Shown: piece after piece, positions 1 through 55,159 of the stretch
Numbering within the stretch: the stretch's first letter is position 1
How the letters are laid out: each line of letters begins with the position of its first letter
Assembly (NCBI GenBank): GCA_049296855.1
Contig: JBAQTF010000014.1
Location: 1 to 55,159 of the forward strand
Length of the DNA stretch: 55,159 bases
Direction of reading: 5' to 3'
Source: Minisyncoccia bacterium
Lineage (GTDB): Bacteria > Patescibacteriota > Minisyncoccia > Phycocordibacterales > DATDWN01
Notes under the pieces: model-generated
Databases searched by the model: none
Seen by the model: only the letters and a program-made list of their open reading frames with translations
Told to the model about the DNA's origin: nothing
Program-made: the position numbers and the translations under genes

Positions 1-125
1 CACGTTCACACGACCACTCGCGCAAACGTACATTTACTTTATCCTGTTACATAAAATTAATTTTGTGTAACAGTCTTATTTTGTACTCCTACAATCGGAA
101 TACAAAATAATTTTTACTTTTACTT

Positions 126-168
126 CCCATTAGAACTTACAGTCGACAAGCGACTTACTTCTAACGGG
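126..168 (+). repeat. Short degenerate member of the CCCGTTAGA/TCTAACGGG hairpin family, followed directly by ATGAAT (169-174)
   Basis: Arms cccattagaa (126-135) and ttctaacggg (159-168) are complementary except one position. The 3' arm plus ATGAAT matches the 3' ends of the copies at 11.9 kb and 37 kb. Confidence 0.6.
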
Positions 169-361
169 ATGAATCCATCTACATTTCCGAAAAGACCCCG
201 CCCTTCAACACAAAGTGTTCAGGACGAATTCTAAAAAATGTGATGGTATGAACCCAACTAGAAAACATGTGATTGTTTTCTAGTGGGAATATTTTCAAGT
301 TACATACAGATCCTTGTTAAAATCCTTAATCGCCCTTTGGGCGGAGCAGACTATTTTATTT

Positions 362-391
362 AAAAAGTCCGCTCTTTCAAGCGGACTTTTT
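362..391. terminator. A/T-flanked hairpin, possible bidirectional terminator
   Basis: aaaaa-gtccgc-tctttcaa-gcggac-ttttt. Confidence 0.5.
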
Positions 392-536
392 CGACACCAT
401 GCAAAAAAGCACGTTATCTAAACCGCTGTGAAATTAGGTTAATATTTAACATATCTGAGATAAAGCACAGTATATACGAAGCCACCTATAGTGTCAAATG
501 CTGTTTTAGCCCTAAAACTGGGGATAAAATGAGTAC

Positions 537-562
537 AAAAAACTCCCGTTCGGGAGTTTTTT
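537..562 (-). terminator. Hairpin with flanking A- and T-runs downstream of the 687..1376 gene
   Basis: aaaaaa-ctccc-gttc-gggag-tttttt. A T-run follows the stem on both strands. Confidence 0.6.
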
Positions 563-586
563 GTGAAAACTTTCATGATTTGTTCG

Positions 587-688
587 AGGTCGCGTATAAA
601 ATTTGGAAAATCATCCGAGGCGTACGTGCAGTACGGTGAGGATGTTTTTCAAATTTTAGACGATGAGATCGGACAAATTTGGAAGTTT
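587..688. repeat. Family-2 structured repeat, copy 1 (aggtcgcgtataaaatttggaaaatcatc...caaatttggaagttt)
   Basis: About 100 nt nearly identical to 4273-4374. Internal nested hairpins. The differences from copy 2 are compensatory within stems. Confidence 0.8.
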
Positions 689-1376
689 ACTGGTGAGAGG
701 AGATGTTGTGTTGAACTTTTTTGATAGCCTCTGCCGCTGCTGTCTGTCCTCCAAGACCAAATGATAGTCCTAGGGCAAGAGAGATTGCAACTACAAACCC
801 AGTAAATAGTGTCTGAATAAATGCTCCTGCAATTCCCATTTGTGAAAGAGACACTAGGATTGCAAAAATCCATACTGCCCATCTTGAAACTACTCCCAAG
901 AAATTTGCCTGTGTCAGCCCTGCCGTATGCGCACCAGCAGAAACGACTTTTGAGAGAACATCACCGACAACACCTCCAACAAGAAGAATAAGTACGGCAA
1001 TGATGAGTTGTGGAATATATCCAACAACTATCTGCTGTAGAAAAGCTGTTACTTGATTTAAACCAAGAACATCAAAACTAGCAATCAAAAATACTAATAT
1101 TATAAAGTATTTTACCAACCCTCCGACAAAATGACCTGAATTCAAATTTAGTCCAGATCTTTTAACCAAATCCTCGAAACCTGCCTTTTGTAAAGCTTCG
1201 TCAAATTTAATCATCTTCATGAAATGCGCGATGCCTTTTGCTACGATAGACCCTATAGCCCAACCAATGCACAAGATAACTAACGCTACAATCAAGTTCG
1301 GAATGAACATAACAACTCCAGTCCAAAGTCCTTGAAAAGAAGTTCTCAAAACTTGACTCCATGTTTCTAGAATCAT
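687..1376 (-). CDS. Multi-pass membrane protein with repeated TM-helix segments (small mechanosensitive-channel-like / conserved TM helix type)
   Basis: 229-aa ORF with several hydrophobic helices. The family assignment is by resemblance only. Confidence 0.6.
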   Translation of the reverse strand: MILETWSQVLRTSFQGLWTGVVMFIPNLIVALVILCIGWAIGSIVAKGIAHFMKMIKFDEALQKAGFEDLVKRSGLNLNSGHFVGGLVKYFIILVFLIASFDVLGLNQVTAFLQQIVVGYIPQLIIAVLILLVGGVVGDVLSKVVSAGAHTAGLTQANFLGVVSRWAVWIFAILVSLSQMGIAGAFIQTLFTGFVVAISLALGLSFGLGGQTAAAEAIKKVQHNISSHQ

Positions 1377-1456
1377 ATTGACAATATTAAATGAGTAATG
1401 AGCACATTATAACACAAGACCACTTACAATTTCTACAAGCAGATGTGCATAAGAAA

Positions 1457-2041
1457 CTAAAGATTTCCGAGTCGGTTAAGAACCTTTTTGTGAGGGTAAT
1501 CGAGAATGTCACGAGTGAGTTTATCGAACATACTTAGACGGTAACGAAAATCTTCTGTTGTAAAATATGCATATCTTAGCTCTTTTCCAATCTCTGACTC
1601 TAACGTTTTTATAGTATTATCGAGTGTTGCCCTCTTTACGTTATCCCCAACTATAAGCATATCCACCCTACTTTCTGGCTCTTGAATAAAAACCCCGGCA
1701 GTAAGTATAAGTTTAATAGACCCTAACCTTCCTATTCTTTTTATTATCTCTTTTGGACCAAGTGGCTCAATATTTATTAAAAAGTTTTGAAGGGAAGTAA
1801 GATATGCAAAATTTGTATCAAGGACAAACCCGTGTCCGTTTTGTCTAGTTTTTGTAATAGCCCTACGTTTAATCAACCCTATCTTTTCAAGAATACTGAT
1901 TTCTCTTCTGACATGTGCCGGAGATGTTTTTGCTCTCGTGGCAATATCTTTAATGCTGAAAACTTTCTCAGTATTAAATAGAAAGAGGCGCATTATTTTA
2001 ACCTTGTTTTCTGAACCAAATAGTCTTCCGAGTACTTCCAT
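1457..2041 (-). CDS. Winged-helix (ArsR/MarR-like) transcriptional regulator
   Basis: HTH segment FSIKDIATRAKTSPAHVRREISILEKIGLIKRR. The start is placed at MEVLGRLFG because TGTATCAT lies 7 nt upstream. The ORF track starts at a TTG at 2077. Confidence 0.6.
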   Translation of the reverse strand: MEVLGRLFGSENKVKIMRLFLFNTEKVFSIKDIATRAKTSPAHVRREISILEKIGLIKRRAITKTRQNGHGFVLDTNFAYLTSLQNFLINIEPLGPKEIIKRIGRLGSIKLILTAGVFIQEPESRVDMLIVGDNVKRATLDNTIKTLESEIGKELRYAYFTTEDFRYRLSMFDKLTRDILDYPHKKVLNRLGNL

Positions 2042-2158
2042 AGAGCACATGATACAGTTATTAGAAGAAAGCGACAATATTGACTTTTTTTACAAAAATT
2101 ACAGAAAATCGAGCAATTTATGCTCGATTTTCTGTAATTTTATTCTTATTAGTAAAAC

Positions 2159-2569
2159 TTACTTCAAAGTTACCTTGCCACCAGCTGTTTCAATTTCCTT
2201 TTTAAGTTTCTCTGCATCTTCTTTCTTCATTCCTTCTTTTAACATTGAAGGAGCAGCATCAACTAAATCTTTTGCTTCTTTAAGACCTACACCTAGAGCC
2301 TCCTTCACTATTTTTATAATAGCAATCTTTGTTGCTCCACCTTCTGTAAGCTCAACGTTAAATGTTGATTTCTCATCTGCGCTACCCACTACTGCACCTC
2401 CTGCTGGAGCGCTAACCGCAACCGCTTGGCTAGAGACACCGAATTTTTCTTCTAAATGTTTGACCAACTCGTGCAAATCCAAAACTGACATTTTATCTAT
2501 TGCCTCAACTACAGACTTAAATTTCGCTGGAGTTTCTACGCTTCCTTTTTCTTTTGTTGTTTCTACCAT
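2159..2569 (-). CDS. rplL: 50S ribosomal protein L7/L12
   Basis: C-terminal KIAIIKIVKEALGVGLKEAKDLVDAAP...KEDAEKLKKEIETAGGKVTLK. Confidence 0.95.
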   Translation of the reverse strand: MVETTKEKGSVETPAKFKSVVEAIDKMSVLDLHELVKHLEEKFGVSSQAVAVSAPAGGAVVGSADEKSTFNVELTEGGATKIAIIKIVKEALGVGLKEAKDLVDAAPSMLKEGMKKEDAEKLKKEIETAGGKVTLK

Positions 2570-2635
2570 GTTTTTAATTTTAATTGTTAATTTTATCGTT
2601 TCTTTCGCCTCGGATTACCTCGGCATAAGTGTATG

Positions 2636-3127
2636 CTACGCTCCCTTAGATTTTGCGATCTGATCCAATGCCATTACAAAACCTTGTATTGGTGAGTTAA
2701 TAAGATTAACAAACTGTGCTTGTAGTGTTTTAAGGGAAGGAATTTGTGAGATGACAAGCATTTCTGCTTGATTCATAAATTTGTTCTCAAACACTCCTCC
2801 GACAATCTGTATCTTCTTATCAAGTTTTTTTTGAAATGTATAGACTTCACGTGCCCCCTCTATAGGATCAGTACCATAGACAATACCTAGTTCCCCAGGC
2901 AAGGTCGGCATGTCCCCAGTTATACCCCCGAGAGCAAGGGCCTTTCGAGTTAAAGATTTTTTGGCAACTGTGTAGCCGATTCCTTTTGCTCGTAGGGCTT
3001 TTCTAATAGTAGATGACTCTGTTACAGGCAGAGCGTGGAAGTTTATAAACACCATCGAAGCTGAATCTTTTACTATCTTTTTTAGTTTAGACAGAATCTC
3101 TCCTTTCTTTTCTTTTGATATAGCCAT
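2636..3127 (-). CDS. rplJ: 50S ribosomal protein L10
   Basis: 163-aa ORF directly upstream of rplL with L10-like sequence (MAISKEKK..., VFINFHALPV...). Confidence 0.9.
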   Translation of the reverse strand: MAISKEKKGEILSKLKKIVKDSASMVFINFHALPVTESSTIRKALRAKGIGYTVAKKSLTRKALALGGITGDMPTLPGELGIVYGTDPIEGAREVYTFQKKLDKKIQIVGGVFENKFMNQAEMLVISQIPSLKTLQAQFVNLINSPIQGFVMALDQIAKSKGA

Positions 3128-3138
3128 TTATATTAAGT

Positions 3139-3266
3139 TTGAAATCTAGTTGAATCATGATTTTTTCTGGAACTCTGTGGAGTGCGTGAAGCACGAGCAG
3201 GAAGAAAATTTCTAACAAGAAATTATTCTGTGTCCAGAAAAAGTTATGATGAAAAAGAGATTTCAA
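3139..3266 (-). promoter_or_regulatory. Long imperfect hairpin element 12 nt upstream of the rplJ start (possible L10 leader or intergenic palindromic element)
   Basis: ttgaaatct...tcatgattttttctggaac pairs with gtccagaaaaagttatgatga...agatttcaa. The interior holds hairpins gtgc-gtgaa-gcac and aatttct-aaca-agaaatt. Confidence 0.5.
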
Positions 3267-3544
3267 AAAACATTTACTAATACGACCTAAGGTTAAGAGT
3301 TTATAATCTCGACGAGAAATTAAGGTTTTTATACCACTCGTTGTCTTTGACCTTATAGAAACTATACTATACGAAAACTAGTTTTTGTCAACCACCACAG
3401 ACTGGATCACACTAGCTGTCTGACTTTTTGATTTCTCTTGATAAAGTTTAGTGGCGAAAATTATTATTAGACTAATAGAGATTATAACCATAAAAGCCCC
3501 TAGAAATTTAAAAAAATCTTTATCAAGATATTTGGCCATATTTT

Positions 3545-4219
3545 TTATTTTAGCATATCTTTAAACTCGAGAAGGGTTGGATCGTTTGGAATTTTTGAAA
3601 GACCTTGATCAACTATAGCTTTTGCTTTCGCAGTACTTTTAAATATATCTCTATAAACCTCGGCTAACTGGGTATAAAGATATGACTCTGTTGGTGCCTT
3701 CTCAATTGCCATTTTGTAATACTCCTCAGCCATACCGTTGTCCTTTATGAAATAGGCGTAAAGATTGGCGATGTTCGCGATAGAAACAAAATCTTTTGGA
3801 GCTATTTTACCTGCATATTTCCAAGAGATCAGAGCTCCTTCATAATCCCCACCAAGCTTCTGATACATGGCCAAATCCATCCAGCCTGGAAAATACATGG
3901 GGTCTTTTTTTAGTAGAGCTTGGAACTCTTTTATCTTTTGTGTAGCAATCAAACTATCGTTCTCTGATGGGTTAGCCATAGATGACCTGACTAGATACCT
4001 ATCTAGATCTGGTATAGGTTTTGGAACTTGACTGACTTTTTCGTTTGTCACATTTTCTACTTTATAAGTAACACCTGTTGTAGTAGCAACTTTAGTGACA
4101 GTTAATTGTTCATCATTCATAGCTTTCTTTGACTTTAGATCAAAAGCTATATAGCCAATGACTAAAACTACGACTACTGTAGAACTTGCAATCATTTTGT
4201 GTTTTCTCGTAATCTGCAT
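3545..4219 (-). CDS. Membrane-anchored TPR-repeat protein
   Basis: N-terminal TM helix followed by TPR-like repeats (YEGALISWKYAGKIAPKD, AEEYYKMAIEKAPT). TGTTAAAAT lies 6 nt upstream of the ATG. Confidence 0.7.
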   Translation of the reverse strand: MQITRKHKMIASSTVVVVLVIGYIAFDLKSKKAMNDEQLTVTKVATTTGVTYKVENVTNEKVSQVPKPIPDLDRYLVRSSMANPSENDSLIATQKIKEFQALLKKDPMYFPGWMDLAMYQKLGGDYEGALISWKYAGKIAPKDFVSIANIANLYAYFIKDNGMAEEYYKMAIEKAPTESYLYTQLAEVYRDIFKSTAKAKAIVDQGLSKIPNDPTLLEFKDMLK

Positions 4220-4251
4220 GATGACATTTTAACACCTGATATAAGAGAAGT

Positions 4252-4375
4252 AAAACTTCCAAATTTGAGACAAGGTCGCGTATAAAATTTGGAAAATCAT
4301 CTGAGGCATACGAGTAGTATGATGAAGATGTTTTTCAAATTTTAGACGATGAGATTGGCCAAATTTGGAAGTTTT
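4252..4375. repeat. Family-2 structured repeat, copy 2, with a complete outer stem
   Basis: Outer stem aaaacttccaaatttg (4252-4267) pairs with caaatttggaagtttt (4360-4375). The core 4273-4374 matches 587-688. Confidence 0.85.
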
Positions 4376-4382
4376 GGACGAC

Positions 4383-4411
4383 AAAAAACCACCCGGTTAA
4401 GGGTGGCTTTT
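4383..4411 (-). terminator. Rho-independent terminator of the giant surface-protein gene
   Basis: On the minus strand: gccaccc-ttaacc-gggtgg followed by tttttt. Confidence 0.75.
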
Positions 4412-4458
4412 CGTATTTAGTCTTTAACTAAATCCGATCAATTTAACCAATCAAATGA

Positions 4459-7400
4459 TTAGTTTGCTCGTGTCCAAGTTTGAACTGGGAAGTCTGTGTT
4501 GGATGGGAATCCAGGCAGACCGTATCCGTTTACCCAGTCAAGTTGTAATTGTGAAGCTGCTGTAGCAACTGGAGTCGTTGTTGAGAACGGTGACCAGATG
4601 ATGTTATCTGTAGCAGCAGAACCAGCTTCAACTGAAGTTACTGTACCCATTAGATACTGTTGTGATCCAAATGAAGTATCAGCCAAGAGAGCAAGACCTA
4701 TTGTCTCTGAAACTGAAGCAGTATCAACAGCTGTTGTAGCCTTCAAGATGAAAGTCTTTGTGCTATTTGCTGGAACTATCTGTGCATTAGATGTGCCTGT
4801 ACCGACTAATTCGATAAAGGTTTCACTAGCTACTGTAGAAGTTGAGTTGTTAAACGCAATTCCATCCCCATATAGAACGAAGCCGTTTGTGCTTCCTCCT
4901 GATGTAGCAATTGAGAATGTGAATTTCTGGAATACAACATCTCGATTGTTAGGGTTTGTAACTGTGAATTTGTACAAATCACCTCCTGCAGCCAATGTTC
5001 CACCATTGCTTGTTACAGCAATTGTAGGAACTGTTCTGAAGATTCTCTGACCGTTTGAAGAAACAGCACCTGTAGTACCTCCACTAACAGTTACTTGTGA
5101 ATCATTTCCTGTAGCGTAGTTACCATTTAGTCCGTTGTTGTCTCCGTTGTAATTAACAGTCAAGAATGCTCCTGGTGTACCTTCGTTAATGTTCTGAGCT
5201 GATAGATCACCCTTAACTGTAATCAATACTGACTCACCTGCAGCTATCATAGGAGCAGGAGAGAGTAATGTTGAAGTAGCGTGATCTGGACTAGCACCTC
5301 CAAACTGAGCAGAACCAATCATAGTTGCACCATTGTATAGGTACACTTTCTGACCGACTAGATCAGCTGGTGAGTTTGAAGCTGTGTTTCCAAGAACTAG
5401 AGCGATTTGTTTCAAGTTAACTGCTTCTGAAGCACCTGCTGTAAATCGGAATCTAGCTAGTTCTGAACCTGTAGATCCAGCCTGAGCTACTTTGTAAAGT
5501 AGAGCTGAATCGTTTGTAACTGTGTAAGAACCACCTGTAGAAGCTGTCATTATCTGACCAGCAGCTGCAGTCATTGTCTCTACTATTGTCAAACCTGAAG
5601 TTACTCCAGTTGCACCAGTGTAGGCTGACGATAGATCAGTCAAGCCCCATGTGATGTTTCCTGATGTAGCACTAGCAGAAACGTTACACTTCAATGATAT
5701 TGTCTTTGAAGTACCTTTTGGAACAACAAATCCTCCACTGTTAAATGTGAATGTGTTATCACCAAGGGCTACTGTAACGTTTGTAGCGTCTGTCAAGTTT
5801 GTCGTACCGTCATACAATCCACAGCTTGAAAGCATTGAAGCTGTAACTGTTGTCAAAGCAAGAAGAGGTTTGAATGTTGATAGTCTAACATCTTCTCCTG
5901 ACTGACCTGCATCAAGTGTGTATCGTGCGAACTCAAATCCTTGAGCTCCTGCGATAACTGATCTTGCTGTAGGTTGTGTAGAAACACTGATAGCCAATGC
6001 ACCAGCTCGAACTGTCATCAAGTTTCCTTGAACAGATGAACTAAATGTTGACAAATCAACTGTGTCTCCTGTTGATTCACCTGTTGGAGTTGACCACTGT
6101 GAACTAGGTGTTGTTGAAGCCTGAACTGAGTCTCCAGATATGAAGTCAGAACTTAGTCTACCAACAAGTTTTAGAACTGTAGTACCAACTGGGAATGTTA
6201 CTGAGTCACCAAATGTGACTGTTCCTGATTGAGCTGCACCTGACCCATCCTCTGGACCAGCTAACACAACACCATTTTGGTTAACCAATTTGATGTTTGT
6301 AATGTGTGCAACTGTATCACCGACAGCAGTAATGTTGAATACCATTTGCTGAACAGTCATAGGTTCACCGCTGAGTTTAACTTCAAATCCACCTAATGGT
6401 TGATCTGCAACTAAAACAGCAATGTTCTGAGCAGCAACAGTGTTTGATTGAGATATGGTATTTGCTACACCAGCTGTGATTGTTACGTTAGAAGCGTTGT
6501 ACCAAGGTGTAGTTGTGTTAAATCCTGTTCCTGTTGAAGCAGGAGTGATTCCGTAACCATAAGTTTCACCTGTTAGGTAAAGATCTGTTGATTTATAAAG
6601 ATCAAAAGATACTTGTCTGTTTGTACCACTAACTATATCACCCTTGATAGAAACTTCTTTTGACAAACCTTCTGCAATAAGAATTCCACCAGGGAATGAA
6701 GCTGAGTAGTATTTACCATCAGAAGAAACCATTGTGTCATATGCAGTACCGTCAACATAAACCTTTACGTTAGCAAGGTCTGATGCCGAAGCTGAACCTG
6801 ACTGATTCCATCTGATAGACCATAGTCTTAGATCTTCACCTGAACCAGCATCAACTTTAACAGAAGAAAATGTGTAGTTTGTTGTACCAATTTCCTTGTT
6901 AGCAGTTGTGTTTGGATCAAGAGAACCTCTAGAAGGTGTTGAAGCTCCTAGTGATAAGTTACTATTCAATGTATGTGATGCTCCTGAGATAGGAAGTGAG
7001 CCTGAAACTGATGCTGAAGTGTTAACTGCAACAACATTTAGACCTGCAACCTGACCAGTATGAGCAGCCATAAGAGCAGCAGTTGTCATGTTACCAGCAA
7101 CAGTCAAAGTCTGAGATGTTCCAGCTTTAACAACAAATGGTTCACCGACTACGGCTTGGTCATTTGAGTTAATAGTTCTTGAAACTCCGATTTGTGTGCC
7201 GTCGCTCTTTAGAAGAACAACGCCAGCAAAAGCGGCATTATCTGCTAGACCTACTCGCTGTACTGTGACTGAATTAACTGTGACATCGCTTGCTCCAGCT
7301 GTAACTACGAACCTTGTGAAAGGAACGCGTGCTGCTGTCGCAGGTGCGAGTGAGTTAACAGGTTGTGAACCAGCCATTACTGACAAAGCACCACCTTGTG

Positions 7401-7887
7401 GGTTAGTACCTGGAACAGTTGGAACTGAAGTTACACCACCACCCATTGAGTTAAGTTTAGCTCGTGTTATAGGACCGACGTAACCAGCAGCTGGTGAAAT
7501 TCCATTTTTTGTCTGGAATTTTGCAACAGCTGATCTAGTTAGAGGACCGAAAGTAGAAGTCTCCATGCCTGGTGAACCAGCGCCTGAAGAAGCTACTTGA
7601 GTATCAGCACTCATGTTTAGAACCTTTTGTAGGTTCATAACATCTGCACCTTTACTACCGATTGTTAAGTTTGTATTGAATGTGTAGCCAGATGAAACTG
7701 TACTACCACCCGTTGTCGCTGAAAGTTGTGCTTGCAACGCGCTAATGGTTGCTAGCAAGCTGTTGATCTGTGCCTGTAGATCTGAAGCTGTATCTGCACT
7801 AGCCAATACTGGCATGAATGCAGAAATCGCCATTACAAATCCAACAGCACCAGCTGCCAACTTTGCAGTTTTTGATGTTGTTATCAT
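4459..7887 (-). CDS. Giant secreted cell-surface protein (about 1142 aa) with an N-terminal peptidoglycan-binding-like domain and long Thr/Ser/Gly/Val-rich beta-repeat region
   Basis: Signal peptide MITTSKTAKLAAGAVGFVMAISAFMPVLASA. PG-binding-like segment GSKGADVMNLQKVLN...LTRSAVAKFQTKNGI. The start is moved to Met43 of the tracked ORF. Confidence 0.85.
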   Translation of the reverse strand: MITTSKTAKLAAGAVGFVMAISAFMPVLASADTASDLQAQINSLLATISALQAQLSATTGGSTVSSGYTFNTNLTIGSKGADVMNLQKVLNMSADTQVASSGAGSPGMETSTFGPLTRSAVAKFQTKNGISPAAGYVGPITRAKLNSMGGGVTSVPTVPGTNPQGGALSVMAGSQPVNSLAPATAARVPFTRFVVTAGASDVTVNSVTVQRVGLADNAAFAGVVLLKSDGTQIGVSRTINSNDQAVVGEPFVVKAGTSQTLTVAGNMTTAALMAAHTGQVAGLNVVAVNTSASVSGSLPISGASHTLNSNLSLGASTPSRGSLDPNTTANKEIGTTNYTFSSVKVDAGSGEDLRLWSIRWNQSGSASASDLANVKVYVDGTAYDTMVSSDGKYYSASFPGGILIAEGLSKEVSIKGDIVSGTNRQVSFDLYKSTDLYLTGETYGYGITPASTGTGFNTTTPWYNASNVTITAGVANTISQSNTVAAQNIAVLVADQPLGGFEVKLSGEPMTVQQMVFNITAVGDTVAHITNIKLVNQNGVVLAGPEDGSGAAQSGTVTFGDSVTFPVGTTVLKLVGRLSSDFISGDSVQASTTPSSQWSTPTGESTGDTVDLSTFSSSVQGNLMTVRAGALAISVSTQPTARSVIAGAQGFEFARYTLDAGQSGEDVRLSTFKPLLALTTVTASMLSSCGLYDGTTNLTDATNVTVALGDNTFTFNSGGFVVPKGTSKTISLKCNVSASATSGNITWGLTDLSSAYTGATGVTSGLTIVETMTAAAGQIMTASTGGSYTVTNDSALLYKVAQAGSTGSELARFRFTAGASEAVNLKQIALVLGNTASNSPADLVGQKVYLYNGATMIGSAQFGGASPDHATSTLLSPAPMIAAGESVLITVKGDLSAQNINEGTPGAFLTVNYNGDNNGLNGNYATGNDSQVTVSGGTTGAVSSNGQRIFRTVPTIAVTSNGGTLAAGGDLYKFTVTNPNNRDVVFQKFTFSIATSGGSTNGFVLYGDGIAFNNSTSTVASETFIELVGTGTSNAQIVPANSTKTFILKATTAVDTASVSETIGLALLADTSFGSQQYLMGTVTSVEAGSAATDNIIWSPFSTTTPVATAASQLQLDWVNGYGLPGFPSNTDFPVQTWTRAN

Positions 7888-7999
7888 ATATATGTTTTTA
7901 ATAAAATAACTTTCTCTATCCTTACTATTAATAATTTTAATAGAGATGAAGTTATGGAAAACGATTAACGCTATTAATACTAACTGAATAATTTTTGAC

Positions 8000-8055
8000 G
8001 TTGCCGTAAACAATTGGATGTAAAAATAAATTTACATTCAATTTTTTACGGCAAC
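8000..8055. other. Long hairpin upstream of the giant surface-protein gene
   Basis: gttgccgtaaa (8000-8010) pairs with tttacggcaac (8045-8055). Inner stem is atgtaaa / tttacat. Confidence 0.6.
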
Positions 8056-8404
8056 ACCGCATACTAATTCTTTTGCTTTATATTTTACCTCTATCTCCAC
8101 ATTTGAAGAAACCGAGCATTTCAACGCAAAGCAAAAAAATAGATGATGAATTTGGTCTGAATATCTATCACTACTTATCGTAAAGGGATTATCGGAAATG
8201 TCTGAGAACATGACGTGAATCATGTTTTTATAAATCCATATTTATTTGTCAAAGTACTTATCCGTTCCGAACCTACCATAGAAACTCTGTGGCAGAAATG
8301 AGTGCAGTATTACGCATAGTATTATTAACACTAGTACGTAGAACACATTATATCCCCTCTATATCAGAGTTTCAAATGTGTCTGTGTGGATAACTCTAGT
8401 TTTT

Positions 8405-8445
8405 TTGGCTATTATATTGAGTAAATTACTCAATATAATAGCCAA
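8405..8445. other. Perfect 18-bp hairpin downstream of the 8531..9280 gene
   Basis: ttggctattatattgagt-aaatt-actcaatataatagccaa. A T-run precedes it on the + strand and an A-run follows it on the minus strand, so it is not a classic terminator. Confidence 0.6.
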
Positions 8446-8530
8446 ATTAGGACCGAAATCACCCACCCGATCAATCCTCCCATATAATAGGTACAGAAGT
8501 CAACTAAAACCCCCTTGACGAATCTATTGA

Positions 8531-9280
8531 CTATCCGTTTAACGAGTATTTACTCCATCTCCTTTCACCAACCCTTTTAACAATACCCGAGAGAATAAGT
8601 GCTATAAGCTCTCTCTGAACCGTCTTTTCACTACAATCTTTAATTACCAGAGCAATATCCTTAATCGTTAACTCCTTCTTTTTCTTCAATAAACCAATGA
8701 TTATGTTCTGTCTATTTGACTTTCTAAGCTCGTCCCTATGAGAAATGGTAATGTTGTCCCTTATATCTATATAGGACAACATATTCTTAGCATGAGATAC
8801 TCCACTTTTGACACCTTGTAAGTCTGGCGGAGTAATCTCAAAAAAACCTTCAGGTAAAGTTGAATGACTCCTTTCATTAAAAGATGAACTGGTGCTGACA
8901 AATACATCTACTAAATTCAGAAATTCTTGCTTGAGAATAGAGTAATTCATATGAGAAATAAGACCTCCATTGGAAGATACATCAAGAAAAGAGACTATTT
9001 CGAGTACCCTACTTTTTATATTATAAATAAAACTAGATTGTTCTGACTCTGTTAAGTCCTTATATGAGACTGTAAAAGACAATAGATCAGAAACTTTCTT
9101 ACGAAGTCCCCATTTAATTGGCTCATTATCAGACAACAAATTAGTGACCATGTAGACTGCTGATGCCAGTTTTTCTGTCTTTTTATAGACAAAAACAAAA
9201 TTAACATTATTACCAAAAAGTGATAACCCGTCAGTGTTTTTTGTAACTAGATTGGTTGTAATTTTCTTATCCTGTTCCAT
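8531..9280 (-). CDS. Hypothetical protein with C-terminal winged-helix (DeoR-like) HTH
   Basis: C-terminus LTIKDIALVIKDCSEKTVQRELIALILSGIVKRVGERRWSKYSL. Confidence 0.65.
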   Translation of the reverse strand: MEQDKKITTNLVTKNTDGLSLFGNNVNFVFVYKKTEKLASAVYMVTNLLSDNEPIKWGLRKKVSDLLSFTVSYKDLTESEQSSFIYNIKSRVLEIVSFLDVSSNGGLISHMNYSILKQEFLNLVDVFVSTSSSFNERSHSTLPEGFFEITPPDLQGVKSGVSHAKNMLSYIDIRDNITISHRDELRKSNRQNIIIGLLKKKKELTIKDIALVIKDCSEKTVQRELIALILSGIVKRVGERRWSKYSLNG

Positions 9281-9530
9281 ATATTTTAGGACTTATATAA
9301 TGAATATGTCTCTTAGTGTCTTAAATACATAACCCTATGTCCTTATATTGTCTTATATAATACCAAATGTCCTTGATAGTGTCAAGCATTCCTCTACTAT
9401 ACAACACTCAAGGACAGTTATGTAAACCTCCACTACATAGTGCCCAATCAAATCGCCCTAGTAACTAAGAACCAACACTTTGAAAAATGGGTTTCGGATT
9501 AAGCTTTTATTTGCTAAAATATACGTGTAT

Positions 9531-9586
9531 GTCCTACCACAAGAGTACTTCTTGTGTTTATAATTCGCTACGCTCATAATAAAACA
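9531..9586 (+). promoter_or_regulatory. ftsK promoter cassette: family-3 core followed by TTTATAAT and TCATAAT boxes
   Basis: gtcctaccacaagagtacttcttgtgtttataattcgctacgctcataataaaaca-ATG. About 85% identical to the recO upstream region (rc of 23248-23303). Confidence 0.6.
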
Positions 9587-11806
9587 ATGTCGAGAAAAGA
9601 CAATAAGGAAAACAAAAAAGATCGAAGAAAAGACGATAATGATGAGGGTGGAGTTGACGGATACTTACACGAGGAAACTATACGAGCTATCATAGCGGTA
9701 TTGTTTTTTGTTCTTGGAGTATTTTTAGTATTGTCTTCTGGAACACTCGACAAGGGTGGTTCTGTAGGACGTGGTGCATATAAATTATTTCATTATCTGT
9801 TCGGTATTGGATATTATCTTTTACCTGCATTGTTTTTTGTTCTGTGTGTTTCTTTCTTTAGATCACTGCATAAAAAACTAGTTCTTACACACAGTATAGG
9901 CGGACTATTATTTTTTCTATCGGGTCTATCTCTTATAAACATAACTACACCACAAGCAGGTGGGCTTATTGGCGCACAAATATCTGCTCCACTTATTATT
10001 CTATTTGATACTGCAGTGAGTGTAATCATTCTCATCGCATTAATAATAATTTCTTTTTTGGTTATGTTTGATGTCCCTCTACGTTTTGGATTCATCACTT
10101 CCCTATTTAACTCAATCTTTAAAAAGAAAAATGTCTTACCTGATGAGGAAGATATTAGCTCGGGCTTGATAATTGCAAATCCAGAACAATTAAATGATGA
10201 TAAACAAAAAGAAATACAGACATCTTTATCTACACTATCTGAACAAGCAAAAGAGTCTAGGTCGTCTAAAAAACCCTCAAACGGTCCTGACGAATTCGGT
10301 ATTAGTCCATTATTACTAAATGGCAAGGAATTTGTGCCTCCACCATTATCACTCCTTGATATTGATAAAGGTAAACCAGGAGTTGGAGATATTAAAGCTA
10401 ACTCGAATATAATAAAGAGAACTCTATCCAACTTTGGAATAAATGTTGAAATGGATGAGATATCAATCGGACCATCTATCACAAGATACGCTTTGAAACC
10501 GGCAGAAGGTATAAAATTATCTAGAATAGTTGGACTTCAAAATGATCTTTCACTCGCTCTTGCAGCACATCCATTACGTATTGAGGCTCCGATTCCAGGA
10601 AAATCACTAGTGGGTATCGAGATACCTAATAACACAAAAACGACTGTTGGTCTTGGAACTCTACTCAGTGCACTGGAGTTTCAGAACTCAGACAAGCCAC
10701 TTTTAATCTCGCTTGGTAAAGGTATATCAGGAATGTCATATTTTGCTAACTTAGCAAAAGCACCACACCTCCTTATTGCTGGTGCAACGGGGTCGGGAAA
10801 ATCCGTGACTATTCATACTGTTATTACATCGCTCTTGTATCGCAATTCTCCAGACAACTTGAAATTTATAATGGTTGATCCGAAACGTGTCGAATTAACT
10901 CTTTATAACAAAATTCCGCATCTCCTTACTCCAGTCATTACAGACGCAAAGAAAACTATTCTGGCTTTAAAATGGGCAGCAAAGGAAATGGATAGACGTT
11001 ACGATATATTACAAGCAGAAAGTCTACAAAACATTTCTTCATATCATAAAAATATCGTCGAGCCAGCAATCAAGAAGGCTATGAAAAACAAAGACGACGA
11101 ACCTATCAAAATCGAAACAATGCCTTATATTATCATCGTCATCGACGAACTGGCAGACATCATGTCGGCATATCCGAGAGAACTTGAATCAGCTATCGTT
11201 CGTCTGGCTCAAATGTCTCGTGCTGTCGGAATTCACCTTATATTATCAACTCAGCGCCCTTCGGTAAACGTTATCACTGGTCTTATAAAAGCCAACATAC
11301 CGTCCCGTATAGCCCTCCAAGTGGCCTCACAAATCGACTCTCGAACTATCCTCGACATGGGTGGAGCAGAAAAACTCCTCGGTGCTGGAGATATGCTCTA
11401 TCTATCTGGTGATATGTCACAACCCCAACGTATTCAATCTGCCTATATATCTGAGGCCGAGACAAAAAATGTGGTGAAATATCTAGTAAACAGCTATAAA
11501 GACGAAATTCCAAATGAAATAAACTTAACTGGCGAAAATCAAAAGAATAATATATTTGAAGCAACAATTGAGGATGAAAAAATGGAGGAGGATGATGACT
11601 TGTACGAAGAAGCAAAACAAACCGTCCTCGAAGCTGGAAAAGCCAGCACCTCTTATCTACAACGCAAATTAGGCATTGGATATGCACGTGCAGCACGACT
11701 TATAGATATTTTAGAGGAACGTGGAATAATCGGTCCTGGTTCTGGGGCAAAACCACGAGAAGTAATGGGAAGAAGTAGCGCACCGACCGAAGAAACTGTA
11801 GAGTAG
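9587..11806 (+). CDS. ftsK: DNA translocase FtsK/SpoIIIE
   Basis: N-terminal TM helices, Walker A GATGSGKS, VIDELADIM, and a C-terminal gamma wHTH (SYLQRKLGIGYARAARLIDILEERGI). The start is taken at ATG 9587 (MSRKD) rather than GTG 9554. Confidence 0.9.
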   Translation: MSRKDNKENKKDRRKDDNDEGGVDGYLHEETIRAIIAVLFFVLGVFLVLSSGTLDKGGSVGRGAYKLFHYLFGIGYYLLPALFFVLCVSFFRSLHKKLVLTHSIGGLLFFLSGLSLINITTPQAGGLIGAQISAPLIILFDTAVSVIILIALIIISFLVMFDVPLRFGFITSLFNSIFKKKNVLPDEEDISSGLIIANPEQLNDDKQKEIQTSLSTLSEQAKESRSSKKPSNGPDEFGISPLLLNGKEFVPPPLSLLDIDKGKPGVGDIKANSNIIKRTLSNFGINVEMDEISIGPSITRYALKPAEGIKLSRIVGLQNDLSLALAAHPLRIEAPIPGKSLVGIEIPNNTKTTVGLGTLLSALEFQNSDKPLLISLGKGISGMSYFANLAKAPHLLIAGATGSGKSVTIHTVITSLLYRNSPDNLKFIMVDPKRVELTLYNKIPHLLTPVITDAKKTILALKWAAKEMDRRYDILQAESLQNISSYHKNIVEPAIKKAMKNKDDEPIKIETMPYIIIVIDELADIMSAYPRELESAIVRLAQMSRAVGIHLILSTQRPSVNVITGLIKANIPSRIALQVASQIDSRTILDMGGAEKLLGAGDMLYLSGDMSQPQRIQSAYISEAETKNVVKYLVNSYKDEIPNEINLTGENQKNNIFEATIEDEKMEEDDDLYEEAKQTVLEAGKASTSYLQRKLGIGYARAARLIDILEERGIIGPGSGAKPREVMGRSSAPTEETVE

Positions 11807-11810
11807 TGTC

Positions 11811-11939
11811 ATGAATCCCGTTAGAGACCGCGGTCACGACGAGATGTGGTAAGCTGGCTTATAAAATATATGACGGTCGACTATATAAAAATTAATTTAC
11901 TGGAAGCGACTACCGCGACCTGTCTCTAACGGGATGAAT
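11811..11939 (+). repeat. CCCGTTAGA-family hairpin element flanked by direct ATGAAT repeats
   Basis: ATGAAT (11811-16), then arm cccgttagagac (11817-28), about 93 nt, arm gtctctaacggg (11922-33), then ATGAAT (11934-39), which is the start of the next CDS. Confidence 0.8.
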
Positions 11940-12284
11940 CGAAACGCCATATTCATACTCCGAATATCTCTGTTTTCTGTTTTGGGACTTATTATCGTGG
12001 GCTATAGTCTATTCCAAGCCCAGAAGTTGATTAGAGGCCCTGTTATTGATATCTACAGTCCTCAAAATGGTACCACCTTCAAGGAGACCTTGCTTGAGAT
12101 AAGTGGTAGGGCTCAAAACATCTCCTATCTCAATTTAAATGACAAACCTATATTTACAGACAAAAACGGCTATTTTAAAGAAAAAATTCTTTTGTCGCCT
12201 GGATATAACGTTATAAAACTAGATGCAAAGGATAAGTTTAAAAAATACACGGAGAAAAGACTGGAGTTAATACTGAAAGAGTAA
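11934..12284 (+). CDS. Small membrane-anchored hypothetical protein
   Basis: 116-aa ORF with an N-terminal TM helix (IFILRISLFSVLGLIIVGYSLF). Confidence 0.6.
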   Translation: MNRNAIFILRISLFSVLGLIIVGYSLFQAQKLIRGPVIDIYSPQNGTTFKETLLEISGRAQNISYLNLNDKPIFTDKNGYFKEKILLSPGYNVIKLDAKDKFKKYTEKRLELILKE

Positions 12285-12364
12285 TGACAATAAGTAGTGC
12301 TAGTCGTCAATTGTTTACTTTATTATTAAGTGTAGAATACAAAAATATAGATTATTAATAGTCA

Positions 12365-12483
12365 AAACTTCTTACGACTCATAATTTCTTAAAACACGCA
12401 TAAATTTCCTGGTAGAAATTTTGCTCGGCTCTCCGCCTACCCGGCTCTGACGGTTTTAAAAAATTATGAGTTCGACGAAGTTT
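12365..12483. repeat. Long imperfect hairpin element upstream of recA
   Basis: aaacttcttacgactcataatttcttaaaac pairs with gttttaaaaaattatgagttcgacgaagttt. The interior contains an aaatttc-ctggta-gaaattt hairpin. Confidence 0.7.
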
Positions 12484-12500
12484 ATTAATTTGAGATAAAT

Positions 12501-13568
12501 ATGAAGAAAAAAGAAAAGAAAGAGCCTAGAGAAGCGGTTGGAACAGTAAACGTAGAAAATACACTTCGAGAAATTCGTACAAAATTCGGTGATGATTCTA
12601 TCATGATGCTCGGTGAGAAACCTCATGTAGACGTTAACGCGATCTCAACTGGTTCGATCGGACTCGACGTGGCACTTGGAGTCGGTGGACTCCCTCGTGG
12701 AAGAATCGTAGAAATTTTCGGTCCAGAATCATCTGGTAAAACCACTCTTTCACTCCATGTTATCGCTGAAGCACAAAAGAAAGGTGGTATTTGTGCTTTC
12801 ATAGACGCTGAACACGCAATGGATCCCGAATACTCAAAACGTATTGGAGTAAATATAGACCAACTTCTTATCTCTCAGCCAGACAACGGCGAACAAGCTC
12901 TTGAAATCGTAGACTCACTTGTTCGTTCTGGAAAAATCGACGTTATCGTCGTTGACTCTGTTGCAGCACTCACACCTCGTGACGAAATCGAAGGAGACAT
13001 GGGTGCGCACCATGTTGGTAAACAAGCTCGACTTATGTCACAAGCCCTTCGAAAATTAACTGCTATTGTGGCTAAGTCAAAAACTCTAGTCATCTTTATA
13101 AATCAAATCCGAATGCAAATCGGTGTTATGTTTGGAAACCCAGAAACGACTCCGGGCGGAAAGGCGCTAAAGTTTTACACTTCAGTTCGTATCGATATTC
13201 GCCGAATAGCTCAAATAAAAAAAGGTGAAGAAATAATGGGAGGTCGTATCCGCGTAAAAGTTGTCAAAAACAAAGTAGCCGCTCCTTTTAAACAAACAGA
13301 GTTTGACCTCATGTACAACGAAGGTATTTCTCGCGAAGGTGAACTAATAGCTCTAGGCGAAAAAATGGGGATTATTACAAAGTCCGGCACATCATATAGC
13401 TATGGTTCTGAAAAACTCGGACGAGGATATGACGCTACACGACAATTTTTGAAAGATAAAGCCAACAGTAAAATCGCCAATGTAATATTAAAAGAAATCC
13501 GTGCTGGTCTCGCAAAAAACGGTGGTTCAGTGGTAGCAGTGAGTGGTGGCGAATCAGAAGCTGAGTAA
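12501..13568 (+). CDS. recA: Recombinase RecA
   Basis: [10 protein letters not shown] Walker [10 protein letters not shown] and FINQIR motifs. Confidence 0.97.
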
Positions 13569-13581
13569 CTCTCAGTCTCTT

Positions 13582-13691
13582 TCTCGTCATATGTTTTTTG
13601 TCGCCGGAATAAATTCGTGCTCGAATTTTTCCTCGCACTCATGTCTTCACGCATTCCGTGATGCGCCAAAAAACATATGACCTCGACGAGA
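13582..13691. repeat. Long imperfect hairpin element immediately downstream of recA
   Basis: tctcgtcatatgttttttg pairs with caaaaaacatatgac(ctcgac)gaga. Interior hairpins are ggaataaattcg...cgaatttttcc and cgcat...atgcg. Confidence 0.7.
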
Positions 13692-13751
13692 TTTTGACAG
13701 CAGAAAACCGGCTCAGTGTACGAGACGGCTCTGCATCTAGCACTGAGCCGG

Positions 13752-13973
13752 TTAGGCTCTATCTTTTGGTATTTTTTTATAAAAAAACTCCTTTGTTTCT
13801 GAGAGATTCATAAACCATGTCTGAATCCCACCAAATTGTTGAAATGTGATGGTTCCGTCATGATGAACAACATTCACCCTCACCGGAATCCACGTGACTC
13901 TGTCCTTCGTACCAACCCTTAAGAAACCGGTATCTCCGTTTTTCATAAAAACTCTCCAGCTCAAATCGTACAC
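13752..13973 (-). CDS. Hypothetical small protein
   Basis: 73-aa ORF only, with no recognisable motif. Confidence 0.35.
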   Translation of the reverse strand: MYDLSWRVFMKNGDTGFLRVGTKDRVTWIPVRVNVVHHDGTITFQQFGGIQTWFMNLSETKEFFYKKIPKDRA

Positions 13974-14032
13974 TTAAATAACTAGATTGTCAAGAATAGC
14001 TTTTGTGGCTTAAATAAGCTATATTATCCCCT

Positions 14033-14611
14033 ATGTCTATGCTCGATTATTCAGAAATAACTGAGAGAAAATATATCGTTTTTAACGGTGAGCCTTGGGA
14101 AGTACTGACTTCTCACGTTTTTCGTAAACAACAAAGAAAACCTGTTAATGCGACAAAATTAAAAAACCTTATTACCGGAAAAGTAACAGAACAGTCTTTC
14201 CATGTGTCAGAAAAAGTTGAAGAGGCTGAAATAGATCAAAAAGATGTAAAGTTCTTATATCAAAACAAAGGAGAGTTTTGGTTCTGTAATCCAACAATAG
14301 CTTCTGAAAGATATAAAATAGAAGAAGATACTATTGGACCTCAAGCAAAATTTATGAAGAAGGATATGATAATTCAGCTTATGTCGTTTAAAGAAAAAAT
14401 GATCGGAGTAAAAATCCCTATCAAGATAGAGCTCAAAGTCATCGAAGCTCACCCGGCAGTCAAAGGCAACACTGCTCAAGGTGGGACAAAACTGGTAAAA
14501 CTAGAAACTGGAGCAGAAATCCAAGTACCTATGTTTATAAAAGAAGGAGAAATAATTAAGGTTAACACCGAAACTGGTCAGTATGCCGAACGAGTCGGAA
14601 GTAGCTTTTAA
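14033..14611 (+). CDS. efp: Elongation factor P
   Basis: 192 aa, EF-P-like N-terminus (YIVFNGEPWEVLTSHVFRKQQRKPVNATKLKNLITGK). Confidence 0.9.
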   Translation: MSMLDYSEITERKYIVFNGEPWEVLTSHVFRKQQRKPVNATKLKNLITGKVTEQSFHVSEKVEEAEIDQKDVKFLYQNKGEFWFCNPTIASERYKIEEDTIGPQAKFMKKDMIIQLMSFKEKMIGVKIPIKIELKVIEAHPAVKGNTAQGGTKLVKLETGAEIQVPMFIKEGEIIKVNTETGQYAERVGSSF

Positions 14612-14616
14612 ATTTA

Positions 14617-14654
14617 GATAACAAAAAACTCCTGAATGAGAGTTTTTTGTTATC
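14617..14654. terminator. Bidirectional hairpin between the convergent efp and rpsR genes
   Basis: gataacaaaaaactc-ctgaatga-gagttttttgttatc. It overlaps the rpsR stop codon. Confidence 0.7.
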
Positions 14655-14856
14655 GGCTTACGAATGGAAGTAATCCCATAAATCGAGCCCTCTTAACTGC
14701 TGTTGCGAGGTTACGTTGATGTTTTGCAGTCACACCTGTTCTCTTTCGAGAAATGATTCGAGCATGAGGATTTAAGAACTTTTTTAGTAAGTCCACGTCT
14801 TTATAATCAATATATTTTATGTTGTTTTCAGTAAAGTAACAAGATTTGTTAGTCAT
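14650..14856 (-). CDS. rpsR: 30S ribosomal protein S18
   Basis: [31 protein letters not shown]. Confidence 0.93.
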
Positions 14857-14886
14857 ATTTTAAATTTGGATTTTTAAATTTTTAAT

Positions 14887-15330
14887 TTAGAATGGTATAT
14901 CCTCAGGGTTGATCTCTTCTTCGGGATATTCAATAGTATCTAGTGCCTTTTTATCTTCTTGAGGTGGTTTATCAATTCCAGCGTATGGTGCAGATACTCC
15001 CTCTTTTCTAGGACCAAACTGGACACGATCTGCAATAATCTCTGTTCGGTATTTTTTTACTCCAGCGGCATCATCCCAACTTCGTGTTTGCATTCGTCCT
15101 TCGACGAGAATAGAACTGCCTTTTTTCATATACTGACCGACAATTTCTGCTTGTCGTCCAAATACTACGATGTTGTGATAATCGACGTTTTCTTGCTTTA
15201 CTCCGTTTTTGTCTTTCCAAACTCGATTTGTGGCGACAGAGAAACTTGCGACTTTTACCCCTGATGGTAGGGATTTTATCTCTGGATCTCGTGTAAGGTT
15301 TCCTATGATAATTGCTTTGTTTAAATACAT
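14887..15330 (-). CDS. ssb: Single-stranded DNA-binding protein
   Basis: MYLNKAIIIGNLTRDPE..., acidic C-terminal tail ending DIPF, and an rpsF-ssb-rpsR gene context. Confidence 0.93.
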   Translation of the reverse strand: MYLNKAIIIGNLTRDPEIKSLPSGVKVASFSVATNRVWKDKNGVKQENVDYHNIVVFGRQAEIVGQYMKKGSSILVEGRMQTRSWDDAAGVKKYRTEIIADRVQFGPRKEGVSAPYAGIDKPPQEDKKALDTIEYPEEEINPEDIPF

Positions 15331-15356
15331 GTTTTTAAATTTCTAATTTTTAATTC

Positions 15357-15854
15357 CTAAACAATCACAAGATCATCTATATTTTTGTCTAAATCTTCTG
15401 ATACGACCTCCTTTGAGACTTCAGGGATATTATCTACTATATCATCGACTTTCCTGACTTTTTCTTCTTTCTGGAATTTCATTTTTCCGTTAAGAAGAGT
15501 GTTCTCACGCACAGTTCTAATAATAATATAACGCACGATGTTTGCATCGGCATCTAGAGTCTTTTTTATTTTTTCTATCCCTTGGGGAGTTATTTCGAAC
15601 TTAATCCAACCAAAGTAACCCGTGTTAACTTTGTGACGGACAGTTGTAACAACTTTTAACATCGGATAAGCGAGATCGATAAGAACTGGGTCCTCATCGG
15701 AAATCACAGCACCGCCTAGAGAAGTCAATGTCTCTTTTAGAACCACAGCTTTCAGAGGGGCTTGCTCTTGTGCAAGGGACGGAAGAAGTAAATATGAGAC
15801 CTCATAAACGGCCAATGTGTCTGTCATAGCTTCAACTTCTTTGTTTATTTCCAT
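15357..15854 (-). CDS. rpsF: 30S ribosomal protein S6
   Basis: S6-like YEVSYLLLPSL... The start is moved to MEINKE because TGGTAGTCT lies 7 nt upstream and this avoids overlap with tatD. Confidence 0.8.
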   Translation of the reverse strand: MEINKEVEAMTDTLAVYEVSYLLLPSLAQEQAPLKAVVLKETLTSLGGAVISDEDPVLIDLAYPMLKVVTTVRHKVNTGYFGWIKFEITPQGIEKIKKTLDADANIVRYIIIRTVRENTLLNGKMKFQKEEKVRKVDDIVDNIPEVSKEVVSEDLDKNIDDLVIV

Positions 15855-15879
15855 GAAGCAAAGACTACCATAGTCGCCC

Positions 15880-16686
15880 TTATGAGGCAATACCTGGGAA
15901 CTGTCTTAAGGTATTGGCTATCACAGCTTCTTTTACAGTCTCTAAAGGCTCTCCTCTTATCTCTGCAATCTTCTCTACCACAATAGGCACATATAGTGGT
16001 GAATTTCGACTCTTACGGTGTGGTACTGGCGCGACAAAAGGCGAGTCCGTCTCAGACATAATCATATCTAATGGTACGTGTTCTATGAGCTCATCATAAT
16101 CGTGAGTGAATGTAATAACCCCAGTAAACGAGACTGTAAATCCAATGTTTAAAAACCTATTTAATACATCCACATCACCAGCAAAGAAATGAACATTGCC
16201 TTTTAATTTATCCCCTGATATTTTTGCATGGTGTTCTAGTATATCCAATGCGTCACTATAAGCATCCTGTGAATCTTCTGTCGGTCTTATGTGAAGCATG
16301 AGTGGTTTTTCAACTGACAAAGCTAGATCAATATGATACTCAAAGATTGTTTTTTGAATCAGCCTCACAGATTGATTCATTGGCGCTATTCTAAAATAAT
16401 CTAGACCACACTCACCTATTGCTACAACCTTTTTATCATCAGCTAAAGAAATTAATCTTTCATCAAAAACCGAATCGTCCAACATCTCTCCAGGATGTTG
16501 ACCAATAGAGGCAAAAAAATTGTCGTTCTTTTCAGCCATTGCCATAGCAACTCTCGATGAGTTGAAATCTGTACCAACAGTGATGGTACCTATATTGGCT
16601 TTCTTTATTTTTTCAATCTCGTTTTCCCTATCGCCATCGTAGTCAGGAAAATATAGATGTGAATGTATGTCAAAGTATTCAAACAT
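15880..16686 (-). CDS. tatD: TatD-family metal-dependent hydrolase/DNase
   Basis: MFEYFDIHSHL..., GECGLDY, and HFFAG...SETDSPF motifs. Confidence 0.85.
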   Translation of the reverse strand: MFEYFDIHSHLYFPDYDGDRENEIEKIKKANIGTITVGTDFNSSRVAMAMAEKNDNFFASIGQHPGEMLDDSVFDERLISLADDKKVVAIGECGLDYFRIAPMNQSVRLIQKTIFEYHIDLALSVEKPLMLHIRPTEDSQDAYSDALDILEHHAKISGDKLKGNVHFFAGDVDVLNRFLNIGFTVSFTGVITFTHDYDELIEHVPLDMIMSETDSPFVAPVPHRKSRNSPLYVPIVVEKIAEIRGEPLETVKEAVIANTLRQFPGIAS

Positions 16687-16687
16687 A

Positions 16688-18115
16688 TTAGTCTTTTCTA
16701 GGAAACATGTTATCTGGTTTTTTATTTTTTCTTACTGAGTCAATAATATTTTTTGAAGTCTCAGGCAAAAATGGCTTGAGCATGTGCCCAATCTGACCAA
16801 TTTTTTTAACCAAGTTCTGTAATAATTCTTTGTCTTTAGATTCCCACGGCTTTTTTTCTTGTATTTCTCTATCTAACTCTCCAATTTTATCCCATATATA
16901 TGCAATAGCTAAATCCGTTCTAAATTCATTTAGTTTTTCAACGATATACCCATCAACAAAACTATAACTGAAATCTGCATCATTTAGTGGGCTTTCCAAA
17001 TTATCTTCTGCTAATTTCATTATTCTTGATAGTAAATTTCCTAGCCCATTTGCGAGACCAGAATTGTATGCAGTCTTAAACCTCTCCATCGTAAACGGAC
17101 TATCTTCAAAGTTTGAAATTTCTTTTGCTACAAAAAATCTAAAAGCATCTGCCCCATACTCGTTTATGATGTCAAAAGGATTTATAGTATTTCCGAGAGA
17201 CTTAGACATCTTTACCCCACCATCACCTGTCAAAAATCCGTTTATAATAATGTGACTAGTGTTTGGTAGATCAACCGACATAAGCATAGCTTGCCACATT
17301 GCTGATTGTTGGCGAAGATTATCTTTTCCGCAATATTGAACTGGAGCCCCCTCTTTCCAGAATTTATTAAAATTCTTTTCGTCCTCTGGCCAACCTAAAG
17401 TAGAAATGTAGTTTACTAGTGCATCAAACCAAACATACATAATATGGTTATCGTCGTCTGGAACAGGAACACCCCAAGACATTTTTTCTTTCAGACGGGA
17501 AATGGAGAAATCCTCTAGACCTCTACCAACAAAAGCTTTTATTTCGTTGTAACGAAAATCAGGAATGACAAAATTAGGATGATTTTTATAAAAATCCAGA
17601 AGTTTGTCCCCAAATACCGAAAATTTGAAAAAATAATTTTCTTCATTCCTGAGTTCTATTTCGAGTTTTGGATGCAATGGACACTTTCCGTCCTCGAGTT
17701 CTGAATCTGTCTTTTCTAACTCACACCCAACACAGTATTTCGTTTGATAATTCTTTTTATAAATATAACCATTCTTATCACACTTTCGCCAAAACTCTTG
17801 AGCGGCACCTTCATGATGACTGTCTGTCGTACGTATAAAATGAATATCTTCTAGAACTCCAAGGGCTTTTGGGAGTTTTTTGAAACTCTCTGCATATTCA
17901 TCAACATATTGTTTTATATCTTTACCTGCTTCGAGAGCACCTGTTAAGAGTTTTTGCCCATGTTCATCTGTACCTGTATTAAAGAAAACTTCGAAACCTT
18001 GAAGTTTCTTAGCTCGAGCTATAATATCTGCTCTAACAAGTTCCATAGCAAAACCTACATGGGGGTCGGAGTTAACATACGGTAAAGTGGTAGTAATATA
18101 AAAAGGTTTAGACAT
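16688..18115 (-). CDS. metG: Methionyl-tRNA synthetase, short form lacking a C-terminal tRNA-binding domain
   Basis: PYVNSDPHVGFA (HIGH-type motif), KMSKSLGN, Cys knuckle CVGCE...CPLH, 475 aa. Confidence 0.93.
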   Translation of the reverse strand: MSKPFYITTTLPYVNSDPHVGFAMELVRADIIARAKKLQGFEVFFNTGTDEHGQKLLTGALEAGKDIKQYVDEYAESFKKLPKALGVLEDIHFIRTTDSHHEGAAQEFWRKCDKNGYIYKKNYQTKYCVGCELEKTDSELEDGKCPLHPKLEIELRNEENYFFKFSVFGDKLLDFYKNHPNFVIPDFRYNEIKAFVGRGLEDFSISRLKEKMSWGVPVPDDDNHIMYVWFDALVNYISTLGWPEDEKNFNKFWKEGAPVQYCGKDNLRQQSAMWQAMLMSVDLPNTSHIIINGFLTGDGGVKMSKSLGNTINPFDIINEYGADAFRFFVAKEISNFEDSPFTMERFKTAYNSGLANGLGNLLSRIMKLAEDNLESPLNDADFSYSFVDGYIVEKLNEFRTDLAIAYIWDKIGELDREIQEKKPWESKDKELLQNLVKKIGQIGHMLKPFLPETSKNIIDSVRKNKKPDNMFPRKD

Positions 18116-18154
18116 GGTCGGAAAATATTAGACTTGGCTGTTTTAGAACTGAAA

Positions 18155-19234
18155 CTAGCTACTATTTAACATCCTTTCGGTTCTATCAATCTTGTCTTTC
18201 TCAAAGTCATCAAAGAATTCAATTGCCGCGGCAGCAATAGGCACGGCAAGTATAATACCTATAAACCCCGCTAACTGGAAACCAGCAACAAGTGCGATGA
18301 TGGAAACTATTGGAGAGACACCGACAACTTTTTTCACCACAAGAGGATAGATCAGTTGATTTTCAAATTGATGAACTATTAGATAAAGACCTATAACTAA
18401 AACTGCTAAAGGAAGTTGTCCGCTAACAAAAGCAATCATGACCGCTGGGATAGAAGCAAGTATTGGGCCGAAAAGTGGAATAATTTCAAATGCAGCTGCA
18501 AGTGTAGCCAGAAGGAGAGCGTTTGGAACATTGAGAATAAGTAATCCAAGGTATACTAGCATTCCGATAATAATAGCTAGGACTAATTGTCCTTGCATCC
18601 AAAGACCTATTTTTAGTTGAGATCTTTTCCAGAGAGCGGTAATGTATTTCTCATGTTTAATAGGACTAATGGCTTTCAAGAATTTACCGACTCCATCATT
18701 TTCCACAGCAAGATAGAAAGATAGAATTATTATTAGGAAAAATGACAAAATCCCACCAAATACTGTAGCAACAGTACCAAATGCATTTGAAGAAAAACTA
18801 GTAATGATACCGTTTATCTTCGCAATTACTAGATCTATATTTAAACTACTTGTCAGGCCAGCGACAAAAGATTTAGACGATAAGAAATCATTGTTAGCTA
18901 TGGTGTCAGCTACAGATGTAGGATTAAAATAAACAGGAACGTTTCGTAGAAAATCACTTGATTCAGAAAGTAGTGGTAATAATAAGAAAAATACTACACC
19001 CACCAAAAATACGGCCATAGATAGATAAATCAAAATAACGGCAAAAAGTCTCGGTACATTATGTCTAATAAACCATTGAGCCCCAGGCTCGACAGCTGAA
19101 GCTACAACGACAGACATAAGAATAACGAGAACTAAGTCTTTTAGCATAAATAAAAGAGCAAAAAATAATACAACGACTATCGTTTTCACTATTGTCCCGA
19201 CACTAATACTAATAGATTGCTCTTTATACTCCAT
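18155..19234 (-). CDS. AI-2E/PerM-family membrane transporter
   Basis: 359-aa protein with about 8 TM helices and PerM-like organisation. TGTTATTAT lies 6 nt upstream of the ATG. Confidence 0.6.
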   Translation of the reverse strand: MEYKEQSISISVGTIVKTIVVVLFFALLFMLKDLVLVILMSVVVASAVEPGAQWFIRHNVPRLFAVILIYLSMAVFLVGVVFFLLLPLLSESSDFLRNVPVYFNPTSVADTIANNDFLSSKSFVAGLTSSLNIDLVIAKINGIITSFSSNAFGTVATVFGGILSFFLIIILSFYLAVENDGVGKFLKAISPIKHEKYITALWKRSQLKIGLWMQGQLVLAIIIGMLVYLGLLILNVPNALLLATLAAAFEIIPLFGPILASIPAVMIAFVSGQLPLAVLVIGLYLIVHQFENQLIYPLVVKKVVGVSPIVSIIALVAGFQLAGFIGIILAVPIAAAAIEFFDDFEKDKIDRTERMLNSS

Positions 19235-19283
19235 GACTAAATAATAACATTATATGTAGTTAATTAAAAATGCATGATCCAAC

Positions 19284-20678
19284 CTAAATCTGAGATTTTA
19301 CAAAGTTAATGAGCTCACTAACTTGCATCCTCTTTTGTTCACCAGTATCTCTATTTCTAACAGTTACTCCAGCATCCTTCTCGATTGTTTCAAAATCCAC
19401 CGTAACACACCATGGGGTTCCTATCTCATCCTGTCTTCTATATCTCTTTCCAATATTTCCGTTATCATCAAACATAACCGCACCAAATTCTTTTTTGAGA
19501 ATCTTGTAAATTTCACGTGCCTTTTCTACCAATTCTAGTTTATTCTTGAGAAGTGGAAAAACTGCGATTTTCATAGGAGCTATTTTGGGAACAAATTTAA
19601 GATAAATTCTTGTCTCACCGCCAAGATTATCTTCTGTATATGCATCAGACAGTATAGCTAGAATCGTCCTGTCTACCCCAAGTGACGGTTCTATAACATG
19701 GGGGATAAACCTATCCTTACTCTCTTCATCAAAATATGAGATGTCTACACCAGAGGCCGAAGAGTGTGCCCTCAAGTCAAAATCCGTTCGGTATGCAAGA
19801 CCATACAACTCTTTTCTTCCAAATGGATAATCAAACTCTATATCAATAGTTCTTTTTGAGTAGTGCGCCCTATCACTATCAGCAACTTCTAGTTCGTGAA
19901 CATGAGACATATTGAGACCGATTTCTTTGCACCAAGAAAGCATAACTCTTCTCCACTCTTCAAATGATTTCTTCCAATCCGCCTCCTTAACAAAATACTC
20001 AACTTCCATCTGTCTGAACTCGCGAGAACGGAAAACAAAATCTCTCGGAGCAATTTCGTTACGAAATGCCTTACCTATTTGACCCAAACCAAATGGGATT
20101 TTTGGATGTAGCGAATCAAGAACATTTTTAAAATTTACAAACATTCCTCCAGCAGTTTCCGGACGGAGATATGAAACAGAACTTTCATCCTCTGTCGCCC
20201 CAACATGAGTCTTGAACATCATATTAAATTGTCGTGATGGTCCATATTTATGTTGTTTTTTTGTCTTAGAACAAACCAACATTTTCTTATCCTCCTGAGA
20301 CATCTTATCTAAATCCGAATTCTCATTAAGTCTATTGAGAGCTTCTAGAACATGATCATTTCTAAATCTTAGGTGACAATCTACACATTCAACAAGTGGG
20401 TCAGAAAATCCGGAAACGTGGCCAGATGCTTCCCAAACCTTTGGATTCATAAGTATTGCTGCATCAATTCCATACATATCTTCTCTATCGGAAATAAACA
20501 TTTTCCACCAAAGATTTTCTATATTATTAGATAGCTCTGTACCATATGGACCATAATCCCAAGTTCCAGCCAATCCTCCATAAATTTCTGAACCTTGAAA
20601 AATAAACCCTCGGCGTTTACAGAGAGAAACTATTTTTTCCATCACTTCTTCATCTTTATTTTTAGTTTTTTCTACCAT
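19284..20678 (-). CDS. glyQS: Glycyl-tRNA synthetase (dimeric class II type)
   Basis: RRGFIFQGSEIYGGLAGTWDYGPYG, FRNEIAPR, GVDRTILAIL. Confidence 0.93.
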   Translation of the reverse strand: MVEKTKNKDEEVMEKIVSLCKRRGFIFQGSEIYGGLAGTWDYGPYGTELSNNIENLWWKMFISDREDMYGIDAAILMNPKVWEASGHVSGFSDPLVECVDCHLRFRNDHVLEALNRLNENSDLDKMSQEDKKMLVCSKTKKQHKYGPSRQFNMMFKTHVGATEDESSVSYLRPETAGGMFVNFKNVLDSLHPKIPFGLGQIGKAFRNEIAPRDFVFRSREFRQMEVEYFVKEADWKKSFEEWRRVMLSWCKEIGLNMSHVHELEVADSDRAHYSKRTIDIEFDYPFGRKELYGLAYRTDFDLRAHSSASGVDISYFDEESKDRFIPHVIEPSLGVDRTILAILSDAYTEDNLGGETRIYLKFVPKIAPMKIAVFPLLKNKLELVEKAREIYKILKKEFGAVMFDDNGNIGKRYRRQDEIGTPWCVTVDFETIEKDAGVTVRNRDTGEQKRMQVSELINFVKSQI

Positions 20679-20720
20679 ATCATTATCCTATCAGGCTTTC
20701 TAATTTGAGCAAATATTAAA

Positions 20721-22628
20721 CTACTGTAAAATTCTATCATCACCTTGTTTAAATTCTGGATCAGAATATTTTGTCGTCACTGATTCGAGTTCTAATCTGA
20801 TAGATGAGTTAGTATAAGTATCAGTAGAAGTCACTGTCGCCCCTGAAGCTAGAAATACATCATTTCCTATTTGACTTAGGCTGGGAATCAAACCTACTTT
20901 GAACGAAACTTCTCTAGGGGAATATGTAAACCCAGTACCAGAATTCACATTACCCACATTCCAAGTGACCATCCTATTATCAGAAGTAAAGTTTACCCTT
21001 TCGGAAGCTGGGGAGGTCTCACCTTTCCAAGTAACTCCAAGTGGAAGTACAGCTGAAACAGCTGTGTCTTTCAAATCATTTGTAGTATTAGTCAATGTCC
21101 AAGTAATCGTATACGTAGACTCTTTATCTGCACGAGGAGGAATAGGGCCACTATTTGTAAGTTGACCATAAGCCCTATATGACTTCATTGTCACGGCGAG
21201 TGTAGAATCCATTTTGATTACTAAATCCGCAGACGACGTCATCGTCATCGCCTCCGTTCCAGAACGGTCCCCCATCATCGCTACGTGGACATCAATATGA
21301 GGATTTTTTATTGATCTAAGTTGGACAGGGTTGGTAAATGCACCAACAGAAAACACTACCATACCACTATCTCCTGGTGACATACTGGCTAGATTACTTA
21401 AATTATTTTTATCCCAGATAATAGTATTATCAACAGATCTGTAAAAACCATTTCCACTAAGTTTAACGTTAGTTCTGTCAAAAACATTACCTGAAATAGT
21501 CGCTTCTATTTGACTATCTAGAATCCTATCGGGTACAGTGTTCTGCCATGAAATAGTAACTGGTGCTAACTGTCCAACCTGTATAACATTATTTTGCCCA
21601 GAACTAACAGTTAAATCAAAAAATGATTTACGTATACCTATTGTAACGGTAGAAACAGCTAAAAGTGTATCAAAATCTTTTGAATCATCTCTACTTTGTG
21701 TTCCAGCAGAAAATCTAAATGACCTATCTTCTGAATTCTGTCCGACTAGAGTTCCTCTTATTGTCAATTTTTTATTATCTCCATTTTTTAGATCACCTAT
21801 ATTCCAAACAGAATTATTACGTAAAGGCTTTAGACTAGAATCTTTATAAGTGAATCCGTACGGATACTCAACTTTGATCATAGAATCTTTCATCACCACA
21901 CTTGAGTTTGAAGTTATATCAACATTTAAAACCAATTCTTGACCAGAATTCACCTCTTGAGGATATACAACATTGAGTAATATCGGGGACGAACCAATAA
22001 GGACTTCGTACTTTTTCTCTTTTGAAAAGGTGGCATTTGAACCTTTTACTTTGTACTCAAGCCTAAACGTAAACCCCTTAATTACATCTTTTTCACCAAA
22101 AAGCAGGGTACGGACAGAGTAGTCTTTACTTTGCCCTTTACCTATTGTACCGATGGATGTTGTCTCTCGGCTAATAATTTTTTGACTATCGTCAATTGAT
22201 GCTGCACCATTTGGATACTCTGTATGTAAAATAACATCCTCAATATCAGCACTATTTAAATTATCTATTGAAAGACCGATAGAGAGCTCCTCTCCAGAAG
22301 ATATGGAACTTGGAGCAATAACTTTAATATCAACGTTATTTGAGGAAATCATATTAAAACCCCCAAAAAAAATATATGAAGCTATAATTAGAGAAATCAC
22401 GAAAAAAACTACCGAGATAACAAAAAACTTATTAAAGAATGAACTACCATTTTTAGTCATATCTAAAGATGAGAAACCGAAAAACGGTCTGTCGCCCCAA
22501 CTTTTAGGAACGTCAAGATCGTGTTCTGGTACAGGAGTACGTTTCTCCTTTGGAACAACATACTCATTACGAGAATAAAGTGTCCTTTTTAGACGTTCTA
22601 TACTACTTTCTTCTGACTGAGGTTCCAT
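20721..22628 (-). CDS. Large membrane-anchored extracellular protein (beta-sandwich repeat-like), hypothetical
   Basis: 635-aa ORF with one TM helix (FFVISVVFFVISLIIASYIFFGGF) and a Ser/Thr/Asn-rich ectodomain. TGTTATAAT lies 6 nt upstream of the ATG. Confidence 0.75.
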   Translation of the reverse strand: MEPQSEESSIERLKRTLYSRNEYVVPKEKRTPVPEHDLDVPKSWGDRPFFGFSSLDMTKNGSSFFNKFFVISVVFFVISLIIASYIFFGGFNMISSNNVDIKVIAPSSISSGEELSIGLSIDNLNSADIEDVILHTEYPNGAASIDDSQKIISRETTSIGTIGKGQSKDYSVRTLLFGEKDVIKGFTFRLEYKVKGSNATFSKEKKYEVLIGSSPILLNVVYPQEVNSGQELVLNVDITSNSSVVMKDSMIKVEYPYGFTYKDSSLKPLRNNSVWNIGDLKNGDNKKLTIRGTLVGQNSEDRSFRFSAGTQSRDDSKDFDTLLAVSTVTIGIRKSFFDLTVSSGQNNVIQVGQLAPVTISWQNTVPDRILDSQIEATISGNVFDRTNVKLSGNGFYRSVDNTIIWDKNNLSNLASMSPGDSGMVVFSVGAFTNPVQLRSIKNPHIDVHVAMMGDRSGTEAMTMTSSADLVIKMDSTLAVTMKSYRAYGQLTNSGPIPPRADKESTYTITWTLTNTTNDLKDTAVSAVLPLGVTWKGETSPASERVNFTSDNRMVTWNVGNVNSGTGFTYSPREVSFKVGLIPSLSQIGNDVFLASGATVTSTDTYTNSSIRLELESVTTKYSDPEFKQGDDRILQ

Positions 22629-22662
22629 CCCTAAATTATAACATATCTTATATTTGCAAAAC

Positions 22663-23247
22663 CTATAATTGACTCTCTTTTAGTGCTTTGTTTATTAACC
22701 CAATAATTTTCACTTTATTTTCTTTTATTTTCTGTAAAATAAGTTCGTTCCATTCGGTAGTGTTTTTTAGAAAAATTTCTGTGTTCTCGTTAATAACCAC
22801 ATAACCAAGTTGATATAAAATCCTTAAGACAATGAGAACTTCAAAATCTGGGGTGCTCACCTCTCTAAGTGACTCTAAAAACTCAAAACCAGATTCGATC
22901 GTCTCAAATATTTCTGGATGAGGAGATTCACCTGGAATCATTTTCATCAAAACAGATGCGACTTGCGCCATTGTCACATGAGAGTACTCAGGATATTCAT
23001 AAAAGAAACTTCCATTCTCTACAACATTTGTGATTTTCCAACCATTTTTACCTTTGATACAAGACAGAGAAACATATGTATACTCTTGAAGTGCCGAACG
23101 AAGTTTGGAAACCGAAAGTCTAGCTGAACGTGCAGAGGCAATTATAAGCCCGAGATCACGAGTCAGAACATGCAACATTATATTAGCCTCGCCAAAAGGG
23201 GTACGTTTTAAAATAATTCCCGGAGTAGTATAAATGTGATACGACAT
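22663..23247 (-). CDS. recO: DNA repair protein RecO
   Basis: N-terminal OB-fold-like GIILKRTPFGEANIMLHVLTRDLGLI, 194 aa. Confidence 0.8.
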   Translation of the reverse strand: MSYHIYTTPGIILKRTPFGEANIMLHVLTRDLGLIIASARSARLSVSKLRSALQEYTYVSLSCIKGKNGWKITNVVENGSFFYEYPEYSHVTMAQVASVLMKMIPGESPHPEIFETIESGFEFLESLREVSTPDFEVLIVLRILYQLGYVVINENTEIFLKNTTEWNELILQKIKENKVKIIGLINKALKESQL

Positions 23248-23270
23248 TGTTTTATTATGACCATAGGAAA

Positions 23271-23357
23271 TTATAAATACAAGAAGTACTCTCGTGGTAC
23301 GACATTGTTTTCTAGAGCCTAGCGAATTAGAAACACAAGAAGCACCCTTGTGGCGAC
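23271..23357. repeat. Family-3 repeat, two cores (reverse orientation) between ileS and recO
   Basis: aagaagtactctcgtggtacgac (23281-303) and aagaagcacccttgtggcgac (23337-57). These are the rc of the gtcgtaccacaagggcacttc type. Confidence 0.7.
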
Positions 23358-23360
23358 TTA

Positions 23361-26300
23361 TTATTTCATAATGGAGAAAGATATCTCCCCATCTGATTCA
23401 ACGATATAATTTTGTTTTTCTTTTGAATATAAAATTTCCGTTATTTGAGTTGGTAACTTTATCATCTCAACATAATAATCAATTAAATTTTGTTTATTTG
23501 TACAGACAACTATTTTTATATTATCACTTGGACTAAGTTTCTCTGTCTTTCTGGCATCTTGAATAGCTCGTATAATATCTCGGGCAATTCCTTCTTCTTT
23601 TAATTCTTCCGTAAGATTTGTGTCTAATTTTATTTCTTTTCCAACTTTAACTTTTTTAACGTTGACCTCATCAGCAATAATATCTAATAGTTCTCGTGAA
23701 AATTTTTGTGGGATAGTAAGTGAAGCTAATGGTTGCCTAACTTTATGTCCTGCTTTTTGACGAAGTTCTAATGCACCTGAAACAACTTCTCGGACTTTTT
23801 GCATATCCTGAAGTAGAATTTCATCCACTATATCGCCTTTTGGCCAATCACATAGATGCACACTTTCTGGGTCACTATTTGATTTTATTTTTTGATATAC
23901 ATCTTCGGCAAAGAAAGGTGTAAATGGCGCCATATATTTCACAAACTCGAAAAGAACAAAAAGTGTGGTGGACAATGCATCATTTCTCTCTTGTTTATTG
24001 TCTGATTTGAAACGATCACGCGAACGACGAATATACCAAGTAGAAAAATCGTTTATAAAATCACGAGTTAGACGTGCAGACTCAAACACTTGAAATTTTT
24101 CAAGTGACTCTGTTCCGTTTTTTATAAGCTGACCTAATCTACTCAAAATCCATTTATCCAAAACATTTTTACTTTGGTTATTTGGTCTTGTATTACTGTC
24201 CTTATATAACTCATAGAAAGCCAGGATATTTAAGGCTGGATTAAAAACTTTTTTAAGTATTTCATCAACCGTTTTCTCGTCAAAGTTTTTGGAATCCCCT
24301 GGCTGGTTAACTGTGTACATCCACAAACGTAAAGCGTCCACTCCATATTTATCCATCAATTCCCAAGGATCCAAAATATTACCAATAGACTTTGACATCT
24401 TCCTCCCATCCTTATCCAAGATATGTCCAAGACAAATGACATTTTTATATGCTTTCCCTCTACCCATCAAAATCCCGATAGCATGTAAAGTGTAAAACCA
24501 CCCTCTGGTTTGATCTATAGCTTCAGAAATAAAATCTGCGGGGTAAGCAAGTTTTTCTTTATTAAAAGGATGATGATCCTGAGCAAAAGGCATACTACCT
24601 GAATCAAACCAAACATCCATAACTTCTTTTACCCTTTTTAGTGGATCACCTTTTTCATCAACAAGCTCAACAGAATCTATATATGGCTTATGTAAATCAA
24701 TTTCATATTTATCGTTATGTGGCATTTTTACGAAATCAATCTCTCTTATCTCTGCATTATCGAAATTTTTAAATTCTTTTGTTATTTTTGAAAGATTTCT
24801 ATACGAAAAACCCTTTGAAATCATTTCGATAGCACGACATGGGGCTCCATGAGAAATGATGAGAATATTCTTATCTTTATATTTTTCATCAGTTTCATAC
24901 ATAAATTTACTTAATCTTTGTAAAACTTCATTGTACGATTCCCCATCAGAAACTTTAAAAGCATACCTGTCTTCACTTTTGTTACGCACAGCAAAGAAAT
25001 CTTCCACAGACTTATGGTTAAATTCTCGACCAGTGTTCCATTCTCCTAAGCCAGAATCAGTAATAATTTTATCCTTTGAAAGTCCTATGATTTTTGCAAT
25101 CAAAACTGCAGTCTCCTGTGTTCTAGAAAATGGCGAAACAATGATTAGATCAATAGACTTGTCAGACAGGAATCTGGCAGTTTCTTTTACTTTCTCCGTA
25201 CCACTATTTGTCAAAGGATCTGAAACATCGAAATTTAGGTTTAATATTTTTTTTACATTTCCTTCTGTCTCACCATGTCGCATTACAAAATACTTATTAC
25301 CAGATTTTTTAGAATATTTCTTCAAATCTTCAACACTTCCTACAACTCGATAATTACCATCTTTGTCAGACCAGATAGGAAGTGGCGTCCCCCAATATCT
25401 CTCGCGGCTTATTGCCCAATCTTTTATTTCACGAAGCCACTCACCAAAACGTCCTTCTTTTATATGCTCTGGTTCCCAATGAATATCTTCATTTTCCCTT
25501 ACTAGTTCATCGCGTAATTTGGATATAGCGATATACCAAGAATCCCTAGCATAGTAGATAAGCGGGGTGCTACATCTCCAACAATGAGGATATGAGTGTT
25601 CATATTTTTCTTTTTTAAAAAGTAAACCTCGGTGAGCTAAATCCTTTATAATACCCACTGCAACTTCCTCGTCTTTTACAAACCGATCAGACAAAAAACC
25701 CATTCCGTCAGCAAAATACCCATCCTCTTTTACAAGGTGGTATTTTGGCAAACCGATTTCATTTCCCAGAACAAAATCGTCCTGACCATACATGACAGCA
25801 GTATGGACAACTCCTGTTCCATCTTCTGTGTTGACAAAATCCGCAGAATAAACTTGATACGACTTTTCAAAAGCAATCTTATCTTTTTCTCCAAACTTTT
25901 CTCTCATAAAAGGATATAGTGGTTCGTATTCCATTCCAACACATTCGCTCCCTTTGTGTTCAGCAATTATCTCGAATGGTTCTGTGATTATCGCAAGTCT
26001 ATCCTTTGCTAAAACTAAAATCTCGTCACCGACTTTTGCCTCGACATAAGTAATGTCTTTACCAACTGCGAGTGCAACATTTCCAGGTAAAGTCCAAGGA
26101 GTCGTCGTCCATGCCAAAAAATAACCCTTATCAAATCCCTTTAATTTAAACTTCACTGTAACTGACAAATCTTTATCATCTTGATACCCCTGTGCTAATT
26201 CATGAGAAGATAATGCCGTTCCACAACGAGGGCACCACGGCAAAACTTTGTAGTCTTTGTACAAAAGTTTCTCCTCGTCTACTGTCTTTAGAATATTCCA

Positions 26301-26801
26301 AACGGACTCTATATAGTCCGTATCAAAAGTATAGTAAGCATCTTTCTTATCAACCCAATACCCAATACGATCGGTAAAAACTTCCCAATCATGAACATAA
26401 TCAAACACACTTTGCTTACACTCTTTATTAAACTTCTCTATTCCATAAATCTCAATTTCTTTTTTTGACTTTAGTCCAAGCTTTTTCTCTATTTGTAATT
26501 CAACAGGCAAACCATGTGTGTCCCAGCCACCTTTTCTCCGTACATGAAATCCCTGCATAGTTTTATAACGAGGAATGATATCTTTAAAAACCCGGGCTTC
26601 GAGATGATGCAAAGCTGGTTTTGCATTTGCCGTTGGCGGACCTTCATAGAAAACAAAATTACCCTTTGAAGACGATCTCTCCAGAGTCTTTTTAAAAATC
26701 TCTTTTTCATTCCAAAACTCTAGTATCTTCTCTTCTCTTTTTGATAGATCACTTTTGAGTGTTTTTGGAGCTTTATCTTCGCTACCTTTCATAGAAGCCA
26801 T
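23361..26801 (-). CDS. ileS: Isoleucyl-tRNA synthetase (type 2-like) with an inserted histidine-phosphatase (phosphoglycerate-mutase-like) domain
   Basis: PPTANAKPALHH, KMSKSIGN, DQTRGWFY. The insert is YFVMRHGETEGN...SPFSRTQETA...ISHGAP, lying between PLPIW and DLHKPYID. The start is taken at MASMKG (26801) or MKG (26792). Confidence 0.9.
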   Translation of the reverse strand: MASMKGSEDKAPKTLKSDLSKREEKILEFWNEKEIFKKTLERSSSKGNFVFYEGPPTANAKPALHHLEARVFKDIIPRYKTMQGFHVRRKGGWDTHGLPVELQIEKKLGLKSKKEIEIYGIEKFNKECKQSVFDYVHDWEVFTDRIGYWVDKKDAYYTFDTDYIESVWNILKTVDEEKLLYKDYKVLPWCPRCGTALSSHELAQGYQDDKDLSVTVKFKLKGFDKGYFLAWTTTPWTLPGNVALAVGKDITYVEAKVGDEILVLAKDRLAIITEPFEIIAEHKGSECVGMEYEPLYPFMREKFGEKDKIAFEKSYQVYSADFVNTEDGTGVVHTAVMYGQDDFVLGNEIGLPKYHLVKEDGYFADGMGFLSDRFVKDEEVAVGIIKDLAHRGLLFKKEKYEHSYPHCWRCSTPLIYYARDSWYIAISKLRDELVRENEDIHWEPEHIKEGRFGEWLREIKDWAISRERYWGTPLPIWSDKDGNYRVVGSVEDLKKYSKKSGNKYFVMRHGETEGNVKKILNLNFDVSDPLTNSGTEKVKETARFLSDKSIDLIIVSPFSRTQETAVLIAKIIGLSKDKIITDSGLGEWNTGREFNHKSVEDFFAVRNKSEDRYAFKVSDGESYNEVLQRLSKFMYETDEKYKDKNILIISHGAPCRAIEMISKGFSYRNLSKITKEFKNFDNAEIREIDFVKMPHNDKYEIDLHKPYIDSVELVDEKGDPLKRVKEVMDVWFDSGSMPFAQDHHPFNKEKLAYPADFISEAIDQTRGWFYTLHAIGILMGRGKAYKNVICLGHILDKDGRKMSKSIGNILDPWELMDKYGVDALRLWMYTVNQPGDSKNFDEKTVDEILKKVFNPALNILAFYELYKDSNTRPNNQSKNVLDKWILSRLGQLIKNGTESLEKFQVFESARLTRDFINDFSTWYIRRSRDRFKSDNKQERNDALSTTLFVLFEFVKYMAPFTPFFAEDVYQKIKSNSDPESVHLCDWPKGDIVDEILLQDMQKVREVVSGALELRQKAGHKVRQPLASLTIPQKFSRELLDIIADEVNVKKVKVGKEIKLDTNLTEELKEEGIARDIIRAIQDARKTEKLSPSDNIKIVVCTNKQNLIDYYVEMIKLPTQITEILYSKEKQNYIVESDGEISFSIMK

Positions 26802-26805
26802 ATTA

Positions 26806-28509
26806 TCACATTTTCTCTGGAATTTTAATCCCCAATAAATTAAGACCGGAAGCCATAACTTGAACAAATACCTTCGTTATGGCCAAACGATAAGAAGAAG
26901 ATTTGTCTTCTACATCTATTATTTTGTGTGAGGCATAAAATGAATTGAACTCACCCGCCAGTTCAATGAGATACGTTGCAATATGGTGTGGAGCATATTC
27001 CATTCCCGCTCGAGCAACAATGTCTGGAAACCTCTCAAGATACCTCTCAAGATTTGTCGTCTCCCACTCACTCGGAAGCTTGGTTTCTGATTTCACAAAG
27101 GGGTCCCCTTTGTGGAATTCTTTTTCGGATTTTTTCAGGACAGATTTTGCTCTCACAGCGGAATACTGCAGATATGGCCCTGAATCCCCCTCAAAAGATA
27201 TGGATTTATCAAAATCAAAAATAATATCACCGCCGATAGCCTGCCGAAGTATCGAGTATTTTATCGCACCGATTGCTATTTGCTCAGCCAAAATTACCTT
27301 TTGTGTGTCATCAATATCCTTATGAAGTTGGCCACTGTCCCACATCTTTTCCAAAACCCTATCTTGCGTTTGCTGAATCAGAGCTTCCGCAGAAATGATA
27401 TTCCCTTCTCGCGATGACATTTTCCCTGTTGGAAGTTTCAAAAGCCCATGTGACAAATGAGTCAACTTTCCTTTTAAATCTGGAAAAACTTCACCAATAG
27501 CCACTTCCACCACTTTGAAAAACGAATCCTGTTCATTTGCCGTGACTGTTATGGACATATCATATGAAAACCAATCTTTTTTTATCTGAGCCAGACCGAG
27601 CTCTTTGGCTTCATATGTCGGCAGACCTTCAGAGTTTAGAAAGACTCTTGTGTGGGTTTTTGGCTCAAAGTTTTCTCCTTTGAAGATAACTGCACCCTTC
27701 ACACCTTTTTCGAAAACTTTACCAACATTTTCCAAAACTAACTCTTTACCGACTTCTCCACTTTCACTTTCAAAAAAGTGATAATCAAAATGATTATCTA
27801 ATTTTTCGTATAATTTTTCAAAATATTCTACCGATTCCTGCCTACCACCCTCATATATTTTATTTATCTCTGGATCACTTTCATCGTATATTTTTGTGTT
27901 TATTTTTGTTATTTCCCGTTTTGCTTTTTCGTCATCTTCATATGCCTTATGTCCAAAAGCATAAGCTTCTTTTATAGAAATGCCTTGCTTTAACGCCCAG
28001 ACGGCTTTGGCGACATGCAAACCAACATCACCATGATATGTAGCAGTTTGCACTTCTGCACCGTTTGCTTTAACAATTCTTGCTACAGACTCCCCTATAG
28101 TATTGTTCATCAAATGCCCTATGTGAAATGTTTTAAAAGGGTTTGGTTGAGTGTGTTCAATGAAAACTTTGTAACCTTTTGCATGTTCATTTTTTCCGTA
28201 TTCACTATCTTTCAAAATATCTTTCACAACATCACCAAAATATTCTTTGTCGAAAGAAAAATTTATAAATCCTGGAGCGACAACCCTGATTTTGATTTGC
28301 TTTAGCAAATCACCCTGAGTAAGTCGAAGGGTTATCTCCTCTGCTAGGTCAATCGGTTTATTCCTCAGCTCTTTTGCATAGGCCATAGCAACATTCGTCG
28401 AATAATCCCCCTTATCGAGATAAACAGAGGGTGTCAGTCTAACCTTAGGATTTTTAATTCCTTTTTTCTCCAGGAAACTCTTTATTTCTTTTTCCAATGT
28501 TTCCTTCAT
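26806..28509 (-). CDS. argS: Arginyl-tRNA synthetase
   Basis: NPFKTFHIGHLMN (HIGH motif), 567 aa, with an ArgRS-like N-terminal additional domain. Confidence 0.9.
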   Translation of the reverse strand: MKETLEKEIKSFLEKKGIKNPKVRLTPSVYLDKGDYSTNVAMAYAKELRNKPIDLAEEITLRLTQGDLLKQIKIRVVAPGFINFSFDKEYFGDVVKDILKDSEYGKNEHAKGYKVFIEHTQPNPFKTFHIGHLMNNTIGESVARIVKANGAEVQTATYHGDVGLHVAKAVWALKQGISIKEAYAFGHKAYEDDEKAKREITKINTKIYDESDPEINKIYEGGRQESVEYFEKLYEKLDNHFDYHFFESESGEVGKELVLENVGKVFEKGVKGAVIFKGENFEPKTHTRVFLNSEGLPTYEAKELGLAQIKKDWFSYDMSITVTANEQDSFFKVVEVAIGEVFPDLKGKLTHLSHGLLKLPTGKMSSREGNIISAEALIQQTQDRVLEKMWDSGQLHKDIDDTQKVILAEQIAIGAIKYSILRQAIGGDIIFDFDKSISFEGDSGPYLQYSAVRAKSVLKKSEKEFHKGDPFVKSETKLPSEWETTNLERYLERFPDIVARAGMEYAPHHIATYLIELAGEFNSFYASHKIIDVEDKSSSYRLAITKVFVQVMASGLNLLGIKIPEKM

Positions 28510-28676
28510 TATTTTATAATAACATTTTTCTAACTTAAAAGAATTTTTGATCCTTCATTATATTCAAATTAATCAAAAGTAATGACTAATTAGTTATCAA
28601 CAGTTACATTGATAATAAATGATAGACTATATATCATTACTTATAATCCTATTAAGGTTTATTAAGGTAAGACTCT

Positions 28677-28922
28677 ATGGCGAACCAATACATCACAATT
28701 AAACAGGCTTCAAAAATTTTAGGTGTCACTACCCTTACCCTTCGAAATTGGGATAAGAATGGTAAGTTAAAAGCTCATCGCCACCCTATGAATAACTATC
28801 GAGTTTACAACATTGAAGATCTCGAAAAAGTAATCATGGAAATTGAGGCCAACACTGGACTTCGAAAAAGTACAAAAAAAGAGATTAAAAAACTTATTGT
28901 TAAACACTTATACGATGAGTAA
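28677..28922 (+). CDS. Small MerR/excisionase-type HTH DNA-binding protein
   Basis: ITIKQASKILGVTTLTLRNWDKNGKL, 81 aa, with no effector domain. Confidence 0.7.
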   Translation: MANQYITIKQASKILGVTTLTLRNWDKNGKLKAHRHPMNNYRVYNIEDLEKVIMEIEANTGLRKSTKKEIKKLIVKHLYDE

Positions 28923-29034
28923 CAGAATATAAGTAAAATCTTTTGTCAATAGCTATAAATTACTGAGGCGAAAACTTTTATACTGTGATCCATAAAAACT
29001 CCACTTTTGCCCAAACACAATCTGACTTATCTAA

Positions 29035-29063
29035 TTGACCTAAATGTTTATAGAGGGTAATAT
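29035..29063 (+). promoter_or_regulatory. Sigma70-type promoter of folA (-35 TTGACC, 17-nt spacer, -10 TAATAT)
   Basis: TTGACC at 29035-40 and TAATAT at 29058-63, followed by a 21-nt leader with AAGGAG 5 nt before the ATG. Confidence 0.6.
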
Positions 29064-29084
29064 CGTTTTAGAAAAGGAGTCCTG

Positions 29085-29591
29085 ATGAACGGAATTACTA
29101 TAATCGTGGCAATGGACAGAAACCGAGTCATCGGAAAGCAGGGTGAGATTCCTTGGAGTGGACACCTCCGAGACGACATGAAACACTTCAAGGACTACAC
29201 CACGGGAAAGACCGTAGTGATGGGGAGAAAGACTTGGGATTCAATTCCACCCAAGTTCAAACCTTTACCAATGCGTGAGAACGTGATTATGACGAATGAC
29301 CAGAGGTTCAAAGCTTCTGATTGCTTTCTCATCCACAGTCCTGACGCGATCAAAAGTCTGTCTGGGATTCAAGAGATCTGTATCATTGGCGGTGCAGAAA
29401 TCTACAAACTCTTCCTGCCGATGGCAGACAAACTCATTGTTACGATCGTCGATACAGAAGTCCTAGGTGGTGACGCGTTCTTTCCAGAAATCACCGAGGA
29501 ATGGGACGAACGACTGTTGTCAATTCACAAAGCTGACGAAAGAAATTTGTTCCCCTTCTCCATCTTCGAATACACAAAAGATCCATTCTAG
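29085..29591 (+). CDS. folA: Dihydrofolate reductase
   Basis: IVAMDRNRVIGKQGEIPW...VVMGRKTWDSI...IGGAEIY. Confidence 0.9.
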   Translation: MNGITIIVAMDRNRVIGKQGEIPWSGHLRDDMKHFKDYTTGKTVVMGRKTWDSIPPKFKPLPMRENVIMTNDQRFKASDCFLIHSPDAIKSLSGIQEICIIGGAEIYKLFLPMADKLIVTIVDTEVLGGDAFFPEITEEWDERLLSIHKADERNLFPFSIFEYTKDPF

Positions 29592-29602
29592 TTCTGACAT
29601 TC

Positions 29603-29635
29603 TCGACCGCGCCCACAAAGCGCGGTCGATTTTTA
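29603..29635 (+). terminator. GC-rich rho-independent terminator after folA
   Basis: tcgaccgcgc-ccacaaa-gcgcggtcga followed by ttttt. Confidence 0.85.
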
Positions 29636-29636
29636 T

Positions 29637-29664
29637 TTGACTGACTACAAGAAAATGCTAGTAT
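29637..29664 (+). promoter_or_regulatory. Sigma70-type promoter of the thyA-like gene (-35 TTGACT, 16-nt spacer, extended -10 TGcTAGTAT)
   Basis: TTGACT at 29637-42 and TAGTAT at 29659-64. The leader has AAAGGAG 5 nt before ATG 29701. Confidence 0.6.
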
Positions 29665-29700
29665 CAAAAACAGAAACCAGTTCCAGTAAAAGGAGTTGTG

Positions 29701-30624
29701 ATGGACCCGAAGTATCTACCATACGAGAATCGTCAACCAAACACTCAGTACAAGAACCGTCTGAGTTCTATCCTGAAATGTATCAAAAGGCAGGATATCT
29801 TCACGAAGAATCCGTTCCAGACACAGGGCCGTTATAGTGTGAAGACTCTCAGTCCAATGGTTTTAAAACTCTCAAACGGATTCCCGATCGGAACCGAACG
29901 TAACATGAAGATGTTCTGGGTAACACCAATCGGAGAGCTCCTCGCGTTCATTCATGGAGTTCGTGATGCTCGTGTCCTTTCCGAAGAGTGGGGTGTGAAG
30001 TGGTGGCTCAAGCAGTGGGCCACACCTGAAAAGTGTGCTGACTTTGGACTTGAACATCCAGATATGGGACCGGGCTCCTACGGTGGAGCCTTCGAATACG
30101 TTGCACCAGATGGAACAACGTACAATCAGTTCAAGGAAGTACTGAAACAGATGAGAGATCGACCAGATGTGACGACTCACAAAATCACGAGCTGGCTTCC
30201 TCATTACACAATCGGCCATAACGGGAGACAACGAAAAGTCATCGTGGCGCCGTGTCACGGAGACATCGAGATGTACATCGTCAACGGCCGACTGACACTT
30301 CGGATGGATCAAAGATCTGCCGACTTCCCGATTGGAGTTCCGTCCAACACAATCCAGTACGCTGCGCTCACCATCATGATCGCACATGTACTCGGACTCG
30401 AACCAGACATGCTGATCCACTCAACACATGACAGTCACTTCTACGAAGACCAGCTCGAAAACGTCAGAGAGTTGGTTAAGTGTCCGACCTACCGGTACCC
30501 AAGTGTCTACCTGACTGAGGAAGGTCAGAAAGTAACAGACCTCTTCGATTTCAGACCGAGTCACTTTAGACTCGAAGATTACCACCCTGGACCAGCGATG
30601 AACAAAATCCCTGTTACGACCTAA
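29701..30624 (+). CDS. thyA: Divergent thymidylate synthase (ThyA family)
   Basis: Catalytic APCH, QRSADFPIGVPSN (uracil-specifying Asn retained), HDSHFY. The N-terminal DRTGTGT motif is not recognisable. Confidence 0.8.
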   Translation: MDPKYLPYENRQPNTQYKNRLSSILKCIKRQDIFTKNPFQTQGRYSVKTLSPMVLKLSNGFPIGTERNMKMFWVTPIGELLAFIHGVRDARVLSEEWGVKWWLKQWATPEKCADFGLEHPDMGPGSYGGAFEYVAPDGTTYNQFKEVLKQMRDRPDVTTHKITSWLPHYTIGHNGRQRKVIVAPCHGDIEMYIVNGRLTLRMDQRSADFPIGVPSNTIQYAALTIMIAHVLGLEPDMLIHSTHDSHFYEDQLENVRELVKCPTYRYPSVYLTEEGQKVTDLFDFRPSHFRLEDYHPGPAMNKIPVTT

Positions 30625-30639
30625 GCTCTTTCGACCAAG

Positions 30640-30675
30640 CAGGTCGCCCCGAAATCCGAGGCGACCTGTTTTTTT
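30640..30675 (+). terminator. GC-rich rho-independent terminator after thyA
   Basis: caggtcgcc-ccgaaatccga-ggcgacctg followed by ttttttt. Confidence 0.85.
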
Positions 30676-30698
30676 ATTAATGGTAATGAATTTAAAGA

Positions 30699-30776
30699 CA
30701 GAAGTACTCCTGTGGTGCGACCTAAATTTCTTGAGCAAAGCGATTAGAAATTGGAAGTACTCTTGTGATGCCGGAC
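30699..30776. repeat. Family-3 repeat (two cores flanking an aatttct...agaaatt hairpin) inside the high-GC island
   Basis: cagaagtactcctgtggtgcgacct (30699-723) and ggaagtactcttgtgatgccggac (30753-776). The rc aligns with 49495-49555. Confidence 0.7.
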
Positions 30777-30823
30777 TTGTTTTTTTATAAAAAAATGATA
30801 GAAATAGGTTCAGAGAGGTACAA

Positions 30824-31285
30824 ATGGCCAAAGTAAAGCTAGACAACTCTAGACATCCGGAACAACGAGAAAGAATGGAAGAGCTCGTTCGAACCGGACA
30901 GTGTCACTTCTGTAGAAAAGGATTCGAGGACCGGCATAAAGCACCGATCATCCACGAGACTGACCATTGGTTCGTTACTGCAAACAACTTCCCGTACCAA
31001 GGTAGTGTTCACCACCACCTGATCGTTCCCAAAATCCACATCACGAGATTGAGAGAACTTGGGAACGAGGCTAGGATTCAGTTGTTTGATGTCCAGGCCT
31101 GGCTTGAGGATTATCTAGGTACCACTGGATCATCAACATTTGTCAGGTCTGGAGATATGGATCTGACTTGTGCGACACTTGATCATCTGCATTTTCATCT
31201 GATTGTTGGGGAGAGAAAAGTCGGTGACAGTCCCAACCAGCTTGAAGATCTTATCCTCGTTCCAGTCGGTTACAAAAAGAAATGA
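30824..31285 (+). CDS. HIT-family (histidine triad) nucleotide hydrolase/transferase
   Basis: C-terminal LDHLHFHLIVG (HxHxHxx) and N-terminal CHFC. Confidence 0.8.
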   Translation: MAKVKLDNSRHPEQRERMEELVRTGQCHFCRKGFEDRHKAPIIHETDHWFVTANNFPYQGSVHHHLIVPKIHITRLRELGNEARIQLFDVQAWLEDYLGTTGSSTFVRSGDMDLTCATLDHLHFHLIVGERKVGDSPNQLEDLILVPVGYKKK

Positions 31286-31325
31286 AGAGAGCCCGGCCGC
31301 GCTATTGCGCGGACCCGGGCTCTTC
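31285..31325. terminator. GC-rich bidirectional hairpin between convergent genes
   Basis: gaagagagcccggccgcgc-tatt-gcgcggacccgggctcttc. It overlaps the last codons of the 31302..32150 CDS. Confidence 0.7.
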
Positions 31326-32150
31326 TACTACCTGAACAATCTCTACTCCGTTTGAACGTAAAACTTCTTGTGCATTCAAAACAGAGTAGCCTTCTTGAAA
31401 GAACACTCGCTTGACACCAGCGAAAGCGATTTCTCGTGCACAATCTTCGCACGGGAAAGTGGTAACGTACAGGAACGCACCTTTGAGTGTAAGCCCGTAC
31501 TTTGCGCAAAGAGCAACTACTGCTCGCTCTGAGTGCAAAGAAACGTACTTACCCTTTTGGCCCGCATCCACGTTCAATCGTGGATCACCGAAAATGTACG
31601 TTTCGTACTCGTTCGGCATGTGAGTGTTACAGGCAACGGCCAGAAGATTACCTTCATCGTCAAACGCTGATGCAGCTATCTGACGCCACCAATCTGGACT
31701 CTCTAGGGATTTGGTCTTAGTAAACCGCATCCGCAAATTATCCAAAACGGAATTGCTGACCACTACGTCGGCAATGACAGGCTGTTCCTTGTGAACCGCC
31801 GTCATATCCCATCTCGCCCAAATCATTTCGAAAGTCGATTTGGCGTGAGCAGGATTGATGTATCGTTCAGTGACAGCATGCGACACGTCTTCGTCTGGCA
31901 AAATCCAGTCCCAATCCGCCGGGCGGAGATATTCAGGATTGAATATCGTTACACCCTGAACGAGACGAGTAGATTGAATGATCTCCAACATCATATTTGT
32001 TGGAAGAGCAACAATATTACGAGCAAGTCTCGGAATCAGTTGCTCTGCCATTTCTTGTGATATCAGAAACAACACACTCTCCTTGTGCCTCTTGAACCAG
32101 TCCAAATGACGCTGGTTCAAGACCGGAATGTAGGCAATGAGGTTGCTCAT
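31302..32150 (-). CDS. Two-domain protein: unknown N-terminal domain (about 150 aa) fused to a dCMP/cytidine deaminase zinc-binding domain
   Basis: C-terminal LHSERAVV (H-x-E) and TFPCEDCAREI (PCxxC). The N-terminus MSNLIAYIPVLNQRHLDWFKRH is not recognised. Confidence 0.8.
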   Translation of the reverse strand: MSNLIAYIPVLNQRHLDWFKRHKESVLFLISQEMAEQLIPRLARNIVALPTNMMLEIIQSTRLVQGVTIFNPEYLRPADWDWILPDEDVSHAVTERYINPAHAKSTFEMIWARWDMTAVHKEQPVIADVVVSNSVLDNLRMRFTKTKSLESPDWWRQIAASAFDDEGNLLAVACNTHMPNEYETYIFGDPRLNVDAGQKGKYVSLHSERAVVALCAKYGLTLKGAFLYVTTFPCEDCAREIAFAGVKRVFFQEGYSVLNAQEVLRSNGVEIVQVVEEPGSAQ

Positions 32151-32773
32151 TTCTTCTCCTTTCCAAAACTAACCTCTCGACCAGCTTGCCTGAAATAACT
32201 GTCGATTGCTTGAGCAATGTGATCAACGAGACCACCTGCACCGTCAATCAGAAGTTCACGAAGCATCTTAGTCGTCGAGTTATCTGCTGTAGGATCGAGA
32301 ATTTCAAGTCTCCCACAAAGTGCTCTGAGATCATTGTATTTTTCCTCGCCAACATCTTTCGTAGAACGAGAAACCACAAGAACATCTGGCCTAACTACTT
32401 TGATGACAAAATCTGGGTCAGCCTCATGCTCCTTCAGATCGCGAATCGTCAGAATATCCACGCTCCGGAGATTGGCTAGAAGTTCAAGCCTTTCTTGAAA
32501 CGGAACAACTGGGCGACGTTCGTTTGCCTGCTGTTTACGCTTGCGCGTGTATTCGTCAGTATCGACGGCCACAACCAGAATGTCACCGTACGACTTTGCG
32601 GCAGTTAGATATCGGGCATGTCCGATATGAAGAAGGTCGTAGACACCCTGGGTCATCGAAATGATGTGACCAGAATCTCGAAGGGTCTGGAGCTTCTTTG
32701 TGAGCTCATCATAGTCTGGAATGTATCTGTCATCCAGACACACTCTATTGCTCAAAATGTTTTTGATCGACAA
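32147..32773 (-). CDS. Cytidylyltransferase-like nucleotidyltransferase (RfaE domain II / TagD-like)
   Basis: GVYDLLHIGHARYL (HxGH), ILVVAVDTD, RPVVPFQERLELL. TTG start with AAGGAAGG upstream. The stop overlaps the next start (ATGA). Confidence 0.75.
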   Translation of the reverse strand: MSIKNILSNRVCLDDRYIPDYDELTKKLQTLRDSGHIISMTQGVYDLLHIGHARYLTAAKSYGDILVVAVDTDEYTRKRKQQANERRPVVPFQERLELLANLRSVDILTIRDLKEHEADPDFVIKVVRPDVLVVSRSTKDVGEEKYNDLRALCGRLEILDPTADNSTTKMLRELLIDGAGGLVDHIAQAIDSYFRQAGREVSFGKEKK

Positions 32774-32832
32774 CTCACACCTTCCTTTCGTTAAACATGT
32801 ACGCCTCTAACTTAACTATTACCACAAACCAT

Positions 32833-32866
32833 AAAAAAAGATACTTCACAGAAGTATCTTTTTTTG
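32833..32866. terminator. Bidirectional terminator downstream of rplK
   Basis: aaaaaaa-gatacttc-aca-gaagtatc-ttttttt. Confidence 0.75.
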
Positions 32867-32889
32867 TCTTAAAATTTAGAGAATTTTGA

Positions 32890-33312
32890 CTACTTCACAT
32901 CAACCCCCATTGAACGTGCCGACCCCGCAACAATTTTCATCGCAGCATCGATGTCGTTTGCATTCAAATCAGGCATTTTCTTTTCTGCAATTTCTTTTAG
33001 TTGAGCTTTTGTTATACTACCAACTTTTGAAACTGTGTTTTTCCCAGAACCTTTTTCTTTACCAAGAGCTTTCAGAATAAGAGATGATGCTGGTGGAGTT
33101 TTCAAAACAAAAGTAAATGTTCTGTCTTCGTATACTGAAATCTCGACAGGGACAATATCCCCCATCATGTTTTTTGTAGCATCGTTAAACTGCTTTACAA
33201 ACTCACCAATAGCCACACCAGCTTGACCCAAAGCAGGACCGACTGGTGGAGCAGGATTTGCCTTACCTGCTGGAATGACGAGTTTTAATTTTTTTGTTAT
33301 TTTTTTAGCCAT
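32890..33312 (-). CDS. rplK: 50S ribosomal protein L11
   Basis: [33 protein letters not shown]... The start is moved to Met27 of the tracked ORF. Confidence 0.95.
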
Positions 33313-33337
33313 ATTTTCTTGTGTTTTATAGATTACC

Positions 33338-33883
33338 TTAAATCTTCTTAATCTGCAAGAAATCCAACTCGACTGGAGTTTCGCGACCAAACATAGCTAC
33401 TAGAACTTTGACTTTTCCGCGCTCTTCATCTACCTCAGAAACTTTACCATCCAAATCTTTAAATGGACCGTCCACGATAATAACAGCGTCGTTAACTGAC
33501 AAATCTATCTTATGTTTTATGTTGTGAGCATTCATTCGACTAAACAATTCCTCGACTTCCTTCGGATCAACAGGTACAGGATAGACTCCAGAACCAACGA
33601 ACCCTGTAACGCGTGGAGTGTTTCGAACGACGTGCCATGAGTGGTCAGTTACTATCATGTCCACCAAAATGTATCCTGGATATATTTTTTCCTCCTCTTC
33701 AACTCTCTTTCCACCTTTAATTTTTATTTTCTTTTCAGTCGGAACAATAACATTGAAAATTTTATCTTCCATTCCCAACGACTCAATACGCTGTTTAAGA
33801 TTCCTCATCACAGCGTTTTCATATCCAGCATATGTGTGAATGACATACCAGTTGCGACCACTTTGTATTTGTTGTTTTGACAT
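33338..33883 (-). CDS. nusG: Transcription termination/antitermination factor NusG
   Basis: [14 protein letters not shown]..., C-terminal KOW ([18 protein letters not shown]). Confidence 0.93.
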
Positions 33884-33927
33884 AGTAATAAGTTAAAAGT
33901 AAAAAGTTTAAAAGTAGAAAGTAAAAG

Positions 33928-34107
33928 CTAGATAACGAATTTTTCAAGAATCAATTTGAAAATGTAGTCAAAAAACCCTAGGAAAAATGAAACGAATACT
34001 GAGATCAAAACCACTACAATAGTAAAAGCAATGGCTTGGTTGCGAGTTGGCCAACTGACGTGTTTTAGTTCTCCGCGTGTATCTTTAAGGTAATTTATTA
34101 ATGACAT
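33928..34107 (-). CDS. secE: Preprotein translocase subunit SecE (59 aa, not in the ORF track)
   Basis: Hand translation: MSLINYLKDTRGELKHVSWPTRNQAIAFTIVVVLISVFVSFFLGFFDYIFKLILEKFVI. It sits directly upstream of nusG. Confidence 0.8.
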   Translation of the reverse strand: MSLINYLKDTRGELKHVSWPTRNQAIAFTIVVVLISVFVSFFLGFFDYIFKLILEKFVI

Positions 34108-34138
34108 AAGATTTTGTATTAGAGATTTCTTCGGTATT

Positions 34139-34158
34139 AAAAAACCCCTCGGGGGGTC
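34139..34158 (-). terminator. Terminator of the 34197..35015 gene
   Basis: On the minus strand: accccc-cga-ggggt followed by tttttt. Confidence 0.65.
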
Positions 34159-34196
34159 ATTTAATATATTACTTTATATAACTTTAATAGTCAAGA

Positions 34197-35015
34197 TCAC
34201 TCTACCTCATAGGTGATTGTGACATTGGAGACAACTTCGTTCTCCCCAACCGGTAACTGTGGTGGAGTAGGAGCCATATCTCCACCCATTGCTTTTACTT
34301 CCATCATTGCTCCACCATAGTAAGGCACAGGTTGGTTACCTGATTCGTAGAAATTTATAATTCTTTTTAGTCTCACTCCGAGAGATTTTGAAAGCATTTT
34401 TGCTTTTGCTTTTGCATCTTGTATAGCTTCATCACGGGCCTCGGCTTGGGCCTTATCTGGATCATCAACAACAAAAGTTAAACCACTAATGTTTGACGCA
34501 CCGAGATCTCCGACTTTTGTCAGTGCCACTCCAGCGTCAGCGGTCTTTCTAACTTTTACAGTTATCGTTACATTAACTTCATAACCAGTTAAAACTTGTT
34601 TTGAAGGAGGACAATAACCGTTCACACAAATCGGGTAAGCAGAATAATCGTATTTTGGATATGAATTGTATCCAGTTGTCTTTATATCTTTTTCTTCTAC
34701 ACCAATAGTTTTTAGAGCAGAAATTATCTCATTACTTTTTTTAGCTGCTTTATCTTGAGCAATACCAACTGTCTTTCCTTCCTCAACTACTGAGTAAGAA
34801 AATAAGCCTGTATCAGGAACTGTCATAACATCTCCTTTCCCAGTTACACTTATGACGTTTGATGGGTACTGACCATTCCCAATGTATGAGTACTCCTTAA
34901 TCGTATTTAATGACTTTACCCCAAGAAAAAAAGCAAGAAGGGCTATAGTAAAAACAATCGCATTAAAAAATCTCTTTTTCTGTACATCATTTAAATTATT
35001 AAAAAATTGGTCCAT
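34197..35015 (-). CDS. SIMPL/DUF541-like secreted protein
   Basis: N-terminal TM helix, VISVTGKGDVMTVPD... and a C-terminal VSNVTITYEV-type ending. Confidence 0.55.
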   Translation of the reverse strand: MDQFFNNLNDVQKKRFFNAIVFTIALLAFFLGVKSLNTIKEYSYIGNGQYPSNVISVTGKGDVMTVPDTGLFSYSVVEEGKTVGIAQDKAAKKSNEIISALKTIGVEEKDIKTTGYNSYPKYDYSAYPICVNGYCPPSKQVLTGYEVNVTITVKVRKTADAGVALTKVGDLGASNISGLTFVVDDPDKAQAEARDEAIQDAKAKAKMLSKSLGVRLKRIINFYESGNQPVPYYGGAMMEVKAMGGDMAPTPPQLPVGENEVVSNVTITYEVE

Positions 35016-35077
35016 AGTGTTTTGTTATTAATAATAATTACAAATTATTTATTGCTTAATGTTATCATAGACGTATA

Positions 35078-35641
35078 TCACTGTATATTCTTTCCACGAT
35101 TTAATGTGACTCTGAAAAGAGATATACAAATATAAGAAACTAGTGCCCCGAGTACAACACCACCAATAACATCACTTGCCCAATGTACACCAAGATAAAC
35201 TCTGGAAAAAGCCACGAGGAGTATACCCAGAGTACAGAATGTATTAAACACTTTCCGCCAAATTCCACTCAGGCCTACCTGTGTAGACAGGTAATCGTCA
35301 AAAATATACATGAGCATTACGAAAAATATTGTAGCTATGGTCGTGTGCCCACTCGGGAAACTTTTTCCAAACACTTCCATAACACCCCCAAAAGGACGAG
35401 TAACATTGAAAATCACTTTGAGAAAATAGATCGAAACTCCACCAACTATAATAGAGATCAGAAACAACAGGGAATATTTTATATTTCTAACTATATAAAC
35501 AAGTAGGCTGGTCAAAAATACTATCAAAATGAAAGGGGTAGTCAGGTCAAATAAAATTGTCAGAAGATAAAAAAATTCTGTGAGAAACAGCGTACGACCA
35601 GATGCAAAGTAGTTTTGTACGATAATATCAAATGAATACAT
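35078..35641 (-). CDS. PAP2-family membrane phosphatase
   Basis: PSGHT and SRVYLGVHWASDV motifs. Confidence 0.8.
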   Translation of the reverse strand: MYSFDIIVQNYFASGRTLFLTEFFYLLTILFDLTTPFILIVFLTSLLVYIVRNIKYSLLFLISIIVGGVSIYFLKVIFNVTRPFGGVMEVFGKSFPSGHTTIATIFFVMLMYIFDDYLSTQVGLSGIWRKVFNTFCTLGILLVAFSRVYLGVHWASDVIGGVVLGALVSYICISLFRVTLNRGKNIQ

Positions 35642-35653
35642 GTAAATATGTTA

Positions 35654-36520
35654 CTACCTGGAAGACCATCTTGCGAAAATACCACATGGTAACAGCCGAC
35701 CGGAGGAAGACTCTTTTATAGTAAGCTCTCCAGAGGAAATTTCACCTTTAAAATCAGGTATTATGGCGTCGAGTAATTGTGAGTAAGTAACACTAGAATA
35801 AACAGATGAGTATCCGTTTAACACTATAGCAAGTGGTTTATCAGAAATTATTTGTTTCACCCGTGACAAAAAAGCTCTAAGGTCCTCTTCTATTTTCCAT
35901 GTCTCCCCTTTGCTCCCCTTTCCATACACTGGCGGATCCATAAGTACTACATCATACTTATTTCCCCTCTTTATTTCTCTCTCTACAAATTTCCGGACAT
36001 CATCAACAATGAACCTAATTTTCTTGTCTTTCAATCCAGAAAGTTCCATATTTTTATGAGCCAAATCAACTGCAAATCTTGAAGCGTCCACATGACACAC
36101 CTCTGCTCCAACTTTAGCACAAGCAAGACTTGCTCCACCTGTATAACCAAACAAGTTCAAAACAGAGATCTTGCGATTTGATTTTTTTATCTTTTCTTCT
36201 AACCACTTCCACTGCATTGATTGTTCTGGAAACACTCCTAAATGTTTTGACGGTAATAATTCTAAGAAAAACTTTAAACCCTCAAGTGTAACTTCCCAAG
36301 GTTCTCCGATTTTGTTTACAATATTCCATTTCCCAGACGTCCCTGCGCGAGTATAAATGGCGTCGGCTTTTTCCCATTCTGTTTTCGACAGTGATTTACT
36401 CCAAAGTGCTTGTGGATCTGGGCGCAACAAAACAACACTTCCGTATCTCTCGAGTTTCTGCCCTTCTCCACTGTCCAAAAGTTCATAGTCTTTTGATTTC
36501 GTAGTAGTTAGTATTTCCAT
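35654..36520 (-). CDS. Class I SAM-dependent (RlmI/YwbD-like) methyltransferase
   Basis: LNLFGYTGGASLA and VLMDPPVYG motifs. Confidence 0.75.
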   Translation of the reverse strand: MEILTTTKSKDYELLDSGEGQKLERYGSVVLLRPDPQALWSKSLSKTEWEKADAIYTRAGTSGKWNIVNKIGEPWEVTLEGLKFFLELLPSKHLGVFPEQSMQWKWLEEKIKKSNRKISVLNLFGYTGGASLACAKVGAEVCHVDASRFAVDLAHKNMELSGLKDKKIRFIVDDVRKFVEREIKRGNKYDVVLMDPPVYGKGSKGETWKIEEDLRAFLSRVKQIISDKPLAIVLNGYSSVYSSVTYSQLLDAIIPDFKGEISSGELTIKESSSGRLLPCGIFARWSSR

Positions 36521-36530
36521 TATTTATATA

Positions 36531-37058
36531 TCACTTCTCACCTTGCACCAAAAAAGAAACCTGTCGCTCACGGTCATGGTCAAGTTCGACGAGCATTATT
36601 TCTTGCCAACGACCTTTTAAAATTTTACCGTCTTCTACTATGAGCGAGATTGATGGATGAATCATCAGTGCCTGAGCATGGGCGTGACCGTTAATACACT
36701 CGTTGATAACTCCGTTCTCGTCTGGCTCACAGAGATGAGTATTTCTTTTGCCATTTACATTTTCCGCGTGAGCGATATCGTTGTGGCCATAATCGTGCAT
36801 TGGGTGAGCAAAATTATCTAAAACTTTTCGTAGGTCAGATGTGTAGCCCAAGACCTCTGTTGGACCGATAAGATTTTTCTCATTTTCATTTACCCAGATA
36901 CCACAAGTTGTGTGGTGTGTTTGAATGAGAATAATACCCCTCTTTATTTCTGAGTTTTTTATAGCCGTTTCAATATCAGAAGTTATAGTAATAAACTCTG
37001 TCCGATATTTAGTCTGGTATTTTTTTGTCTCGAGGTGCACTAAAAAATCTCCTTTCAT
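36531..37058 (-). CDS. YjbQ/UPF0047-family protein
   Basis: GIILIQTHHTTCGIWVNENE, 175 aa. Confidence 0.7.
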   Translation of the reverse strand: MKGDFLVHLETKKYQTKYRTEFITITSDIETAIKNSEIKRGIILIQTHHTTCGIWVNENEKNLIGPTEVLGYTSDLRKVLDNFAHPMHDYGHNDIAHAENVNGKRNTHLCEPDENGVINECINGHAHAQALMIHPSISLIVEDGKILKGRWQEIMLVELDHDRERQVSFLVQGEK

Positions 37059-37169
37059 CCCGTTAGAAATAGGAAACTTTGGTCGAGTGACTAGTTACCC
37101 TAATTGTATTATTTTGTGATAATATAACGACCATACTTACTTGTTTCCGTTATTTCTAACGGGATTCAT
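37056..37169 (-). repeat. CCCGTTAGA-family hairpin element inserted at the start of the YjbQ-like gene
   Basis: On the minus strand: ATGAAT (37169-64), cccgttagaaata (37163-51), about 80 nt, tatttctaacggg (37071-59), then ATGAAA, the CDS start at 37058. TGCTATAAT lies 8 nt upstream of the 5' ATGAAT. Confidence 0.8.
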
Positions 37170-37194
37170 AGAAATGAATTATAGCATTTTAAAA

Positions 37195-37788
37195 TTAACT
37201 CTCTAGGTTTTTATACACTTGCATCCCTAGGACAGAACCGAGTATTGGCCCGAGAATATACATAATTCCTGGTGAGCCGATACCGAAAGCCACTGCGGGA
37301 TTGAGAACTCCATTTGAACCGAGGAATGTCGCGATAGTGATACCTAAAAGAAGTGAACCTCCGATAACAGCACCAGACGTATCATGTGGTGTTCTGTCGT
37401 AGATAACTGAGGCAATACCAAAAGTAAAGAAGAATGTTCCTAGAAGCTCAGCCAAACCAGTCGTCAAAGAATTACTGACCGCTATTCCAGCAGATGTACC
37501 GACTGGTCCGAGCGAAGAAGCTAGAGAAAGTGCAATCCCCGCACCAAGGAGCTGTGCAACGATGTAACCTGTCGCATCTGTAGTATTAATTTTTTTTATT
37601 GACCACGCGCCGATAGTCACAGCCGGATTGATATGACATCCTGATATGTGACCTATTGAATAAACAAAAAGTCCTAGAACTAACGCCGCTAAAACTGGTG
37701 TTGGTACAGGACAAATACCGACAATTGATAATGCAACCACCAATGTAAGAGTGAATGTCCCCAACCCTTCTGCTATATATTTTTTCAT
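37195..37788 (-). CDS. Aquaporin/MIP-family channel (short, 197 aa)
   Basis: Two NPA boxes: HINPAVTIG and LNPAVAFG. Confidence 0.9.
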   Translation of the reverse strand: MKKYIAEGLGTFTLTLVVALSIVGICPVPTPVLAALVLGLFVYSIGHISGCHINPAVTIGAWSIKKINTTDATGYIVAQLLGAGIALSLASSLGPVGTSAGIAVSNSLTTGLAELLGTFFFTFGIASVIYDRTPHDTSGAVIGGSLLLGITIATFLGSNGVLNPAVAFGIGSPGIMYILGPILGSVLGMQVYKNLES

Positions 37789-37894
37789 CCCGTTAGAAGT
37801 ACCAGTAGATTTATTAGTCTATGGTATAAAAATTAAACTAATTATAATATTATCCCGAATAAAATTTTCGACTGAAACTTCTAACGGGATTCAT
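37786..37894 (-). repeat. CCCGTTAGA-family hairpin element inserted at the start of the aquaporin gene
   Basis: On the minus strand: ATGAAT (37894-89), cccgttagaagt (37888-77), about 76 nt, acttctaacggg (37800-789), then ATGAAA, the CDS start at 37788. TAAAAT lies 7 nt upstream of the 5' ATGAAT. Confidence 0.8.
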
Positions 37895-37954
37895 ATACTT
37901 AATTTTACCAGTTCACCCGGAAAAGTCATTCTAAGATATGCACCTATACTTTTC

Positions 37955-39697
37955 TTACATCCTCTCACCGATCTGTTGTCGCCACATAGCATAGTAAAGA
38001 CCTTTTTGACCAAGCAGATCTAAATGAGTTCCGCTTTCGACTATTACTCCCTTTTCTAAAACGTAAATACGATCTGCATGCATGATAGTTGAAAGTCTGT
38101 GAGCAATTAGGATTGTCAGCTGTTCTTTAGAACCAGCAACTTCCCTTACAGTCTTTGTAATTTCTTCTTCTGTAATAGAATCAAGTGAAGATGTCGCTTC
38201 ATCAAAAACGAGCAAGGTCGGTTTTCGGAGTAGTGCTCGTGCTATAGAGAGTCTTTGTTTCTCTCCGCCAGAAATCTTCACTCCACCTTCACCTATAACA
38301 GTACCCAGACCTTTGTCAGCCCGTGCAAGAAGTGAATCGCAAGCACTTTTGTGTAATACATCGAGACACTCTTTGTCAGTTGCATTTGGATTTACGAAAA
38401 GTAAATTCTCACGAATAGTTCCAGCAAACAGCTGTGTATCTTGTGTGACAAAACCAATCTGTTTCCTCAAATCTTTTAGATCTATCTCCGATGAAGAAAT
38501 ATCGTTATACAAAACTTTACCTTCTGTTGGAGTGTACAATCCAACTAGTAGCTTCACTACACTTGTTTTTCCTGAACCAGATGGACCAACAAATGCTACT
38601 GTCTCCCCTTTTTGCATATTGAACGATACGTTATCAACCGCTTTTATCTTTGCACTGTTATATGAGAATGAGACGTTTTTGAACTCTAATGAGTCTACTC
38701 TTTTTAAATGCATAGGATTTTCTGGAACGACTTCCCTTTTCATATCAAGAATATTTTTAAAACGTAACAGTGATGCCTCTGCTTCTCGATATGTAGTAAT
38801 AATATTTCCAATTTCCTGCAATGGTCCGAAAACGAAAAACGAGTAGATCATCAGGGTAAAAAATTGACCAATAGTAATGATTCTTTGGAAAATCAAAATT
38901 AACATAAAAATAAGAATACTTGTCCGCAAAAGGTTTATCAGAGTACCTTGTACAAAACTGATACTTCGAATATAGCGCAATTTTTGGAGTTCTAGGGCCA
39001 GAATCTTTTCAGTTGTGGTATTGAGTCTGCCTATTTCTTGTTCAGACAGACCAAGACTTTTTACTAATTCAATGTTTCGCAAAGACTCAGTTGTTGACCC
39101 AGCAAGGTTTGAAGTCTCCACAACAATTTTTTTCTGAATATTTTTTACCTTACTACTTAGAAAATAACTAATGCTTCCTATTATTGGAATCGTCAGTCCG
39201 AAAGCCAAAGCAATACCCCAATACAAATTTGCAGAGTATATTGTCACAAAAATAAAACCAATCAGAGAAACGAAAGTAAAGTTTATCCCCGATATTATTA
39301 ATTTTTCACTATCTATACGAGCTTTTTGGAGAATATTCAGCGTCTCACCACTTCTCTGATCTTCGAAAACAGCATAAGGCAGAGCGAGTGAATGTTTAAC
39401 TCCATCAGCATATAGTTCTGCACTAAAACGTTGAGTGATATTGTTCAAATAATAATCCTGAAAGTTTTTTGCAACTCGAGAAACAAATGCGACGCCGACA
39501 GACAGAAGAAAAAGAAAAGAGACTCCGCGAAGGAACTCAGACAAAGTATACTGTGTGAATTTAACAGCATAGTTGTCTACAATATGTTGAAAAATGTAAG
39601 GATCAAGAAGAGAAAAGATTTGGTTTATGGACGCCAAAACAAGCACAGCAATACATAAAACCCAATATTTTTTTAGATAGGACCACAAAATTTTCAT
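37955..39697 (-). CDS. ABC exporter, fused permease/ATPase (MsbA-like)
   Basis: GPSGSGKTS Walker A, ISGGEKQRLSIARA signature, LLVFDEATS Walker B. TGCTATACT lies 8 nt upstream of the ATG. Confidence 0.9.
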   Translation of the reverse strand: MKILWSYLKKYWVLCIAVLVLASINQIFSLLDPYIFQHIVDNYAVKFTQYTLSEFLRGVSFLFLLSVGVAFVSRVAKNFQDYYLNNITQRFSAELYADGVKHSLALPYAVFEDQRSGETLNILQKARIDSEKLIISGINFTFVSLIGFIFVTIYSANLYWGIALAFGLTIPIIGSISYFLSSKVKNIQKKIVVETSNLAGSTTESLRNIELVKSLGLSEQEIGRLNTTTEKILALELQKLRYIRSISFVQGTLINLLRTSILIFMLILIFQRIITIGQFFTLMIYSFFVFGPLQEIGNIITTYREAEASLLRFKNILDMKREVVPENPMHLKRVDSLEFKNVSFSYNSAKIKAVDNVSFNMQKGETVAFVGPSGSGKTSVVKLLVGLYTPTEGKVLYNDISSSEIDLKDLRKQIGFVTQDTQLFAGTIRENLLFVNPNATDKECLDVLHKSACDSLLARADKGLGTVIGEGGVKISGGEKQRLSIARALLRKPTLLVFDEATSSLDSITEEEITKTVREVAGSKEQLTILIAHRLSTIMHADRIYVLEKGVIVESGTHLDLLGQKGLYYAMWRQQIGERM

Positions 39698-39787
39698 AAG
39701 GAACTAGTATAGCACAAAGTTTCTCACTTACTTCCGACTCCATTTATCTTACTTAAGGCAATTTTTGTCTTAACTAAAAGCATATTT

Positions 39788-39942
39788 TGGGTGGCTACTG
39801 GGAGATTCGACCCTTACATGGTCAGTACCCTAATTGGATATTTTATTTCGTAAACTCATAAAATATCTCAATCGGGCTTCGACTCCAGCCGTAAGTGCTC
39901 CCAGCACTTACTTAGCCACATAAAATAACTTCGTTATTTTTG
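39788..39942 (-). ncRNA. tRNA-trailer structured element (His copy), tRNA-like closing stem
   Basis: Lies directly 3' of tRNA-His. It ends in a 17-nt exact copy (39788-804) of the tRNA 3' end (39941-57). The 5' GUGGCUA pairs with the 3' UAGCCAC. Homologous to 45333-45483 and 51015-51158. Confidence 0.7.
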
Positions 39943-40014
39943 GGTGGCTACTGGGAGTCGAACCCAGACAGAGAGCTCCACAAGCTCGCGTGCTACCGCT
40001 ACACCATAGCCACC
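39943..40014 (-). tRNA. tRNA-His (GUG) with encoded G-1
   Basis: Hand-folded cloverleaf: G-1 opposite discriminator C, anticodon loop UUGUGGA, T-arm CUGGG-UUCGACU-CCCAG. No encoded CCA. Confidence 0.9.
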
Positions 40015-40023
40015 ATTAAATCC

Positions 40024-40184
40024 AAGTTTTCAAAAAATGACTTTCGGGAGCATCCGCAGGTCTGAAGCTTGGATTTGTCAACGACCCGAGTAAGACGAGG
40101 GCTCTTTACAAATTCAGACCGAGGACCAGCCGAAAGCTTCGCAGGAAAGCTTGAGGTTCTCCTAAAAGCATTTTTTGAAAACTT
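40024..40184. ncRNA. GC-enriched structured region of about 160 nt closed by a perfect 16-bp stem (candidate small RNA or palindromic element)
   Basis: aagttttcaaaaaatg (40024-39) pairs with cattttttgaaaactt (40169-84). Interior helices are ggtctgaa/ttcagacc, atttgt/acaaat and ctttcgg/ccgaaag. AAGCTT occurs three times. Confidence 0.5.
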
Positions 40185-40253
40185 ACCCATTTATACCAGA
40201 AAATAAGCTTAAAATCTAGCCAGAAAGAGTTTTTTCTGTATACTTATCGACAT

Positions 40254-41516
40254 ATGAAAAAGTTTGACCCTTATGACTTCTCAAAAAAAGTGATTGATGG
40301 GGTGCCTGTGTACTACAAAAATTTACCTCTAGCACCTTGCATACACATCAATATAATTTTTAGCACGGGCTCAATTTATGACCCAAAAGGAAAAGAAGGC
40401 CTATCACATTTTTTGGAACACATGATATTTGACGGGTGTCCCTCCTTACCAAACAAAAAAGCTATAAAAGAATGGTCAAAAATCCACACTTTAAACTCTT
40501 GGAATGCATGGACCTGGTTTACAAACACCAACTACCATCTCAAATGTTTACCAGAAAAAATTGATATAGTGCTTTCTGGTATGAAAGATATGATTTTTAA
40601 TCCACTTCTTAAAGATGAGGACGTAGAACATGAACGAAGTGTTATCACTCAAGAAGCATGGGGAGTATACAAAAATGAAAAATATTTATCTTTTTGTAAG
40701 AAGACACTGGATAATGTGTACCACGGCACGGCACGGGTAAATACAACTAGTCCGCTCGGTTGGCCAGATAGTATAAAAAATATATCTCAAAAAGATGTTG
40801 CTCTGTGGCACAGAACAAACTATGGTAAAGGAAATTTCTCTATTGTCATAAGTGGAGCCATAGACAGCAAAACTTTGGAGAAAATGGGAAAATTTCTAAA
40901 AACAATTCCTCAAGCGAAATTAGAAAGGATAAAATTTGGCGAACTACAAAAACCCAAGAAAAACTTTATAACAAAAACTGGTGAGGAAATCGGCGATCCG
41001 AGAGAACAGGCAGAGATAAGTTTTGAAAGAGCAATTGCAACCAAATCAGCACCAAGTGAGGAAATACAACTTATGACAAGCTCTCTTCTTCAAGACATCT
41101 TGTATGAAAGATTGAGGACAGAAAAAGCTTTGTGTTACGGGATATCAACCGGTTCATATATACAGAAAGATTTTTTGTCTTGGACTGTCAACTTAAAAAT
41201 AAAGGAAGAAAATGTAGATGTTGTTAAAAAAGAGTTTTGGAAAGCCTTAGGAGACATAATCTCAGGAAAAGAAAAAAGCCGTTTCGATGTCCTAAAGAAA
41301 GTGCGAATAGACAGACTCAAATCAATAGAAGAAGTGACGGAAGACATAACTCAAAACGTGCTCATGAATATATTGAAATACGAAAAAATTATACAAAAAG
41401 AAAAAATGATTTTAGAAAGACAGAAAATATCTTATAAAGATGTTGTCTCCTGCCTCAAAAACGCATTCAAAAAAGAGTGGACTGTTATTGAGGTAATCCT
41501 ACCTGCGAAAAAATAA
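40254..41516 (+). CDS. M16-family (insulinase-like) zinc peptidase
   Basis: HFLEHMIF (HxxEH), 420 aa. Confidence 0.85.
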   Translation: MKKFDPYDFSKKVIDGVPVYYKNLPLAPCIHINIIFSTGSIYDPKGKEGLSHFLEHMIFDGCPSLPNKKAIKEWSKIHTLNSWNAWTWFTNTNYHLKCLPEKIDIVLSGMKDMIFNPLLKDEDVEHERSVITQEAWGVYKNEKYLSFCKKTLDNVYHGTARVNTTSPLGWPDSIKNISQKDVALWHRTNYGKGNFSIVISGAIDSKTLEKMGKFLKTIPQAKLERIKFGELQKPKKNFITKTGEEIGDPREQAEISFERAIATKSAPSEEIQLMTSSLLQDILYERLRTEKALCYGISTGSYIQKDFLSWTVNLKIKEENVDVVKKEFWKALGDIISGKEKSRFDVLKKVRIDRLKSIEEVTEDITQNVLMNILKYEKIIQKEKMILERQKISYKDVVSCLKNAFKKEWTVIEVILPAKK

Positions 41517-41535
41517 AACTATTAATTAATAATCT

Positions 41536-43050
41536 CTATAGAGAAATATGGTTATAGTATTCTACTGGGGCAAAATCATCCGTCAATACTGGCATATCGT
41601 CAGCTATTGGTTTCTTCCAAACTTGAGACAGAAATCTATTAATCTCTTTATTGGGACTTTCCCATTTTGAAATTTTTTCCGATTTCAAGGCCACGAGCAT
41701 GAGATTTTGAGTTTTGCTACCATCCTCTATATTTTGAACCGCAAATAAAAAAACTTGTGGAAAAAATTTTTTGTAAGTGGCATACTCTGCCCTGGCAAAT
41801 TTCCCTTTCTCACCTTCAATGGCCGAAATAATGTTGACCATAACCACTCCACCTTCATTAAGCGTATCATATTCTTTGATTATAGCTTCTTTTGTCGTCA
41901 GCTGAAAAGGAATTGCTGATGTAGAATTAAATGCGTCACCAAAAATGACATCGTATTTCTTTTTATTCTCGTTTAAATAAATGCGTGCGTCTTGATGATA
42001 GATGGTGAGATTCTTTTCATCATTCAATCTGAAGTACTTTCTGGCGATAGCGGTCATACCAGGATCAATTTCAACCACATCCATTTTTGCGTCTGGATAA
42101 TTCTTAATAAAATCGCGTGGGTATGTGTAGGCACAACCACCTATCATAAGAACATTAGTGGGGTTAGGCACGAAATGACCGAACAGTCGGTAAAATTTGG
42201 TGTAATCAAAGACCAAATCATTGGTACCGTCAGTAAATATAGCCCCTTGAGTAGTATATGGGTCAGTCGTAAGAGTTAGTATCGGCTTTTTTGTCACAGG
42301 ATCAGTTGCACGTAAAACCAAAATACGATTATACTCAGTATCAACATCAGCTACAAATATTTTTTGTTCTATAAGCGAAAACATGTATGTTAATCCTAAA
42401 AAAATAGTTATGAGGAGAACCGCTACTTTAAATGATTTCCCTATTTTTGTATCCAAAAGCAATAAAACAGCCGTGAGTAAAAGAACAACAGAGAGAACTA
42501 TCATTGAATTTGTTGAGCCAATATTCGGAACAATATAAAAACCAGATAAAAAGGTGCCAAAGATACTGCCGGCTGTGGATATGGCATAAAGATTACCTGC
42601 AGTTCTTCCAGATTTAGATATGTCGATCATTCTAAGTCTCACTGCATAGGGAGAGACCATACCCAAAAGAAAACTAGCTGGAGCAAAGAGTATCAATGAA
42701 ATCATTATAGATTTAATCTCTAAAATAGCCTTGGAAACTAAAATAATTGACGAGAAAATATCTTTTGTAAAAGCCGAGAAAGCTATTGCTACGGCGGAAA
42801 AAATAATGATCATAGCCATCGGTTTTATGCTCGGTCTCCTGTCCGCCAAATAACCACCGGCATAGTACCCAACGCTTAAACTTGCAAGAATTACTCCTAT
42901 TAAACTAGTCCAGGCATAAATGGAGGTACCTACATAAGGAGCAATGACGCGTGACCCAACCAATTCGAAAATCATCACAACCGCTCCGCAGATAAACACA
43001 ACGATCTCAAGTATAAATTTCCTATTTGAGATCATTAAATTATTTTCCAT
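41536..43050 (-). CDS. Membrane-fused spermidine-synthase-family protein
   Basis: The N-terminal half has about 7 TM helices. The C-terminal half has VLMIGGCAYTYPRDF, VVEIDPGMTAIARKYF and VIFGDAFNS. Confidence 0.7.
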   Translation of the reverse strand: MENNLMISNRKFILEIVVFICGAVVMIFELVGSRVIAPYVGTSIYAWTSLIGVILASLSVGYYAGGYLADRRPSIKPMAMIIIFSAVAIAFSAFTKDIFSSIILVSKAILEIKSIMISLILFAPASFLLGMVSPYAVRLRMIDISKSGRTAGNLYAISTAGSIFGTFLSGFYIVPNIGSTNSMIVLSVVLLLTAVLLLLDTKIGKSFKVAVLLITIFLGLTYMFSLIEQKIFVADVDTEYNRILVLRATDPVTKKPILTLTTDPYTTQGAIFTDGTNDLVFDYTKFYRLFGHFVPNPTNVLMIGGCAYTYPRDFIKNYPDAKMDVVEIDPGMTAIARKYFRLNDEKNLTIYHQDARIYLNENKKKYDVIFGDAFNSTSAIPFQLTTKEAIIKEYDTLNEGGVVMVNIISAIEGEKGKFARAEYATYKKFFPQVFLFAVQNIEDGSKTQNLMLVALKSEKISKWESPNKEINRFLSQVWKKPIADDMPVLTDDFAPVEYYNHISL

Positions 43051-43114
43051 AAATTTATTTCAAAAGTTCGTTGACTTATGACGCAAAACCATAACATAGC
43101 CTTGCTCCCCTCAC

Positions 43115-43199
43115 TGGTGCTCGGGAGAGGACTCGAACCTCCACACCTTACGGCACACCCACCTCAAGGGTGCTTGTCTACCAATTTCAACACCCGAGC
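43115..43199 (-). tRNA. tRNA-Leu (GAG), long variable arm, CCA encoded
   Basis: rc reads GCUCGGG...CACCC-UUGAGGU-GGGUG...GGAGG-UUCGAGU-CCUCU-CCCGAGC-A-CCA. Confidence 0.9.
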
Positions 43200-43359
43200 A
43201 TAACCACTAGAGCAGTATATGTGAATTCTGACTTTATTTCAAACTAAAAAACCCTTGCATGGCTAGTATACCTTTTTGATTTTTATTCGTTTAACTCAAA
43301 AAAATCTAAAGAAGGTATTAAGAAGTGACAGAGGTCACTTCTTACCTTTCGGATGATTT

Positions 43360-43767
43360 TTATTCTTTTACTTCTGCTTCTGTTTCTACAACCTCTTCAA
43401 CGCTGGTGGTATTATCTGGAAGTGCACGGATATTTCTCATTTGTCGTCTGATTTCTTTTGCTGCTTTGTCGCGGATGTGATAAAGCTTTGCTCGACGAAC
43501 CTTGGATCGTTTCAAAGTTTCGATAGAATCAATCATTGGGGAATATATTGGGAATATTTTCTCAACACCTACACCAGATGCAACGCGTCGAACTGTGAAA
43601 GTCGCTCCAGCCTCTCGTCCGTGTTTTACAGCAATAACCAGTCCCTCAAAAGCCTGAAGACGAGTTTTACCTTTTTCGACAATTTTTTGTAAGACACGAA
43701 CAGTGTCCCCTGAACGAATATCAAGAGCTTTTCTCTCAGCAACTTTTACTGGTGATTGAATTTCCAT
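43360..43767 (-). CDS. rplS: 50S ribosomal protein L19
   Basis: [33 protein letters not shown]...FTVRR. Confidence 0.93.
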
Positions 43768-43790
43768 AACTGAGTTAATCTAACACAAGA

Positions 43791-44510
43791 CTAGGAGCTT
43801 TGCAACAGAGCCACAGCACGGCTAAAATCCTCTGGATACGGAGCTGTTACCGTATGAGATAAACCACCTAAATCAGTAAATGTAATGTCATGTGAATGTA
43901 GAGCCGACCTCTTAAACCCAAGTGTATTTACCCTATCCGGAGCGTAGAGAGAATCTCCCACCAAAGGATAGTTAATGGCCTTAAAATGAACTCTGATTTG
44001 GTGAGTCCGCCCTGTTTTTGGACTAACCTCGACAAACGAATAACCTAGTTTTTTAGTAATAACTTTATAATATGTCACTGCCTCGCGCATTTCTCCCCTT
44101 GCCCCCCTCTGAGCCGACCACATCCGAAAATCTTTGCTACTACGACCAATAGGCCTATCTATCTTACCTTTTTCTGTTTTCATTTCACCAAAAACGAAGG
44201 CTTGATAATTTTTTTTAATTTCGTGATTTTTAAATTGTTCTTTTAGATTTTTAAAAGATTCTTTTGTCTTTGCAACAACCATTACACCAGATGTATCCCT
44301 GTCGAGCCTATGAACAATCCCAGATCTAGGAATAGTTTCACCAGTTGCGGTACTACCAGGTTCACCAACATCTTTTATTTCCGGATATTTTGATAAAATC
44401 CAATCAACCAAAGTTTTTTCCTCTGTTTTCCCGTCACTATGCACCACAAGCCCCGATGGTTTGTTTATGACCAGTACCTCTTTATCTTCATATAAAATAG
44501 TAGGTTCCAT
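43791..44510 (-). CDS. RluA-family pseudouridine synthase
   Basis: HRLDRDTSGVMVVAK catalytic motif. Confidence 0.88.
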   Translation of the reverse strand: MEPTILYEDKEVLVINKPSGLVVHSDGKTEEKTLVDWILSKYPEIKDVGEPGSTATGETIPRSGIVHRLDRDTSGVMVVAKTKESFKNLKEQFKNHEIKKNYQAFVFGEMKTEKGKIDRPIGRSSKDFRMWSAQRGARGEMREAVTYYKVITKKLGYSFVEVSPKTGRTHQIRVHFKAINYPLVGDSLYAPDRVNTLGFKRSALHSHDITFTDLGGLSHTVTAPYPEDFSRAVALLQSS

Positions 44511-44511
44511 A

Positions 44512-45201
44512 TTACTTCCCTATCCTTTGTTCTCTATTTTCATATTCCTTGAGTATATTCAAAAATTCCTCTTTGGAAAAGTCAGGCCAAAGTGTCTTAA
44601 TAAAAAATAGTTCACTGTAGACTCCTTGCCACGGCAAAAACCCAGAAAGTCGCATCTCGCCGGATGTGCGAATAATAATATCTGGGTCTGGCATATTTCC
44701 CGTTTGAAGATGTCGCCCAAAATATTCTTCTGTAATTTTTTCTTGTTTTGGATTTTCAGCGACAATTTTCTTCACGGCAGAAAGTATATCCTGTCTTCCG
44801 CCGTAGTTTAAAGCAAAATAAACATGCGGACCAGTATTATTTGCTGTTTTTTCCAAAGCCTCGTGTAGAGTCTTTTGCAAGTCACCTGGAAATTTAGTTA
44901 AATCTCCAACATAGTGCAAAACTCCACCCTCTTTATTAAAATAATCTAACTCAGAATTGAGAAACTCTCCAATTAAATTCAGTAAGTAAGAAACTTCTTC
45001 CTTGGGACGACTCCAATTTTCAGTCGAAAATGTGTAGAAAATAAGATGTTTTATGCCCAAATCCTTCCCCCAACTGATAATATTTTTTAGAGTTTCTCCA
45101 CCAGCACGATGTCCTTCTAGTAGTTTTAACCCTTTTCCTTTTGCCCATCTACGATTTCCGTCCATTATTATCCCAATACAACCAGGTATTTTTTGACTCA
45201 T
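44512..45201 (-). CDS. uppS: Undecaprenyl diphosphate synthase
   Basis: IGIIMDGNRRWAK and ENWSRP motifs. Confidence 0.92.
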   Translation of the reverse strand: MSQKIPGCIGIIMDGNRRWAKGKGLKLLEGHRAGGETLKNIISWGKDLGIKHLIFYTFSTENWSRPKEEVSYLLNLIGEFLNSELDYFNKEGGVLHYVGDLTKFPGDLQKTLHEALEKTANNTGPHVYFALNYGGRQDILSAVKKIVAENPKQEKITEEYFGRHLQTGNMPDPDIIIRTSGEMRLSGFLPWQGVYSELFFIKTLWPDFSKEEFLNILKEYENREQRIGK

Positions 45202-45258
45202 TCAGTCCATTTTACATTATTTTACAAAGTAGACAATATGCTGTACTCTAGAAATATT

Positions 45259-45332
45259 GCGGGATTAGCTCAGTTGGTTAGAGCAATTCATTTACACTGA
45301 ATAGGCCGGGGGTTCGAGTCCTCCATCCCGCA
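45259..45332 (+). tRNA. tRNA-Val (UAC)
   Basis: GCGGGAU acceptor, anticodon loop UUUACAC, T-arm GGGGG-UUCGAGU-CCUCC. Confidence 0.92.
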
Positions 45333-45483
45333 CAAAAAGCCGAAGGGCTTTTGTGGGTGATGAGAAAGTGCTGAGAACACTTTCGTGAGGATTCGAAGCC
45401 TGAATGAGATATTTTACGAGCTTTGCGAAATAAAATATCCAATTGGGATACTGAGTCTGTAAGACTCGAGTCCTCCATCCCGA
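45333..45483 (+). ncRNA. tRNA-trailer structured element (Val copy)
   Basis: Starts with hairpin aaaagcc-gaag-ggctttt and ends in a 17-nt exact copy (45466-82) of the tRNA-Val 3' end (45314-30). Homologous to the His and Arg copies. Confidence 0.7.
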
Positions 45484-45508
45484 ACCTTAATAAGTAAATT
45501 TAAAAAAT

Positions 45509-46006
45509 ATGACTGACAAAGAATTATTTATACAAACATTAAAAAGTGAGATGCCACGGTTTGAACGTGTAATAAAAGCAGTTGATGCAGTCCCGAAACA
45601 CAAACATTCATATAAACACGATGCTAAATCTCGAACGACTTTCGAACTTCTTTCTCATACGTTCGCTGCAGAATCAGGCATGTTCCCTGTTATTTTAAAA
45701 AAGGGTAAACTGGATTTTGCTTCGTGGCCAAAACCAAAATGGAAAACTGTAGAAGAGATCAGAAAAGAATTTATGAAGAACATGAAAACTACCCTAAAAA
45801 TAGCCGAGAAAATGACTCCAAAAGAATGGGGATCAAAAGCTCAAATGTTTATGAATGGAAAAATGGAATGGGAGGATAAACGAGGGAAAGTAGTTTTTGA
45901 GTTTCTCCTAGACTTAATCCACCATCGTGGACAGTTATCAACTCATCTGCGTCCAATGGGTGGGAAAGTTCCATCTATATATGGACCTTCTGCTGACACG
46001 AATTAA
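45509..46006 (+). CDS. DinB-superfamily protein
   Basis: LDLIHHRGQLSTHLRPMGGKVPSIYGPSAD. Confidence 0.65.
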   Translation: MTDKELFIQTLKSEMPRFERVIKAVDAVPKHKHSYKHDAKSRTTFELLSHTFAAESGMFPVILKKGKLDFASWPKPKWKTVEEIRKEFMKNMKTTLKIAEKMTPKEWGSKAQMFMNGKMEWEDKRGKVVFEFLLDLIHHRGQLSTHLRPMGGKVPSIYGPSADTN

Positions 46007-46030
46007 AGCCTTAATACATAGCTTTTGACA

Positions 46031-46059
46031 AAAATCTCAATTTTCTAAATTGAGATTTT
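46031..46059 (+). terminator. Hairpin after the DinB-like gene
   Basis: aaaatctcaat-tttctaa-attgagatttt. Confidence 0.6.
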
Positions 46060-46078
46060 GTGGTAATGTGTTGCTATT

Positions 46079-46150
46079 GCCCTTGTAGTTTAATGGATAA
46101 AACAGTGGACTTCTAAGCCGCTGATCGAGGTTCGATTCCTCGCGAGGGCA
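46079..46150 (+). tRNA. tRNA-Arg (UCU)
   Basis: GCCCUUG acceptor, anticodon loop CUUCUAA, T-arm CGAGG-UUCGAUU-CCUCG. Confidence 0.85.
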
Positions 46151-46161
46151 CAATTAAAGGA

Positions 46162-46497
46162 CTACAATGAAGGATCTGGTTTACTAATCTGATTTTTATT
46201 TATTTCATTACTAAATTCTTCACGAAGATTCACATCATTCACTGATTCTTCTAAAAGAACATTATTTATTCTGACTTCCTTTCGAGAATCGTCCTTATTT
46301 ACAGTAAAAAATCTACCCTGAGTAACTTCTATGTAAAAGTAATATGCCATCAAAGCAGTAAAACAGATAGATATACTAGTTATAGCTAAAATGATATTCC
46401 AGTCGTGTTTCGGTCTTATCCCTACTCTAGAATATGACAAATGACTTGTTTTAATTTTTTCAGCAAAACTTTTTATTTTTTCTAAGAAATTTGACAT
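46162..46497 (-). CDS. Small membrane protein, last gene of the pilMNO cluster
   Basis: 111-aa ORF with one TM helix. Its start lies 3 nt from the pilO-like stop. Confidence 0.55.
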   Translation of the reverse strand: MSNFLEKIKSFAEKIKTSHLSYSRVGIRPKHDWNIILAITSISICFTALMAYYFYIEVTQGRFFTVNKDDSRKEVRINNVLLEESVNDVNLREEFSNEINKNQISKPDPSL

Positions 46498-46499
46498 AT

Positions 46500-47066
46500 T
46501 TATTTATATTTTAATACATTTATCTCAAATATACTTTGCCAAATCCTTCCTGAATCCGAAGTATTTTTTACAGACTCTGTATTAATCAAAGGTCCCGTTA
46601 GTCCAAAATTAATTATTTTGATCTTGAAAGGTAGAGACTCTATCTGCGCTAGAAATTTATATATACCAGACCAAGAACCTTTTGCCTTTACTCTAATTCT
46701 AAAAACTACTACTTTACTTCCTGGGAATGAGGGAATTTCTTCAAAATTAAGAGAATCTATAGTAGTTGATAAACTATCGTCGTGTGCCATTTTTTCTAGA
46801 CTTTCTATAAAAGCGACATCGCCATCAGAAGAAACTATGGAATTATTGATCTTAGTAATGTCAGAATCCGCATTTTGAAAAGTCTCCAGTAGACTACTAA
46901 CATATTGACTGTTTTCGTTTTGGTGAGCTAGATCTTGCTCAATATTTGATATATGTTCATTTCTATTTTTAATGTCTACAAATAAAAAATAATACGAAGC
47001 AAAAACTCCAACCACTAAAATGGTGACAGCGATTATTGTATTTTTTGATGTATTTTTGGTTTTCAT
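46500..47066 (-). CDS. pilO: PilO-like type IV pilus assembly protein
   Basis: N-terminal TM helix plus coiled coil, positioned after the pilN-like gene. The assignment rests on context. Confidence 0.5.
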   Translation of the reverse strand: MKTKNTSKNTIIAVTILVVGVFASYYFLFVDIKNRNEHISNIEQDLAHQNENSQYVSSLLETFQNADSDITKINNSIVSSDGDVAFIESLEKMAHDDSLSTTIDSLNFEEIPSFPGSKVVVFRIRVKAKGSWSGIYKFLAQIESLPFKIKIINFGLTGPLINTESVKNTSDSGRIWQSIFEINVLKYK

Positions 47067-47075
47067 AGCTAATAC

Positions 47076-47618
47076 TTATTTTCCTGAAATGGTCATACTT
47101 ATTGAAAAATCGATATCTTTGTTCTTTGCAAAATTTGAAACAGGTAGGTTGACCTCCTTAAAGGCTTTTGAGGCTTCTAATTTTTTTACAAATAAGACCA
47201 GAGAATCTCGTGTATCAGAAATACCACCTAGATTTATTGTCGCACTTGATTCCTTTCCAGATGTGTATGACATTTGATTAATACGAATAGTAGAAATCTT
47301 GTTAGAAAGAATAATATCTACTAGAGGCAAGACTTTTGGATACAGCATTATTTTACTAATGATATTTAATTTTGTATTTGTATCACTAATAATAGAAGCT
47401 ATGGAAGTTGAGTCTTTTGATGACATAATTTTATTTGTGATATTAATAAGAGTCATAGATTCTTTTTCTTTGGACATGGAAATTATCCATGTTGGGAAAA
47501 GAAATATCAAAAATGATACTTGTATAAAAAGAATAAAAAAAAGAATTGTAACTAACCAGCGTTTCTTGTACTCTGTCTTGATTTCTTTTTTTGATATCTC
47601 TGGAAGTAAATTAAACAT
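47076..47618 (-). CDS. pilN: PilN-like type IV pilus assembly protein
   Basis: MFNLLPE... N-terminus followed by a TM helix, typical of PilN. Confidence 0.6.
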   Translation of the reverse strand: MFNLLPEISKKEIKTEYKKRWLVTILFFILFIQVSFLIFLFPTWIISMSKEKESMTLINITNKIMSSKDSTSIASIISDTNTKLNIISKIMLYPKVLPLVDIILSNKISTIRINQMSYTSGKESSATINLGGISDTRDSLVLFVKKLEASKAFKEVNLPVSNFAKNKDIDFSISMTISGK

Positions 47619-47624
47619 ATGTCT

Positions 47625-48590
47625 CTAAATTAGAATGTCGCCTGGAAGTGCCAGGCCAATAGCCGTGACATATCCTAAAGAATCTATAAACGAAATTTCT
47701 GGGACGACAGTATTGATATTAAAGGCATTAACCCAAACATTACCAAGAATCGTTGGGATCTTATTATGGACCGTAAAATGTTGAGTAATATCAATATCAA
47801 AACCTTCTCCACAAATAATGATTTGTCTTATTTTTCTATTTTCGTTGTCCACATTTTCTTTCAGTGTGTGCCAATATGTATAAAGTTTCTTTATTTCTTG
47901 AGACATAAAGTCTAAGTTCGAGGAAACATCACCTTTAAATGACAGTGTAGAAGTAAAATGCACAGTTAAACCACTTGCAACGTATAAACCAACTTTTTCT
48001 TTTTCAAAATTAATAATAACTACAGTCTCAGGTGCATCTTTGGACAAAAGAGCTCTAGCTGTTGCTTGTGATTCTGTCTCTAATGATAACAAAGATAAAC
48101 CTGAATCTTCGGCCAAACTTACATATTTGTCTACAACATTTATCGGCATAGTAGAAACAACTACGTTGAGGTGGCTTGGATTCATACGAACAACTTTGTA
48201 ATCAAATGTTAATTCTGCGGGTGAAACGGGAACACTCTCTTCCATCTTTGACTCTATAACACTTCGAATCTCATTTTGTTTAACAACTGGAATTTTAGCA
48301 TTGAACAGGTAACCTCTTTCTTCTGGTAGAGATATTTTAACGTAATCTAAACCAATCTCTTTTTTTAAAGATTTAAGAATTTGAGCAACCTCATCCTTAT
48401 TTTCTATTTGTCCAGATTTGATAAGTCCTGGATTGACTTCACTCTTAGCATATTTCTCCACAAACAGAGCTCTGCCTTTTTTACCAAATTTTATACAGTG
48501 AATCACTGTGTCAGATATAGATATTCCGGCAAATGGGATATCTAAAAACTTTGGAGGAGGAAAAACCTCAAATATTTTATCTAATATCAT
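47625..48590 (-). CDS. pilM: PilM-like type IV pilus assembly ATPase-fold protein
   Basis: 321 aa with actin-like fold organisation. TGTTATAAT lies 7 nt upstream of the ATG. Confidence 0.65.
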   Translation of the reverse strand: MILDKIFEVFPPPKFLDIPFAGISISDTVIHCIKFGKKGRALFVEKYAKSEVNPGLIKSGQIENKDEVAQILKSLKKEIGLDYVKISLPEERGYLFNAKIPVVKQNEIRSVIESKMEESVPVSPAELTFDYKVVRMNPSHLNVVVSTMPINVVDKYVSLAEDSGLSLLSLETESQATARALLSKDAPETVVIINFEKEKVGLYVASGLTVHFTSTLSFKGDVSSNLDFMSQEIKKLYTYWHTLKENVDNENRKIRQIIICGEGFDIDITQHFTVHNKIPTILGNVWVNAFNINTVVPEISFIDSLGYVTAIGLALPGDILI

Positions 48591-48602
48591 CTGCTAAATT
48601 AT

Positions 48603-48729
48603 AACACAAGGTTACTTTCAAAAATATAGTCGTTTCACTCCTTGTTTTCTAGGTCGTACCACAAGGGCACTTCCGAGAACATATTCGCTATACTTATTGT
48701 TTTCTAGGTCGTACCACAAGGGCACTTCC
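48603..48729. repeat. Family-3 repeat: tandem units with a 55-nt period (two exact 33-nt copies plus one degenerate copy)
   Basis: ttgttttctaggtcgtaccacaagggcacttcc occurs at 48642-74 and 48697-729. The degenerate aacacaaggttactttc at 48603-19 overlaps the pilM -10 box. Confidence 0.85.
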
Positions 48730-48734
48730 AATTT

Positions 48735-49073
48735 CTATTTTACTGCACTCCCTGGAATGACATCATCTTTGGTCTCTAGAAGAGAGAAAAATCCATTTTC
48801 TCCTTTACCACTACTGACTGCGAGTATCATACCTTTGCTTTCTAGCCCTCTTATAGTTCGCGATTCAAGATTGGTAGCAAAAGCACACTTTTTACCAATA
48901 AGTATCTGAGGATCAGAAAAATATTCTGCTATACCTGAAATAATTTGTCTTGGATTTTCTTCTCCTAAATCCACCGACAACTTCAAAAGTTTATCGGTGT
49001 CAGAGACTTTTTCTACTGACAAGATCAGACCAATTTTTATCTCTAACTTTTTAAAATCATCAATTGATATCAT
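48735..49073 (-). CDS. Stand-alone tRNA-binding domain protein (Trbp111/CsaA-like)
   Basis: FKKLEIKIGLILSVEKVSDTDKLLKLSVDLGEE..RQIISGIAEYF. Confidence 0.85.
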   Translation of the reverse strand: MISIDDFKKLEIKIGLILSVEKVSDTDKLLKLSVDLGEENPRQIISGIAEYFSDPQILIGKKCAFATNLESRTIRGLESKGMILAVSSGKGENGFFSLLETKDDVIPGSAVK

Positions 49074-49086
49074 AAATAGATAATTT

Positions 49087-49482
49087 TTAATTTCTAAATG
49101 AATTATTTTTTGTATCTAAATACGACTTCAAAATCAAAGCCGCAGCAGAAGCATCGTGCATCTCACCTTTGCCTTGAAGTCTTTCTGCTTCGGCTGATGT
49201 CAGAAATTCTGGATGCATGTGAACTGGAAGTTTAAGTTCTTTTTTTAAATTTTCAGCAAATGGTTTTATTTCTTTCATTATCTCGTTATCTTTTTGACTA
49301 TAATCTTTTGAATCTCCAACAACAATCTCTCCTATAGTGTTTTTAGCACATATTTCAGCAATTTTTAGAATCAAATCTCTTGAAGACTCCAAAACAACTA
49401 ATGGAAAAGCAAAACTACCTGTATTGTCAGAAACAGCAACTCCAACTCTTTTTCCGCCATAATCAATGCCTAAGTACTTCAT
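49087..49482 (-). CDS. ruvX: Holliday junction resolvase-like RuvX/YqgF
   Basis: MKYLGIDYGGKRVGVAVSD. Confidence 0.88.
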   Translation of the reverse strand: MKYLGIDYGGKRVGVAVSDNTGSFAFPLVVLESSRDLILKIAEICAKNTIGEIVVGDSKDYSQKDNEIMKEIKPFAENLKKELKLPVHMHPEFLTSAEAERLQGKGEMHDASAAALILKSYLDTKNNSFRN

Positions 49483-49494
49483 AGCCTAAAGTTT

Positions 49495-49555
49495 AACACA
49501 AGGTCACTTCCAATTTCTAATTCACTACGTTCATAAGAAATTTAGGTCGTACCAT
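49495..49555. repeat. Family-3 repeat (partial core, aatttct...agaaatt hairpin, partial core) upstream of ruvX
   Basis: aacacaaggtcacttcc-aatttctaattcactacgttcataagaaattt-aggtcgtaccat. Confidence 0.7.
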
Positions 49556-49602
49556 AAAAATGCTTTCATTGCATTATCACAAATTTTTGATACTATGTCG
49601 GA

Positions 49603-49824
49603 ATGGATACAACAGCGATAAACGGGTTTCCAATTTGGCTCATGATACTTATCACACTATGGTCAATACCATGGAAAGGTATGGCATTGTGGAAAGCCGC
49701 ACAACTATCACATAAGAAATGGTTCATTATCTTATTACTTGTGAACACGTTGGGTATCTTGGATATATATTACATTCGTTTCGTCGCTAGAAAATATACT
49801 GTAGAAACAATTGAAGGCAAGTAA
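49603..49824 (+). CDS. Small two-TM membrane protein
   Basis: 73-aa ORF. TGATACTAT lies 6 nt upstream of the ATG. Confidence 0.6.
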   Translation: MDTTAINGFPIWLMILITLWSIPWKGMALWKAAQLSHKKWFIILLLVNTLGILDIYYIRFVARKYTVETIEGK

Positions 49825-49837
49825 AAATAAAAAACAC

Positions 49838-49922
49838 GGAGGTGTCGCATAGTGGTCTAGTGCGCCCGTCTTGAAAACGGGTGTGCCGCAAGGCACCGTG
49901 AGTTCGAATCCCACCACCTCCG
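49838..49922 (+). tRNA. tRNA-Ser (UGA), long variable arm
   Basis: GGAGGUG acceptor, anticodon loop CUUGAAA, variable arm UGUGCCGCAAGGCACC. Confidence 0.88.
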
Positions 49923-50012
49923 CAATTTTTCGAAAAGGGTTTCAGAACCAAATGGAGTTGCGCCGACAAGTGGTAGTTTTTTAATTCAAAGATTTCTTGT
50001 ATAATTGACACC

Positions 50013-50438
50013 ATGAATGCAAAATCACTTTCAGTTCTTATTTCAAGAATCGCATTATTTTTAATTTATTTTTGGTTTGGCTTTTTGAAAATTATTGGAC
50101 TGTCTCCAGCAAGTGGAATGGTCCAAGAACTTTTTAGTAAAACTGTTACACCAATCATGGATACGATGCACCTATCATTTATGACACCAGGTACATTCGT
50201 AATAGTATTTGGGGTCATTGAGGTCATAATTGGAATTCTGTTTCTCGTCCCAGGAAAAGAAAAACTAGCTTCAATATTATTTTTTGCACACATGGTTACG
50301 ACCGGGCTCCCACTTTTCTTCCTAAAAGATTCAGTCTGGGCACGTATGTTCGTTCCAACACTTGAAGGTCAATATATTATAAAAAATATCGCCCTCATCG
50401 CTTGTGCACTAAACATTCGATCTTCCTCAAAAAGCTAA
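50013..50438 (+). CDS. Four-TM membrane protein (DoxX-like)
   Basis: 141-aa hydrophobic ORF. TGTATAAT lies 7 nt upstream of the ATG. Confidence 0.6.
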   Translation: MNAKSLSVLISRIALFLIYFWFGFLKIIGLSPASGMVQELFSKTVTPIMDTMHLSFMTPGTFVIVFGVIEVIIGILFLVPGKEKLASILFFAHMVTTGLPLFFLKDSVWARMFVPTLEGQYIIKNIALIACALNIRSSSKS

Positions 50439-50460
50439 CTGTACGTGTTATAATAGCTAC

Positions 50461-50916
50461 ATGGAAAAAATCTCTTGGAAAGCAAAAGAATACATTCATA
50501 GAGAAAAAACTTCTGACTGGTATTGGATCGTAGGAATTATTACCGTTTCAATCGCGATTATTTCCATAATCCTAAACAATCTTATTTTCGCAATACTTAT
50601 TATAGTCTCATCATTTACCCTATCACTTTTTGCTTCCAAAAAACCCCAAATGATAGACGTGGAAATAGACAATTCTGGTGTCACTATAGGCAAAACGCAC
50701 TACCCATATGCACACTTAGAGTCGTTCTGGATCGAGACTAGAGAACACCATCCAAGAATAATACTGAAATCACAAAAAGTCTTCATGCCTTTTGTTATTG
50801 CTTTTATTGAAGATGAAAACGAGGAAGGACTGCGTGAATTTTTGCTACAACATTTACCAGAAGAAGAACATATCGAACCTTTCTTAGAAAAACTCCTAAT
50901 CTACTTGGGATTTTAG
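50461..50916 (+). CDS. Hypothetical membrane protein
   Basis: 151-aa ORF with two TM helices. TGTTATAAT lies 6 nt upstream of the ATG. Confidence 0.6.
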   Translation: MEKISWKAKEYIHREKTSDWYWIVGIITVSIAIISIILNNLIFAILIIVSSFTLSLFASKKPQMIDVEIDNSGVTIGKTHYPYAHLESFWIETREHHPRIILKSQKVFMPFVIAFIEDENEEGLREFLLQHLPEEEHIEPFLEKLLIYLGF

Positions 50917-50942
50917 TGATTTTGTGATAATCTGCGAACATT

Positions 50943-51014
50943 GCTCTCGTAGTTTAATGGATAGAATGTTGGCCTGCGAAGCTGGCGATCCAGGTTCGAT
51001 TCCTGGCGAGAGCA
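50943..51014 (+). tRNA. tRNA-Arg (GCG)
   Basis: GCUCUCG acceptor, anticodon loop CUGCGAA, T-arm CCAGG-UUCGAUU-CCUGG. The anticodon stem has three G.U pairs. Confidence 0.75.
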
Positions 51015-51158
51015 CTAAAATTGACGTTCGGAAATTTTGTGCTCCGCAGAAAGTCATGGGACGACTTTCGCTAGGAATCGAAAACCTTTGATAGTTTTTT
51101 AGACAAAAAACAGAAAAGGTGTACCGTTCCTGTAAGGAAAGATTCCTGGTGAGAGCAC
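51015..51158 (+). ncRNA. tRNA-trailer structured element (Arg copy)
   Basis: Ends in gattcctggtgagagcac (51141-58), a copy of the tRNA 3' end (50998-51015) with 1 mismatch. The 5' GUGCUC (51039-44) pairs with GAGCAC (51153-58). Same hairpin order as the Val and His copies. Confidence 0.65.
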
Positions 51159-51176
51159 AAAATTTTTTCCTGATAC

Positions 51177-51202
51177 TAAAAAACCGTGAGCCACGGTTTT
51201 TT
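51177..51202. terminator. Bidirectional terminator (rpsT side and tRNA-Arg side)
   Basis: aaaaaaa-ccgtg-agc-cacgg-tttttt. Confidence 0.75.
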
Positions 51203-51204
51203 GA

Positions 51205-51465
51205 TTATCCTTTCTTTATCATTGCACTTATTCTGGATTTATTTCTTGATGCTGTGTTTTTCTTCAGCAATCCTGTTTTGACAGACTTGTCGAGAATTTT
51301 CTGAACTTGGGACATGAACTCCTTTGCTTCTTTGAACTTTTTCTCTCTAACCAATTTCTTTATTTGTTTGACAGCTTTGTTTATAAGATCCTTCTTATTT
51401 ACGTTAAAATCTCTCTTTTTAGAAGAAGATCGTAGAGCTTTTTTGGCTGATGTTGTAATAGGCAT
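51205..51465 (-). CDS. rpsT: 30S ribosomal protein S20
   Basis: MPITTSAKKALRSSSKKRDFN..., 86 aa, basic. Confidence 0.9.
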   Translation of the reverse strand: MPITTSAKKALRSSSKKRDFNVNKKDLINKAVKQIKKLVREKKFKEAKEFMSQVQKILDKSVKTGLLKKNTASRNKSRISAMIKKG

Positions 51466-51596
51466 GGCTGTTTTGTTACCCTTGGATACTATAACATAGT
51501 GAAAAATAAATCAACCCTTTGGCACTTTTTTTGAAAAATAGAAAGTACTAAAGGGCTAATATAGCAGACTTAACACAAATGGAGTACTATATGGGA

Positions 51597-52157
51597 ATGA
51601 TAGGACATTTGAAAGGCACAATTATCCATAGTGACTTGAAATCCATAATACTGGATGTTTCAGGAGTAGGCTATAAAATCTATACAAACACGACGAATCT
51701 TGAAACAGAGAAAGGTAAAATTGTTGAACTTTGGACATATTTAGCCGTACGAGAAACCGCTTTAGATTTATATGGCTTTAGTACAAAAGATGAACTAGAT
51801 TTTTTTGAACTTCTTATATCTGTTTCTGGTATTGGACCAAAAAGCGCTATAGGGATTCTCTCTATCGCCACCTTACAGAATCTCCGCCACGCAATATCTA
51901 GTGGAGATACTAGTCATCTAACAAAAGTTTCTGGTATTGGAAAAAAGAACGCCGAGAAAATTGTCATAGAACTGAAAGATAAATTAGTTGGTCTGTATGC
52001 CGACATGAGCCATTCTATGAAAGGCGATGTTGATGCATTAGAAGCTTTAAAATCCCTTGGTTATGGTGAACGTGAAGCAAGAGAAGCACTGAAAAAAGCA
52101 GATGGTGATACTACAGAGAAAAAAGTGCGTTCTGCACTAAAAAATCTAAACAAATAA
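51597..52157 (+). CDS. ruvA: Holliday junction DNA helicase subunit RuvA
   Basis: MIGHLKGT..., HhH motifs (VSGIGPKSA, VSGIGKKNAEKI). The start is taken at ATG 51597 (TACTAT 6 nt upstream). Confidence 0.9.
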   Translation: MIGHLKGTIIHSDLKSIILDVSGVGYKIYTNTTNLETEKGKIVELWTYLAVRETALDLYGFSTKDELDFFELLISVSGIGPKSAIGILSIATLQNLRHAISSGDTSHLTKVSGIGKKNAEKIVIELKDKLVGLYADMSHSMKGDVDALEALKSLGYGEREAREALKKADGDTTEKKVRSALKNLNK

Positions 52158-52163
52158 ACAGTT

Positions 52164-53063
52164 ATGCCAGAACTACCAGAAGTAACAACTACCGTTAAGG
52201 GATTGAATGAAGTGTTACCAAAACTTAAGATAAAAGATATATGGTCGGATTATTTTCTACGGACAAAAAACAGGCGTACCGATAACATTAAAAACAAAAA
52301 ATATTTTGAACACTTCAGAAAAGAAGTTGTTGGTGAAAAAGTGAAAAACGCCGAGAGAAGAGGTAAAAATGTCTTGATACATTTAACTCACGGGAAAACT
52401 ATTCTCATCCATATGAAAATGACTGGGCATTTACTGTACGGGAAATACATCTGGGACGATAAGGAATGGAAAAGTAGTGAGAAATTACTATCTGATCCAT
52501 TCAACCGATTCATTCATCTCATATTCACTTTATCAAACAGCAAACATCTGGCCTTCTCAGATATGCGTAAATTTGCAAAAGTCGTCTTGTTTGAAACTGA
52601 AAAAAGAGATGAATTCATTGACTTAGCTCAACTTGGACCAGAGCCTCTTTTAAACTTGTCATTAGATATATTTAAAAAACAGTTACATAAAAAACCAACT
52701 GGAAAAATTAAAACCGTTTTAATGGATCAGACAGTCATTGCTGGTATAGGCAACATCTACTCTGACGAAATCCTTTGGGAGGCCGGGATTCATCCTGAAC
52801 GTAGAGTGGTAAGTATTAAAAACAAAGAGATAGAAAAAATGTGGAAAGGATTAAAGGTAATACTGACAAAATCAATCAAGATGGGTGGAGATTCAATGTC
52901 TGACTATAGAGACATTTATGGTAAAAAGGGGAATTTTCAAAATGCCCACAAGGTTTACAGAAGGACAAAAGAAAAATGTTTGAAAAAAGGTTGTTCTGGA
53001 ATAATAATGCGAAAAACTATCGGTGGAAGAAGTAGCCATTTCTGCAGTGCCCACCAGAAGTAA
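52164..53063 (+). CDS. mutM: Formamidopyrimidine-DNA glycosylase
   Basis: MPELPEV N-terminus and a C-terminal zinc finger (CLKKGCSG...HFCSAHQ). Confidence 0.92.
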   Translation: MPELPEVTTTVKGLNEVLPKLKIKDIWSDYFLRTKNRRTDNIKNKKYFEHFRKEVVGEKVKNAERRGKNVLIHLTHGKTILIHMKMTGHLLYGKYIWDDKEWKSSEKLLSDPFNRFIHLIFTLSNSKHLAFSDMRKFAKVVLFETEKRDEFIDLAQLGPEPLLNLSLDIFKKQLHKKPTGKIKTVLMDQTVIAGIGNIYSDEILWEAGIHPERRVVSIKNKEIEKMWKGLKVILTKSIKMGGDSMSDYRDIYGKKGNFQNAHKVYRRTKEKCLKKGCSGIIMRKTIGGRSSHFCSAHQK

Positions 53064-53101
53064 ACTTAGACGAAACTGCGTAAAATTAGTAGAATATAGT
53101 A

Positions 53102-53983
53102 ATGAACAAAGATTCAGTAGGCATTGTTATTATACTCGGCATAATAGCTCTAGCTATTTTTGGTGGAGTAAAAAACACTGGAAACAACAGCTTTGTCTCT
53201 AGTGAGGACCTTACTCCTGCACAAAAACAACAAAACATACAAACAGAAGTTGTAAAAGTACAAACCCAAGTCGAAGATTTAAAAAAGCAGGTACAGTCGC
53301 AAGAAGATTTTAAAACCCAATCAAAATATAAAAATTCAGTCAGCCTCTCTATAAACAGATCTGAAAAACCTTCAGAGGAATACATCACTATACGAGTAGC
53401 AAGTAATGCAACAACATCGATACTTGTGACTGGGTGGACATTAAAAAGTGTAAACGGTGGGGTAAGTGTCAAAATACCTAAAGGGACATATCTTCTCTTT
53501 AGTGGTAAACAAAATGTCGAGGAAGATATTTATCTCACAGGAGGAGATACTCTTTACCTCATCACTGGAACTTCACCAAACGGTGCGAGTTTCAAGCTCA
53601 ATAAATGCTCTGGATACTTGAATCAATTTCAAACCTTTACCCCATATATCAGTAGCAACTGTCCAGTACCAAGAGACGAGGATCTATCAAGTATCCCTAA
53701 AGTAGTGCTAAATGACGCCTGTCTTGATTATATTGAGACATTTCCACAATGCAGAATCCAAGAAGGTCCACTGCCGGTAAAGTGGAATCGTGAATGTACC
53801 GATTTTATAATTAATAAAATCAGCTATGCAGGATGTATAGAAACTCACAAAGATGATAAAGATTTTTATGGAAAAGAATGGATGGTTTACTTGAAACGCA
53901 ATAACTCTCTATGGAAAATTAAACGTGAAAATGTAATCCTTTATGACCTCGATGGTAAGATCGTCGGTGAGTTAAAATACTAA
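53102..53983 (+). CDS. Membrane-anchored protein with a possible lamin-tail-like beta domain and Cys-rich C-terminus
   Basis: TM helix IVIILGIIALAIFGG. YITIRVASNATTSILVTGWTLKS resembles an LTD. TAGAAT lies 6 nt upstream of the ATG. Confidence 0.6.
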   Translation: MNKDSVGIVIILGIIALAIFGGVKNTGNNSFVSSEDLTPAQKQQNIQTEVVKVQTQVEDLKKQVQSQEDFKTQSKYKNSVSLSINRSEKPSEEYITIRVASNATTSILVTGWTLKSVNGGVSVKIPKGTYLLFSGKQNVEEDIYLTGGDTLYLITGTSPNGASFKLNKCSGYLNQFQTFTPYISSNCPVPRDEDLSSIPKVVLNDACLDYIETFPQCRIQEGPLPVKWNRECTDFIINKISYAGCIETHKDDKDFYGKEWMVYLKRNNSLWKIKRENVILYDLDGKIVGELKY

Positions 53984-54465
53984 ATCCCTAACACCCTGAA
54001 CAGAGCTACTCCAAAAGCCACTGACACATTGAGAGACTCTTTCTCCCCTAACATTGAAATCTCTGCAACGACATCACACAGAGAAAGCATTTTTTTATCC
54101 ATTCCCTCCACTTCATTTCCAACAATGAAAAGAACTGAGTAATGTACTTTTACCTTTTTATAATCCACAGAATCTTTTGATTGTTCAATCCCAACGATCT
54201 GATATTTTTTATTCTTTAATTCTTTGATTATTTTTTCTGGACTTTTTACATATTCCCAGGGAATAGTTTTTTCGGCTCCGAGAGCAACTTTAGCAATATC
54301 TTTTCTTCCCCTACCATATTTATCTACAGGGGTCGGTGTGTAACCAGACAAATAAATTTTGGTTACTCCTGCGCACTCAGAGGTACGGAACATAGACCCA
54401 ACATTATGGGTACTGCGGATATTATGAAGTAACACAACAATTTCTTTTCCCTTTGAACTTTTCAT
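53980..54465 (-). CDS. SpoU/TrmH-family RNA 2'-O-methyltransferase
   Basis: NIRSTHNVGSMFRTSECAGV, IVGNEVEGM, LNVSVAFGVALF. The start is moved to MKSSKGK (TGTTAAAGT 7 nt upstream). Confidence 0.85.
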   Translation of the reverse strand: MKSSKGKEIVVLLHNIRSTHNVGSMFRTSECAGVTKIYLSGYTPTPVDKYGRGRKDIAKVALGAEKTIPWEYVKSPEKIIKELKNKKYQIVGIEQSKDSVDYKKVKVHYSVLFIVGNEVEGMDKKMLSLCDVVAEISMLGEKESLNVSVAFGVALFRVLGI

Positions 54466-54472
54466 AATACCG

Positions 54473-54487
54473 ACTTTAACATATAAT
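54473..54487. promoter_or_regulatory. Back-to-back -10 boxes for divergent, apparently leaderless genes
   Basis: rc TGTTAAAGT (54473-81) lies 7 nt from ATG 54465. TATAAT (54482-87) lies 6 nt from ATG 54494. Confidence 0.55.
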
Positions 54488-54493
54488 GTAGCA

Positions 54494-54859
54494 ATGCATC
54501 CACTTTCAATATTTCCCAGATTACTAGACTTCAGCTTGTTAGCTCCGACGGTACTTCGAGTTGTCGTTGCTCTTTTTGTCATTTACTTAGGTTTGAACAG
54601 GTATAAGAAAGAATATAACTATGCTTCTATTGTTTATATTATTTCTGGAGGTTTAATAATTTTAGGTTTGTACATTCAAATAGCTAGTATTATTGCTATC
54701 GCAGTATTAAAGTTTGACTTCTATGTGGATTTTTACATTAAAAGAAAAACAAAACCAGTTGAAATAGATAAATATTTTTTGTATGGAGCAATGGGAGTCA
54801 TTCTCCTTTCCCTACTTGTAACTGGCCCAGGATTATTTGCTTTCGACTTGCCTCTATAG
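54494..54859 (+). CDS. Small multi-TM membrane protein (DoxX-like)
   Basis: 121-aa hydrophobic ORF. Confidence 0.6.
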   Translation: MHPLSIFPRLLDFSLLAPTVLRVVVALFVIYLGLNRYKKEYNYASIVYIISGGLIILGLYIQIASIIAIAVLKFDFYVDFYIKRKTKPVEIDKYFLYGAMGVILLSLLVTGPGLFAFDLPL

Positions 54860-55089
54860 AATTAGCCGAGATTAGTTGGACTTTTTGTGTTTTTCTGTTA
54901 TATTTCAAAGGTTAGATTAATGGACAAAAGTCTTTGGATAATCAAAGCAAAGTCCTGGATAGTTTTGTTTTCGTCAAAACAAAACTTCCTCGGACCCTGG
55001 TCTCGCTTGTTTTGCTTGGTAGCAAAACATAGCTCCGACCCGCAAAAGTTCTAAAAAAATTAAAGTAGTTTAATTTTTTAAGACATTTT

Positions 55090-55159
55090 GCGCCCGTAGC
55101 TCAGTCGGTAGAGCAGGTCCCTTTTAAGGACAAGGTCGTTGGTTCGATCCCAACCGGGC
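55090..55159 (+). tRNA. tRNA-Lys (UUU), truncated by the window end
   Basis: GCGCCCG acceptor, anticodon loop CUUUUAA, T-arm GUUGG-UUCGAUC-CCAAC. The last 2-3 nt are missing. Confidence 0.8.

Follow-up and report, generated by a model that had tools for sequence, protein, structure and literature searches.

What is the segment of about 150 nt that follows the tRNA-Val gene, and why does it end in a copy of the 3′ end of that tRNA? The question arose from a first-pass annotation of the window (the whole stretch of DNA analysed, 55,159 nt of a Minisyncoccia bacterium contig), which described a conserved, structured and previously undescribed element attached to the 3′ ends of tRNAs, its own ends differing from locus to locus in step with the local tRNA. 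The present analysis supports that description, and the literature search found no earlier account of such an element.

Element copies in the window

The hairpin reported directly behind tRNA-Val (aaaagcc-gaag-ggctttt) was found at 45335-45352. The sequence tcgagtcctccatcccg occurs exactly twice, at 45314-45330 within tRNA-Val and at 45466-45482, which bears out the claim of an exact 17-nt copy; positions 54-73 of tRNA-Val are the sequence that the element copies, both antisense and sense. Homologous elements behind tRNA-His and tRNA-Arg(GCG), in matching position and orientation, were likewise recovered (39942-39785 on the minus strand; 51016-51164), and the closing complementarities given for them (GUGGCUA/UAGCCAC at His, GUGCUC/GAGCAC at Arg, weak at Val) were correct as quoted. 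A strict motif pattern matched the window at the Val, His and Arg loci only, with 0/100 matches in shuffled controls.

The three units share the same order (Table 1). The tRNA end is followed by a hairpin (hp0), an arm A′, a linker A, the hairpin P1, GU with a second arm T′, a core and finally a direct copy of the tRNA end, the core consisting of helix P2 enclosing hairpin P3, the motif GGGUAC and hairpin P4. The element is about 130–170 nt in size and non-coding, and it leaves the host tRNA gene intact. Direct repeats of the tRNA 3′ part were 17–25 nt long in the window copies, the His direct copy having a 2-nt insertion after TCGA. Copies were borne by 3–4 of the seven tRNAs in the window. 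Their orientation relative to GC skew was not uniform, the His copy lying on the minus strand and the Val and Arg copies on the plus strand; a single-stranded DNA element tied to the lagging strand was rejected, as orientation follows the tRNA and not GC skew.

Two remnants had been overlooked in the first-pass annotation. A degenerate fourth type I copy sits between rplS (L19) and tRNA-Leu, with P1, P2/P3 and P4 still discernible and the UGGGA loop and T′ gone, and an orphan 3′ module of a sister "type II" element lies on the strand opposite tRNA-Lys, about 40 nt upstream of that gene.

Table 1. Positions of tRNA genes, element parts and associated features in the window.
Feature	Coordinates	Strand	Support
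tRNA-Val(UAC), intact	45259-45332/3	+	ARAGORN and Rfam, 72 bits
Val copy, hp0: A-tract, stem aaaagcc, loop gaag (CGAAG mini-hairpin type), stem ggctttt	45334..45353	+	
Val copy, A′: antisense of tRNA-Val acceptor 3′ strand, discriminator and trailer, partly decayed; with linker A	45353..45363	+	
Val copy, P1 hairpin (GAAAGUGC-UGAGA-ACACUUUC)	45364..45384	+	
Val copy, G and T′ (UGAGGAUUCGAA): antisense to tRNA-Val positions 54-64	45385..45397	+	
Val copy, long-range helix P2 around AU-rich P3 hairpin, then conserved GGGAUAC	45398..45451	+	
Val copy, P4 hairpin (GAGUC-UGUAA-GACUC)	45453..45467	+	
Val copy, direct copy from T-loop to acceptor 3′ end: 17 nt exact, then g(a)ac	45466..45485	+	
tRNA-His(GUG)	39942..40013	-	ARAGORN and Rfam
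His copy of element	39785..39941	-	covariance model, 102 bits
His copy, hp0	39941-39922	-	
His copy, A′ (GUGGCUA)	39919-39913	-	
His copy, P1	39911-39891	-	
His copy, T′	39889-39878	-	
His copy, P2/P3	39877-39825	-	
His copy, P4	39823-39809	-	
His copy, direct copy	39810-39785	-	
tRNA-Arg(GCG)	50943..51015	+	ARAGORN and Rfam
Arg copy of element	51016..51164	+	covariance model, 89 bits
Arg copy, hp0	51016-51038	+	
Arg copy, A′	51039-51046	+	
Arg copy, P1	51049-51069	+	
Arg copy, T′	51071-51082	+	
Arg copy, P2/P3 (short P3, core subtype B)	51083-51124	+	
Arg copy, P4	51126-51140	+	
Arg copy, direct copy	51141-51164	+	
Strong intrinsic terminator directly 3′ of Arg element	51177..51203	+	
Degenerate fourth type I copy	43248..43343	-	29 bits, E 3e-5
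Orphan 3′ module of sister type II element	~54952-55050	-	E 6e-5

Conserved fold and arms antisense to the tRNA

A covariance-model search at a cut-off of E≤1e-10 returned 65 strong copies, all in Patescibacteria MAGs, with very strong covariation. Three of the hairpins proposed from the window copies were upheld on this larger set and correspond to P1, P3 and P4. P1 has nine pairs, with compensatory changes at every one, and was 97% paired; P2 (91% paired) and P3 (90.5%) also covary, and P4 was 99% paired. Taken together, 94% of cells in P1–P4 were paired, with compensatory changes at 28 of 30 pairs across the 65 copies, while slid registers reached only 37–48% and none of 500 shuffles attained the observed values, so that compensatory changes exceed the controls as in a conserved structured RNA in general. 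The length of P1, the loops UGGGA and UGUAA and the motif GGGUAC are conserved, and the junctions flanking P1 measure 1–2 nt only. G.U pairs (e.g., 19 at one P2 pair) identify the folded strand as the tRNA-sense strand. Differences between close copies were mostly compensatory (15, against 2 one-sided and 8 disrupted, in all close pairs; 7, 1 and 0, respectively, in the six closest pairs), indicating that selection on the fold is continuing.

The further proposal of a small hairpin with a UCGAA loop did not hold, as no consensus helix was found there. Its halves belong to T′ and to P2, a long-range helix whose 5′ strand is the 3′ half of that module and whose partner strand contains CAAUUGGG. 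Together, A′ and T′ form an antisense of about 20 nt to the T-loop, T-stem, acceptor 3′ strand and trailer of the cognate tRNA, split by P1: T′ (NNGGAnUCGAA) is the reverse complement of tRNA positions 54-64, and A′ is antisense to positions 66-73 (acceptor 3′ strand and discriminator) and the trailer. The fit of both arms to the cognate tRNA far exceeded that to any other tRNAs (Mann-Whitney p ~1e-16 each), the cognate tRNA being the top-ranked match for 26 of 31 elements. Since the UCGAA segment is antisense to the T-loop/T-stem 3′ strand and is not a hairpin, the tRNA-elbow mimic that the first-pass annotation had built on it is unsupported. The terminal tRNA-end copy also proved not to be a constant structural part, as it ends after the T-stem strand in 18/31 copies, which lack the acceptor copy. 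The direct repeat was full in 10/31 copies and partial in the remainder, and ranged from about 5 to 25 nt.

At positions of the tRNA where a G.U pair or mismatch makes the comparison informative, A′ was the Watson-Crick complement of the 3′ strand in 8/9 cases and not a copy of the 5′ strand. A duplicated or degenerate tRNA (pseudo-tRNA) is therefore excluded, since A′ complements the 3′ strand into the discriminator and trailer and does not copy the tRNA 5′ half; neither ARAGORN nor Rfam calls a tRNA over the element. Mismatches in T′ were of the wobble type (five, with no A.C type), and those in A′ look neutral (8 wobble, 8 A.C type and 19 transversions). An H/ACA-like pseudouridylation guide was considered and is unlikely, because U is not conserved at N65, the unpaired junction nucleotide.

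One alternative reading is a functional non-coding RNA that is co-transcribed with the tRNA and freed from its 3′ trailer. A′ and T′, with P1 projecting between them, would then pair either with the cognate (pre-)tRNA, in its 3′ third, or with the tRNA-end copy that the element itself carries. Such an RNA could serve in 3′-end processing, folding/quality control or titration of the tRNA, or could mimic an acceptor/T-stem minihelix for RNase P, RNase Z or the CCA-adding enzyme. The fold lies on the tRNA-sense strand in an orientation fixed relative to the tRNA, and the predicted transcript of tRNA-His plus element is unusually stable (z -6.9), with A′/T′ paired to the tRNA's own 3′ third; the element alone is predicted to close by pairing of A′ with the acceptor copy (z -5.1). 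The strong terminator at Arg-GCG is located 3′ of the element, which gives tRNA and element the look of a single transcription unit, and this terminator is probably either the end of that unit or the displaced original terminator of tRNA-Arg. The compensatory changes between close copies, the wobble-type mismatches in T′ and the conserved P1 length and loops also argue for an RNA function. However, hp0, which stands between tRNA and element, has the form of an intrinsic terminator at most loci, which would limit co-transcription, and the mismatches in A′ look neutral. The closing stem is no canonical substrate for RNase P/Z, since the pairing of A′ extends across the discriminator and trailer. 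Many tRNA-end copies fall short of full length, and N65 speaks against an H/ACA-like guide. Presence, absence and type of element vary at identical tRNA genes in close relatives (see below), copies occur at only 3–4 of the seven window tRNAs, and there are arrays and decayed copies, none of which is expected for a needed partner. A functional RNA was thus kept as a tentative alternative, possible without being probable. If it were correct, this would be the first bacterial family of tRNA-specific antisense or partner RNAs, and would shed light on how the reduced Patescibacteria mature their tRNAs.

The boundaries of the two tRNA copies bear on how they arose. The inverted copy is contiguous with hp0, takes in the locus-specific spacer and always ends at U54, while the direct copy begins in the T-loop near position 59/60, is variable in length and frequently carries a 2-nt AY insertion at its junction. 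In one scheme, the two copies would result from template switching during replication or repair at two palindromes, the terminator hairpin and the self-complementary T-loop TTCGAA: fold-back from the terminator would yield an inverted copy ending at 54, and a switch back at TTCGAA the direct copy, after which core and P1 would spread between loci by gene conversion or transformation-mediated recombination. The boundaries agree with this scheme, and a Watson-Crick complement of the 3′ strand is what templated copying predicts. In the sister-type copy L031, A′ and T′ are contiguous without P1, and most hp0 hairpins resemble ordinary tRNA terminators, like the hairpins after element-free tRNAs (the CGAAG loop was found in 9 of about 33 hp0 hairpins). 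Yet template switching leaves unexplained how nearly all copies come to have P1 at 65/66, within the templated arm, why a conserved core of 75 nt sits exactly at the switch point, the frequent AY insertion and the restriction to Patescibacteria, and hp0 hairpins differ between near-identical strains. As an account of the whole element it is improbable.

Distribution and variation among relatives

When 185,579 species genomes were scanned with the pattern, 47 loci were found, without exception in the Patescibacteria group. Among the 65 copies found with the covariance model, 41 lay ≤100 nt 3′ of a tRNA on the same strand (chance ~1.5%) and 10 more were later units of tandem arrays; 25 tRNA species were involved. 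Arrays of three to four units occur at L034 and L001, with unit boundaries that coincide with tRNA 3′ ends. Decayed and orphan copies occur as well, and one sister-type element lies at the 5′ end of a tRNA, with a repeat of this 5′ end flanking it.

The tRNA-His gene is 100% identical in syntenic relatives (~70–85% nucleotide identity), yet element content at this locus differs. Type I is present in the window, L048 and L050, type II in L052 and L060, and no element in L065, L055, L059 and L063. L050 and L052 are collinear, and their flanks pick up again at one shared point. The empty tRNA-His sites sit in rearranged contexts, hence there is no clean filled/empty pair with identical flanks, and exact-protein look-ups for strain-level empty sites returned one 1-kb contig and one miss. 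Other tRNAs of these relatives carry sister-type elements, including the tRNA of the Val element; for this reason the idea that the DinB-family gene is linked to the Val element was dropped.

Parts of the element also vary independently. The His core of the window is 93–94% identical to a tRNA-Cys copy from another MAG while the arms are completely different, which suggests re-targeting. L028 and L029 have identical cores and unrelated hp0 hairpins, and L008 and L046 differ by one position in 217 nt upstream and by nine in the core, patterns that may reflect modular exchange. Concerted evolution within genomes was rejected (identity of 0.62 for same-genome pairs vs 0.60 for random pairs).

Searches for known relatives and partner genes were negative. 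None of the 4227 models of Rfam 15 (including ribozymes, tRNA-like RNAs, tmRNA, YrlA, HEARO/omega RNAs and group I/II introns) matched the elements, either at the gathering threshold or at E≤10, in scans of type I in the window and type II in L060 and L007, where only tRNAs passed; by eye, no hammerhead, HDV or hatchet-like core was seen. The element had 0 matches in viral contigs (IMG/VR), in INPHARED phages and in PLSDB plasmids. All-against-all clustering of 678 ORFs from the 47 loci gave no protein family present at more than four of them, and Pfam assigned the 20 window neighbours to housekeeping genes only. No adjacent recombinase or nuclease gene, as in IS110-type or other guide-RNA arrangements, was found at any locus, nor was an ORF-bearing autonomous version or transposase-encoding partner with the same ends found among the 65 loci examined. 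Family-wide terminal inverted repeats and a fixed-length target duplication, the hallmarks of MITEs, were absent, the ends differing with each tRNA. A promoter belonging to the element itself was rejected, since matches to sigma-70-like promoters were at background (40 vs 38.5 expected).

Direct repeats that reproduce a tRNA 3′ end from the T-loop onward, together with accretion-like arrays, are classical for tRNA-targeting integrases, and the first-pass annotation had named att scars of integrase-mediated islands as one of the findings that would overturn its reading. Part of that picture was found, namely an insert flanked by directly repeated tRNA 3′ sequence, polymorphism in presence and type, tandem arrays and decayed copies, but integrase or island genes, and thus island cargo, were seen at none of the 47+18 loci. 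The repeats are separated by about 130 nt only, all non-coding, and one structured core under structural selection recurs at 25 different tRNAs. Plain att scars of integrase islands or prophages are thus largely refuted, as are degenerate tandem tRNA duplicates, given that A′ complements the 3′ strand and trailer, unlike a tRNA 5′ half; either would be exceedingly surprising.

The arrays also raise the prospect of propagation through RNA. In that scheme, the unit transcript would be cut by tRNA-processing enzymes at the discriminators of the tRNA and of its copy, might form a viroid-like circular rod, and would be copied back into DNA and recombined into tRNA genes. Unit boundaries at tRNA 3′ ends, a unit predicted to fold into a highly self-complementary rod, strong transcription from tRNA genes and the fold on the sense strand fit such a cycle. 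However, no reverse transcriptase is linked to the 47 loci or to the window neighbours, the Rfam scans gave no self-cleaving ribozyme motif, and viral contigs were without matches. Since the complementarity continues into the genomic trailer instead of CCA, the pairing partner is not the mature tRNA. Propagation through RNA was therefore judged quite improbable.

A candidate insertion element at tRNA genes

The reading preferred here, to which about an even chance is given, is that the elements form an undescribed family in Patescibacteria of small, protein-less, structured insertion elements at the 3′ ends of tRNA genes. Mobility is argued from comparative patterns only, because no recombinase, transposase or reverse transcriptase was linked to the elements and a free or circular form was not seen. 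A unit with one copy of the tRNA end may enter by recombination in the shared segment from T-loop to acceptor, in the manner of Campbell; this would restore the tRNA and push a partial copy downstream, repetition would lead to tandem arrays, and recombination between the direct repeats would remove the unit again. The antisense arm would fold back onto the sense copy of the tRNA end, turning the single-stranded element (transcript or tRNA-sense ssDNA) into a rod whose stem might act as a double-stranded replica of the target or as a guide. The P1–P4 fold would be the part recognised by a putative trans-acting machinery.

Several observations sit less easily with an insertion element. The direct repeat is short in 18/31 copies, and simple Campbell insertion would need a later deletion to produce this; the re-matching of A′ and T′, which flank an inherited P1, to a new tRNA is unexplained; and known MITE- or REP-type repeats are structurally simpler than this conserved multi-helix fold with its fixed loops and P1 of fixed length. 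The conserved fold, fixed loops and fixed P1 length suit a functional RNA at least as well.

In comparison with known short repeats, the element resembles MITEs, REP/BIME, PATEs derived from IS200/IS605 and Rickettsia palindromic elements in that it is short, encodes no protein, is repeated both within one genome and from genome to genome, is rich in hairpins, varies in presence and tends to decay. It differs from them in lacking family-wide terminal inverted repeats and a short fixed target duplication, in having ends specific to each target tRNA and a location tied to tRNA gene ends, and in its four-helix fold with fixed loops and strong covariation, with no autonomous partner among the loci examined.

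tRNA genes are classical landing pads for mobile DNA and, to our knowledge, all their known occupants bring or borrow a sequence-specific integrase. With tRNA-targeting phages, ICEs, genomic islands, tycheposons and CIMEs, the element shares its seat at the 3′ end of an intact tRNA, a direct repeat starting in the T-loop and running toward the 3′ end, tandem arrays and both occupied and empty sites. Unlike these, it is about 150 nt long and gene-less, no integrase was found nearby, and it contains an internal antisense copy of the att sequence; one core for at least 25 tRNA species would be impossible for one integrase. One scaffold at so many tRNA species, with arms rewritten each time, implies target choice by base pairing or a target-copying route of a kind not yet known.

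The integron attC site and the attP site of CTX phage (two inverted dif-like sites) are recombination sites that work as folded single strands, on which IntI or XerCD acts. The element may be analogous to them in that inverted copies would fold into a hairpin imitating a double-stranded target, structure is kept while sequence varies, folding is strand-specific and units form arrays with core sites between them. The likeness lies in the inverted-copy design and the strand-specific fold (G.U excess); the target is the T-arm/acceptor region of a tRNA instead of attI or dif, and cassette ORFs are missing.

A more specific version, considered doubtful, is that of a protein-less mobile element programmed by base pairing, in which the antisense arm of about 20 nt, split by P1, would select the tRNA gene (or pre-tRNA) into which host or trans-encoded factors recombine the unit. 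A scaffold joined to a target-complementary segment, with specificity that shifts when this segment changes, is also found in the bridge/seek RNA of IS110/IS1111, the omega RNA of TnpB/IscB and the EBS-IBS pairing of group II introns. In contrast to these, no recombinase or nuclease gene is adjacent and Rfam gave no match to their RNAs; the guide would be about 20 nt, hairpin-split and complementary to a single strand, and a sense copy of the target is present. If this guide reading were true, a change of arms would re-target the same scaffold to any tRNA, and the element would be a natural, miniature, re-programmable cassette of guide plus donor, a new class of mobile element confined to Patescibacteria.

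Among structured RNAs, viral TLS, mascRNA, the tRNA-like domain of tmRNA and YrlA likewise have an acceptor-like closing stem, which here would use the tRNA 3′-end copy. The element differs from these tRNA-like structures in that an elbow of T-loop and D-loop is unsupported, the stem pairs through the discriminator, the copy is often shortened and the Rfam models for tRNA, TLS and tmRNA fail to match. The hairpin between two target-pairing segments recalls the "omega" topology of H/ACA guides, although a lower stem, an ACA box and a conserved target U are all missing, and the archaeal cis-acting C/D guide in the tRNA-Trp intron is similarly linked to its target tRNA.

If the element is mobile, it would select its sites by a new mechanism and would offer a compact natural template for programmable insertion. 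Under either the mobile or the functional-RNA reading, it is a widespread, strongly covarying RNA/DNA motif absent from Rfam, which affects CPR genome annotation by giving rise to spurious partial tRNAs and marks rearrangement hot spots beside tRNA genes.

A family of elements bound to tRNA 3' ends

Seven tRNA genes were called in the window by ARAGORN, the calls being backed by Rfam scores of 58–72 bits. The homologous elements that the first-pass annotation had described behind tRNA-Val, tRNA-His and tRNA-Arg(GCG) could be aligned over their full length, and the exact 17-nt repeat of tRNA-Val (45314–45330) is present at 45466–45482, ~110 nt beyond the small Val hairpin. A strict shared-motif pattern matched only these three sites in the window, with no match in 100 shuffles. 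The observation is confirmed, and the family is more general than the window alone could reveal.

Coordinates of tRNA genes, elements and associated features in the window and at numbered loci outside it
Feature	Location	Position	Strand	Basis or remark
tRNA-Val(UAC)	window	45259-45333	+	ARAGORN, Rfam
tRNA-His	window	39942-40013	-	ARAGORN, Rfam
tRNA-Arg(GCG)	window	50943-51015	+	ARAGORN, Rfam
small hairpin aaaagcc-gaag-ggctttt	window	45335-45352		immediately 3' of tRNA-Val; sequence read-out
degenerate fourth type I copy	window	43248-43343	-	covariance model, 29 bits
strong terminator	window	51177-51203		3' of Arg element
orphan 3' module of type II (..GAGACCAGGGUCCGAGGAAGUUUUGUUUUGACGAAAACAAAACUAUCCAGGAC..)	window	54952-55050	-	~40 nt upstream of tRNA-Lys, opposite strand
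type II-bearing site	L052	3735-3913	-	
type II-bearing site	L060	1620-1793	-	
type II-bearing site	L031	3890-4000	-	
type II-bearing site	L007	830-990	-	
type II-bearing site	L050	7047-7195	+	
type II core upstream of tRNA-Val(UAC)	L060	about 5520-5650	-	flanked by direct repeat of the tRNA's first 10 nt (GCGCGGTTAG)
differing hp0 hairpin	L028	6150-6195	-	
differing hp0 hairpin	L029	5717-5750	-	
tRNA with anticodon UUA	L016	4187-4260	+	ARAGORN; type I attached
truncated tRNA-like copy, Gly-CCC	L043	about 2450-2720	-	after intact tRNA, same anticodon
truncated tRNA-like copy, Leu-CAG	L026	about 3633-3790	+	after intact tRNA, same anticodon

A pattern scan of one genome per species across 185,579 prokaryotic species yielded 47 loci, all in MAGs of the Patescibacteria group (Saccharibacteria, Paceibacterota/Parcubacteria, Kaiser-, Zambryski-, Nomura- and Taylorbacteria, Minisyncoccia and Elulimicrobium). 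Fifty cores were used to build a covariance model, which matched 87 times across the window and these loci at E ≤ 1. Once 18 metagenome loci, found with the 3' end of the window tRNA-His as query, were included, the model recovered 65 copies at E ≤ 1e-10 of the conserved structured element that the first-pass annotation had described. For 41 of the 65, a tRNA on the same strand ended no more than 100 nt upstream, where position alone would predict 1.5%; ten were later units (second to fourth) of tandem arrays that follow a tRNA; six stood at a locus edge, where position relative to a tRNA could not be judged, and eight had no recognisable tRNA, some retaining a tRNA 3'-end remnant. The element was carried by 25 tRNA species in this set. 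The family is Patescibacteria-wide and consists of ~150-nt non-coding elements bound to tRNA 3' ends.

Clustering of all ORFs revealed no linked gene, with no ORF family in more than 4 of the 47 loci. The neighbours in the window were housekeeping genes (ABC transporter, M16 peptidase, L19, pseudouridine synthase, UppS, DinB-family protein, PilM/PilN, RuvX, RuvA, Fpg and SpoU methylase), and nothing in the context suggests a classical island. The element had no match in IMG/VR, phage genomes or plasmids, neither type I nor its sister type II matched Rfam, and a full-text literature search found no published description. On the features tested, the element fits no known family.

Of the degenerate fourth copy, situated between the L19 gene and tRNA-Leu and unattached to any tRNA 3' end, neither the UGGGA loop nor T' remains; in relatives, the segment with tRNA-Leu and tRNA-His has been inverted or moved with respect to the L19 flank. 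The UUA-anticodon tRNA of a Parcubacteria MAG (L016), which would read UAA, could have a suppressor or recoding function or be a miscall. The stretch 30001–32000 of the window had a G+C content of 0.48 against ~0.36 elsewhere, and no rRNA or other Rfam family was found in it.

Antisense arms and a fold conserved on the sense strand

One module of the earlier structural reading, a hairpin with a UCGAA loop, dissolved on the larger alignment, its two halves belonging elsewhere. The 3' half supplies the 5' strand of P2, a core helix, and the 5' half is an arm, T' (consensus G-U-N-N-G-G-A-n-U-C-G-A-A), which is the reverse complement of positions 54–64 of the preceding tRNA. The second arm, A', comprises the 8–14 nt before helix P1, is the reverse complement of positions 66–73 and the first trailer nucleotides, and is frequently continuous with the 3' arm of hp0, the hairpin that follows the tRNA. 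Together they form a ~20-nt antisense of the tRNA 3' third, with the cassette A-[P1]-G-U set in at 65/66; in the sister-type copy L031, which has no P1, they form a single perfect 22-nt antisense stretch. This part of the reading has to be replaced by an antisense copy of the tRNA 3' end.

Both arms scored far higher against the cognate than against other tRNAs (Mann-Whitney p about 1e-16 each), and the cognate tRNA ranked top for 26 of 31 elements. The local tRNA end is copied in antisense by the arms and in sense by the terminal repeat. Mismatches in T' were wobble-type (5 wobble, 0 A.C type); those in A' (8 wobble, 8 A.C type and 19 transversions) look neutral. At acceptor-stem positions with a G.U or mismatch, A' complements the 3' strand by Watson-Crick pairing in 8/9 cases and repeats the 5' strand in 1/9, which rules out a duplicated tRNA carrying an insert. 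The same complementarity, with the lack of a recurrent ORF family, makes plain integrase scars or degenerate tRNA duplicates very improbable and largely excludes them.

Helix statistics on the 65 aligned copies defined four helices: P1 (9 bp, loop UGGGA, 97% of cells paired), the long-range P2 (8 bp, 91%), the AU-rich P3 inside P2 (8 bp, 90.5%) and P4 (5 bp, loop UGUAA, 99%). None of 500 column shuffles matched these values, and registers slid by 1–3 nt paired only 37–48% of cells. The covariation first seen among three copies held in the larger alignment, with compensatory double changes in 28 of 30 pairs, and the loop sequences, the GGGUAC joiner and the P1 length were near-invariant. G.U pairs were common (19 at a single P2 position); because each would be an A.C mismatch on the other strand, it is the tRNA-sense strand that folds, whether as RNA or as ssDNA. 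The four-helix fold is conserved on this strand.

Sister elements and turnover at tRNA genes

Type II elements have the same hp0/A'/P1/T' front and a different 3' core (AGAC.GAG...GAGUCnGGGUCG...UGACC), with a P3-like AU hairpin in common, and can follow a type I core to form a composite. P1 is present in the L060 front and absent in L052, as in L031. One type II core lies on the 5' side of a tRNA-Val at L060, so the superfamily can occupy tRNA 5' ends too. At L043 and L026, the truncated tRNA-like copies lack their 5' part and begin in the D-loop; between D-loop and anticodon stem they carry a P1-like hairpin with a UGGGA or CGGGG loop, and next come hp0 and an element with an A' matching the truncated copy. 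L043 has a third partial copy with a different hairpin. This arrangement looks like stepwise replacement of tRNA 3' parts.

Several of the 18 metagenome loci are syntenic with the window at ~70–85% nucleotide identity over kilobases. Behind 100% identical tRNA-His genes stand type I (window, L048, L050), type II (L060, L052) or no element (L065), and near-identical genes at L055, L059 and L063 also have none. L050 and L052 are collinear, their flanks restarting at one common point. In syntenic relatives, tRNA-Val and tRNA-Arg(UCU) are followed by type II elements, and tandem arrays reach three units at L034 and four at L001. Elements are gained, lost or replaced at identical tRNA genes, form arrays and decay. 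Modules are shuffled among copies, as L028 and L029 are identical in upstream flank, tRNA-Glu, A' and entire core and have unrelated hp0. The window His core is 93–94% identical to a tRNA-Cys copy in another MAG, the arms of the two copies being wholly different, and same-genome copies are no closer to each other than random pairs.

Between L008 and L046 there is one difference in 217 upstream positions and there are nine in the core, three compensatory pairs among them; past the element the two cannot be aligned. Compensatory differences, which outweigh disruptive ones between close copies, favor a functional RNA co-transcribed with the tRNA, as antisense partner or acceptor/T-stem minihelix mimic, as do the sense-strand fold, the terminator 3' of the Arg element and very stable predicted folds that would pair A'/T' either with the 3' third of the tRNA itself or with its terminal copy. 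However, polymorphism, arrays, a terminator-like hp0 before most copies and neutral decay of A' make this rather unlikely.

Terminal copies, hp0 hairpins and proposed entry into tRNA genes

We rate the element as tRNA-targeted, non-autonomous mobile DNA in a new form; that it is a novel kind of insertion element entering tRNA genes by recombination is the likeliest reading, at about even chances. Recombination inside the T-loop-to-acceptor segment common to element and target gene would yield the order tRNA, hp0, A', P1, T', core, tRNA-end copy. The tRNA would stay intact, repeated entry would build arrays, and recombination through the repeats would give precise loss. In a single-stranded form, the antisense arm on the sense copy could be a duplex replica of the target or a guide for it, a logic familiar from integron attC, CTX-phage attP and bridge RNAs. 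The chance is substantial that the element is categorically new, be it a guide-programmed insertion element or a partner RNA specific to its tRNA.

The terminal copy begins in the T-loop at about position 57–60, and at least 14 have an extra A-Y dinucleotide after UCGAn. It reaches the discriminator in 10 of 31 first-in-array copies, as in all three window copies, and stops abruptly past the T-stem strand in 18. These truncated ends weaken the insertion reading, as do the fold, which exceeds that of known repeat elements in complexity, and the filled/empty comparisons, none of which gave a clean pair with identical flanks. An origin by template switching, at the palindromic terminator and the self-complementary TTCGAA, would neatly account for an inverted copy ending at U54 and a direct copy beginning in the T-loop, but leaves P1 and the core unexplained and is improbable. 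Propagation as RNA, by a viroid-like or retro-element, has no direct support and seems slightly less probable still.

Short hp0 hairpins with a CGAAG loop, an exceptionally stable DNA mini-hairpin as d(GCGAAGC), preceded 9 of about 33 copies, against an expectation below 1, and were associated with full-length terminal copies (Fisher p = 0.02); the remaining hp0 hairpins resemble ordinary intrinsic terminators. The CCA end is fully encoded in several element-free tRNA-His genes (L055, L059, L063; ..CCACCCCA), and the window tRNA-His and the identical genes of relatives, with or without element, end in ..CCACCCA, one C short.

Follow-up and report, generated by a model that had tools for sequence, protein, structure and literature searches.

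A structured RNA element, possibly mobile, that carries antisense and sense copies of the adjacent tRNA 3′ end in Patescibacteria

The 143 bases that follow the tRNA-Arg(GCG) gene in a 55,159-nt contig of a Minisyncoccia bacterium (JBAQTF010000014.1; hereafter, the window) belong to a family of elements in which selection maintains the RNA helices of the tRNA-sense strand. This copy is a lineage-specific insertion relative to five related genomes in which the same site is empty. We consider the chances about even that the family represents an undescribed, non-coding, intron-like insertion element made of structured RNA, which occupies tRNA 3′ ends in Patescibacteria (CPR) and rides on tRNA transcription.

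The Arg element spans positions 51016 to 51158, and a sequence check identified it as one real copy; its coordinates and sequence were as described in an initial annotation of the window. The parts are listed in Table 1. The last 18 bases of the element (51141 to 51158, GATTCCTGGTGAGAGCAC) repeat positions 50998 to 51015 with a single C-to-T change at 51150, as had been noted before. The only other place in the window that matches this 18-base repeat with three or fewer mismatches is the 3′ end of tRNA-Arg(TCT) (0.02 matches expected by chance). The source of the repeat, the last ~18 to 24 nt of tRNA-Arg(GCG) from the T loop to the discriminator, is copied by the element in both orientations. 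This had been overlooked in the initial module list: the 5′ half of the element matches the 3′ end of its own tRNA in antisense, in two parts (GUGCUC, then CUAGGAAUCG) with P1 between them. Most of the modules on that list were recovered, namely, the post-tRNA hairpin (weak), GUGCUC, P1, the AU hairpin now called P2b, the GGUGUAC junction, and P3. The exception is a local AGG-AAUCGAAAA-CCU hairpin, which was 81% pairable compared to 77% for shuffled sequences and showed no covariation; its AGG is part of H2, and its CC is part of P2a.

In the Arg copy, the 5′ arm of the spacer hairpin repeats the native A-rich trailer of the tRNA, and its 3′ arm continues into the antisense strand. The AAAAUU of the trailer is seen again behind the distal repeat, as well as at the empty site in a related locus (L056). 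GUGCUC (S′acc) can pair either with positions 51010 to 51015 of the upstream tRNA or with positions 51153 to 51158 of the downstream repeat, with duplex energies of −14.6 and −17.0 kcal/mol, respectively. H2 is a long-range helix that, in the closed fold, joins positions 51071 to 51080 with 51141 to 51149. Within P2, P2a pairs positions 51084 to 51089 with 51115 to 51120, and P2b (GUUUUUU-AGAC-AAAAAAC) pairs 51094 to 51100 with 51105 to 51111. The predicted folding energy of the element RNA alone was −37.4 kcal/mol compared to −24.7 ± 3.9 kcal/mol for shuffled sequences (z = −3.3). No ORF was found in the 125 nt between the Arg repeats; the neighbors are a 151–amino acid ORF, S20, and RuvA. 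The terminator downstream of the element marks the original end of the tRNA-Arg locus.

Table 1. Positions in the window of the parts of the Arg element, its surroundings, and the other copies.
Feature	Positions	Strand	Basis and remarks
tRNA-Arg(GCG), host gene	50943-51015 (50943-51014/15)	+	ARAGORN; Rfam tRNA, 60.1 bits
Spacer (post-tRNA) hairpin uAAAAUU-gacguucgg-AAAUUUU	51016-51038	+	Sequence; weak here, fold −0.4 kcal/mol
S′acc, GUGCUC(CGC)	51039-51047 (GUGCUC, 51039-51044)	+	Antisense of acceptor 3′ strand, discriminator, and next base (GAGCAC)
P1 hairpin GAAAGUC/GACUUUC, loop A-UGGGA-C	51049-51069 (51049-51055 with 51063-51069)	+	Helix 96.7% paired
H2 5′ strand CUAGGAAUCG	51071-51080	+	Antisense of 3′ part of tRNA T loop and 3′ strand of T stem
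P2	51084-51120	+	P2a ACCUUU/AAAGGU, internal loop, AU-rich P2b; short-apex subtype
Single-stranded conserved junction G-UAC-C-G	51121-51126	+	Family consensus GGUACNG
P3 hairpin UUCC-UGUAA-GGAA	51127-51139	+	98.9% paired
Distal direct repeat of tRNA 3′ end, GAUUCCUGGuGAGAGCAC	51141-51164	+	17/18, plus 6-nt trailer AAAAUU; T part is H2 3′ strand
Native bidirectional terminator	51177-51203	+	Terminator scan; common to convergent S20 gene; outside the element
Sister copy after tRNA-Val(TAC)	45334-45485	+	Covariance model, 122.5 bits; sequence
Sister copy after tRNA-His(GTG)	39788-39941	-	Covariance model, 123.8 bits; sequence
Decayed relic copy	43233-43357	-	Covariance model, 34.2 bits, E = 1e-7; upstream of tRNA-Leu(GAG)

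The window holds three intact copies (after tRNA-Val, tRNA-His, and tRNA-Arg) and one decayed relic, in which P1, P2, and P3 are still recognizable while H2 and the UGGGA loop are gone. A 35-base degenerate pattern derived from the three intact copies matches only those three places in the window (0 expected). With the covariance model R1, built from 49 copies, the Arg element scored 112.7 bits (E = 4e-29) over the full model length of 1 to 145. These matches confirm that it belongs to the same family as the Val and His copies. It conforms to the type A definition of the family (P1 - CG - NNNGGANUCGAA - P2 - GGUACNG - P3 with UGUAA loop - CGANUCC) with all helices present; the definition also requires a position directly 3′ of a tRNA in the same orientation. 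The description of the Arg copy as the most diverged member is correct by identity, which is 52 to 54% to the Val and His copies compared to 80% between these two. The low identity is due to the Arg copy being from a different subfamily, one with a short P2, and its nearest relatives are in other genomes (76 to 77% identity). The neighboring genes in the window are housekeeping (UppS, RluA-type, PilM, Fpg, RecA, FtsK, and aminoacyl-tRNA synthetases), and no match was found in 50,697 phage genomes; a phage origin of the window was therefore rejected.

Selection on the RNA structure is evident from the alignments. In a MAFFT alignment of 49 sequences, pairing was 91% compared to 68% after shuffling, and the covariation score was 0.595 (reached in 0 of 500 shuffles) compared to 0.163. 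Covariation, for which the initial annotation had suggested R-scape, was assessed by pair counts and was strong in 70 copies aligned to the model: 92% of cells were paired compared to 65% in shuffled alignments, with changes on both sides at 34 of the 36 pairs. The earlier claim that helices are kept despite sequence change thus holds. P1, P2a, P2b, and P3 are 97 to 99% paired and rich in compensatory changes, which were seen at nine of nine pairs of P1, six of six of P2a (98.1% paired), and five of five of P3; P2b is 96.6% paired, and both-side changes occur at 12 of 12 pairs of P2. The N:N′ pair of H2 covaries (CG, 22; AU, 19; UA, 19), and the H2 5′ strand changes from UCGAA to UUGAA where the tRNA reads UUCAA. 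Opposite the T part of the tRNA, this strand shows G·U over A·C at 19 to 1, and G·U pairs are compatible with the tRNA-sense strand only.

The conserved body consists of P1 and a three-way junction at which H2 meets two hairpins, P2 (long and AU-rich) and P3 (short), with conserved junction bases GAAR and GGUACNG and a UGUAA loop on P3. Part of the conservation seen at several “invariant” bases stems from the search pattern; GUAC.G also reaches at least 80% conservation in the 20 model matches outside the pattern selection, and the UGUAA loop is conserved in non-pattern matches too. The UGGGA loop of P1 is common and non-universal, some variants lack P1, and several different cores occur on the same antisense platform.

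The flanks of the body are specific to the host tRNA. The 5′ flank comprises the small hairpin followed by an inverted copy of the trailer and the acceptor 3′ strand, and this copy takes in locus-specific trailer bases, for example, in L010 and in the window Arg element. The 3′ flank is a direct repeat with its start in the T loop; younger copies continue a few bases beyond the tRNA end. The direct repeat is 10 to 34 nt long across loci, and the repeats differ by tRNA. GGANUCGA and UCGANUCC are exact reverse complements of each other, and N covaries. Across the family, duplex energies show that both antisense parts fit the upstream tRNA better than the downstream repeat. The mean energy of S′acc was −15.5 kcal/mol with its own tRNA compared to −6.8 ± 3.2 kcal/mol with non-cognate tRNAs; for the H2 5′ strand, the means were −16.8 with its own tRNA, −12.3 with the distal repeat, and −11.5 with non-cognate tRNAs. 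S′ is complementary to the tRNA 3′ strand in the Watson-Crick sense, with A opposite U70 in two of three tRNA-Ala loci. This, together with the reverse complementarity, led us to reject the view that the 5′ strand is a copy of the tRNA 5′ acceptor strand, i.e., a duplicated tRNA. S′acc mismatches comprise 10 G·U and 11 A·C; since there is no G·U excess, this pairing may reflect the origin of the strand rather than an RNA function.

The copy of the tRNA 3′ end that the initial annotation had pointed out is present in the Arg element. Family-wide, its T-arm part is present nearly always, whereas the acceptor part is optional, being lost in more than half of the loci with cores intact. The antisense is still perfect despite a decayed distal acceptor repeat in L005, L011, L021, and L022. 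Two functional readings of the flanks were discarded. A retroviral-type primer-binding site for tRNA-primed reverse transcription would not fit, as there is no UGG for CCA and the pairing enters the genomic trailer (UGUG/AAUUUU...); the tRNA genes here encode no CCA. A guide RNA for an adjacent nuclease of the TnpB/IscB/Cas12k type was rejected because the vicinity contains no gene of this kind and the “guide” is base-paired throughout.

The pattern scan yielded 47 loci, all 47 in Patescibacteria or in unclassified “bacterium” MAGs, and 0 matches in 2.9 million viral contigs. The covariance model gave 84 matches at E ≤ 0.1 in 48 sources (70 at E ≤ 1e-10), tandem arrays among them; nearly all lie directly 3′ of tRNA genes of many identities. 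Antisense of the T part of the same tRNA was found downstream of 46 of the 95 tRNAs in the loci and upstream of only 4 of 95, an occupancy of about half that refers to loci each picked for at least one element. Elements are kept at orthologous tRNA-Val(TAC) sites of genomes with 60 to 88% protein identity, and the body is conserved across CPR classes. A neighboring tRNA in L001 contains a classical group I intron.

The insertion of the Arg copy was deduced from syntenic sites. In L049 to L053, L055, and L056, the flanking ORF (70 to 77% amino acid identity) is followed by tRNA-Arg(GCG) without the element, with S20 next where the contig extends that far. The order at the empty sites of L049 and L056 is tRNA, trailer, terminator, and S20, and the trailer found after the distal repeat in the window is orthologous to the empty-site trailer. 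A second contig of the same strain ends just past the flanking ORF and was left out of the comparison. The distinction between gain and loss rests on parsimony, since an exact excision from one direct repeat to the other could leave a site that looks empty. In L005, which is syntenic, the His site has no element. Bodies can be 97% identical behind different tRNAs with unrelated flanks: the window His element and the Cys element of L023 are identical at 19 of 21 positions in P1 and 71 of 73 in the core, but at only 6 of 16 and 2 of 17 in the flanks. The same tRNA-Val(GAC) and tRNA-Val(TAC) sites in related genomes carry elements of different subfamilies. No recombinase, reverse transcriptase, or nuclease is linked to the element at the loci examined, no integrase was found in any of them, and we know of no mechanism by which a target would be copied in direct as well as in inverted orientation. 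The element had initially been viewed as a functional RNA rather than a recent duplication. The structure is indeed under selection; the choice itself is a false one, as the copy is also a lineage-specific insertion.

Comparison with the 4227 models of Rfam 15 (hammerhead, hairpin, twister, pistol, hatchet, HDV-like, group I/II, T-box, tmRNA, Y RNA, 6S, and others) gave no match at the gathering score and only noise at E values up to 10; the variant core in L007 also produced only Rfam noise. In tRNA searches (Rfam RF00005 and ARAGORN), only 50943 to 51014 scored, and nothing in 51016 to 51158 did. No group I or group II intron core was matched by the element in Rfam, an intact, high-scoring tRNA lies upstream where an intron would interrupt its host gene, and 143 nt is below the size of any self-splicing intron known to us. 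As in integrated elements, there is a direct repeat at both ends (17/18 plus 6 nt of trailer); neither an integrase nor cargo was found between the repeats or nearby at the Arg locus. The tRNA-specific repeats, a direct repeat of variable length, and the lack of a fixed target-site duplication set the element apart from MITEs. No known class of self-cleaving ribozyme matched by sequence comparison. A hammerhead-like junction was ruled out by the order and sequence of the junction strands, and an anticodon-like reading of the P1 loop was ruled out because positions 32 and 38 covary as a pair. No linked protein gene was found, the neighbors being housekeeping genes, and a full-text literature search returned no description of the element. 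TIGR-Tas arrays in CPR consist of 36-nt box C/D-type guide RNAs and are unrelated to it (PMC12045711).

The element appears to have no promoter or gene of its own and would be transcribed by read-through from the tRNA gene. Such a transcript could fold in two mutually competing ways. One would be the closed fold, with an intact tRNA beside a closed, tRNA minihelix-like element. In the clamp fold, the antisense would hold the tRNA 3′ end, and the tRNA 5′ half would pair with the distal repeat, amounting to a tRNA whose T loop carries an insertion of ~145 nt. A nearest-neighbor model, which ignores tRNA tertiary structure, modifications, and co-transcriptional folding, favors the clamp fold by 6 to 10 kcal/mol for all three window copies. 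The element may be harmless to the host in the manner of a selfish intron because the 3′ end of the host gene is duplicated. Upon a move, the tRNA-specific flanks would be re-made from the target, probably by fold-back copying of its 3′ end, and tRNA end–processing enzymes probably separate the element from the tRNA. Site persistence and an occupancy of about half would also fit a useful, host-selected function. A joint reading, which we offer tentatively and consider somewhat unlikely as a whole, is that of a protein-free structured-RNA mobile element, a “tRNA T-loop intron with a spare exon.” Having copied the target 3′ end in both orientations, it would produce a transcript that switches between a harmless closed form and one with the element inside the tRNA T loop, and its core would serve either as a new ribozyme, with cleavage/ligation at guide-defined CGA sites, or as a handle for a CPR enzyme.

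Similarly doubtful is a host-selected cis-acting module for tRNA maturation or control, whose antisense clamps the tRNA 3′ end in read-through transcripts. The clamp would be either a ~20- to 26-bp helix through the trailer, an RNase III-type stem, or a T loop held by a three-way junction; the core would bind a protein or ligand or be catalytic, and the distal T-arm repeat would act as an internal competitor that frees the tRNA. The better fit of both antisense segments to the upstream tRNA, their perfection at the four loci where the distal acceptor repeat has decayed, and the favored clamp fold are all consistent with such a module. So are its high prevalence, its retention at orthologous sites, and the varied cores on one antisense platform, which recall aptamers on one expression platform. 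However, the element is missing behind half of the tRNAs and, in close relatives, behind the same tRNA, and relics and tandem arrays resemble junk dynamics. The element lies downstream of a would-be terminating hairpin and therefore would have no control over the termination decision. The absence of G·U bias in the acceptor antisense and of any matching ribozyme or riboswitch model also argues against this role. The idea of an independent trans-acting small RNA driven by the tRNA promoter, which strikes us as distinctly unlikely, takes the 5′ strand and the 3′ repeat as an acceptor/T-arm minihelix cut by RNase P and RNase Z, like plant mitochondrial t-elements and mascRNA, with a core that has an unrelated job, e.g., protein binding. 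The window copies can close a 6- to 7-bp acceptor-like helix on a T stem–like helix, and conservation of the body across CPR classes, including its junction and loop bases, points the same way. But more than half of the loci, including those with the best-scoring cores, no longer have the acceptor repeat that the minihelix requires, the helix often covers the discriminator and trailer, unlike a tRNA end, and a processing helix need not retain the sequence of the neighboring tRNA.

Two further explanations are less probable. An intron-like ribozyme, in our view improbable, would cut 5′ of the CGA paired to the guide GGANUCG, both in the tRNA T loop and before the distal repeat, and then rejoin the ends, releasing a normal tRNA and a ~165-nt, possibly circular, RNA; the reverse reaction would allow spread. 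With respect to the guide helix, the two candidate sites are placed identically in the two folds, the junction nucleotides are conserved, and a circular form would satisfy every helix with a single copy of the tRNA segment. Yet this scheme, wholly inferential, resembles no known self-cleaving or self-splicing ribozyme, the tRNA is already intact without splicing, and copies that lack the distal acceptor repeat could not give a tRNA. That the element is a DNA-level scar, either fused attL/attR remains or a miniature mobilizable form of an integrase-driven T-loop island that restores the tRNA 3′ end, appears very improbable. A direct repeat from the T loop to just beyond the tRNA end is the classic identity block of T-loop integration, and polymorphic presence and arrays agree with this origin. 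It is at odds with the overwhelming evidence of compensatory changes and strand-specific G·U pairs, and the tetraloop-type hairpin apexes point to a selected, folded, tRNA-sense single strand rather than duplex arm sites. Moreover, the loci examined lack an integrase, viral contigs and phage genomes yielded 0 matches, and att sites do not feature an inverted copy of the target.

A large part of bacterial diversity belongs to the CPR, and, to our knowledge, the RNA biology of these bacteria is almost uncharted. With about half of the tRNA genes occupied in loci picked for at least one element, the family would rank among the most abundant structured non-coding RNAs of CPR. We found no described counterpart to an antisense and a sense copy of a host tRNA 3′ end around a conserved junction. 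If mobile, it would be a gene-less RNA element that spreads while an essential host gene stays intact, hinting at target-templated insertion chemistry; if functional, it would add a new layer of tRNA maturation or control in minimal genomes. In practice, these repeats cause assemblies to break at tRNA genes and make tRNA fragments confusing to annotate.

The element shares features with several known systems. Like islands and prophages integrated at T loops (attL/attR), it lies at the tRNA 3′ end, and its presence is polymorphic; its direct repeat, which begins in the T loop and ends slightly beyond the tRNA, leaves the tRNA intact. Unlike them, it is only ~125 to 150 nt long, has no integrase or other gene, and combines a covarying RNA structure with an extra inverted copy of the target and the same body behind many tRNAs. 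Like MITEs, it is a short non-coding sequence that occurs in multiple copies, sometimes in tandem, is polymorphic, and tends to decay. However, its terminal repeats are copies of the target tRNA 3′ end, its orientation is strictly that of the tRNA, and its RNA covaries. HDV-like theta ribozymes and other small RNAs also sit directly 3′ of tRNAs. The element resembles them in being immediately downstream of a tRNA, in the same orientation, and presumably on the same transcript. The element differs in having no HDV-like fold or Rfam match, in being two to three times larger, in carrying antisense and sense copies of the tRNA end, and in residing in CPR chromosomes rather than phages.

Similar to plant mitochondrial t-elements, mascRNA, YrlA/Y RNA, and tmRNA, the closed fold stacks an acceptor-like helix on a T stem–like helix derived from a real tRNA 3′ end. 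In contrast to these RNAs, the element has no D loop, has no T loop because the T-loop bases are paired, and often lacks the acceptor part; the best Y RNA and tmRNA scores in Rfam were noise located on the tRNA itself. Mobile group II (and group I) introns recognize their sites through EBS/IBS or IGS pairing, and the element likewise has a two-part internal complement to ~20 nt of the upstream host gene, occupies specific gene positions, is polymorphic, and decays. It is far smaller than these introns and lacks a conserved core known to Rfam and an intron-encoded protein. Its guide changes with each tRNA, and, unlike genes that harbor introns, its host tRNA gene remains uninterrupted because the 3′ end is duplicated.

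The 143 bases that follow the tRNA-Arg(GCG) gene contain the modules that the initial annotation listed for them, a local AGG/CCU hairpin apart (see the table). The reading of the last segment as a copy of the tRNA 3′ end was borne out: the distal repeat differs from the final 18 tRNA bases by a single C-to-U change, with 0.02 matches expected by chance. A 35-base degenerate pattern derived from the Arg copy and its two sisters, located behind tRNA-Val(TAC) and tRNA-His(GTG), matched only these three copies in 55 kb (expected number, 0). When folded alone, the Arg element scored 3.3 standard deviations better than shuffles. The original observation is real and its structural claim largely holds; the element is more unusual than was proposed, belonging to a widespread, unannotated class of CPR RNA elements, each organized around the 3′ end of the tRNA that it follows.

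Features of the Arg copy and related loci (window coordinates unless a locus handle, L, denotes another genome)
Feature	Position (strand)	Remarks
tRNA-Arg(GCG)	50943-51014/15	ARAGORN; Rfam tRNA, 60 bits
Weak AU hairpin	51016-51038	directly after tRNA-Arg
GUGCUC	51039-44	
P1, GAAAGUC/GACUUUC	51049-69	loop UGGGA
H2, 5′ strand NNNGGANUCG	51071-80	pairs with CGANUCCNNN, 51141-49
AU-rich hairpin, GUUUUUU-AGAC-AAAAAAC	51094-51111	
GGUGUAC		between AU-rich hairpin and P3
P3, UUCC-UGUAA-GGAA	51127-39	
Distal repeat GAUUCCUGGUGAGAGCAC	51141-58	copy of tRNA-Arg 3′ end
Native terminator	51177-51203	beyond distal repeat
Decayed fourth copy	43233-43357 (-)	upstream of tRNA-Leu(GAG)
Variant core	L007 808-975 (-)	
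Variant core	L019 6639-6783 (+)	
Variant cores	L041 5160-5310 (-), 7770-7950 (+)	
Variant core	L017 2200-2400 (+)	
Variant core	L026 1945-2190 (+)	
Variant core	L043 60-250 (-)	
Variant core	L039 2320-2445 (+)	

The window is a Patescibacteria (CPR) chromosome. It encodes undecaprenyl-diphosphate synthase, pseudouridine synthase, PilM, Fpg, RecA, FtsK, and four aminoacyl-tRNA synthetases, has a GC content of 34 to 43%, and its proteins are nearest to those of Zambryskibacteria, Paceibacterota, and Parcubacteria MAGs; one fetched locus, L005, is syntenic with it at 60 to 88% protein identity. A phage origin was ruled out, as no DNA match was found in phage genomes and the genes are cellular housekeeping ones. 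The isoleucyl-tRNA synthetase ORF [23364-26867 (-), 1168 amino acids] has a His_Phos_1 (histidine-phosphatase) domain inserted within the synthetase at residues 527 to 695.

Scanning one genome per species with the element pattern yielded 47 loci. All those with a taxon name are Patescibacteria (Saccharibacteria, Paceibacterota/Parcubacteria, Kaiser-, Zambryski-, Nomura-, and Taylorbacteria), and five are labeled just “bacterium”; the same pattern had no match among 2.9 million viral contigs. With a covariance model derived from 49 copies, 84 matches at E ≤ 0.1 were obtained across 48 sources, tandem arrays included. The host tRNAs include Met, Tyr, Gly, Val, Ala, Ser, Ile, Leu, Gln, Arg, Cys, Glu, His, Asp, Lys, and Trp. 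In the fetched loci, the antisense of a tRNA’s own T-arm 3′ part lies within 200 nt downstream for 46 of 95 tRNAs, a rate that overstates the genome-wide one because each locus was chosen for carrying at least one element, and upstream for 4 of 95. Neither the window copies nor the variant scanned (L007) matched any Rfam 15 family, and a literature search found no description of such an element. The family is structured and strand-specific and sits behind CPR tRNA genes; it lacks coding capacity, has no gene linked to it, and belongs to no known family. A full element also follows a tRNA with anticodon UUA that ARAGORN calls “Stop” [L016 4187-4260 (+)].

Pairing was counted on 70 copies, with RNAalifold in agreement with the explicit counts. 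P1, P2a, P2b, and P3 had 96.7, 98.1, 96.6, and 98.9% of cells paired, respectively; for all helices, the value was 92.1% compared to 65.1% in shuffles, and it fell to ~50% when the partner was shifted by one column. Both sides had changed in 34 of 36 pairs, as expected from the earlier claim that helices are kept despite divergence. The local AGG/CCU hairpin was unsupported, its bases being taken up by P2a and by a fifth, long-range helix, H2. The variable N of H2 pairs with N′ as CG (22), AU (19), and UA (19), and its UCGAA is replaced by UUGAA in just those copies whose tRNA has UUCAA in the T loop. Against the tRNA T part, G.U exceeds A.C by 19 to 1; since G.U pairs are frequent, the folded strand is the tRNA-sense strand. 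In 20 model matches outside the search pattern, the unpaired GAA(G/A) after H2, G-GUAC-N-G between P2 and P3, and the P3 loop UGUAA are conserved, while the P1 loop is variable and P1 is sometimes absent.

The flanks are tRNA-specific, both antisense and sense. S′acc (GUGCUC in the Arg copy) and the H2 5′ strand form a two-part antisense, split by P1, of the host tRNA’s last 20 to 24 nt. Mean duplex energies of S′acc were −15.5 kcal/mol with its own tRNA, −8.4 with the distal repeat, and −6.8 ± 3.2 with non-cognate tRNAs; for the H2 5′ strand, they were −16.8, −12.3, and −11.5 ± 2.9 kcal/mol. S′ complements the tRNA 3′ strand by Watson-Crick pairing and is not a copy of the tRNA 5′ strand; at two of the three tRNA-Ala loci, it has an A facing U70. 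S′ and the spacer hairpin together make a single long hairpin beginning within the tRNA (22 to 26 bp in L021 and L022). Spacer hairpins fall into weak AU-rich and strong terminator-like classes, and the distal acceptor repeat has tended to disappear from copies that have the strong class. Their apex is very often a C-GAAG or GNRA tetraloop (GCGAAGC-type mini-hairpin), as at 45341-45351 (+) and 39924-39934 (-) in the window and in the spacers of L014, L027, L029, L043, and L047. The direct repeat begins within the T loop and reaches 0 to 13 nt beyond the tRNA end in 12 to 13 of 30 loci; the remaining loci keep just its T part, yet have the best-scoring cores. Since repeats include trailer bases but lack CCA, they were copied from the gene or primary transcript rather than from mature tRNA. 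About one-third of distal repeats, behind different tRNAs, share a 2-nt insertion, AU or AC, in the copied T-loop part [window 39806-39807 (-); L010, L011, L018, L021, L032, and L038], which would create a bulge in H2.

Comparison with related genomes shows the Arg copy to be an insertion. Seven loci from five relatives (L049 to L053, L055, and L056; flanking-ORF identity of 70 to 77%) have the same ORF and tRNA-Arg(GCG) without the element, followed, in the four relatives with contigs long enough (all but L055), by a trailer, sometimes a terminator, and convergent S20. The L056 trailer, AAAAUAUUCCUAAC, matches the sequence after the window’s distal repeat, AAAAUUUUUUCCUGAUAC, and the native terminator also lies beyond that repeat. 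The insertion thus consists of hairpin–S′–P1–H2–P2–P3–repeat or, equivalently, of repeat–hairpin–...–P3 set into the T loop. An RVT_1 (reverse-transcriptase) gene is found ~1 kb from two of the empty sites [L051 4001-4885 (-) and L052 2708-3841 (-)].

Other sites also differ in content. An element occupies the tRNA-His site in the window and L047; syntenic L005 has none there, and L041 and L039 carry other core types. The elements of the window and of L005/L025 at the orthologous tRNA-Val(TAC)-dinB site have P1, P3, and H2 in common but differ in P2 subtype, and the tRNA-Val(GAC) sites of L008 and L018 hold different subfamilies. The window His body and the tRNA-Cys element of L023 are identical at 19 of 21 P1 and 71 of 73 core positions, compared to 6 of 16 and 2 of 17 in the flanks. 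The Arg copy is nearest to tRNA-Ile elements of other genomes (76 to 77%, versus 52 to 54% for its window siblings). Element bodies therefore relocate, or are traded, from one tRNA locus to another, with flanks remade for each tRNA. In L010 and the window Arg copy, the inverted copy contains locus-specific trailer, which speaks for the target as the source of at least the acceptor/trailer antisense. The family also shows relics, arrays, and exchange of modules: the decayed window copy, found with the covariance model, keeps P1, P2, and P3 and has lost the T-arm helix and UGGGA loop.

Variants share a platform (hairpin–S′–P1–CG–T-arm antisense, behind tRNAs) that carries an “alpha” block (GACGGAG...) or a “gamma” block (GCGAGUCGGGGUCGAG, an AU hairpin, and GUGACC); some are mosaics of these blocks with P2-P3. 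L001 has four tandem P1-less units, in which the antisense is contiguous; upstream of them, a tRNA gene [2670-2960 (-)] is interrupted by an intron of the classical group I type (agagactaga ... aagatatagtcc). In L018 [6329-6480 (-)], a tRNA-like 5′ half (acceptor, D arm, and anticodon arm with UUG) is fused to P1-P2-P3 just upstream of an intact tRNA-Glu. Behind tRNA-His in L041 [7691-7950 (+)], the antisense and distal repeat agree with each other and match the tRNA-His of its relative L039 (UAGUCACCCA), not the present upstream tRNA (CGGUCACCCA); either the original tRNA was replaced or it has diverged since insertion.

For tRNA-plus-element transcripts of all three window copies, a nearest-neighbor model, which ignores tertiary structure, modification, and folding order, prefers by 6 to 10 kcal/mol a clamp fold over a closed fold, in which a normal tRNA stands beside a closed element. 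In the clamp fold, the antisense holds the tRNA’s own 3′ end and the distal repeat pairs with the tRNA 5′ acceptor and T-stem strands, giving a tRNA with a ~145-nt insertion in the T loop. A switch between these predicted folds is possible.

Our preferred reading is that of a selfish, intron-like element that would be expressed by read-through from the tRNA gene and separated from the tRNA by tRNA-end-processing enzymes. The duplicated tRNA 3′ end would spare the host, and the flanks may arise by target-templated (fold-back) synthesis. The main rival is a cis module of use to the host, which would clamp the 3′ end of the tRNA so that it can be processed or controlled. In its favor, the antisense fits the tRNA better than it fits the distal repeat, elements have long been retained at some sites, and occupancy of tRNAs is high; against it, close relatives do without the element, and relics and arrays exist. 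Because of its RNA-type covariation and the lack of integrases and viral matches, the element is unlikely to be the scar of an att site. It could conceivably be a new ribozyme or intron.
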